A stretch of 32,000 bases of DNA from Hyperthermus butylicus DSM 5456 (GTDB taxonomy: Archaea; Thermoproteota; Thermoprotei_A; Sulfolobales; Pyrodictiaceae). The notes beneath the pieces are model-generated. The model had not been told where the DNA came from, ran no database searches, and saw only the letters and a program-made list of their open reading frames with translations. The position numbers and the translations under genes are program-made. Positions 1 to 32,000 of the stretch are shown piece after piece; the stretch's first letter is position 1, and every line of letters starts with the position of its first letter. The stretch spans positions 300,001 to 332,000 of the forward strand of contig NC_008818.1 in NCBI RefSeq assembly GCF_000015145.1, given 5' to 3'.

Positions 1-674
1 GTACGGTTCAGAGTGGTGAGTATGGAGGCTATGAACACCTCGTTCCAGGACATTATGAAGGTGAATATCGCTGCCGCAGCTAGGCCTGGGAGGGCTAGCG
101 GTAATGTTATCCTTAGAAATACGCCGAGCCTATTTAGCCCAAAGACTAGCCCTGCCTCCTCAAGCTCTCGCGGCACCCCAGCGAATATGCTTGATGTCAC
201 TAGCACAACGAATGGTAGAGCCATGGCTGTGTGGGCTAGGGCTACGCCTAGCGGTGTATCGTATATGCCGAGTCTTATGTAGAGGGTTGCTAGCGGCACA
301 GCTATCACTATTATCGGAAACATCCTCATACCGACTATTAGCAGTTTCAGCGCGTCCCGGCCGGGGAATACAAAGCGTGCAAATGCATAGCCCGCAGGGA
401 GTCCCAGCAGGAAGCTGAGGACAATAGTTAGCACTGCTACCACTACACTGTTAAATGCCGCCTTGCTAGCGCCGAGAGCTAATAGATCCCGGACATGCTC
501 TAATGTGAAGCGGATTGGTATAACCTTGTTAGGGTCGTAGTAGTCCTGGGGTGTACTAAACGCGTAAAGCACCGAGATAGCTATAGGTACTAGCACCCAT
601 GCAACCGCGAGGGCTGCAGCTGCCGCCACAAGTATGCCGTGAAGCGCATAGCGGACTGGGCTAGCCTCCTCCAC
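1..674 (-). CDS. ABC sugar transporter permease, MalG/UgpE-like; 5' end complete, 3' end runs off the window
   Basis: Absent from the ORF track because it has no stop in the window. My minus-strand translation from GTG at 674 reads VEEASPVRYALHGILVAAAAALAVAWVLVPIAISVLYAFSTPQDYYDPNKVIPIRFTLEHVRDLL...LGLPAGYAFARFVFPGRDALKLLIVGMRMFPIIVIAVPLATLYIRLGIYDTPLGVALAHTAMALPFVVLVTSSIFAGVPRELEEAGLVFGLNR... This carries the EAA-loop signature of binding-protein-dependent permeases. It starts 7 nt after the stop of the upstream permease. Confidence 0.8.
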   Translation of the reverse strand, partial: MEEASPVRYALHGILVAAAAALAVAWVLVPIAISVLYAFSTPQDYYDPNKVIPIRFTLEHVRDLLALGASKAAFNSVVVAVLTIVLSFLLGLPAGYAFARFVFPGRDALKLLIVGMRMFPIIVIAVPLATLYIRLGIYDTPLGVALAHTAMALPFVVLVTSSIFAGVPRELEEAGLVFGLNRLGVFLRITLPLALPGLAAAAIFTFIMSWNEVFIASILTTLNR

Positions 675-681
675 CCCGGTG

Positions 682-1593
682 TCACCTCCCAGCCTCAAGA
701 TACCTTGCCTTGAAGAATCTGATGTAGAGGGCGCCAAGGCTGAGGGAGATAGCCGCTATTATTAATGCATAGAGTGCTGCCACACCAGTGTGATGCATTT
801 GTGTATGTTCGTAGAAAGCTTCGCCTGCAAGGACTGGTATATCTCTGCCTGCCAATACCCACACGCTGCCAAACACTTGGAGTGCAAACAAAGTCCTAAT
901 GATGAGTGCTGCTTGTATGCTCGGCATCAGCATTGGGAGAACTATGTAGCGTAGCCTCTGCAGCGCATTAGCCCCGAAAACCTCGGCTGCCTCGAGGTAC
1001 TCATGGCTTATCATCTGCAGTCCTGCTAGGAGTATCACGAAGACTATTGCGGTTGAGCGCCAAACCTCGGTTATAATTATCGCTAACAACTCCATGTCGC
1101 GGTTTTGCCAACCAAAGAACTGTATCGGCTCGCTTATAACGCCAAGGTTTAGCAGGAGCTTGTTCGCGAAACCATTGCCAGTGAGCATCGAGTACCAGAT
1201 GAGACCTGCAGCTACATCGCTAATTGTGAGCGGAAGAATGGTAACATATATCGCTGCGTTCTTGCCACGAAACCGGAAGCTGTTGAAGAAGAATGCTAAT
1301 AGCAGCGCGAGGACAAACTCGACCGGTATAACTATGCCAGTTATCAGGAGCGTGTAGAATAGCGCGTCGCGAAACTTCGAAAGCGGGCTGTTGAGGAGAT
1401 AATCAACGTTCTCGGTGGTAAACCTGCCTTGCTCGTCAAAGAATGCTAGCTTAACACCTTGCACTAGGGGGTAGCCAACAAAGAACCCCATGTAGACTAC
1501 AGTGGGTGCTATGAGTAGGTAGGGTAGGATGCGGTCCAGCTTCTCCGCGAGGAGCCGGTACCTCATGTAAAAAACCGAGTGGGACCGCTGCAA
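682..1593 (-). CDS. ABC sugar transporter permease, MalF/UgpA-like
   Basis: 303 aa and multi-TM. It has an EAA-type loop (EYLEAAEVFGANALQRLRYIVLPML). It sits between the binding protein and the second permease in one minus-strand operon. Confidence 0.85.
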   Translation of the reverse strand: MQRSHSVFYMRYRLLAEKLDRILPYLLIAPTVVYMGFFVGYPLVQGVKLAFFDEQGRFTTENVDYLLNSPLSKFRDALFYTLLITGIVIPVEFVLALLLAFFFNSFRFRGKNAAIYVTILPLTISDVAAGLIWYSMLTGNGFANKLLLNLGVISEPIQFFGWQNRDMELLAIIITEVWRSTAIVFVILLAGLQMISHEYLEAAEVFGANALQRLRYIVLPMLMPSIQAALIIRTLFALQVFGSVWVLAGRDIPVLAGEAFYEHTQMHHTGVAALYALIIAAISLSLGALYIRFFKARYLEAGR

Positions 1594-1634
1594 GACCCTC
1601 CCAGCCCCAGAGGATACTACTGGGCTCCCCCTTC

Positions 1635-3002
1635 TTAGCCGCTATCCGGTGGTGGCAGCGGCGCGCCGGTCTCCTCGAAGAGTTTGAGAAGCTCTGGCTT
1701 CAACTCCTTTGTTACTTCTGCCGGGTCCTTGCCCTGTAGTACTATCTGCTCGAAGGCTGTCAGGTAGATCTGCTTAAACTCGCCGCCCTTAGCACCTAGG
1801 CTCGGTATCATTGCTACTATCGCGTCCCGGGCGTTTAGCATTTTGTTAACACCCTCAGCTAGTATCTTTAGTGGGCCCTCTGGTACTGCGCCAGAAGCCT
1901 CCTGGACACTTGGGAAGAAGCCTACGTTCTCGAGTATCTCGACCTCCGTCTCTGGCCTCGTTAGATAGTCTATGAGCTTCCAGGCTGCATCCTGGTAAGG
2001 CGCACCCTTCGGTATTGCAAGACCGACTATCACCAGTATGAAGCCGCGGCCTTGCGGCCCACGAGGCACTGGCACTACAACGAACTGGTCTGGCTTAGTG
2101 GTAATGGCGTCCTTTATTCTTGCCGTGTGATCCCAGGCTATCCAAACCTCCTCTCTTAGCAGTGGGTCGGCCATGGCATCCCAGGTTGTGCTCGCTGGAT
2201 TCACATACTGCCATAGCTGCTTGAGGTAATTCCACATCTCCACGGCCTCTGGGCTGTCAAAGTTCTCTACTTGTGCCCCGGTGAAGGCCGGGTAGAGGTA
2301 GCCATGGAGGAATCTTACGAATAGCCCGTTGGGGCCTGCTGGGAAGCCTAGCAGCTTCTTCCCAGTCTTCTCGTAGATATTCTTGGCCCAGGCGAGTAGG
2401 GCATCATAAGTCCACTTCTCGGTACCCTTGATCACGTCGTCAGGTGTTAGGCCCTCAGGCAGGTAGTCGAACGCCTTCTTGTTGACGACCATTACATAGG
2501 TTGCCGTGAGCCATGGCACGTAGGCCTTTATGCCATGGAGGTAGCTGTAGTCCTCAAGTATCTTGGGGAACGTCCTGCCCTCAAGCTGGGGGAACTTCCG
2601 GAGATCCTCTAGCCAGCCCTTGCTAGCAAACATGTCTAGGCCGCCGTGCAGATCCGCGATAACGCTTACTGTGACCTTGCCAGCCTTAATCTCGCTTTCA
2701 AGCTTCAGCACCAGGTCGCTATAGCTTATACCGACAAACTCCACGTCTATACCCGTCTCCTGCTTAAACTTTGGCAGCAACTGATCCTTCACGAAGGCCT
2801 GCTCCTTGGGCGGCACTAGCTGCGTCGAAGCCCACACTATCTTTTCAGGCTTTTCCGGTGGTGTTGGCTGTTCTGTGGTAGGCCTAGTAGCAAAGTAGAC
2901 CGCAATACCTGCAAGGACAACTATGATTATTATGGCTGCTACTATGAGTGAGGTCTTAGCCTGGGCTCGTAACAAGACTATCCTCCACCATGTTAATTCC
3001 AA
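1635..3002 (-). CDS. Extracellular solute-binding protein of a carbohydrate-type ABC transporter
   Basis: 455 aa. It has an N-terminal membrane anchor (LIVAAIIIIVVLAGIAVYF) and a Pro/Thr/Glu linker (TTEQPTPPEKPEK), followed by a family-1 SBP-like body. It is the first gene of the operon with the two permeases. Confidence 0.8.
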   Translation of the reverse strand: MELTWWRIVLLRAQAKTSLIVAAIIIIVVLAGIAVYFATRPTTEQPTPPEKPEKIVWASTQLVPPKEQAFVKDQLLPKFKQETGIDVEFVGISYSDLVLKLESEIKAGKVTVSVIADLHGGLDMFASKGWLEDLRKFPQLEGRTFPKILEDYSYLHGIKAYVPWLTATYVMVVNKKAFDYLPEGLTPDDVIKGTEKWTYDALLAWAKNIYEKTGKKLLGFPAGPNGLFVRFLHGYLYPAFTGAQVENFDSPEAVEMWNYLKQLWQYVNPASTTWDAMADPLLREEVWIAWDHTARIKDAITTKPDQFVVVPVPRGPQGRGFILVIVGLAIPKGAPYQDAAWKLIDYLTRPETEVEILENVGFFPSVQEASGAVPEGPLKILAEGVNKMLNARDAIVAMIPSLGAKGGEFKQIYLTAFEQIVLQGKDPAEVTKELKPELLKLFEETGAPLPPPDSG

Positions 3003-3511
3003 TTAAACCAGTTATATTGCTTTCCCGTGAAACAAGCTAGAGATGCACACTATCTATACTGTGTAAACTAGGGACACAATGATAGAATGATGGTTAGGAT
3101 GATAGTTAGGCTAGTAGCACTAGATACACGTTTTAGCCCGGATATTTTATCGAAGTAGTTATCGTTTGGTTATATCGCGCCTATGTTAGTCCCTGCATAT
3201 GGTAGGCTATGACCAAATAGTCTCAGAGCCGGCGAGGTCTAGCCTGCAGCTGCCAGCTACCCCCGCCATAACGCTGTGCTGCAGCCAAAAACACGTTGCG
3301 GCTCTCCCGGTGCAAAAGCTCGAGCCTAGATCCCGGTCTTAGGCCTAGCTCCTCCTAGCCTCCGCCGGTATTGTTGCACAGCATCTCGTCAGTGAAAAAC
3401 AACCGAGGGGCGAGATGCGCTACTCCTCACACAGCGGCTGTTGTGAAATGAGTTAGCCTTACTAGCTGCGTCCGCCACGTGCTGCAACCGGAAGGAGGTT
3501 GATTAACTTCT

Positions 3512-4675
3512 CTAGGCCGTCTCCTTTAGGACCTTTACTGTGAAGTCTAATCCAAGCTCCTCTGAGAGCTTCTTTAGGTCGTTGAAGACGTTGCGGTGTA
3601 GTGGTATCCCGATCTTCTTCCTAGTCTCCATTGTTAGCCAGGCTTTCTCGCCGGGTATCCATATTCTGTCCGCTTGTGGGTGCTTGGGCAGACTCTTGAT
3701 CTCCTCTATCATCTTCTCGAACCTGTCGTAGAATTCTTCGAGTGACATGAATGCCTCGATGTTTATCGACATGAAGAAGTGGCCCACATTGGCTGGCTGC
3801 GGGTCGGTGGTGTTTCGGACATGTATTGCCCAGGCTGCGCCAGTTAGTACGCCCGCCAGCAGCTCTACTATTAGTGCCAGGCCGCTCCCCTTGTGGCCGC
3901 CCGTTTCCTCTGCTAGGCCTCCGAGGGGTAGTAGTGCTGCCCTACCTTTCCTTATCGCCTCAAGGATTGGTGCTGCGTCACCGGTCAGCTCCCTGCCGTC
4001 CTCCAGGCTGACAGCCCAGCCATGAGGCACGGACCTCCCGGTCTTAGCGTAGATCTCTACCTTCCCCACTGGCACTGTGCTCGTAGCGGCGTCAAAGAGG
4101 AATGGTGGCGGGTTCCTCCGGGGCGCAGCTACTGCTATCGGGTTTGTGCCCAGATACTTGGAGAGTGTGCCTACGTATGCTACGAGGGACCTAGCGTTTG
4201 TGAGTGACACCCCTATCATGCCATGTTCAACTGCCATGAGGGCATAGTAGCCGGCTATGCCGTAGTGGTGGCTCCTTCTGACACCCACAACACCAACACC
4301 ATACCTTTTGGCCCTCTCGATAGCAATGTTCATGGCCTTGGTGCCTACCACCTGGCCTGGTCCATTGTCGCCATCGAGGAGGACTGCCGCACCCATATCC
4401 CGTACTATCCTTATGTCCGGGTTTACGTTTATTGAGCCAACCTTTATCCCGCCAACATACCTCCGGATCCTCTGTACGCCGTGGCTGCTGATGCCCATAA
4501 GGTCTGCTGCCACCAGGTTGTCAGCCACGATGTCGGCGTAGTCCCTGCGTAGCCCTAGGGCCTGGAAGACCTTTGAGACCCAGCTGCGGAGGCTCTCGTG
4601 GTCAACACGCACATACTCCTCTGGGGGTACAGGCTTCTCCTTCTCGTAGAACTTGGGGTGCAAAAAGCCCACCAC
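3512..4675 (-). CDS. Ldh_2 family oxidoreductase (malate / L-sulfolactate / ureidoglycolate dehydrogenase-like)
   Basis: 387 aa. The motifs GISSHGVQRIRRY and RRSHHYGIAGYYA plus the overall length are typical of the Ldh_2 (COG2055) family. GTG start. Confidence 0.8.
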   Translation of the reverse strand: MVGFLHPKFYEKEKPVPPEEYVRVDHESLRSWVSKVFQALGLRRDYADIVADNLVAADLMGISSHGVQRIRRYVGGIKVGSINVNPDIRIVRDMGAAVLLDGDNGPGQVVGTKAMNIAIERAKRYGVGVVGVRRSHHYGIAGYYALMAVEHGMIGVSLTNARSLVAYVGTLSKYLGTNPIAVAAPRRNPPPFLFDAATSTVPVGKVEIYAKTGRSVPHGWAVSLEDGRELTGDAAPILEAIRKGRAALLPLGGLAEETGGHKGSGLALIVELLAGVLTGAAWAIHVRNTTDPQPANVGHFFMSINIEAFMSLEEFYDRFEKMIEEIKSLPKHPQADRIWIPGEKAWLTMETRKKIGIPLHRNVFNDLKKLSEELGLDFTVKVLKETA

Positions 4676-4718
4676 ACTAAGCCCAAATGTATCCGGGGTT
4701 AAAGCCTTGTGACACCAG

Positions 4719-5171
4719 TTGCTAGTGCCTCAGCCGGGAGCCAAACATATGACGGAGACTCTATCCTGCCCCGAGCTAGCTGAGGGCATTTACACCTACC
4801 AGCCTGGAGCTGGCTGGGTCCGAGGGCTTCGGGAAGGAGGAAAGGCTACCATTCTAGTCTTCGTCAACGTGTTCTGCCAGCATGCATGCAACGATATTGT
4901 TCAACGTATATTCTCCAAGCTAGCAGGCCTAGTTAACAGCGGGGCTGTCGGCCTAGTGCTGGTCGTATGTACAAGGTTTAGGAGGGTCTGCAGTGACTCC
5001 GATGCAAGGAGGCTATTCATGATTTACAACATTATTGCAAGTCCATCGGTGATAGCCTATGCATCAAACGGCATATTGCTAGGCTCTGCTAAAGGCTCGC
5101 TGCGTGTTGAGAGGGAGCTAGATTCTCTACTTGATAGGGTTGCTGCACACGCTGCTACCGGTGTTCTTTAG
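4719..5171 (+). CDS. Hypothetical protein, possibly thioredoxin-like fold with a CQHAC (CxxxC) motif
   Basis: 150-aa ORF; an ATG at 4749 is the more likely start. The pattern ATILVFVNVFCQHACNDI ... SPSVIAYASNGILLG resembles strand-CxxC-helix plus a cis-Pro strand of Trx-like folds. This call is weak. Confidence 0.3.
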   Translation: MLVPQPGAKHMTETLSCPELAEGIYTYQPGAGWVRGLREGGKATILVFVNVFCQHACNDIVQRIFSKLAGLVNSGAVGLVLVVCTRFRRVCSDSDARRLFMIYNIIASPSVIAYASNGILLGSAKGSLRVERELDSLLDRVAAHAATGVL

Positions 5172-5188
5172 CATTTTTAACCTCGTTT

Positions 5189-5905
5189 ATGAACACCGGT
5201 TCTCAGGGAGAGGTGCACCCGCATATGGTTAAAGCCGTCCGGTTCCTTGGAAAGGACATAATCAAGGAGAATGCACGGCTTGCAGAGAGGCTCCGGAAGC
5301 TCTACGACGAGGCTGGTGTAACTGTCTATGAGTTCCTCGGGGGTCCAGGCAGCGGAAAGACCAGTGTTATAGAGAGACTCGTGGAGAAGATGCTCGAGGA
5401 GTACCGGCCCGAGGAGATAGCCTACATAGGCGGCGATATAGCAACAACACTTGACACCGAGAGGATAGCCAGATACGGTGTAAGACACGTACAGATCAAT
5501 ACTGGTGGCACATGCCACCTAGAAGTCCCCCATGTTGAGGCGGCGATAAAGGCACTAGGGGGCTCCGAGGCTCTCCACAAGCTCCGCATAATGATAATAG
5601 AGAATGTTGGGAACCTCATATGCCCATTTAACTTCCCCCTCGGAGCCCATGCAAGAATAATGGTGGCCGATGTCACTGAGGGCGAGGACAAGTTTGTAAA
5701 GCATCCGCTCAGCACGAAGGTGAGCGATGTCATAGTAATAAACAAGGTTGACCTTGCACCCATAGTGGGTGTAAACCTCGAGAAGATGGTCAGCGATGCC
5801 CGCACCCTAAACCCCAAAGCGCCAATAGTGCTTGCCAGCGCGAAGACAGGGCAGGGCATTGACGAGCTATACCGTGTGCTCAAAAAGTTTATGGTGAGGA
5901 GCTAG
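5189..5905 (+). CDS. hypB: Hydrogenase nickel-incorporation GTPase HypB
   Basis: 238 aa. P-loop GGPGSGKTS, ENVGNLICP and INKVDL motifs match the G3E (HypB/UreG/CobW) GTPases. hypA follows immediately. Confidence 0.9.
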   Translation: MNTGSQGEVHPHMVKAVRFLGKDIIKENARLAERLRKLYDEAGVTVYEFLGGPGSGKTSVIERLVEKMLEEYRPEEIAYIGGDIATTLDTERIARYGVRHVQINTGGTCHLEVPHVEAAIKALGGSEALHKLRIMIIENVGNLICPFNFPLGAHARIMVADVTEGEDKFVKHPLSTKVSDVIVINKVDLAPIVGVNLEKMVSDARTLNPKAPIVLASAKTGQGIDELYRVLKKFMVRS

Positions 5906-5907
5906 CC

Positions 5908-6342
5908 TTGCACGAGACAAGTATTGCCCTCAGCATACTTGCAGCAGTGGAGGATGTTTTCCGTTCCACACCTGGCGCTCGTAGGGTCGAGAAGATACGG
6001 ATACGCGTTGGGATGCTAAGCCTCGTGGATCCCGAGGCGCTAAGGTTTGCACTAAGCGTAGTATCCCGCGACACTCCTGCGGAGAACGCTGAGGTAGAGA
6101 TTGAGACTGTGAGGCCCCGGTTTCGCTGTCCCCACTGCGGCTACGAGTGGGAGGTAGGTGACGAGGACGTCAAAAGGATAGCTGACGATCCTATGCTCGC
6201 CACGCTTGTCCACATACACCCCGACGTTGTAGTCAAGTACCTCCGGTGCCCGCGCTGTGGCAGCACCGATGTGGAGATAGTTGAGGGGAAGGGTGTAGTG
6301 CTGCACAGCGTAGTCATAGAGACAGACGAGGAAAAGGGGTAG
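5908..6342 (+). CDS. hypA: Hydrogenase nickel-insertion protein HypA
   Basis: The N-terminus MHETSIALSI carries the MHE Ni-binding motif. Two CxxC pairs (CPHCG ... CPRCG) form the Zn site. The 144-aa length reflects a long insert between the CxxC pairs, as in some archaeal HypA proteins. TTG start 2 nt after the hypB stop. Confidence 0.9.
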   Translation: MHETSIALSILAAVEDVFRSTPGARRVEKIRIRVGMLSLVDPEALRFALSVVSRDTPAENAEVEIETVRPRFRCPHCGYEWEVGDEDVKRIADDPMLATLVHIHPDVVVKYLRCPRCGSTDVEIVEGKGVVLHSVVIETDEEKG

Positions 6343-6353
6343 GGGAGAACTCC

Positions 6354-6773
6354 TTGGTGGTCAAGACTGGTGTCTCGCTACCCGACGAACTCTACGAGAA
6401 GCTTGTCTCCCTAGCCCAGCGCGCGGGCTACCCGAGTATCTCAAAAGCTATACGGGACGCCGTAGAGTTATTCATAGCCTTCAACACCTGGTGGAGCAGC
6501 CAGGGCCCCGTAACCGGTGTCCTGCACCTCCTAGCCGAGGCCAAGCATGGCAGCGAAATCCAGGAGGCCCTGCAGGACGCCGAGGAGGTTGTCGAGGCTG
6601 TACTATATCGGAGGCTCGGAGCATCCTACATAGCCGTGATAGTGGTTGTTGAAGGGGAACCCGGCAGGATTAAAGACCTCTACAAGAAGCTCACACGGCT
6701 CCGTGGAGTACTAGCTGTCCAGCCCGCCCTCCTCCCTGCCCCAGCAGCTGCTACACGTGGTGTGCAAGGTTGA
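6354..6773 (+). CDS. NikR-fold (ribbon-helix-helix + ACT-like C-domain) regulator lacking the canonical Ni ligands
   Basis: The N-terminus VSLPDELYEKLVSLAQRAGYPSISKAIRDAVELFI is a CopG/RHH motif. The C-terminal ~80 aa align in my reading to the NikR C-domain (..IAVIVVVEGEPGRIKDLYKKLTRLRGV..). Its stop overlaps the start of the next gene. Confidence 0.65.
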   Translation: MVVKTGVSLPDELYEKLVSLAQRAGYPSISKAIRDAVELFIAFNTWWSSQGPVTGVLHLLAEAKHGSEIQEALQDAEEVVEAVLYRRLGASYIAVIVVVEGEPGRIKDLYKKLTRLRGVLAVQPALLPAPAAATRGVQG

Positions 6774-7870
6774 CCCGCATCGTGGTAGTAGGTTCAGGAT
6801 TTGCGGGGGTAGAAGCTGTTGCCAGCCTTTCGAGCCTCTGCGACCGCTACGAGTGCATCTGGGTTACTGCAAGGGCACAAATGGTATTCCTCCCGCTTCT
6901 CCCAGCACTGGCTGCTGGGCGGTATCGGGTCGAGGAGGTCTTCTGGAGCATAGAATCCTATGCCAGGCGGGCCGGGTTCGCCGTCATCGAGAAGCCCGTA
7001 GAGGTTCTCGGCGACGGTTGGCTCGTAGCAGGCGGCGAGAGGATAGACTACGACTACGCCATAGCCGGGCTCGGGGCTAGGCCTGCATTCTACGGCGTGC
7101 CCGGTGCCGCCGAGCACAGCATAACCCTCTACAGCGTCGAGGACGCAGAGACCATAAGAAAGCTCCTCGACAGGATAGATGGCCTAGTAATCGTTGGCGC
7201 TGGCCCCGTTGGTGTGGAACTCGCGGGAGAAGTCGCACTGTGGGCGAGGCGGGTAGGGAGCCCCCTAAAGATATGGCTCATAGACATGCTTAGCGAGCCC
7301 CTGGCACTACTAGGCAACCAGCGCGCTTCAGAACTTGCAAGAGAGCTACTTGAAAAGCTTGGCGTAGAGCTTGTACTAGGCCGCCGAGTCGTACGCGTAG
7401 CAGAAAACCACGTCGAACTCGAGGATGGCAGTAAGGTGGGCTGTCAAGGCTGTGCCATAGCCTGGACAGCAGGGATAGGGGGCCCAGATGTCAAGCTCGA
7501 AAAGGATACCGCCCTCGGGAAGGCAGGCTTCATACTTGTGGACGAGACACTGCGGGCAAAGGGGTATAGGAGGCTATACGTGGCAGGCGATGCTGCCAGC
7601 TACCAGGCCCAATGTCCTCCACTCAAGCTTGCACGTGAAGCAATCAGGATGGCACGCCATGCCGTATCAAACCTCAGAGCTGGGCTGAACGGAGGTAAAC
7701 CCAAGCCCTACAAGCCGTTCATAACGACTTGCCGGCCACTTCTCGGAGTCTGCATTGGCAAGGCGGACTGCATACTCGCACTAGGCAAGAACATAGCGTT
7801 GAAGACTAGGTTGCCGGCATGGTACCACGAGAGGGTTAGGAGAGCCTACCAGTCAAGGCTAGTAGCATGA
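6770..7870 (+). CDS. FAD-dependent pyridine nucleotide-disulfide oxidoreductase (type II NADH dehydrogenase / SQR-like)
   Basis: RIVVVGSGFAGVEA is the FAD GxGxxG motif, LVIVGAGPVGVELAGE is the second dinucleotide site, and LYVAGDAA is also present. TTG start overlaps the upstream stop by 4 nt. Confidence 0.8.
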   Translation: MTRIVVVGSGFAGVEAVASLSSLCDRYECIWVTARAQMVFLPLLPALAAGRYRVEEVFWSIESYARRAGFAVIEKPVEVLGDGWLVAGGERIDYDYAIAGLGARPAFYGVPGAAEHSITLYSVEDAETIRKLLDRIDGLVIVGAGPVGVELAGEVALWARRVGSPLKIWLIDMLSEPLALLGNQRASELARELLEKLGVELVLGRRVVRVAENHVELEDGSKVGCQGCAIAWTAGIGGPDVKLEKDTALGKAGFILVDETLRAKGYRRLYVAGDAASYQAQCPPLKLAREAIRMARHAVSNLRAGLNGGKPKPYKPFITTCRPLLGVCIGKADCILALGKNIALKTRLPAWYHERVRRAYQSRLVA

Positions 7871-8927
7871 AACCAAGGCAAGAGGATAGACCAAACCATT
7901 GATTCATATTGGGAAGCCGCCTGAAACCTCCTCCGGAGCCAAATACAACTCAAGGTGTTGAGCTGGAACGTCTCATGCTTGATGAGAAGTCTCTGTATGT
8001 AACTGTACATGGAGGCCAAATCGAGTACAACGTGTTTAGCGACATTGTATGTGGTGCCAGTTTCCGGGTTGCTGCACCAGCGTTGCCTCGGTGCAAGGTA
8101 GCGAGACCGCTGGGGCGACTGAGGCTAGGGCTCTGAAGCTGATGAGGATTCTAGGCGACTGTGGCTGCGCGGGTGTCGAGGCTCGCCTCTACGTTGACAC
8201 TAGCGTCTTCAGCGTTGAGACCAAGGTCAGCCCAGGGCCAAGGCCACAGCTCTCTCTGCTAGGCCTATAGGGCTCCATACAACGCTACCGGCTGAGCTCA
8301 GGAATCGGAACTAGACGCGGCTTCTATGTCGAGTCCGTTGAGGTGTACTTCTACATACAGAACGCTAAATAGTAGGGCATCGACACCAGCCGAGCCCTAC
8401 CGTGCAAAGGGGCTGAGATCCTGTCCCCCGTGGGACTATAAGCTCTACGCATTCCTCATTCGGAGCCCCGACAATAGCTGCTGTGTGAAGACTAGGAGGC
8501 CACGGGTCTCCAGATAGCAGGGGAAGTGACTTGTTTCTGAGATTGCTCCAGAACTCCTTCTTGAGGCCTATGTGGAGTAGACACTGCTACGTGCTGTCGT
8601 GGTAATTCTTTTCGCGCGTGCACTGAGAGCATAGCTCTAGGTATATGCACATTCTACAAGTATTGGGTACAACTATTATATGGTGCACTAGCATTCATGT
8701 TATTCTGTGTATATGGGAGGTGTAAGGGGGTTAAATCATATAATTGTTTTCCGCCGCGTAGCTCTTTAATTAGCGGAAGAAGCATTTAATGCTCTGAATT
8801 AGACTCATCTAGTCAAGGGTGAAGCACGGCTTCAGGCCCGTAGCAGTATCGTGTAACTCTGCGATACCACGCAAAGATGCTTGCAACTGTGGGGTATGAG
8901 TGATGTGAGAATAGAGGAGGTGACACC

Positions 8928-9617
8928 TTGGATCTCCATGCCGAGCTAAACCCTTACATCTACGTGGCAGCGTTGGGTAATGATGAGAGTCACATTGTTA
9001 GGGGTGTATTAAGGCTACAGCCCATGGCTGTGCTTGTATTTGCTGAGTCTACGGGATCTAAGCCTCCACCTACTACGCTGAAGGCGCTGGAGACCATTAG
9101 GAAGCTGGCAGAGCTAGCTGGCGCAATCTTCATCTCAAGAAGCATAAGACTTTCCGTTCATGGTATTCCCAGCATGGTCTATGAGATACGTCGCTCTGTA
9201 CTCGAGCTGGCTGACAGCTTATCCCTTCGTGGCGAGCATATAAAAGCAGTTTATGTTACTGCTTGCTGTGGCTCACCACACGTAAACACCGCGCTAGCCT
9301 ATGCAGCGCTCATACTAGCCTATCACAATCCCTCACTGTCTGTCAGGATATACTTCTCAAAACCTGAAAACGAGGTTGTAGAAGATGCCGGCAACCTACT
9401 CCCTGCTGTACTCGACGCAACGGGACAGCATGTTCTCCGCGTACTAGTGGAGAAGACCCTTAAGGAGGGCTCGGCAGGCGTGAGCGAGATAGCCTACATA
9501 CTCTCTATGTCTAAGTCTAAGGTGCACAAGAAGCTTCAACAACTCGTGGCTAGGGGGCTAGCTGAGAAGGTGGGTAATCGTTACCGGGCGACACGGTGGG
9601 GGATAGCTAACGGCTAG
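8928..9617 (+). CDS. Csa3-like transcription regulator (N-terminal CARF-like Rossmannoid domain + C-terminal winged HTH)
   Basis: 229 aa. The architecture matches Csa3 as I recall it: beta1-loop YIYVAALGNDESHIVRGV, then LVFAES, then the glycine-containing loop VYVTACCGSPHVNTALAYAALIL. The C-terminal wHTH is VSEIAYILSMSKSKVHKKLQQLVARGLAEKVGNRYRAT. An SD-like GAGGAGGTGA lies 5 nt before the TTG start. Confidence 0.5.
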   Translation: MDLHAELNPYIYVAALGNDESHIVRGVLRLQPMAVLVFAESTGSKPPPTTLKALETIRKLAELAGAIFISRSIRLSVHGIPSMVYEIRRSVLELADSLSLRGEHIKAVYVTACCGSPHVNTALAYAALILAYHNPSLSVRIYFSKPENEVVEDAGNLLPAVLDATGQHVLRVLVEKTLKEGSAGVSEIAYILSMSKSKVHKKLQQLVARGLAEKVGNRYRATRWGIANG

Positions 9618-9652
9618 CCTGGAGCGTCTATAGCTATGAGGGTTGGTGATGT

Positions 9653-10345
9653 GTGGCTAGCCAGCGCTTGAAGCTTGTGCTCCTTGAGTCCCCTCTCGAG
9701 CTTGTACCCAGGGAGCTATGGAAGCATCCCGAGGTCGTGTCATCCTCTAGGAAGTATGGAGTTGAACCTAGCGAAATGCTTCTCGACAAGAGACTCCACT
9801 ACCATGCTATGGCGGTGCTTCCCCAGAAGTGGAAGAGGGGCCGCCCAGACATAGTGTATATCACCCTCATGCTGCTTGTGGACTCGCTACTCAACCTTGA
9901 AGGCCGCCTAGAGCTATACATACACGTCTACGACGGCCGTGTCTTCGCAGTACACCCAGAGCTGCGGCCCCCAAGACACTTCGAAGGCTTTAAGAGGATT
10001 ATGTCCCAGCTCCTCCGCTACAACCGTGTACCGCCAGGCTCAGACAAGCCACTCTTATGGCTCGAGGCTGGTAGTCTAAGAGAGTTCGTGGAGAAGCATG
10101 GCCGGATAATACTGTTATGGGAGCGGGGTACTCCAGCAACGCCGGCCCAGGTAGTGTCTGATGCTCTGGAGTCCGGGCTCCCCATCGGCATAGGCATGTT
10201 CCCCAGGGGCGACTTCAAGAGGAGCACACTGAGGAAGACGGTACGAGCCTATAGCCTCGCTTTTGGCCGGCCGCTCAAATCGTGGACCGTCGCCCACCTG
10301 GTGCTCTGTGCTGCTGAGAAGCTGCTAGGACTCATACACTCCTAG
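9653..10345 (+). CDS. nep1: Ribosomal RNA small subunit methyltransferase Nep1 (SPOUT, pseudouridine-N1 methyltransferase)
   Basis: 230 aa. The motif GRPDIVYITLMLLVDSLLNLEGRLELYIHV corresponds to the Nep1/Emg1 signature RPDIxHxxLLxxxDSPLN. GTG start. Confidence 0.8.
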   Translation: MASQRLKLVLLESPLELVPRELWKHPEVVSSSRKYGVEPSEMLLDKRLHYHAMAVLPQKWKRGRPDIVYITLMLLVDSLLNLEGRLELYIHVYDGRVFAVHPELRPPRHFEGFKRIMSQLLRYNRVPPGSDKPLLWLEAGSLREFVEKHGRIILLWERGTPATPAQVVSDALESGLPIGIGMFPRGDFKRSTLRKTVRAYSLAFGRPLKSWTVAHLVLCAAEKLLGLIHS

Positions 10346-10381
10346 CCCCCTGGCGGGCAAAAGCTGCTACGTTTCTGCTGC

Positions 10382-10687
10382 ATGTAGCTAGGACTTGAGG
10401 AAAAGACGGCTAGGCTTGAGGAGCACATAGTAGGGCTAGAGGAGCGGGCCGTTAAGCTAGAAAAACGGGATCAGCAGCATTGAGGGGGGCTTGACAAGTT
10501 AGAATGTAGGGTTGATAAGTTGGAGAATTGCATCGAGAAGCTGGAACGGCTGCGCTCTTGGTACTCGTCACTCGCCGACCCTATAGTTCAAGGGGAGAGC
10601 CCTTTACCCGGGCGGCCAACAATACCTCTACAATCCTGTCTGGGGATGTGGAGCCCTGGGGATGCACCTCCGCAGAGCCCCGTCTAG
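10382..10687 (+). pseudogene. Decayed small coiled-coil (heptad LEExxxx) gene with two in-frame stops
   Basis: My translation reads M*LGLEEKTARLEEHIVGLEERAVKLEKRDQQH*GGLDKLECRVDKLENCIEKLERLRSWYSSLADPIVQGESPLPGRP...PQSPV*. The in-frame stops are TAG at 10385 and TGA at 10481. A 21-nt DNA periodicity is visible. Confidence 0.3.
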
Positions 10688-10708
10688 GGGCCGTGGTGAC
10701 CGGACACC

Positions 10709-11626
10709 TCACCGAACCCCCTTCTCCCTCACAGCCTCCATTACGCCCTGTGCTGTGTGTAGCATGGCTTGTAGCGTGTAGGAGCTCTTGGATAGGTAGC
10801 TGTAGGCACGCCTGGCTAGCTGATCCCTGGCCAGCACTTTTTCCAGGAACTCCCGGAGTTCCGTGTCCTCGGCTACTGCCTCCTCGGCTAAAGCCAGCCA
10901 GAGCATTATCTGCTCGCGATGCGCCTCCAGAAGGGATGCCGGCCCAACACCAGTGTGGGTGAAGGCTAGTCTTGACGACTTGAGGGCGACCATCTTCTCG
11001 AGGCTCTCCATGTACTTGTCGGGGTGGAATGGCGGGGGGGTTGTCGGCACCAGCCCACCGGTTTCGGGCACGTAAATGCCTGCAGAGTCGCCGGTGAAGA
11101 GCACCCGGCTGCCACCTACCACTGCAAGTATGCTCTGGTGGTGGCTAGCGTGGCCCGGAGAATGCACAAAGACTAGCCTTGCGCCGTCCAACACTAGTTC
11201 CTCGCCATCACGTGTCTCGTGCACAGCCTCGCGGGGAACGGGAAGGAGTTCACCGTAGATCCTCGCAGTCTCCCCTAGAACTGCAAGGCTAGCCTCCCAC
11301 AGTCTCGAAGGATCCCTTATGTGCCGGGCACCGCGCGGGTGAACCCAAACCCTCACCTCCACCCCTCGGGCCCGGAGACTGTGGACAAGATGACCCGTAT
11401 TACCAGCATGGTCTATGTGTACGTGGGTGAGCACCACCTCAACACTTCTAGGGTGCAGCTCCAGTATCTTCCGAACAAGACACTCTACCGTTACGACAGG
11501 CCCTGGATCAACAACCACAAGCTTGTCGCCAATGCGCAGCACGTAGGTCGTTATAAACCTTAGCCCGAAGACGGAAGGAGTAGAGTCTACCATCAACAAT
11601 TCAGTCATGCCCTGACACCCACCCAT
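10709..11626 (-). CDS. Metallo-beta-lactamase fold hydrolase
   Basis: 305 aa. It carries the HxHxDH motif (LTHVHIDHAGNTGHL) and a downstream SPGHASHH. Confidence 0.85.
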   Translation of the reverse strand: MGGCQGMTELLMVDSTPSVFGLRFITTYVLRIGDKLVVVDPGPVVTVECLVRKILELHPRSVEVVLTHVHIDHAGNTGHLVHSLRARGVEVRVWVHPRGARHIRDPSRLWEASLAVLGETARIYGELLPVPREAVHETRDGEELVLDGARLVFVHSPGHASHHQSILAVVGGSRVLFTGDSAGIYVPETGGLVPTTPPPFHPDKYMESLEKMVALKSSRLAFTHTGVGPASLLEAHREQIMLWLALAEEAVAEDTELREFLEKVLARDQLARRAYSYLSKSSYTLQAMLHTAQGVMEAVREKGVR

Positions 11627-11709
11627 AGCTACTTCACGGAGGAACGCTAGTTAAGCACGGTGGAAGCCATCGGAAGCGATACGCTTGGTCGAGAGGCGGG
11701 AGGCTGAGG

Positions 11710-11961
11710 TTACTCTTCCTCGACGGGTACCGCGCCGAGTATGTCTTCGGCTATCTCGTCTACTTCGCTGCCAACTGCTTCCCGGAATCTTCTCGAGCGT
11801 AGAGCTACTATCTTGTTGTAGGCATCCTCAATACGCTCTGCAGGGATGTGTATTAGGTCTCCGTCGGCTGTCTCGAGGAAGACTGCAAACCTCTTCCTAC
11901 GGTAGTCCACGACAACGTGGAGACATGGCGGCTTTTCGCACTCGTACGCCTCGCCGCTCAC
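11710..11961 (-). CDS. Small hypothetical protein (83 aa, acidic C-terminus)
   Basis: The ORF sits in a minus-strand gene string and its codon usage matches its neighbours. I recognise no family. Confidence 0.4.
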   Translation of the reverse strand: MSGEAYECEKPPCLHVVVDYRRKRFAVFLETADGDLIHIPAERIEDAYNKIVALRSRRFREAVGSEVDEIAEDILGAVPVEEE

Positions 11962-12008
11962 TGCAACTCGTCCCTCCGAGCCTCGCTCCGTGACGGGGCT
12001 AGCCCTAA

Positions 12009-12788
12009 TTAGGCACCGCCTCGGGCTGCCTGACGTGCTCCATAGGTGGGGCCAAGTGGGTGACTAGCAGGCATTACCGCTTCAGCCATCGCTGGCCTCT
12101 GAACGAGAACTCTGGCACCCCATCGGGACGGCCAGTCCATTCTCTTCCTGCATCTTCCCGCAAGGGCTCGTAGCTCGCAGGGGTACTCCGTGACAATCAC
12201 GTCTACCCCGTAGGCTTGGAGCCTCGCAGCTTCCCCTGACATGTTTACAGTCCAGGCCGTGACTAGGTAGCCGTGCGAGTGTAGCTCCTCCACAAACTCC
12301 TCATCAATGTACTCCGCCCTCACGGAAACCCCGTCAGCACCAGCTGCTTCTACGAGTTCTACAGGCCTAGCAGGCCTGCTATCGAGGCTTAGCAGCACAC
12401 GTACCCCATCAGTTTTCAATAAGCCAACAAGACTATGCCATCTCGTGGCCACCATGACCAGGCTGGAACGGCTAAGGCCTTCTAGGAAGCCTGCAAGCTG
12501 GTGTGCAGCCCTAGCTGTCTTTAGGTCGAAGAGTATCGCCGACTCAGGGGGCACGAGAGAAACGAGATCCTCTAGCCCATAGGGGCCGCTCAAATGGATT
12601 GTTTCCAGGAGCCTTGCAAGCCTCTCCCTTAGAAGGCGGGGCCTAGTATCTGGTAGTATGTGGCTAGCTACGAGTCTTCCATTGTGGAGCGTAACATCAA
12701 TCTCTACGCCATCCGCGCAGCGAAGATATGACCGGATCCAGCGCGGTGTATTGGCGCGATGCCCGAGCAGTAGGGGCATACATGCCAA
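12009..12788 (-). CDS. Glycerophosphodiester phosphodiesterase (GDPD) family protein
   Basis: LLGHRANTPR...ADGVEIDVTLHNGRLVASH and VTAWTVN resemble the GDPD HR(G/A)...E.D and WTVN motifs. The likely true start is the ATG at 12779. The C-terminal ~50 aa are low-complexity. Confidence 0.6.
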   Translation of the reverse strand: MACMPLLLGHRANTPRWIRSYLRCADGVEIDVTLHNGRLVASHILPDTRPRLLRERLARLLETIHLSGPYGLEDLVSLVPPESAILFDLKTARAAHQLAGFLEGLSRSSLVMVATRWHSLVGLLKTDGVRVLLSLDSRPARPVELVEAAGADGVSVRAEYIDEEFVEELHSHGYLVTAWTVNMSGEAARLQAYGVDVIVTEYPCELRALAGRCRKRMDWPSRWGARVLVQRPAMAEAVMPASHPLGPTYGARQAARGGA

Positions 12789-12939
12789 GCCTGCCGCGCC
12801 TCCTCCTCGGGCAGAGGCTGTTCCGGCCCTGCGTAACCTCTAACTAGTTTTGAAGATTAATGCCTAGGCCTATCATTGCTATGATTACTGCACTGGCCGT
12901 GTGGCGGTCTACCCGTAGCCTCTTCCGCGACATGAGGTT

Positions 12940-14215
12940 CTCCTCCAAGCTACCTTGTCCCGCAGGCTGAAACACTAGTGAAGGTTTTTAGAGTTGTTTA
13001 AGTCCTTTTAGGGCTACCATATAGGCTGATGCAACGTGCTTATCCAGTCCATATTTCTTCGCTACTTCACCATGTTCCCTAGAGCTTGTCGTACCTTTTG
13101 GGTTTACGTGGATCACCTTTATACTGTAGAGTGGGGCTTTATAGGTTGTTACTTCTATAATCTTGTTCCTAAATATCGCCTTCCTGTAATTATAGTTTCT
13201 TGAGCCTCTATCGGTGTTGTTTCTTATCCAGTAGTATTTGAGGTGGCCGACTATCTTTGGGCTCTCTAAGGCTATGACCGAAACCCCGTGCTGGTACGCG
13301 TAATCTAAAAGCTTGTGTATGGCTTGGTGTACTTTTGTCCATGCTTGTTTTCTTCTATATCCACGGCTAGTTATTTCTCTAAACCAGAATGTCTTTACAT
13401 CCCTTAGTCTACCATACTTATCAACTATGGCGAGGTTCAGCCTATCAACATTGACATCTACTCCACCAATGTGCTCTCCAATAGGATTTTCGTATCTCTT
13501 CATGACATCCAGGTATAGACTATATGGTGCCATGACTTGTAGACCGCAGTACAGATGCATACCATTAGTGTAGAAGTTGTATTCCCTTGATTACAATTCT
13601 AGCGGGATATCCTAGTTCACGTCTGTTTGCCCTTTTCTACGAGCGCCCCTAGTACCTTTGCAAATCCCTTAGGTGTTCTTAAAGCCAGAGTTATTCTTTC
13701 TGGCATCTTTTCATGGTTTAGCACTAGAATTTCAGCTTTGTCCGGTGATAGAAGCCTTATGTTTAGGTTTCCTCTCTTTTCTTTCTCGGCTTCGCTCTGG
13801 AATAGTAGCCACGGTTTTAAGCTCTATATCCTGTATATTTACTCCTAGCTTCCTTGCACTTTTGGGTGTCGAGTGCATTAGTGTCGCTATCCCGTCTATG
13901 TATCTACGGTTTGGCAGTATCTCATAGCATCTCTTGCGAGCATACCTGAGGAGACTAGCCTGCGGCAACTCAACCAGCACTTCGTTCTCCTTTACATCGT
14001 TTAGCAACCTATGTGCACATAGCTTAGAATACCAAGCAGTATACCAAACTAACCTGGCATTTTCTCCATTAACCGTAAATGGTATGTCTATGTGATATAG
14101 TCGGGTAGATTCATCAGCCCCTTCTAGGGGTATACACCCCCTGGAAAGCCCTATAAGTCTTCTCAAACATACGTGAATTTTGTGGGCTCCGATTCCCGAG
14201 AACCGCAAGGTACAC
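12940..14215 (-). mobile_element. Low-GC island corresponding to an IS200/IS605-like remnant (boundaries approximate)
   Basis: One hand-counted 60-nt line (13081-13140) is about 45% GC, against about 70% for 15001-15060 in the flanking permease gene. The island contains only the TnpB-like pseudogene. No tnpA and no terminal inverted repeats were recognised. Confidence 0.4.
12988..14208 (-). pseudogene. TnpB-like (IS200/IS605 OrfB-type RuvC nuclease) gene, broken into three or more frames and lacking the usual zinc finger
   Basis: The total span is about 407 codons. The N-terminal piece (14208..13732) reads ..YHIDIPFTVNGENARLVWYTAWYSKLCAHRLLNDV... The middle piece is in another frame (AEILVLNHEKMPERITLALRTPKGFAKVLGALVEKGKQT*), and a TAA occurs near 13590. 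The C-terminal piece (13560..12988) carries RuvC-like motifs: GGVDVNVDRLNLAIVD (D), VSVIALESPK (E), IKVIHVNPKGTTS and GLDKHVASAYMVALKG (D). No CxxC...CxxC lies between TS and the last D. Confidence 0.55.
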
Positions 14216-14720
14216 CTGCGGTGAGGGGGTCAGAGCGTCGCCGTGATGAGCCTCGGGGCGGACACCCACCGCTCCGAGGTGAACGGTTTACCAGGGGGAT
14301 ACAATACCTCTTGGCTAATCTTATCATGTCACCATCAAGCGTTGCCAGGGGGAGACCTAGCCTCTTCGCAACAGACAGTACGAGGAGGTCGTAGTAGTAC
14401 TTGAGGTCTGAGAGGGCAAACTCTATGTCTTCACGCTCTACCGGTACAACCTCGATAACCCCGGCTGCTAGCAGGCCCAGGACAAGCTGTGTAGCCCTTA
14501 CTCTGTCATAGCGGCGCCGGAGACTCCAAACAAGCTCGTGTACAACTATGGCGGGCGCGACGAGCTTCTTTACAGCTGAGACTAGACTCTTAGCAGCAAC
14601 GTGCAGCCTATCATCGGCTGCCAGGTAGGCATGCAACACACTTGTATCAACAACAGCAGACTCGACAATACCCAAGCCCCCAACACCTAGCACAGCAGAG
14701 CCGTGCCGTGCAAGCTCCAT
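14163..14720 (-). CDS. PIN-domain ribonuclease (VapC-like), orphan, with an atypical ~45-aa low-complexity C-terminal tail
   Basis: PIN acidic motifs are present: VVDTSVLHAYL.., ..YDLLVLSVAKRLGLPLATLDGDM. The true start is probably near 14675, because the track N-terminus is a 20-aa extension. The tail RSPRSGGCPPRGSSRRRSDPLTAGVPCGSRESEPTKFTYV runs into the IS remnant. Confidence 0.7.
   Translation of the reverse strand: MELARHGSAVLGVGGLGIVESAVVDTSVLHAYLAADDRLHVAAKSLVSAVKKLVAPAIVVHELVWSLRRRYDRVRATQLVLGLLAAGVIEVVPVEREDIEFALSDLKYYYDLLVLSVAKRLGLPLATLDGDMIRLAKRYCIPLVNRSPRSGGCPPRGSSRRRSDPLTAGVPCGSRESEPTKFTYV
14251..14279. other. Perfect 11-bp stem / 7-nt loop GC-rich hairpin (CCTCGGGGCGG-acaccca-CCGCTCCGAGG, one G-U)
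   Basis: Read directly from the sequence. It lies inside the PIN tail, about 40 nt from the edge of the low-GC IS remnant. Confidence 0.6.
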
Positions 14721-14804
14721 ACACGTACGCTGCCCGCCGGGTACCCGTAACTAGCTTTTCCCAGAGCTTGTATCCGGTCTCCGGTCTAGCTGTATAGACT
14801 ATGC

Positions 14805-16400
14805 CTATCTTGTGAGGCGCCTTGAGGCTGTATATGATGCTGCTATGGCTGTAAGGCTTAGCACCTCGAGCATGAGTGCTACCGCCGAGGCTTCGGGTAA
14901 GTAGCGGCCTGCACCGTAGAGCTTGTAGACTAGGACTGTGAGGCTCCACGTGCTCGGCACGGATACCACTATGCTTGCGCCAAACTCTCCGAGGCTCGCT
15001 GCCGCCGCTAGGCCCGCAGCCATCATGGCTGCTGGTAGTGCTGCTGCCAGCCAGTGACGGAGGAAGGCTAGGCCGCGGAGCCCCATGAGCAGCATCGTCT
15101 CTACAACCTCGCGGGGCATCCTTTCCCATGCAGTGGCGAGGCTCCGGCCTGCCAGGGGTAGTGCCGCCGCCGTGTGTGCAACAACTATGAGGACTCTCGA
15201 GGCTGCATCTACTCCCATGTGGGCTGCTAGCGGTTTAAAGTAGGCTATTGTCGCGGCGACACCATAGGCTACCGGTGCTACCGCGATCAGCGAGAGTGTG
15301 CCCACGGCTAGGGCACGGCTGGCCGAGGCAGCAACACCGAGCGCTAGGGAGATGAATATTGTAGCTGTGGCGTAGAGGAGGCTATTGCCTATTGCGCCGG
15401 CTAGGCCTGGCCCTCTACCAGCCAGCTCTGCCAGCAATGCCGAGTTGGCCCTAGAGGCCTCCAGGGCTAGGGCCGCCATGGGTGCGTATAGGTAGGCTAT
15501 TACAGCTACAGGGTATGCCACGGCAAACACCTTGCCGGCGCCGCGAGGCTCTATGAGGCCAGCTCCGCGGGCTGCGAGGGGGAGAGCTGCAAGGCCCCTC
15601 GCCAGCCGGAGCACCGTGGCCGACAAGAGCGCGGCGAGGCCCAGCTCAGCGACCGCTAATAGTGCTGCTAGGCCGCGGAGGCTGGGAAACCCGTAGTAGA
15701 GCGTGTAGAGCCACGCCTCGAGCGTGTAGTAGCGGTAGGCTGCACCCTCAACGAGGAGGGGCCCGGCGCTCGCGAAGGAGTAGAGGAAGGCTACCGCCCA
15801 GGCATAGATTGCTGCACGGGCCGTCGCGGGTATGAGGAGCCGGAGCCAGAGCCGAGGGCCGTGGAGGCCTAGGAGGAGGCTTTGCTCCACCACGCTCTTC
15901 TCGACAGAGGCTGCAGCCGCAGCGGTGAGCGCCGCGGCGAGGCCTATGTTGAAGTAACTGTGCAGTGCTAGGACGCCCGTCCACCCCTGGGCCATGAAGT
16001 GTAGCTGTGGGAGGCTTCCGCCCAGCAGGCCGCCTGGCCCGTAGAGGCTCCTGAGTCCCAGAGCAACCACGACCACCGGGGACATGAACGGGGCCAAGCT
16101 AGCGACAACAGCAGCCCTCGCGGAGCGCGAGCGGTAGAACCCAGCGAGCACGCCTAGAGGCCATCCCGCGAGGATGGCTAGGCTGGCGCTGAGAGCTGCC
16201 TGGAGGAGGGTCCAGCCCAGCACCCAGGATAGCTTGAACGGTGGCTCCCAGCGTGGGGGCCAGGAGTAGGCTAGGGAGATGAAAATAGGGGCTGTATAGA
16301 CGGCGACGGTTAGCCAGGCGGCTAGCGCTAGTAGCCACCATAGGCGGCCGAGGGGGTTCCAGGCTAGCCCCCAGCTATGCTGAGCCAATCCTTCAGCCAC
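14805..16400 (-). CDS. Fused double-domain ABC permease (FbpB/ThiP-type, Fe3+/thiamine family)
   Basis: 531 aa, very hydrophobic and Ala/Leu-rich. The size and two repeated permease halves are typical of CysTW-type iron(III)/thiamine permeases. It overlaps the upstream binding-protein gene. Confidence 0.75.
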   Translation of the reverse strand: MAEGLAQHSWGLAWNPLGRLWWLLALAAWLTVAVYTAPIFISLAYSWPPRWEPPFKLSWVLGWTLLQAALSASLAILAGWPLGVLAGFYRSRSARAAVVASLAPFMSPVVVVALGLRSLYGPGGLLGGSLPQLHFMAQGWTGVLALHSYFNIGLAAALTAAAAASVEKSVVEQSLLLGLHGPRLWLRLLIPATARAAIYAWAVAFLYSFASAGPLLVEGAAYRYYTLEAWLYTLYYGFPSLRGLAALLAVAELGLAALLSATVLRLARGLAALPLAARGAGLIEPRGAGKVFAVAYPVAVIAYLYAPMAALALEASRANSALLAELAGRGPGLAGAIGNSLLYATATIFISLALGVAASASRALAVGTLSLIAVAPVAYGVAATIAYFKPLAAHMGVDAASRVLIVVAHTAAALPLAGRSLATAWERMPREVVETMLLMGLRGLAFLRHWLAAALPAAMMAAGLAAAASLGEFGASIVVSVPSTWSLTVLVYKLYGAGRYLPEASAVALMLEVLSLTAIAASYTASRRLTR

Positions 16401-17623
16401 ACCTCGAGGGACTCGTATATCTCGTCTGGCGGTAGAACACTGTTAGCCATGCCGTCCACGTCTTTGGCCGTAAGCGCGTACTTGTAGAAGCTCGGCAGGC
16501 TAACATCCACCGCTGGGAACATCCACTGGCTTGCCGGTATCTCGCGCTGCACCTCCTCGCTGAGCAGCCAGTCCACAAACTTCTTGGCAGCATCAAGCTC
16601 TGCACCACGTATAATCGCGACGCCCTCGACCTGCATCCAGCCGAGCCTCTTCCCACCCGCTGCTAGCACCGTGGCGTTAACCGAGGGCTCCTCAGCGCCA
16701 CCCTCCTTGGCGCTGTACCAGGCGCTGTATGCAGGGTCGGTGCCATAGCTTACAACTATGGCTCTGGGACTGCCCTCCCTCAAGAACTCGTCGTACGCAC
16801 TACCCCAGCTAGGCGCGATCATCATGCCATTCCCTACGAGCTGGCGCCATAGCTCCTTCCAGTCCCTCCCCTCAAGCCTCGATAGGGCCATAGTGTAGAG
16901 GAGGAAGTTAAGCCCCGTACTACTCTTGGTCGGGTCCTCGCCCACAATACGCGGTGCAAGCTTCACTAGCTCGTCGAGGGTTACACCGTCGCGGAGCATA
17001 GCTAGCTCCTCCTCGGTCAGCCGGGATGGGTCATAGACCAGTGCTATCAATCCATAGTCTATCGGCGTCGCACAATGATCCGGGTCAAGCGCATTGGCAA
17101 CCTCCAGGGGAGCACTGGGCGACAGATAGCACACAACCGCGTTATGCTTCTTCAGCTCCTGCAGCAAGATGGGATCAATACCTATCACAACGTCTGCCGT
17201 CTCCACTCCCTGGTCCAGCTCGTTCAGCACCTGGGTAACCATCTGCCTAGCACCGTCAAACCGGTATATCACCACGTCTATCCCAGTCTCGTTCTCGAAG
17301 CGCTGGACAAGCTTGTCGAAAAGCTCCTCATCCTCACCCCACGCCATAAAATCATCATAAGTGTAGACAACAAGCTTAACCGGCTTAGGGGTTATAGCTT
17401 GTCGTATCGGGCGTGAGTTTACAGTGGTGCCCGGGGATGGCTCTTCCAGGGTGTTAGGGTAGCTGTTATTGGTGCTGGTAAGGTTGGTTTTGCTATTGCT
17501 CGTTCCCTCGCCAACGCCACTACGCTGATAGGACACGTAGACCGCGAGCGCAGCCACAAGGAGAATTGCCAGAACCCCCGCTAGGAAGTAGACCGCCCTA
17601 CCCGTCACACCTAGCCACCCCAA
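16364..17623 (-). CDS. ABC solute-binding protein, Fe3+/thiamine (AfuA/TbpA)-like, membrane-anchored
   Basis: 419 aa. It has an N-terminal anchor and an S/T/N linker. The mature domain contains VKLVVYTYDDF, DVVIGIDPILLQELKK and GVAIIRGAELDAAKKFVDWLLSEEVQ, typical of PBP2 iron/thiamine binders. Confidence 0.75.
   Translation of the reverse strand: MGWLGVTGRAVYFLAGVLAILLVAALAVYVSYQRSGVGEGTSNSKTNLTSTNNSYPNTLEEPSPGTTVNSRPIRQAITPKPVKLVVYTYDDFMAWGEDEELFDKLVQRFENETGIDVVIYRFDGARQMVTQVLNELDQGVETADVVIGIDPILLQELKKHNAVVCYLSPSAPLEVANALDPDHCATPIDYGLIALVYDPSRLTEEELAMLRDGVTLDELVKLAPRIVGEDPTKSSTGLNFLLYTMALSRLEGRDWKELWRQLVGNGMMIAPSWGSAYDEFLREGSPRAIVVSYGTDPAYSAWYSAKEGGAEEPSVNATVLAAGGKRLGWMQVEGVAIIRGAELDAAKKFVDWLLSEEVQREIPASQWMFPAVDVSLPSFYKYALTAKDVDGMANSVLPPDEIYESLEVWLKDWLSIAGG
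17385..17505. repeat. Inverted-repeat copy A (reverse complement of 20804-20923)
   Basis: Hand base-by-base alignment found one substitution (17441) and one G-run indel (G4 at 17388-17391). This copy lies inside the SBP linker-coding region. Confidence 0.9.
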
Positions 17624-18603
17624 GCTGGCAATAACAAAGTGATAGGGGGGTCAATAACCCTCTCCTAGGCAAGAAGTGGGCCAGAAGTACCTCCCTAACA
17701 ACATCAACGAGTAACCAATACCACCTCCTTGACGCTGCACCTATGCCGCTCTTGCAGAGCAGTGTACGCATAAAACCAGTCTCATGATAATAAGGCCTAC
17801 CAAGTCTAGCATCTAGCCTTCTCATTTGCCCCCATTGTAGGCATACTCTATGACCTCCTTCTGATTAGTGTAGTGAGCGTAGCGGCTAGACAGCAAGGCA
17901 TGTACATACACTAACGTTATAGCGACACGATTATAATAGTTATTTCGTGATGGACAGCCCTGAAGGATAGAAGATGAACTACACTATGCTATGCTTCTCC
18001 AACACTCTGCAGCTGCCTTGCCTCTCCCGCCGAGATGGTGGAGGCGGGAGGCACTCGTCTACTTTAACGGAGCAGCAATGAATGTAGCTGCTAGCGTAAC
18101 CCACATCACCGCCAAGAGGCTATGCCTCGTTCTATCAGCATGTCTATCCTTTCCTCAACCTCTGCTATCCGTCTCTCCAACTTTTCCTCAAGCCTCTCCA
18201 TCCTCCCTGACCGCTATTTTTGCTATAGAGCACGTTTAGCACGGCTATCAGCAGCCCCCGACCACGATGCACTTCCGGTACTAGTGCTCTCGGATGAGCT
18301 TCTAGCGTTACTCCAGCTTCTCGCCTAGCTCCTAGCTCCCGGAGAAGCTGCCCGGTAAAACCCAACACCTAGAACCCTGCCCCGAAGAAGGGATCGCAAT
18401 GCTACCGTATCTTGTTGAGGCTATCGTGGAGGCCGGTGGGATCCTGCAAGCCCTCCGAGGATGGTTTGACGCGTCTGCTGGCTGTGAGAATTAGCAATCA
18501 ACCCTTCCTGGCTAGCTCACTTTGGGGTAGACCTCCTCTATGGTCATGGGCGGAAGACTGTATTAGTACTCCGTACGTGTGTCTACAGTTGGTGTCTACG
18601 GGT

Positions 18604-18826
18604 TTGCCTACGGTTGTTATTAGTGTGCGGGTAGGGAGGGAGGTTAGGGAGAAGCTTGAGAAGGCTGGGATCGGTATCGGCGAGGCTATTAGAGTGTACT
18701 TGGAGTAGCTGCCTGGAAAAATAGAGCCGAAAGAGCAATCAGTAAAGTGAGCCAGTTGCTTGCCTCTGTTAAGTCTACTGTGCTAGGGTTTGCTTCTAGG
18801 AGCATGAGGGAGGGCCATGAGGGTAC
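18604..18826 (+). pseudogene. Decayed ribbon-helix-helix antitoxin-like gene (in-frame TAG plus frame change)
   Basis: From TTG at 18604 the sequence reads MPTVVISVRVGREVREKLEKAGIGIGEAIRVYLE*. This is the RHH N-terminus typical of archaeal VapB-type antitoxins. A shifted frame continues VSQLLASVKSTVLGFASRSMREGHEG. No cognate toxin follows. Confidence 0.35.
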
Positions 18827-18862
18827 TTCACAAGTCTTGCCTGGCTTCCAGGCTACTGGTTC

Positions 18863-20041
18863 GTGGCGAGGGCTGACCCGGTCTTGGGGCGCTGTCTGCT
18901 CTGCGGGCGCGAGGGGCTTGTAGCCTCCTCTATCGGCGTCTGCGCCGAGTGTCTGCGCCAGCATCCTGGGGAGGCCCTGGAGCTTGTTTGGAGCCGGAGG
19001 GCCCGGTGGAGGAGAGAGCTTGGGTTACCGCCCGAACCACCCAGGGACCCTAGTGGTGTTCCGTGCAGGCTATGCGTTAACGAGTGCAGGATACCACCTG
19101 GTGGCCGTGGCTACTGCGGCATCTGGGCCAACCGCGGCGGAAGGCTCGAGCCGATAACCGGCCGTGGCAGGTTGGCTGTCTACACTTACCTCGACCCCCA
19201 CCCAACAAACTGTGTCGCTGAACCCGTCTGCCCAGCCAGCACGTCGAGGGGCTATCCACGGTACACGTTTACCCGGGGCGTTGAGAAGGGCTACTATAAC
19301 CTAGCCGTGTTTATGGCTGGGTGCCCGCTCGACTGCATTTTCTGCCAGAACTGGGAGCACAAAACGATGATAGCCCACGGCAGGATAGCAGCTAGGTACG
19401 TGATGAGTGTGGAGAAGCTTGTAGAGGAGGCTCTCAACCCGAGGGTGACATGTGTCTGCTACTTCGGAGGGGACCCAACACCATACATGCCCATGCTGAT
19501 AGAAGCCTCAAGGAGGATCCTTGAAGAGGCCAGAAAGAAGGGTCAATGGCCTAAAAGGATTTGCTGGGAGACCGACGGCCTGGCAAACCCCGCTGTCCTT
19601 CGGCAAGCCGCGAGGCTGAGCCTGGAGAGTGGCGGCATAGTGAAGATTGACTGGAAGGCCTGGACACCAAGCATATACGAGGCGCTAACCGGCGTGGACG
19701 GCGCCAAGGCTGTTGAGAGGTTGAAGGAGAATACTAGGATGCTAGCCGAGATGGCTGCTGAGAGGCCGGAACCACCGCTCCTCGTGGTCAGCATACTACT
19801 CGTACCGGGCTACGTTGATGCTAGGGAGGTCCGGGGTATAGCGGGCTACGTGGCAGGCCTCATGGAGGAGTATGGCGTGAACATACCCGTTGTCCTGCTA
19901 GCATTCCACCCCGACTACCTTGCCAGGGACCTGCCGCCAACCAGCCGCAGACACGCCGCCGAGGCGAGAAAAGCCGTGCTCGAGGCAGGCGTGAAAGAGG
20001 TCTACATCGGGAACATCTGGCTGCTGGGAGACTACTATTAG
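18863..20041 (+). CDS. Radical SAM enzyme, pyruvate formate-lyase-activase-like, with an extra N-terminal Cys-rich region
   Basis: The CxxxCxxC motif is GCPLDCIFCQNW. Upstream lie CLLCG...CAEC (zinc-ribbon-like) and CRLCVNEC...YCGIW (auxiliary cluster-like). 392 aa, GTG start. Confidence 0.8.
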   Translation: MARADPVLGRCLLCGREGLVASSIGVCAECLRQHPGEALELVWSRRARWRRELGLPPEPPRDPSGVPCRLCVNECRIPPGGRGYCGIWANRGGRLEPITGRGRLAVYTYLDPHPTNCVAEPVCPASTSRGYPRYTFTRGVEKGYYNLAVFMAGCPLDCIFCQNWEHKTMIAHGRIAARYVMSVEKLVEEALNPRVTCVCYFGGDPTPYMPMLIEASRRILEEARKKGQWPKRICWETDGLANPAVLRQAARLSLESGGIVKIDWKAWTPSIYEALTGVDGAKAVERLKENTRMLAEMAAERPEPPLLVVSILLVPGYVDAREVRGIAGYVAGLMEEYGVNIPVVLLAFHPDYLARDLPPTSRRHAAEARKAVLEAGVKEVYIGNIWLLGDYY

Positions 20042-20781
20042 TCGCTGCCGCCCAGGCTATTATCCAGCATGGACGCTATCTCCCGCGCTATCTCGCCCGC
20101 CCTCAACGTAGCATCACGAACGGCATCGATCACAGCCGACTTGAACCCCCTGCTCTCGAGGGTCCGAATAGCAGCTATCGTAGTACCCGCCGGCGTTATA
20201 ACCTCGTCCCTGAGAACGCCGGGGTGCACATCAGGGTTCTCGAGCAAGTACCTCGCGGTAGACTCGAGAAGCTCCGCCGCCACCCTCCGGGCAATACTCC
20301 TCGGAAGCCCAACAGCCAGCGCTGCCAGCACGAGCGCGTCGAGAAACTCTGCGACCAGCGCTGGCCCCGACCCGGCCACCGCCGTCCATGCATCAATGAA
20401 CTCCTCCGGGACATCGTACACCGTGCCAAAGCAGGAAAGGGCCCTCCTCACGAGCCCGTAGTGCCTCGCGTTGGGCGGAGAGTAGAGGGCTGTGAGGCTC
20501 CTCCCAACCCGTATGTTCAAGTTGGGCATAGCGCGGTAGACCTCAGCACCCTTCAGCACCTTCTGTAGGAGCGAAACAGGCACACCAGCCATCACAGAGA
20601 CGACCGGCTTGCCAGCAACAATACCCCCTATGTCACGGGCAACAATGGGGAAGTGGTAGGGCTTGACACTTATGAACACCAGGTCTGCACTCTCGACAGC
20701 ACACCGGTTACAACTGGTAGCCTCCAACCCAGCCTCACGGAGCAACACAAGCCTCTCCTGGCTGCGAGCCGTCGCAACCAC
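20038..20781 (-). CDS. proC: Pyrroline-5-carboxylate reductase; the true N-terminus lies upstream of the track start
   Basis: The body matches P5CR (..VKPYHFPIVARDI.., ..RAMPNLNIRVGRSLTALY.., ..VITPAGTTIAAIRTLE..). The dinucleotide-binding motif VRVAVIGAGKVGFAIARSL is encoded in frame at 20853-20797 with no ATG, GTG or TTG upstream of it. The 3' end overlaps the convergent radical SAM gene by 4 nt. Confidence 0.85.
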   Translation of the reverse strand: MVATARSQERLVLLREAGLEATSCNRCAVESADLVFISVKPYHFPIVARDIGGIVAGKPVVSVMAGVPVSLLQKVLKGAEVYRAMPNLNIRVGRSLTALYSPPNARHYGLVRRALSCFGTVYDVPEEFIDAWTAVAGSGPALVAEFLDALVLAALAVGLPRSIARRVAAELLESTARYLLENPDVHPGVLRDEVITPAGTTIAAIRTLESRGFKSAVIDAVRDATLRAGEIAREIASMLDNSLGGSD

Positions 20782-20803
20782 AGACGCGCCACAGCCACGC
20801 AGA

Positions 20804-20923
20804 GAACGAGCAATAGCAAAACCAACCTTACCAGCACCAATAACAGCTACCCTAACACCCTGGAAGACCCATCCCCGGGCACCACTGTAAACTCACGCCC
20901 GATACGACAAGCTATAACCCTAA
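20804..20923. repeat. Inverted-repeat copy B (reverse complement of 17385-17505)
   Basis: Same alignment as copy A. This copy covers the Rossmann-motif coding 5' end and immediate upstream of proC. Confidence 0.9.
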
Positions 20924-21281
20924 CGCTACCACACAATCAAAAATCATGAATTACGGAGGAGCCAGAAAGCAAGCCAACCAACAAAACACAACAACACATA
21001 GACGCACATGTCACACAAACCAATGGGGCTTCTAGGTTTTCGTGAGCCGCAGTGAGCGGTTTGCCAGGCCTGAGGAGAAGCACAAAGAGGCCAGGATGAC
21101 CCCAGCAGTCATAGCTCACTGGTTCGGAGTGAACAGCAAGGCAGAGCAGAAAGCAGAGCTAAGCTAACACGGAGCCCCAGACCGGGCAGCCCCTACACCC
21201 AAATCCCATAGCCCCATACCGTGTGAGGCAGGCTAAGACACAAACCCCATACCCCTCCACGCATAAGCCCCAGGTTAACAG

Positions 21282-21350
21282 GGGGCTGTGACGAACCAGG
21301 GATTATGCCTACCCTTGTGGGGTGACGAGTCCAGCCGAGCCCTGAGCCCC
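21282..21350 (+). ncRNA. Candidate non-canonical C/D box sRNA (weak)
   Basis: A terminal stem GGGGC (21282-86) / GCCCC (21346-50) flanks GTGACGA (21288-94, C-like) and CTGA (21342-45, D). A second GTGACGA (21322-28, C'-like) lies 13 nt before the D box. Both C boxes have C instead of U at position 5, and no D' box is evident. Confidence 0.2.
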
Positions 21351-21520
21351 AAACGATCCACTGTACAACTCAGAGCGTACAACTGTACCTAAGACACCGA
21401 TTTTAGTTTAATACTTTATGAACAGCCAAAAGGTTTAAAACTATATTACAGCTAACATATCTTATCGGTACACGAGCAGATAAACCCAAGGTAAAATATG
21501 CATAGAGGGGTGCATCCTAC

Positions 21521-21991
21521 ATGAAAATACGCGCAATTAGCCCCGTAATAGCCACCGTAATCATCCTAGCAGTAACAGTAGCAATAGCAATAGCAGTCAT
21601 CGGCTGGATTACCGGACTATTCGGCGCAACAACAAGCGGCACAGAGCAACTGATAATTTATCCGGATTCCAAGCTATATTGCTATACATCTAGTGCAACA
21701 GCTATTCTACATATAATGAACAAGGGTACAGCAGATTCAGTAATCGATAAGATTGAGATTGCAGGCCTTGGAACAACAGATAGCTTCACTGTGAATGGAC
21801 AAACTGTGGACGAGTACACGCTAACACGCGGTTCAGATGCGACAATAGAAGCTACCATAAGTAGCACTTGTACTGCTGGAGCATCCTACCAAGTAATCGT
21901 CTATACGAAAAGCGGGTATATGGTAAGTACTGTGATAGTTGCAGAAACGGGTTCACAACCAAGTTCACAAGGTACATCAACGCAAGTATGA
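21521..21991 (+). CDS. Archaeal type IV pilin-like protein (class III signal peptide, DUF1628-type N-terminus)
   Basis: The N-terminus MKIRAISPVIATVIILAVTVAIAIAVIGWITGLFG matches the prepilin-peptidase processed motif (K/R)-A-(I/L)-S-P-V-I-A-T-V-(I/L)-(I/L). The C-terminal domain is Ser/Thr-rich. The local context is low-GC. Confidence 0.75.
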   Translation: MKIRAISPVIATVIILAVTVAIAIAVIGWITGLFGATTSGTEQLIIYPDSKLYCYTSSATAILHIMNKGTADSVIDKIEIAGLGTTDSFTVNGQTVDEYTLTRGSDATIEATISSTCTAGASYQVIVYTKSGYMVSTVIVAETGSQPSSQGTSTQV

Positions 21992-22076
21992 AGTACCGGA
22001 GTACATAGTACTGCACCCTTCCGCTGATTTTGCACAGAATCAACAATACATTTTTACTTCACATACAACACTATGA

Positions 22077-23141
22077 TCAATGTTCCTTTCTTGCAAGTAT
22101 TATTATTCTTGTTAGGCTTCCGTGTACTCTCATGTAGTGGTGTTCTAGTGGTTTTAGTCCTGCTTGTTCGGTGTATTGTAGGGCTTTTTGTTCGGCCCAG
22201 TGTGGTGCTGCGTATGCTAGGTAGGCTCCTGGTTTGAGTACTCTTGCTGCTTCGTGGAGGAATTGTTCTAGGAGTGTTTCTAGTTTTTTGCCTCTTGTGG
22301 ATACGCTTCTTCCGTAGGGTGGGTCTGTTCCTATGCTCTGTATGCTGTTGTCGCGTAGGGGTAGCTGGGTTGCGTCCCATTGTGCTATGGTGATTATGTA
22401 TTGACTGCCGGGGTATGCTTGGAGGTTTGTTTTGGCTCCGTTGGCTAGTTTGTCTGCTAGCTCGCCGCAGATGGCTGGTATTCCGAGGGTTTGGGCTTCT
22501 AGGGGGAAGCCTCCTGTTCCGCAGAAGGGGTCTAGGTAGGGGCCGGGTGGGGCTGCGCGGGAGAGGTTCAGGAAGAGCCTGGCTAGGCGTGGGTCTAGGC
22601 TGCCTGGATGGAAGAATGGTCTTTTCTGCGGCCTGTGGCTGTCTAGGAGCTTCCTGTCCTGTACTGCTTGCCGTAGGCCCGCGACTGCTGCGCCCTGGGT
22701 TGCTATGATGTGTAGTGTTTTCGTTGGGTTCCGGGGGTCCATGGCGACGCCGCAGCTTCTCACCGCGGCTGTTATCTTTTCGGCTATGAGCCTCGCGGTG
22801 TTGTCTGGTAGCGCTTTCTTGGCGTAGCCGCGTACCCGTGTAAACTCGACCCTTACACGGTCTCCTGGCTCTAGGCTGCTGCATAGGTCTGTTGCTAGCA
22901 GGGAGTCCACAATATCGTCCACCTTTGGCTCGGAGGCTGCCAGGACGAGCCCCGCTTCGTGTATGAGGCCTGCCCTCCACGGTACCCGTTCCACGCTGCT
23001 GCAGTTGCAGGTGAACACTGCGAGCTGGTCGAAGACCTCTACTATCCGGTACCGGTAGCCCTCAGCCTCCAGTATGCCCCGGAGCTCTGCGAGGGGGAGG
23101 GAGGCGTGGAGGCCGCTCAGCAGTGCATAGTAGAGCTTCAC
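22077..23141 (-). CDS. tRNA (guanine-N2)-methyltransferase, Trm-G10/Trm11-type (THUMP-like N-domain + class I MTase)
   Basis: 354 aa. The SAM site is YLDPFCGTGGFPLEA and the catalytic motif is IGTDPPYG. The N-terminus MKLYYALLSGLHASLPLAELRGILEAEG resembles archaeal Trm-G10. Confidence 0.8.
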   Translation of the reverse strand: MKLYYALLSGLHASLPLAELRGILEAEGYRYRIVEVFDQLAVFTCNCSSVERVPWRAGLIHEAGLVLAASEPKVDDIVDSLLATDLCSSLEPGDRVRVEFTRVRGYAKKALPDNTARLIAEKITAAVRSCGVAMDPRNPTKTLHIIATQGAAVAGLRQAVQDRKLLDSHRPQKRPFFHPGSLDPRLARLFLNLSRAAPPGPYLDPFCGTGGFPLEAQTLGIPAICGELADKLANGAKTNLQAYPGSQYIITIAQWDATQLPLRDNSIQSIGTDPPYGRSVSTRGKKLETLLEQFLHEAARVLKPGAYLAYAAPHWAEQKALQYTEQAGLKPLEHHYMRVHGSLTRIIILARKEH

Positions 23142-23168
23142 GGCTGCACCCTCGTCTCCCGGGAGCGC

Positions 23169-23558
23169 CTACTTGTACCAGAGTGTTTCGAGGCCCATCA
23201 GTTCGAAGTGTTTGTCGTTGCTTACAATCCTTGCATGTAGAGCCTTTGCGACTGCCGCTATTAGAGCGTCGGCCACGGGCACGTTGTAGCGTGCTAGGAG
23301 CTTACCCGCCTCCACGGCCTCTCTAGCGCCTATAGGATGAACCGTGAACAAGTCCTGGAACTGAGTAGCCCTAAGTAGTGCCGCGTCGATGCCGAGCCTC
23401 CTGCCGGCGACGCGCAGGTACTCCGCCAGGACTATTGATGGTATCACCGCCTTCTCGCGGAGTAGTCTGCGCAGGAAGACGCGTAGCGCGTCGCGGTCGC
23501 TGCTGCTTGGTGGGAATGTGTAGGCTATGAGGAACCTTGTGTCGAGCACTAGCGCCAT
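23169..23558 (-). CDS. vapC: PIN-domain toxin VapC
   Basis: 129 aa. It begins MALVLDTRFLIAY and contains ...IVSNDKHF. It overlaps the upstream antitoxin gene by 10 nt. Confidence 0.85.
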   Translation of the reverse strand: MALVLDTRFLIAYTFPPSSSDRDALRVFLRRLLREKAVIPSIVLAEYLRVAGRRLGIDAALLRATQFQDLFTVHPIGAREAVEAGKLLARYNVPVADALIAAVAKALHARIVSNDKHFELMGLETLWYK

Positions 23559-23773
23559 TTCCGCCTCATCTCCTCGAGCTCCTCTATGAGCCTCTTATAC
23601 TCCTCCTCTCCCACGGGCTCGCCTGGCTCCGGTATTTCGGGCTTCTCGATGACTATCCTGCCATCCTCGACGCGGAGCACTAGATAGTCATTCTCCCGTA
23701 TCGCAAGCATGTCCCTAGCCTCCTTTGGCAGTGTAATCTGCCCCTTACGGCCAACTTTTACTAGGAAGTGCAT
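23549..23773 (-). CDS. vapB: AbrB/SpoVT-type antitoxin VapB
   Basis: 74 aa. VKVGRKGQITLPKEARDMLAIRENDYLVLRVEDGRIVIEK is a swapped-hairpin AbrB/MazE motif. A TATA-like ATATATAT lies about 40 nt upstream. Confidence 0.85.
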   Translation of the reverse strand: MHFLVKVGRKGQITLPKEARDMLAIRENDYLVLRVEDGRIVIEKPEIPEPGEPVGEEEYKRLIEELEEMRRKWR

Positions 23774-23990
23774 GCCAATAGCCCAAGGTATGGTCGGACC
23801 CGCTTGCCAGCATATATATTTGATTTGGACACCATACCTCTAGGTTGAGCCTTCGAGCTTGCTCAACCACTACATGTTTATCCACGGCTATACGGCATAC
23901 GGAAGGCTCGACCTGGACAGGGACGTGTAGATAGACGCGGCGAGACGAGAAGACCACGCTACCGCCTGGGGGTCCGGGAGTATGTATGTG

Positions 23991-24665
23991 CTAGCTGTTG
24001 TATGCCTCGTCTAGGCTCGCTGCTTCGCGCGTTACACCCTCTTCGACGTAGACTACTCGGCTTGCTATCTTTGAGAGCAGGTAGGTGTCGTGGGAGGCTA
24101 TCGCTATGCCTGTCTCTTCCCCTGCTAGCTCCTCTAGGAGTTTCGCGAGTTTTCCACGCCGTGGGGGGTCTAGGTGTGCAAATGGCTCGTCGAGGAGCAG
24201 GTAGTGTGGCTTGACCGCTACCGCCCTGGCTAGCGCTACTAGCTGCGCCTGGCCCGCGGAGAGGCCCCTGGCTCTGCGGTGTAGGAGCCCAGCTATGCCG
24301 AGCAGTTCTGCTGCCCGGCGGGCCTCCCTCTCGGCTTCCTCGGGGCTTAGCCCACGGAGCCTCAGCCCGTAGGCAATGTTGTCTAGCACCGTGCCCCGGA
24401 GCATTATGGGCTTCTCATGCACGTAGACTACTACTCTCCGTGCATGCACAAGGCTGCCATCACGCCACGGGTCACGTCCTTCTACCAGTACTGTGCCACG
24501 CTGCGGCCTTAGTAGGAGGCCTGCCAGCTTGAGCAGGGTTGTCTTTCCCGCGCCGTTCGGCCCGACTACCGCGACTATTTCGCCCCTCTCAACGCGGATG
24601 CCTGCGCCGCGTAGAGCCCAGCGCCGCCCATCGTAGCTGTACCACGCGTTCTCAACGCGTATCAA
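23991..24665 (-). CDS. tupC: ABC transporter ATP-binding protein (tungstate/anion type)
   Basis: Walker A is GPNGAGKTT, the signature motif is LSAGQAQ, and Walker B is LLLDEP. It is the last gene of the tupABC string. Confidence 0.8.
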   Translation of the reverse strand: MIRVENAWYSYDGRRWALRGAGIRVERGEIVAVVGPNGAGKTTLLKLAGLLLRPQRGTVLVEGRDPWRDGSLVHARRVVVYVHEKPIMLRGTVLDNIAYGLRLRGLSPEEAEREARRAAELLGIAGLLHRRARGLSAGQAQLVALARAVAVKPHYLLLDEPFAHLDPPRRGKLAKLLEELAGEETGIAIASHDTYLLSKIASRVVYVEEGVTREAASLDEAYNS

Positions 24666-24671
24666 GGCGTT

Positions 24672-25304
24672 TCACGCCCACAGCCTCTGCACAAGCCTGG
24701 CCACGAGTGAGACGAGGAGCGTTATTGCGAGGAGTACCGCGCCGAGCCTCATTGCGAACTCGTACTCTCCCATCGAGACGCCTAGCGCTATTGCTGTGGT
24801 CAGCGTCCTGGTGTATCCCTTAATGTTGCCGCCAACCATGAATGCCACGCCCAGCTCGCCTATAGCCCGGGAGAACCCCATTACCACCGATGCTACGAGA
24901 CCCGGCAATGCTTCCCGTACAACCGTGATCATTGCCTGCCTACTTGTTGCGCCAAGGCTATATGCTAGCTCGCCGTATACCTCGAAGCCGTGCCTTAGCA
25001 CGCGGTATGCAACACTTGTAACGAGGGGCGTTACGAGTACCGCCTCCCCGATTATTATTGCTTGGGGCGTATAGAGGAGGTCTAGAAATCCGAGGGGCCC
25101 GGAGCGGCTCAGCAGCATGTACAGTAGGAGGCCCACGAGAACAGTCGGAATACCCACAAGGGCCTCTAGGATGGGGGCGAGAGCCTGGAGTCTACGGCGG
25201 GACGCGATGAGATAAGCTAGTGGTATACTCCAAAGCGAGGCTAGGAGCGTCGCTGTTCCAGAGACGTATATGCTTCTAAAAACGATGTCTCCGAGCTCCC
25301 CCAA
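24672..25304 (-). CDS. tupB: ABC transporter permease (tungstate/anion type)
   Basis: 210 aa with 5-6 TM segments. It lies between the TupA-like binding protein and the ATPase. Confidence 0.8.
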   Translation of the reverse strand: MGELGDIVFRSIYVSGTATLLASLWSIPLAYLIASRRRLQALAPILEALVGIPTVLVGLLLYMLLSRSGPLGFLDLLYTPQAIIIGEAVLVTPLVTSVAYRVLRHGFEVYGELAYSLGATSRQAMITVVREALPGLVASVVMGFSRAIGELGVAFMVGGNIKGYTRTLTTAIALGVSMGEYEFAMRLGAVLLAITLLVSLVARLVQRLWA

Positions 25305-25323
25305 CCCAGGGGAACCCCCCGGC

Positions 25324-26232
25324 TTAGCTCTCTGCGAGCTGCTGCCATATCCTGGCTAGCTCGTCCTCGTGGCCCTCTGCTGGGTAGAATAGTGGCTGGC
25401 CGTACTTCTCGACACCATAGCTTGCTATGAGGTCCTGGTGTGTAACTAGAAACTCTGCAAATTCTTCAGCAGCTTTCCTCTCCCCGCCCTGGCAGCTCTT
25501 GACCAGGTATACGCTGTAGATGTTTATGAGCTCCATGCTGTTACTGTAGAGTATTTCGAGGTTTGGTATACGTCCATCCTTCTTGAGCTTGAGGTAGGTG
25601 CCTATATCGCTTAGCGTGTAGGCTCCCAGCTCGTTAGCTCTCACGAGCGTGTCAGCCATACCAGCGCCAACCTCCAGGTACCATTTCTTCCCGTGAGGGT
25701 CTAGGCTAGCCATCCTCCAGATGCTCAGCTCCTTCACGTGTGTGCCCGAGTTGTCGCCTCGGCTCACAAACTTGGCCTTGCCTGCCTCTCCCGCCTCGTA
25801 TATTCTCCGGAATGCATCTACAGCGTTAACTGCCCGCCTCACACCCGCAGGGTCATCAGCTGGGCCCACGATTATGAAGTAGTTGTAGGCGAATATCCTC
25901 CCATCCTCTATAACGCCCTTCTCTATGTACTCCTTTTCTAGGCTTGGCGCGTGGACAAACACTATACAAGCGTCGCCCTGCGCAGCTCTCCTTAGAGCTT
26001 CACCACTACCGACAGGTATGAAGTCTATTTCCACCTTCGGATGCGTCTTCCTGAACTCCTGCTCCAGGTACTCCAGCAGCCCCGTAGCATAGAGGCTCGT
26101 GGTTGTTGTCGCCCTAACCCTCACATTGCCCGTATCCTTGCCCGGGAGGAGCTGGTATGCCACAATAGCTGATGCGAGTAGGACAACTGCTAGCACTACA
26201 ATAGCCATCGTGCGGCTGCGCACTACCACCAT
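25324..26232 (-). CDS. tupA: Tungstate-binding protein TupA-like (PBP_like_2)
   Basis: It has an N-terminal anchor followed by RVRATTTTSLYATGLLEYLE. TTTS is the motif I know as characteristic of TupA. A TATA-like AAATATTT lies about 28 nt upstream of the ATG, suggesting a leaderless transcript. Confidence 0.75.
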   Translation of the reverse strand: MVVVRSRTMAIVVLAVVLLASAIVAYQLLPGKDTGNVRVRATTTTSLYATGLLEYLEQEFRKTHPKVEIDFIPVGSGEALRRAAQGDACIVFVHAPSLEKEYIEKGVIEDGRIFAYNYFIIVGPADDPAGVRRAVNAVDAFRRIYEAGEAGKAKFVSRGDNSGTHVKELSIWRMASLDPHGKKWYLEVGAGMADTLVRANELGAYTLSDIGTYLKLKKDGRIPNLEILYSNSMELINIYSVYLVKSCQGGERKAAEEFAEFLVTHQDLIASYGVEKYGQPLFYPAEGHEDELARIWQQLAES

Positions 26233-26262
26233 CCATTTTCTGCGGGCAGAGCCTGCAAATAT

Positions 26263-26287
26263 TTATCCGTTACCTAGTACCGGATAA
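26263..26287. promoter_or_regulatory. 25-bp near-palindrome TTATCCGtTAC-cta-GTAcCGGATAA abutting the tupA TATA box; candidate operator
   Basis: Read directly. The arms are 11 nt with one mismatch. It lies in the 94-bp gap between the tupA start and the stop of the ModE-like regulator gene. Confidence 0.4.
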
Positions 26288-26326
26288 CGACCTTTGCTAA
26301 TAATAATTATTATGGCCCCGATGGGC

Positions 26327-27430
26327 TTAGAGCTCTAGGATGTCCCCGGTGTTGCTGGCTACGCGGTAGCCTGGAAGCGTGCTAAGGACTTCGTGAAACT
26401 CTTTGCTTGACAGGGCTTCAAGGAATTGTTCGACAGGCCTTGTTTTTAGCCTGGAACGGGGTATGAGGAAGTCGAACTGCTCCCAGCGTACCGGGGTAAA
26501 GCTTAGCCCGTGTAGTAGTGCTGCTGCCTGCAGCGCGAGACCCACGTCGGCCTCTCCACGCGCAACCACGCCGGCAACTTCCATGTGGGTGCGCGCCTCG
26601 ACGCTGTAGCCTTTAACGATCTCTGGTATCTTCGCTGGGTCTATGCCGTGGCGTTTTGCTTCTCTTGCCAGGAGATCGTCGAGAACCAGCCTTGTTCCGG
26701 TGCCCTTCTGTCTGTTGACGAGCCTCAGCCTCCCCCTGATAATGCCTTCAAGTATTTCGTCTAGACTCATTTGCTCCCTAGAGACGAAGCCTAGAAGCCT
26801 CTCGTAGCCCTTGACTAGTACTGCTACACCCCTGGGCAAGGTATTCCGAAGATAGGGGATGTTGTAGCCCTCCCCCGTGTATATATGGATGCCAGCCACG
26901 TCGGCTTCTTCAAGGAGTACTGAGGCTACGCCACGGATTGATCCTAGCCAGTGCGCTTCGAATACAACACCTCTACCGCGGAGTATACCTAGAAGCCTCT
27001 CAACCGCAATGTCGTGACTGCCAGCGTAGACTCCCAGCTCTACCCTTTCACCAGCAGCTGCTAGTGACGGCTGAAACTCCTGGCCGGTAAGACTGCGGTA
27101 AGCCTCAACGAACCTTGCTATAAGCTCACGGCCAGCCTCGGTTAGTCTTGCACCACCACCACCGCGGCCCCCACGACGTGCCTCGACAAGTTTCACGCCA
27201 AGCGCATGCTCGGCCCTAGCTATGCACTCCCAGGCTCTAGAATAGGCTAGACCTACAGCCCTTGCAGCCCGCAGTATTGAGCCATACTTATCCACAGCTA
27301 TCAGCAGAGAGACGAGCTGTTCATCGACAACAAACCCGTCACAGTACAGTTTAACCTCAAGCCTTGGAACGAGACTACAGCGCAAAGCCACGTCCACTAA
27401 GCCCTGAGGATAGTGTACATACCAGCACAT
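26327..27430 (-). CDS. ModE-N-terminal HTH fused to a periplasmic-binding-protein-like (molybdate/tungstate-sensing) domain; putative tup regulator
   Basis: LIAVDKYGSILRAARAVGLAYSRAWECIARAEHALGVKLVEARRGGRGGGGARLTEAGRELI matches the ModE/LysR-type HTH with its RGGxxGGG loop. The C-terminal ~230 aa look PBP-like. The true start is probably downstream of the track start. Confidence 0.7.
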   Translation of the reverse strand: MCWYVHYPQGLVDVALRCSLVPRLEVKLYCDGFVVDEQLVSLLIAVDKYGSILRAARAVGLAYSRAWECIARAEHALGVKLVEARRGGRGGGGARLTEAGRELIARFVEAYRSLTGQEFQPSLAAAGERVELGVYAGSHDIAVERLLGILRGRGVVFEAHWLGSIRGVASVLLEEADVAGIHIYTGEGYNIPYLRNTLPRGVAVLVKGYERLLGFVSREQMSLDEILEGIIRGRLRLVNRQKGTGTRLVLDDLLAREAKRHGIDPAKIPEIVKGYSVEARTHMEVAGVVARGEADVGLALQAAALLHGLSFTPVRWEQFDFLIPRSRLKTRPVEQFLEALSSKEFHEVLSTLPGYRVASNTGDILEL

Positions 27431-27570
27431 AGTATTATTTCATGCTACTGGCCTAGCCTTGGGCATCCAGACACAGCGTCTTGTCTCCTCGCTCTCTAGT
27501 CTCCCGCCTAGCCTAGATTAAGGGGGATGTGCCCCGGTAAGCGTTAAGGGAGAGTGTAGAGCCGGAACAG

Positions 27571-28016
27571 GTGGTGTGCGTGGCTAAGGTTCGCGTGGAG
27601 GCTGAGGCTAGACCTACGGAGGACGTGGAGAAGGTTAAGCAAGCGATACTAAACGTGTTCATACCGGACCGTATATGGGTCGAGGATCTTGGCCGTGGCT
27701 ACCGCCTCGTTGTTGCTGAGTCCTACTCGCTGCGTAGCCTTGTTAAGTTGTATGAGATGTTGAGGCAGGAGAGGATACTCGATGCTGCGAGGAGCTACAT
27801 GATGCGGTGTGTTGAGCGCGGTGTGCTTGTGTTTAAGCTGAATAAGCAAGCACATATGTTGGCAGGGTAAGCATGGTCGACATGGACTCTGAAGCGCCAC
27901 TGGGCCCAATAACATTCATCGTCGAGCATAGCAACCCGAGGGAGGTTGTTGACTGGCTAGCTCCCCCCACGCGTATGGGAAGGCCTATCTATGAGAAACC
28001 AATGCCCAGCGACTAG
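27571..28016 (+). CDS. UPF0201 (COG1325, predicted RNA-binding/exosome-associated) protein, interrupted by a -1 frame break at a GGG run
   Basis: Frame A (27571-27870) reads ..VEAEARPTEDVEKVKQAILNVF...LRQERILDAARSYM...FKLNKQAHMLAG*. Frame B (27867-28016) reads VSMVDMDSEAPLGPITFIVEHSNPREVVDWLAPPTRMGRPIYEKPMPSD*. Together they reproduce the full-length family pattern (LNKQAA..G.VSF...PLGPI...DWLAP.T..GRP). Confidence 0.65.
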
Positions 28017-28069
28017 CAGCGTATTACGGGGCAAGCCTTCTAAGCCTCTCACCCAGCATAGCCGTAAAC

Positions 28070-28645
28070 ATGCCTGGGGGCACTGTGTCGGGGGCACATC
28101 GACTCATAATACTTGTCGCTGGCATGCCTGGCAGCGGCAAAAGCGTTCTCTCCTCGATCGCGAGGTCCATGGGGATACCCGTCTACGTTATGGGTGATAT
28201 TGTACGGGAGGAGGCCCGCAGAAGGGGTATCGAGCCTACACCCGAAAACCTCAACCGGCTTGCTAGGCTCCTACGCGAAGAGCACGGCTCAACGGTTGTA
28301 GCTGAGAGGACGGCCTCAAAGATAGCCAGCGACGACCACTCCATAGTCCTCGTGGACGGTGTCCGCAGCCTCGACGAGGTGGCAGTCTTCGAGAAGCTCG
28401 GTAAAACCGTGATAGTCGCGGTGCACGCCTCTCCCCGGACTAGGTTTGAGAGGATCCGGAGGCGGGGACGGCCCGGGGATCCGACTACGTGGGAGGAGTT
28501 TCGCCAGCGCGACCTTACAGAGCTGGGGTTCGGACTCGGAAACGTGATAGCCCTCGCAGACTACATGCTCGTGAACGAGTTGAGCCTCGAGGAGTTCGAG
28601 GCGGAGGCTAAAAGGCTGCTCTCGAGGCTTACCGGGCAGGGCTAA
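28070..28645 (+). CDS. UPF0200 family P-loop kinase-like protein (dephospho-CoA-kinase/adenylate-kinase-related)
   Basis: GMPGSGKS is the P-loop. VLVDGVRSLDEVAVFEKL, VAVHASPRTRFERIRRR and RDLTELGFGLGNVIALADY closely follow the UPF0200 pattern. It shows the usual adjacency to UPF0201. Confidence 0.75.
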   Translation: MPGGTVSGAHRLIILVAGMPGSGKSVLSSIARSMGIPVYVMGDIVREEARRRGIEPTPENLNRLARLLREEHGSTVVAERTASKIASDDHSIVLVDGVRSLDEVAVFEKLGKTVIVAVHASPRTRFERIRRRGRPGDPTTWEEFRQRDLTELGFGLGNVIALADYMLVNELSLEEFEAEAKRLLSRLTGQG

Positions 28646-29061
28646 GCGCTAGCCTCTACGCCGACACCAGCCTCGGCAATAGCTGGCTGCAGCTCAAAGC
28701 CTTCAGCCCTAATGCCGAGCAGACTAGCTATCCTTACAGCCTCACTGTAGACGAGTTCCTTCACAGCTGGCGAGAGCAACAGGTCGTCGAGGTACAGCCT
28801 ACCATCGACACCCTCGTAGACGAGGCCCGCCCGGCGGTAGAACCCCAGCTCTGCTACTACGTCAGCTACGCGGAACCCTCTGGGCAGGTAACCCGTCTCC
28901 CTCAGCCGGTAGAGGTCGTCAAGCAGCCGCGGCAGGCTGGCAGGCTCCAGGGCTAGCCTCGCCAGCACCGCGACCCGGAGCACCTCAAGGGAGCGCAGGT
29001 ATTCGCTGTACGTTACACTCCAGCTCCAAACATACTCTAGACAAGCCATACCCCTCGGCAC
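28642..29061 (-). CDS. Hypothetical protein, possibly winged-helix
   Basis: 139 aa with native-like codon usage. LARLALEPASLPRLLDDLYRL....VADVVAELGFYRRAGLVYEGVDGRLYL has a wHTH-like pattern, but this is weak. It is convergent with UPF0200 (4-nt overlap) and divergent from the 29288 island. Confidence 0.4.
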   Translation of the reverse strand: MPRGMACLEYVWSWSVTYSEYLRSLEVLRVAVLARLALEPASLPRLLDDLYRLRETGYLPRGFRVADVVAELGFYRRAGLVYEGVDGRLYLDDLLLSPAVKELVYSEAVRIASLLGIRAEGFELQPAIAEAGVGVEASA

Positions 29062-29243
29062 CCAGATTATTACTCTAGCACCAGCCGCGTGTATCCGGGG
29101 GAGGGCGTAGTATCAACCAGGTATAACCAACGATAATACGATGCTACTGCACTAGGAGCGTGTACCCTCAGGATTAGCGCGTCCTCAGTGCTTGACACGG
29201 TTCACGTAGCGGCTCCAAAATACTCATCTTGTCTTGACCAAGC

Positions 29244-29266
29244 TATATAACTGAAATCATTTCAGT
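29244..29266. promoter_or_regulatory. TATA-like TATATAA followed by a perfect 17-bp palindrome ACTGAAAT-C-ATTTCAGT, 22 nt before the GTG at 29288
   Basis: Read directly. TATATAA is at 29244-29250 and the palindrome at 29250-29266, between the TATA and the expected transcription start. Confidence 0.45.
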
Positions 29267-29287
29267 AATTGTTTTCCTGGTGATATA

Positions 29288-30447
29288 GTGACACGTTCCC
29301 TCCTAGTAGCTGCTGCAGCTGCCGTAGCTGTAGCAGCAATAATCCTGGCACCCGCATTATTCGATAAGGATAGCTATGGGGTAACGTTCGTCGTTGAGCC
29401 ATCCGCATTAGAGCTTAATGGTAGACAACTCTTCGGCCACGTGCAGGTCGTGATATCAACCCCTAATGGTCCAATCACCAAGGACTACAATATCAGCGGG
29501 AGCAGGCAGCTAGTAATACACGTCTCTATCCCCGAGCGCGTCGTAGAGGAGTGGATGGAGTTCTACAAAGAGTTCGAGAACTACGCAGGAAAGACGGGGG
29601 TAAAGGCGCCGGGTAAGCCTCTGCCCACAGTCTCCCTAGTATTCTACCTCTATGACGACCAGGGGAACAGTTACACGGGAGCCTTCAGCTTCTCAACAGT
29701 AACATACCTAATGATGTTCAAGAAGACACCGCTAGATAAGGCAGTAGAGATGGCAAGTGAAAACCCGTTCCTAGCATTCACCAAGAAGCCAGTGGTTACA
29801 CTGAGGAGCCCAGTCGAAATCGGCTTACGCAAGGTAGGAGATATGGCTCCACCCATTGTCAAGGAGATGTTGAAAGAGGCAGAGGAGAGGAGAGCCGACC
29901 TATCCAAGCCACTAGTAGCGACAGCTTATACCGCCTCGACGGGGCAGTGCACACCATACACACTGGTATGGTTCGAGGAGCTATACGACGCCGCGTACAA
30001 TCCCCCGAAGGGTGGAGACAACGAATCATAAACGCCGACTCACAATGCCCCGAGGGACTCTGGTACTTCTTCGCCACAAGATTCTCCAAAGCCTACTACT
30101 ATCCCGCAAGCACCTACACCGCCGAAGAAGCATTACAAGCAACAATAGCTCAGACCGGGATCCCAAGCAGAGTATACACCATGGACGACTTCCTCTACAG
30201 ACTTGCACGGGCCGGTGCTCCTGCCTGCATCTCCGCAGAATGGAGAGATGCTATAACCCCAAGCTTCAAACTATACGATGTACCAGTCATAGGCGCGAGA
30301 GTAACATACTATGAAGATAAGCCAGTCCGAGTAGGACTTATATTTGCAGGCTTTGGTGGCACAACATACAGTAGTGGCACAACATACCGTGAAACTATAG
30401 TAAACCCGCAACAACACACATTGCAGAGCCCTATTAATGGAGAATAA
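29288..30447 (+). CDS. Membrane-anchored extracellular protein of unknown function, split into two frames at a C5 run (30002-30006)
   Basis: ORF 29288..30031 has an N-terminal anchor (LLVAAAAAVAVAAIILAPALF). ORF 29947..30447 has no plausible start outside the 85-nt overlap. One extra C would give the continuous sequence ..LYDAAYNPPEGWRQRIINADSQCPEGLWYFF.. and a 386-aa protein. Confidence 0.5.
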
Positions 30448-30494
30448 AATCGCTCAGTATATATCCCGAGCAGAGGTACTGGCAAGGCTATATA

Positions 30495-31037
30495 ATGGTT
30501 CCAACGATCTACTACCTTCAAGCGGATGGAGTTATAGTGGTATATGATGTTGACCGAGTCTATGACGGTGTTTGCTACTACTATCGTGTAGTGCCAGTAG
30601 TAACGTTTATCCCGCTCTACATGCAATATGTAATGGTAATTAACGATGTATATCCGCTGGGAATGCCATTGGATGAGCCTCCACCGGAAAGTTTCAATGA
30701 TTTACTATGGAGTCCATATGCCGTTGAAGTACTAAGTAACTATTACACATCCGCTAATGTTGGCCAAATACTCTACGAGGATGTGACTGTTGGAGGTACA
30801 GTGTGGGGCGAGGTTGCTGGCGTTGGTACGAACCCACTGAAAACGTATGTTGATGTAGTGCTTAACGGCGTGTTTGGTGCTGTTGGTGAGGTTGGCACGC
30901 TTACATCCATATTCTACACCATTATCAGCAACTCGATATCGCATGCAGAGTTTAATGCCGGATTTGCAGCCATAGGAGTAGATATAGTTGTTGAAACAAC
31001 AGCTTCAACATACAATCTTGCTTTATACAGTTTATAA
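30495..31037 (+). CDS. Hypothetical Tyr/Val-rich protein (180 aa), possibly extended to 31116 in another frame
   Basis: ATG preceded by TATATA-like boxes, and low GC. I recognise no family. See the finding on the duplicated EVGT motif in the downstream frame. Confidence 0.45.
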   Translation: MVPTIYYLQADGVIVVYDVDRVYDGVCYYYRVVPVVTFIPLYMQYVMVINDVYPLGMPLDEPPPESFNDLLWSPYAVEVLSNYYTSANVGQILYEDVTVGGTVWGEVAGVGTNPLKTYVDVVLNGVFGAVGEVGTLTSIFYTIISNSISHAEFNAGFAAIGVDIVVETTASTYNLALYSL

Positions 31038-31298
31038 GTCTACGCTGCTGGATGCTGCTACGTCGTCCTACATGCCGTTAATCGGCTACTATACTGTTGA
31101 GGTTGGCACGCCCTAAGCTCCTCCGCCGGGTGCGCAGTCGAAAAGAAGCTGTAGGAGCTCCCTGAACTCTTGTGAGGGCTTCTATACTGGGTTCACGTTT
31201 TTGAACCTTGAAAATCTTTCTTTATATCCCGGCTATATCTTTTGCACACGCTAGACTTTCTATGTGTGCTTCTGGTTTGCTATTCTTCTCGGGGCTGT

Positions 31299-32000
31299 GT
31301 GTTGGCTGGGGAGGACGGGTACGGGATTCCGCGTAGCCACCCGCGCTACTGGAGCCTCGTGATACGTGAGAAGCTTGTCGAGGCTTTCCGCGAGGGCATA
31401 GTTGTACCGCAGGGCCTCATAGCTCATGGTAGGGGTGAGTGCTTCGACTACCTGATAGGCGAGGAGACGCAGCCCTTCGCCCAGGAGGCTATAGAGGCTG
31501 CAGCTGCGGCGCTCCTCCTCGCGGAACACCCTGTGATATCTGTTAACGGGAACACGGCCGCCCTAGCGGCTGAGCACATGGTACGCCTCGCGGAGCTTCT
31601 CGGTGCGCCCCTGGAGGTGAACCTATTCTACCGCACCGAGGAGAGAGCGCGGAAGATAGCTGAGCTGCTAAGGAGGCATGGCGCGCGCCGCGTCCTAGGC
31701 GTCGAGGATGCCACTGCGAGGATTCCTGGGCTGCCGAGCCCGCGGGGGATGGTTAGCCCCAATGGCATCTACCGGGCCGACGTTGTCCTCGTAGCGCTCG
31801 AGGATGGCGACCGCACCGAGGCGCTCCGGAGGATGGGTAAAACCGTTATAGCAATCGACCTCAACCCGCTGAGCCGCACAGCGAGGACAGCAAACATAAC
31901 CATTGTTGACAACATCGTCCGTGCCGCGCCGAGACTCGTAGAGGCCGTGGAGAAGCTAAGGAGCAGGCCGCGGAGCGAGCTTGAACAAATACTGGCAAGA
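31299..32000 (+). CDS. 4-phosphopantoate--beta-alanine ligase (archaeal phosphopantothenate synthetase, COG1701), 3' end off the window
   Basis: Absent from the ORF track because it has no stop in the window. My translation from GTG 31299 / TTG 31302 reads ..[85 protein letters not shown]...[27 protein letters not shown].. This matches the family as I recall it. The antisense 89-aa track ORF (31260..31529) is a shadow. Confidence 0.8.

Follow-up and report, generated by a model that had tools for sequence, protein, structure and literature searches.

An inverted copy of the proC 5′ region in the linker of a thiamine-transporter binding protein of Hyperthermus butylicus

How did some 120 nucleotides from the 5′ end of proC, the gene for pyrroline-5-carboxylate reductase, come to lie in reverse orientation inside the gene for a thiamine ABC transporter substrate-binding protein (SBP) of Hyperthermus butylicus, and which of the two copies is the original?

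The inverted pair and its neighbourhood

A repeat search over the 32-kb stretch of DNA analysed here (the window) returned one inverted pair, in which positions 17389-17508 of the plus strand match the reverse complement of 20801-20920 at 118 of 120 bases (98%), and 3292 nt separate the two arms. In the MAFFT alignment, the two mismatches of this ungapped core fall at 17441 (C, versus G at 20868 on the minus strand) and at 17506 versus 20803, and gapping a single G at the outer edge (GGGG versus GGG) adds three matching bases, TTA. Once this G-run indel is allowed, the pair extends to 17385-17510 and 20799-20923, and the copies differ at two to three positions in addition to the edge indel. 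The sequence-only reading of this locus had described 17385-17505 and 20804-20923 as reverse complements differing by one substitution and one G-run indel, in agreement with the MAFFT alignment, and had proposed a self-comparison of the window, which yields this one pair of 120 nt and 98% complementarity. No second repeat of at least 30 nt was found in the window, and two 41-mers, one from each half of the repeat, occur exactly twice each where 100 dinucleotide shuffles predict none; the near identity of this inverted micro-duplication (120 nt, 98%) therefore lies far above chance. Copy number refers here to the 32-kb window and to one genome of the species. A 33-nt degenerate pattern of the repeat core found no match in the genome and metagenome collections scanned, among which H. 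butylicus is not included, though it does match the related loci L001-L003 when tested on those loci directly. The two copies and the genes around them are placed as follows.

14805..16400, minus strand: ABC permease, overlapping the 3′ end of the SBP gene, with the same layout in L001
16364..17623, minus strand: thiamine ABC transporter substrate-binding protein, a 419-aa ORF from TTG
17385..17510 (ungapped core 17389-17508), plus strand: copy A, sense of the proC promoter, leader and Rossmann codons (repeat search, alignment)
17624..18862, no strand: gene-poor spacer of 1.24 kb between the SBP and radical SAM genes, 142 nt in L001
18863..20041, plus strand: radical SAM gene between the repeat arms, oriented relative to its neighbours as in L001
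20038..20872, minus strand: proC, from the conserved leader ATG to the stop, of which GenBank calls only 20038-20781
20799..20923 (ungapped core 20801-20920), minus strand: copy B, native proC 5′ region and donor (repeat search, alignment, relatives)

The order of proC, radical SAM gene, SBP gene and permease gene, together with their orientations, is identical in L001, the closest relative, and on the far side of proC synteny is kept in L003 (a UPF0020 methyltransferase and a small ORF). A Pfam scan of all small ORFs of the 1.24-kb spacer gave no match, and a weak tblastn match to L001 near 18620-18660 marks a weak VapB-like antitoxin remnant. Scans of the window for Rfam families (at gathering thresholds) and for tRNAs were negative. 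The extra 1.2 kb of spacer beside copy A hints at other rearrangements, possibly parts of a more complex event.

Donor and recipient

Copy B is the native proC 5′ end. On the minus strand it reads ..VFQGVRVAVIGAGKVGFAIARSLRGCGASVVATARS.. in frame with the proC body, into which it runs unbroken, and it can be aligned base for base, as homologous sequence, with the 5′ ends of proC in L001, L002, L003, L020, L021 and L024, from the TATA region to the VAVIGxGK Rossmann codons; the donor is thus orthologous, in-place sequence in these relatives. The gene itself carries both domains that identify ProC, an NADP-binding Rossmann domain (F420_oxidored, PF03807, residues 14-103, beginning at RVAVIG in the proC frame) and P5CR_dimer (PF14748, residues 163-267), within a 284-codon open frame. 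The copied sequence reaches from the TATA box, across the leader, to the Rossmann-fold codons for ..AIARS, and it includes the elements listed here with their duplicates in copy A.

20912..20917, minus strand: TATA-like box TTATAG of putative function, 45 nt 5′ of the leader ATG, its position conserved in relatives
20883-20880, minus strand: Shine-Dalgarno (SD)-like GGTG upstream of the proC leader ATG
20852..20872, minus strand: leader ORF of seven codons, ATG GGT CTT CCA GGG TGT TAG (MGLPGC, then stop), one base off the proC frame
20838-20821, minus strand: GxGxxG codons of proC
17392..17397, plus strand: duplicate of the TATA-like box in copy A, of putative function, facing antisense into the SBP 5′ end, towards the radical SAM gene
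17437..17457, plus strand: leader ORF as duplicated in copy A, ATG GCT CTT CCA GGG TGT TAG, its only internal difference from copy B being at 17441

In the relatives, too, the TATA box lies about 45 nt upstream of the conserved ATG. The earlier description of copy B as the GxGxxG N-terminus of ProC stands in that the copy is in frame with the body of the enzyme, but about 55 of the 120 nt are promoter and leader instead of Rossmann codons, and the frame lacks a canonical start.

Copy A, by comparison, is read by the SBP gene on the opposite strand. Its minus strand gives EGTSNSKTNLTSTNNSYPNTLEEPSPGTTVNSRPIRQAITP inside the 419-aa ORF, where it forms residues ~39-80 in the linker, at the exact place where the conserved membrane anchor is joined to the mature domain, which opens with the conserved KPVKL-VY-Y-DF motif, and it is flanked on both sides by homology to SBP orthologues (anchor, residues ~6-30; linker, ~31-81; mature domain from KPVKLVVYTYDDF). 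The translations first quoted for the two copies are correct, and the placement of the peptide between anchor and mature domain is borne out by these orthologues. The segment has a single open antisense frame out of three, and it is this frame that the SBP uses, for 40 codons. It is the codon-in-register antisense of the proC frame, and the proposed conversion of Gly/Ala codons into Thr/Ser codons on the antisense strand is sound in its logic; the resulting peptide is hydrophilic, rich in Ser, Thr, Asn and Pro, and contains two N-x-S/T sequons. The new linker may be functional and glycosylated.

The remainder of the protein is that of a membrane-anchored, thiamine-type SBP, with a hydrophobic anchor, a low-complexity linker, an SBP_bac_1/8 domain (PF01547/PF13416 over residues 100-362) and an adjacent permease gene, and its coverage against orthologues reaches 99%. 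NCBI annotates it at 414 aa from a GTG at 17608. The SBP matches its NCBI entry at 100% identity, and so does ProC, which places the window in H. butylicus DSM 5456. As in other archaeal membrane-anchored SBPs, the N-terminal hydrophobic anchor, the low-complexity hydrophilic tether and the SBP fold match the orthologues. The tethers of the orthologues, however, are Thr/Ala/Val/Pro-rich low-complexity runs, whereas the H. butylicus tether is a unique Ser/Asn/Thr/Pro sequence whose antisense origin can be traced.

This linker is specific to the Hyperthermus lineage. None of the 18 other SBP orthologues compared carries a segment resembling copy A; all keep the anchor M.SR..Y..AG..(I/V)LA and the KPVKL / KLxVYxYxDF motif and join them through unrelated Thr/Ala/Val-rich linkers of ~20-80 residues. 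The recipient site is likewise free of the insert in the closest SBPs, 70-73% identical and read at the DNA level in L001, L025 and L026, and the cluster of SBPs with the copy A linker has a single member in a database of 5.8 billion proteins. The comparison of orthologues suggested at the outset thus returned a lineage-specific linker to which none of the 18 is related. With copy B native in relatives and copy A missing from these 18 proteins, the earlier proposal that proC is the source and the SBP segment a recent antisense capture is upheld. The insert mostly replaced an ancestral Thr/Ala-rich linker instead of merely adding to one.

Origin of the copy

With the repeat, its direction, its lineage specificity, the unchanged gene order and the intact SBP ORF established, the pair very probably reflects a lineage-specific templated inverted insertion in the H. 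butylicus lineage, in which ~120-125 nt of the native proC 5′ region would have entered the SBP gene, at a distance of 3.3 kb, as a reversed copy. The event was probably either a replication template switch or the repair of a break from a nearby ectopic template. The insert would have landed in the hypervariable, linker-coding part of the SBP gene, and it may owe its survival firstly to having hit the part of that gene with almost no sequence constraint, and secondly to the absence of a stop from the antisense frame in proC register, which would give a workable tether. Neither the mechanism nor the choice of target site is put more firmly than this, because junction microhomology is minimal, with 2-3 nt shared past each end (TAA on one side, AG.GAA on the other), and because the similarity between the linkers of relatives and antisense proC is not significantly above that of codon shuffles (p = 0.06, 0.34, 0.08). 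In local alignments with the antisense of the proC 5′ end, the L001 and L026 linkers score at the 99th percentile of windows, and homeology-guided targeting, through a T/A-rich linker resembling antisense Gly/Ala codons, is a possibility.

Short-range template switches, or templated inverted insertions, come about by quasi-palindrome or fork template switching, and bacterial examples exist. The H. butylicus copy resembles such mutations in that nearby DNA is copied as its reverse complement and replaces or extends the recipient site with the donor left intact, and in its sharp junctions with little or no homology. The events described mostly involve tens of bases at tens to hundreds of bases from the donor, whereas here ~120 nt were copied over 3.3 kb and, unlike in those events, the product is fixed in an expressed gene and encodes ~40 residues. 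Template-switch mutations of the short-range kind have been surveyed in great apes (PMC7954356).

Two other routes to an inverted duplicate can be ruled out. The copy was not made from RNA, and hence is not a retro-copy, since it includes the TATA box, which lies upstream of any plausible transcription start. Nor did it arise by inversion with duplication at the breakpoints. Inversions flanked by inverted duplications are known from Drosophila, where they are accounted for by a staggered-break model. Inverted duplicates flank a segment here as well, but that model predicts a segment inverted relative to the ancestor, whereas order and orientation are those of L001 and the SBP anchor already lies next to the mature domain in all orthologues; because the gene order is that of the closest relative, the event is a templated inverted insertion and not an inversion.

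The rival that survives best, though itself highly improbable, is an old duplication whose inverted copies gene conversion would have held near-identical. Recombination is possible between inverted repeats of 120 nt, and 98% identity is far above the divergence of H. butylicus from its nearest known relatives (proC synonymous differences of 0.4-0.8), but the segment is missing from all 18 other SBPs, including those of L001, L025 and L026, and the duplication is therefore younger than those splits, which makes conversion maintaining an old duplication unlikely. The initial suggestion of a very recent event or ongoing conversion is accordingly retained in its first half, in line with the two to three differences between the copies and the absence of the insert from relatives, and set aside as regards conversion preserving an old pair.

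Harder still to credit is an assembly or cloning artefact of the reference genome in one of the copies. The genome is a single Sanger-era assembly, though a repeat of 120 nt is much shorter than a Sanger read and would be spanned by such reads. A collapsed or chimeric assembly is at odds with the differences between the copies; copy A keeps the SBP frame open through 40 codons with orthologous SBP sequence on both sides, and copy B is required by the Rossmann fold of ProC. Equally hard to credit is that the repeats are the ends of an invertible segment of the phase-variation type, or a pair with a selected function. The geometry would fit, as the arms flank 3.3 kb holding the SBP promoter, the anchor codons and the proC body, and recombination between them would keep proC intact and cut off the SBP anchor; a duplex between the copied segment of the SBP mRNA and the 5′ end of the proC mRNA would, by prediction, hold even at 95-105 C (-46 to -24 kcal/mol). 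No recombinase gene was found, however, among the ORFs in or beside the segment, its orientation is the same as in the relatives, and the arms are ordinary gene sequence that is single-copy there. Least credible of all is a small MITE-like mobile element at both sites, for which two inverted copies with sharp ends might speak, but in relatives the proC 5′ end is single-copy, and copy B is its orthologue by both location and sequence, with codons for a conserved Rossmann motif; the unit has no terminal inverted repeats or target-site duplications, and the 32-kb window holds no third copy. A templated inverted insertion from proC into the SBP gene is therefore the reading followed below.

The proC leader and the meaning of the copy

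The donor raises a question of its own, namely where translation of ProC begins. The proC frame contains no ATG, GTG or TTG from a TGA at 20895-20893 down to the GTG at 20781, and a search of this frame for an ordinary start upstream of the Rossmann motif found none; GenBank ProC (P0121) is for this reason a 247-aa protein that starts downstream of the repeat and lacks GxGxxG. An ATG offset by +1, opening an ORF of 5-6 residues (M-x-L/V-P...), occurs in 11 Pyrodictiaceae-type lineages examined, and four of the 11 (L002, L020, L021 and L027) keep the in-frame TGA, with synonymous divergence near saturation. Purifying selection acts on the Rossmann codons, with N-terminal pN much lower than pS, and this, together with the offset ATG in 11 lineages, weakens a fresh pseudogene or a sequencing error as the cause of the missing start. 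The enzyme frame is without a usable start in H. butylicus, Pyrofollis japonicus and three metagenomic lineages; some lineages do have in-frame GTG or TTG starts.

Across diverged lineages, then, the locus has the layout of a frameshift gene, with a conserved short ORF in the zero frame and a main ORF in +1 that has no start of its own, which suggests that ProC may possibly be made by +1 frameshifting. Within the Hyperthermus/Pyrofollis clade the sequence GTCTTCCA does not vary (CUU then CCA), and Pyrodictium types have GUU followed by CCG or CCT. No conserved RNA structure was found around the leader beyond an invariant 4-bp stem (-3.6 kcal/mol). Other ways of reaching the enzyme frame fare poorly: starting at an in-frame GTG and reading through the UGA would serve L020, L021 and L027 but fails for Pyrofollis, with two stops, and for H. 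butylicus, with no start, and re-initiation past the leader stop finds no consistent in-frame start codon. A rare-codon pause is ruled out, as CCA, at 16.4 per 1000 codons, is not rare.

Like prfB (CUU-UGA-C), antizyme and yeast Ty1/ABP140 (CUU-AGG-C), proC has a short zero-frame ORF that ends a few codons past CUU, and, as in autoregulatory +1 frameshift genes, its main product lies in the +1 frame, a G-rich SD-like sequence stands just upstream and the zero-frame A-site codon (Pro) relates to what the pathway produces. Unlike in those genes, the A-site codon of proC is a sense codon and not a rare one, Pyrodictium types replace CUU with GUU, some lineages start in frame at GTG or TTG, and the gene is a putative case. 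According to a 2021 review, the frameshifts demonstrated in cellular genes of Archaea comprise a single -1 case and no +1 case (PMC8211752).

A broader reading joins the two halves of the locus, and it is offered tentatively, as somewhat doubtful. The 120-mer would be the complete control region of proC, ProC would be made by a +1 frameshift at CUU-CCA that senses tRNA-Pro, and the copy would have effects on the SBP mRNA and through an antisense promoter. If this is true, proline would be the codon of the empty A site, and scarcity of charged tRNA-Pro would switch on the last enzyme of proline synthesis, which would be a first for autoregulatory +1 frameshifting among the cellular genes of Archaea. 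The mRNA of the thiamine transporter would, in turn, have gained ~90-100 nt of perfect complementarity to the proC leader, and a second promoter, brought in by the inverted copy, would fire into the transporter gene in the antisense direction.

As regards annotation, the SBP is intact, and the GenBank calls of proC are too short in H. butylicus (247 aa) as well as in Pyrofollis japonicus (243 aa). The copy from proC into the SBP gene is a clean but small case of a kind of mutation already known. It is nevertheless a rare and cleanly polarised natural example, from a prokaryote, of new protein sequence formed from the antisense of a promoter and first codons, with donor, recipient, direction and outgroups all known. 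It indicates that the tethers of archaeal surface binding proteins are highly tolerant of sequence change, and it cautions that such linkers should not be taken for evolved low-complexity sequence. The proC leader would matter more if the frameshift reading is true: a family-wide out-of-frame ORF that places a conserved proline codon before a gene of proline synthesis would be a directly testable candidate for amino-acid-sensing recoding in Archaea.

The inverted repeat and its two host genes

The repeat consists of two 120-nt arms (17389-17508 and 20801-20920) that are 98% complementary and lie 3292 nt apart, in agreement with the near-identical inverted duplication described in the sequence-only reading, and no other repeat of at least 30 nt, direct or inverted, was found across the whole 32-kb window. 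Two 41-mers, one per repeat half, each occur exactly twice, with none expected from 100 shuffles. Pairwise alignment of the arm within the binding-protein gene (copy A) and the arm at the proC 5' end (copy B) gives a single internal mismatch (17441 C versus 20868 G on the minus strand) and a second three bases from the inner end (17506/20803); gapping one G of a G-run at the outer end adds three matched bases and extends the span to 17385-17510 / 20799-20923.

Both host genes reside on the minus strand. The product of the 419-aa ORF at 16364-17623 matches the thiamine ABC transporter substrate-binding protein of H. butylicus (SBP; entry P0001) at 100% identity and has Pfam SBP_bac_1/8 hits. 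The body of proC, the pyrroline-5-carboxylate reductase gene, shows the same 100% identity with entry P0121 from H. butylicus DSM 5456, and its ORF has F420_oxidored and P5CR_dimer matches. Along the minus strand, proC comes first, followed by radical SAM (on the opposite strand), SBP and the permease; the translations of both copies quoted earlier were rechecked and are correct.

The divergent SBP and radical SAM genes are separated by a gene-poor, partly low-GC spacer of 1.24 kb (17624-18862; 142 nt in L001, the closest relative contig) with no Pfam-detectable genes. A stretch at ~18620-18660 (VVISVRVGREVREKLEKAGI) weakly resembles a 75-aa antitoxin adjoining a PIN gene in L001, which suggests a decayed toxin-antitoxin insertion, and the spacer may record further rearrangement beside copy A. 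A low-GC island at 21300-22100 (38-46% versus ~60% around it) holds an archaeal type IV pilin-like gene (Pilin_N, 21521-21991), whose place between the UPF0020 methyltransferase gene and proC is that of a small ORF in L003, another relative's contig. Scans of the window returned no Rfam family or tRNA.

Direction, age and kind of the mutation

Copy B runs into the proC body without interruption (..AIARSLRGCGASVVATARS..) and matches base for base the proC 5' ends of relatives, taken from metagenomes and from Pyrofollis japonicus (L001, L002, L003, L020, L021, L024; Pyrofollis is L002), in an alignment that takes in the VAVIGxGK codons, a conserved ATG and, 45-48 nt upstream of it, a TATA-like box. 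Past the inner end of copy A, the sequence has no proC similarity (..AIARSLANATTLIGH..). The other 18 SBP orthologues read all share the N-terminal anchor M.SR..Y..AG....LA....Y and the mature-domain start K..KL.VY.Y.DFMAWG, and join them through Thr/Ala/Val/Pro-rich linkers of widely varying length that are unrelated to copy A; the DNA of the three closest orthologues (L001, L025, L026; 70-73% SBP protein identity for L001 and L025) likewise shows unrelated linkers. Because copy B is native in relatives and the copy A region is an unrelated linker in orthologues, the proC copy is the donor and the SBP copy derived, the direction proposed previously, and the orthologue comparison also confirms that the captured peptide sits between anchor and mature domain. 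Of the linker in H. butylicus, roughly 50 residues long, about 42 residues derive from copy A, and matches to relatives are confined to SYQRSGVG upstream and KPVKL downstream; most of the ancestral T/A-rich linker was thus replaced by copy A.

The event is young, since the insert is missing from relatives and 2-3 positions distinguish the copies; its claimed recency is upheld, and long-term upkeep by ongoing gene conversion, offered as an alternative, is not needed to explain the identity. An SBP with this linker is represented by a single member sequence in a collection of 5.8 billion proteins. A pattern matching L001-L003 locally gave 0 matches in genome and metagenome contig collections, which evidently exclude these genomes and hence are uninformative on them, and a protein-guided scan of those collections, under the same limit, yielded neither H. 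butylicus nor Pyrofollis japonicus.

What remains as an explanation is a templated inverted insertion of the proC 5' region into the SBP gene. A mobile element is rejected by the lack of terminal inverted repeats or target duplications and by the status of copy B as ordinary single-copy gene sequence in relatives; no recombinase gene was found among the ORFs neighbouring the repeat. Copying from a transcript is rejected since the copy contains the TATA box, upstream of any plausible transcription start, so that the template was DNA. An inversion through staggered breaks is excluded, as the segment between the arms is not inverted: L001 shares the order and relative orientations of the proC, radical SAM (opposite strand), SBP and permease genes, and on the far side of proC synteny is likewise kept in L003.

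The templated inverted insertion would have arisen through a replication template switch or through break repair that used a nearby ectopic site as its template, and insertions of this class are well documented over shorter distances (PMC7954356 is one example). Targeting was assessed by comparing T/A-rich linker codons (ACC/GCA/AGC) with the antisense of Gly/Ala codons (GGT/GCT). Scored for similarity to the antisense proC 5' end, the linkers of L001 and L026 fall within the top 1% when all 126-nt windows are ranked; against codon-shuffled linkers, the similarity is not significantly higher (p = 0.06, 0.34, 0.08). Compositional homeology guiding the insertion site is possible. Survival of the insert is easier to explain than targeting, because the linker is the least constrained SBP segment and the antisense frame used is open: only one of the three antisense frames of the repeat is open, the one in codon register with proC, and it is the frame used by SBP. 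The resulting peptide is hydrophilic and S/T/N/P-rich and contains both sequons named in the sequence-only reading (NLT, NNS).

Overall, the proC promoter and 5' end have indeed been copied in an inverted templated event that is recent and specific to this lineage, a further example of a known mutation type, and the evidence supports the antisense of that copy now serving as a binding-protein tether.

The duplicated leader and probable promoter of proC

The repeat had been described as the Rossmann-coding 5' end of proC; it does include the Rossmann codons, but an element map of copy B shows that half of it is regulatory DNA.

Elements of proC carried in the repeat
20917-20912, minus strand: TATA-like box, copy B
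20883-20880, minus strand: SD-like GGTG, copy B
20872-20870, minus strand: leader ATG, copy B
20838-20821, minus strand: GxGxxG within the Rossmann codons, copy B
17392-17460, plus strand: duplicate in copy A, with intact proC TATA box (17392-17397), SD-like GGTG and leader ATG

Copy A thus probably holds a second proC promoter, which points antisense through the SBP anchor codons towards the radical-SAM gene, in the same direction as that gene, and could drive an antisense transcript. The SBP and proC mRNAs, both minus-strand, share ~90-120 nt of near-perfect complementarity (17389-17508 versus 20801-20892); over the initial ~90 nt of the presumed proC transcript, the complement in the SBP mRNA is perfect. 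Their duplex is predicted to stay stable even at growth temperature, with a net free energy of -46 kcal/mol at 95 C and -24 at 105 C.

In H. butylicus, the proC frame has no ATG, GTG or TTG between an in-frame TGA (20895-20893) and the GTG at 20781, which accounts for the 247-aa GenBank ProC (20038-20781) starting at that internal GTG without the NADP-binding GxGxxG segment. The Pyrofollis japonicus call (243 aa, L002 6001-6732) likewise starts at an internal GTG and omits the segment, which is present and conserved just upstream of the annotated starts in both cultured species. Over the 28 codons from V-F-Q to the annotated GTG, pN is 0.05-0.36 versus pS of 0.39-0.83, a pattern like that of the remaining gene and a sign of purifying selection on the Rossmann codons, and on this basis the Rossmann part is evidently translated.

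An ATG one base out of the proC frame and preceded by GGG occurs in 10 of the 11 Pyrodictiaceae-type lineages examined, where it opens an ORF of 5-6 residues with the pattern M-x-L/V-P-..-stop; its recurrence rejects a sequencing slip peculiar to H. butylicus. The eleventh, L003, has GTG at the same offset, opening a longer ORF (VGLPGCSCGCYWWW, then stop).

Leader peptides, each followed by a stop codon
H. butylicus, 20852-20895 region, minus strand: MGLPGC
L001, 2289-2309: MRLPGC
L024: MRLPEV
Pyrofollis (L002), 5904-5924: MSLPGA
L020: MSLPRH
L027: MSLPRY
L021: MSLPGR
L048: MRVPPL
L050: MRVPPF
L049: MRVPA

Leader codon 4 always encodes proline, by way of the synonymous codons CCA, CCG and CCT, while the residue that it overlaps in the proC frame differs (Q/R/L). 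The position immediately after the ATG is unconstrained (G, C or A); in four lineages, Pyrofollis, L020, L021 and L027, its base makes an in-frame TGA directly before V-F-Q, kept despite near-saturated synonymous sites between these four lineages (pS 0.5-0.8). An in-frame GTG or TTG also lies upstream in L001, L003, L024, L048 and L050; there is no in-frame upstream start in H. butylicus (which has one base fewer than L001) or in Pyrofollis (two in-frame stops).

The one mechanism that would fit all lineages is translation that starts at the conserved ATG and then shifts by +1, a tentative reading that we consider less likely than not. The most plausible candidate shift site would be the invariant GTCTTCCA, where P-site CUU would re-pair on UUC and the vacated A-site codon would be CCA-Pro, an arrangement formally like that of prfB or Ty1. 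No conserved RNA structure was found at this site, and CCA is not a rare codon by codon usage. In cellular archaeal genes, according to a 2021 review, a -1 frameshift has been demonstrated just once and a +1 shift not at all; proC goes unmentioned there (PMC8211752). The proC leader is a candidate for programmed +1 frameshifting or for proline sensing, and within the repeat it is a more surprising element than the inverted copy itself.
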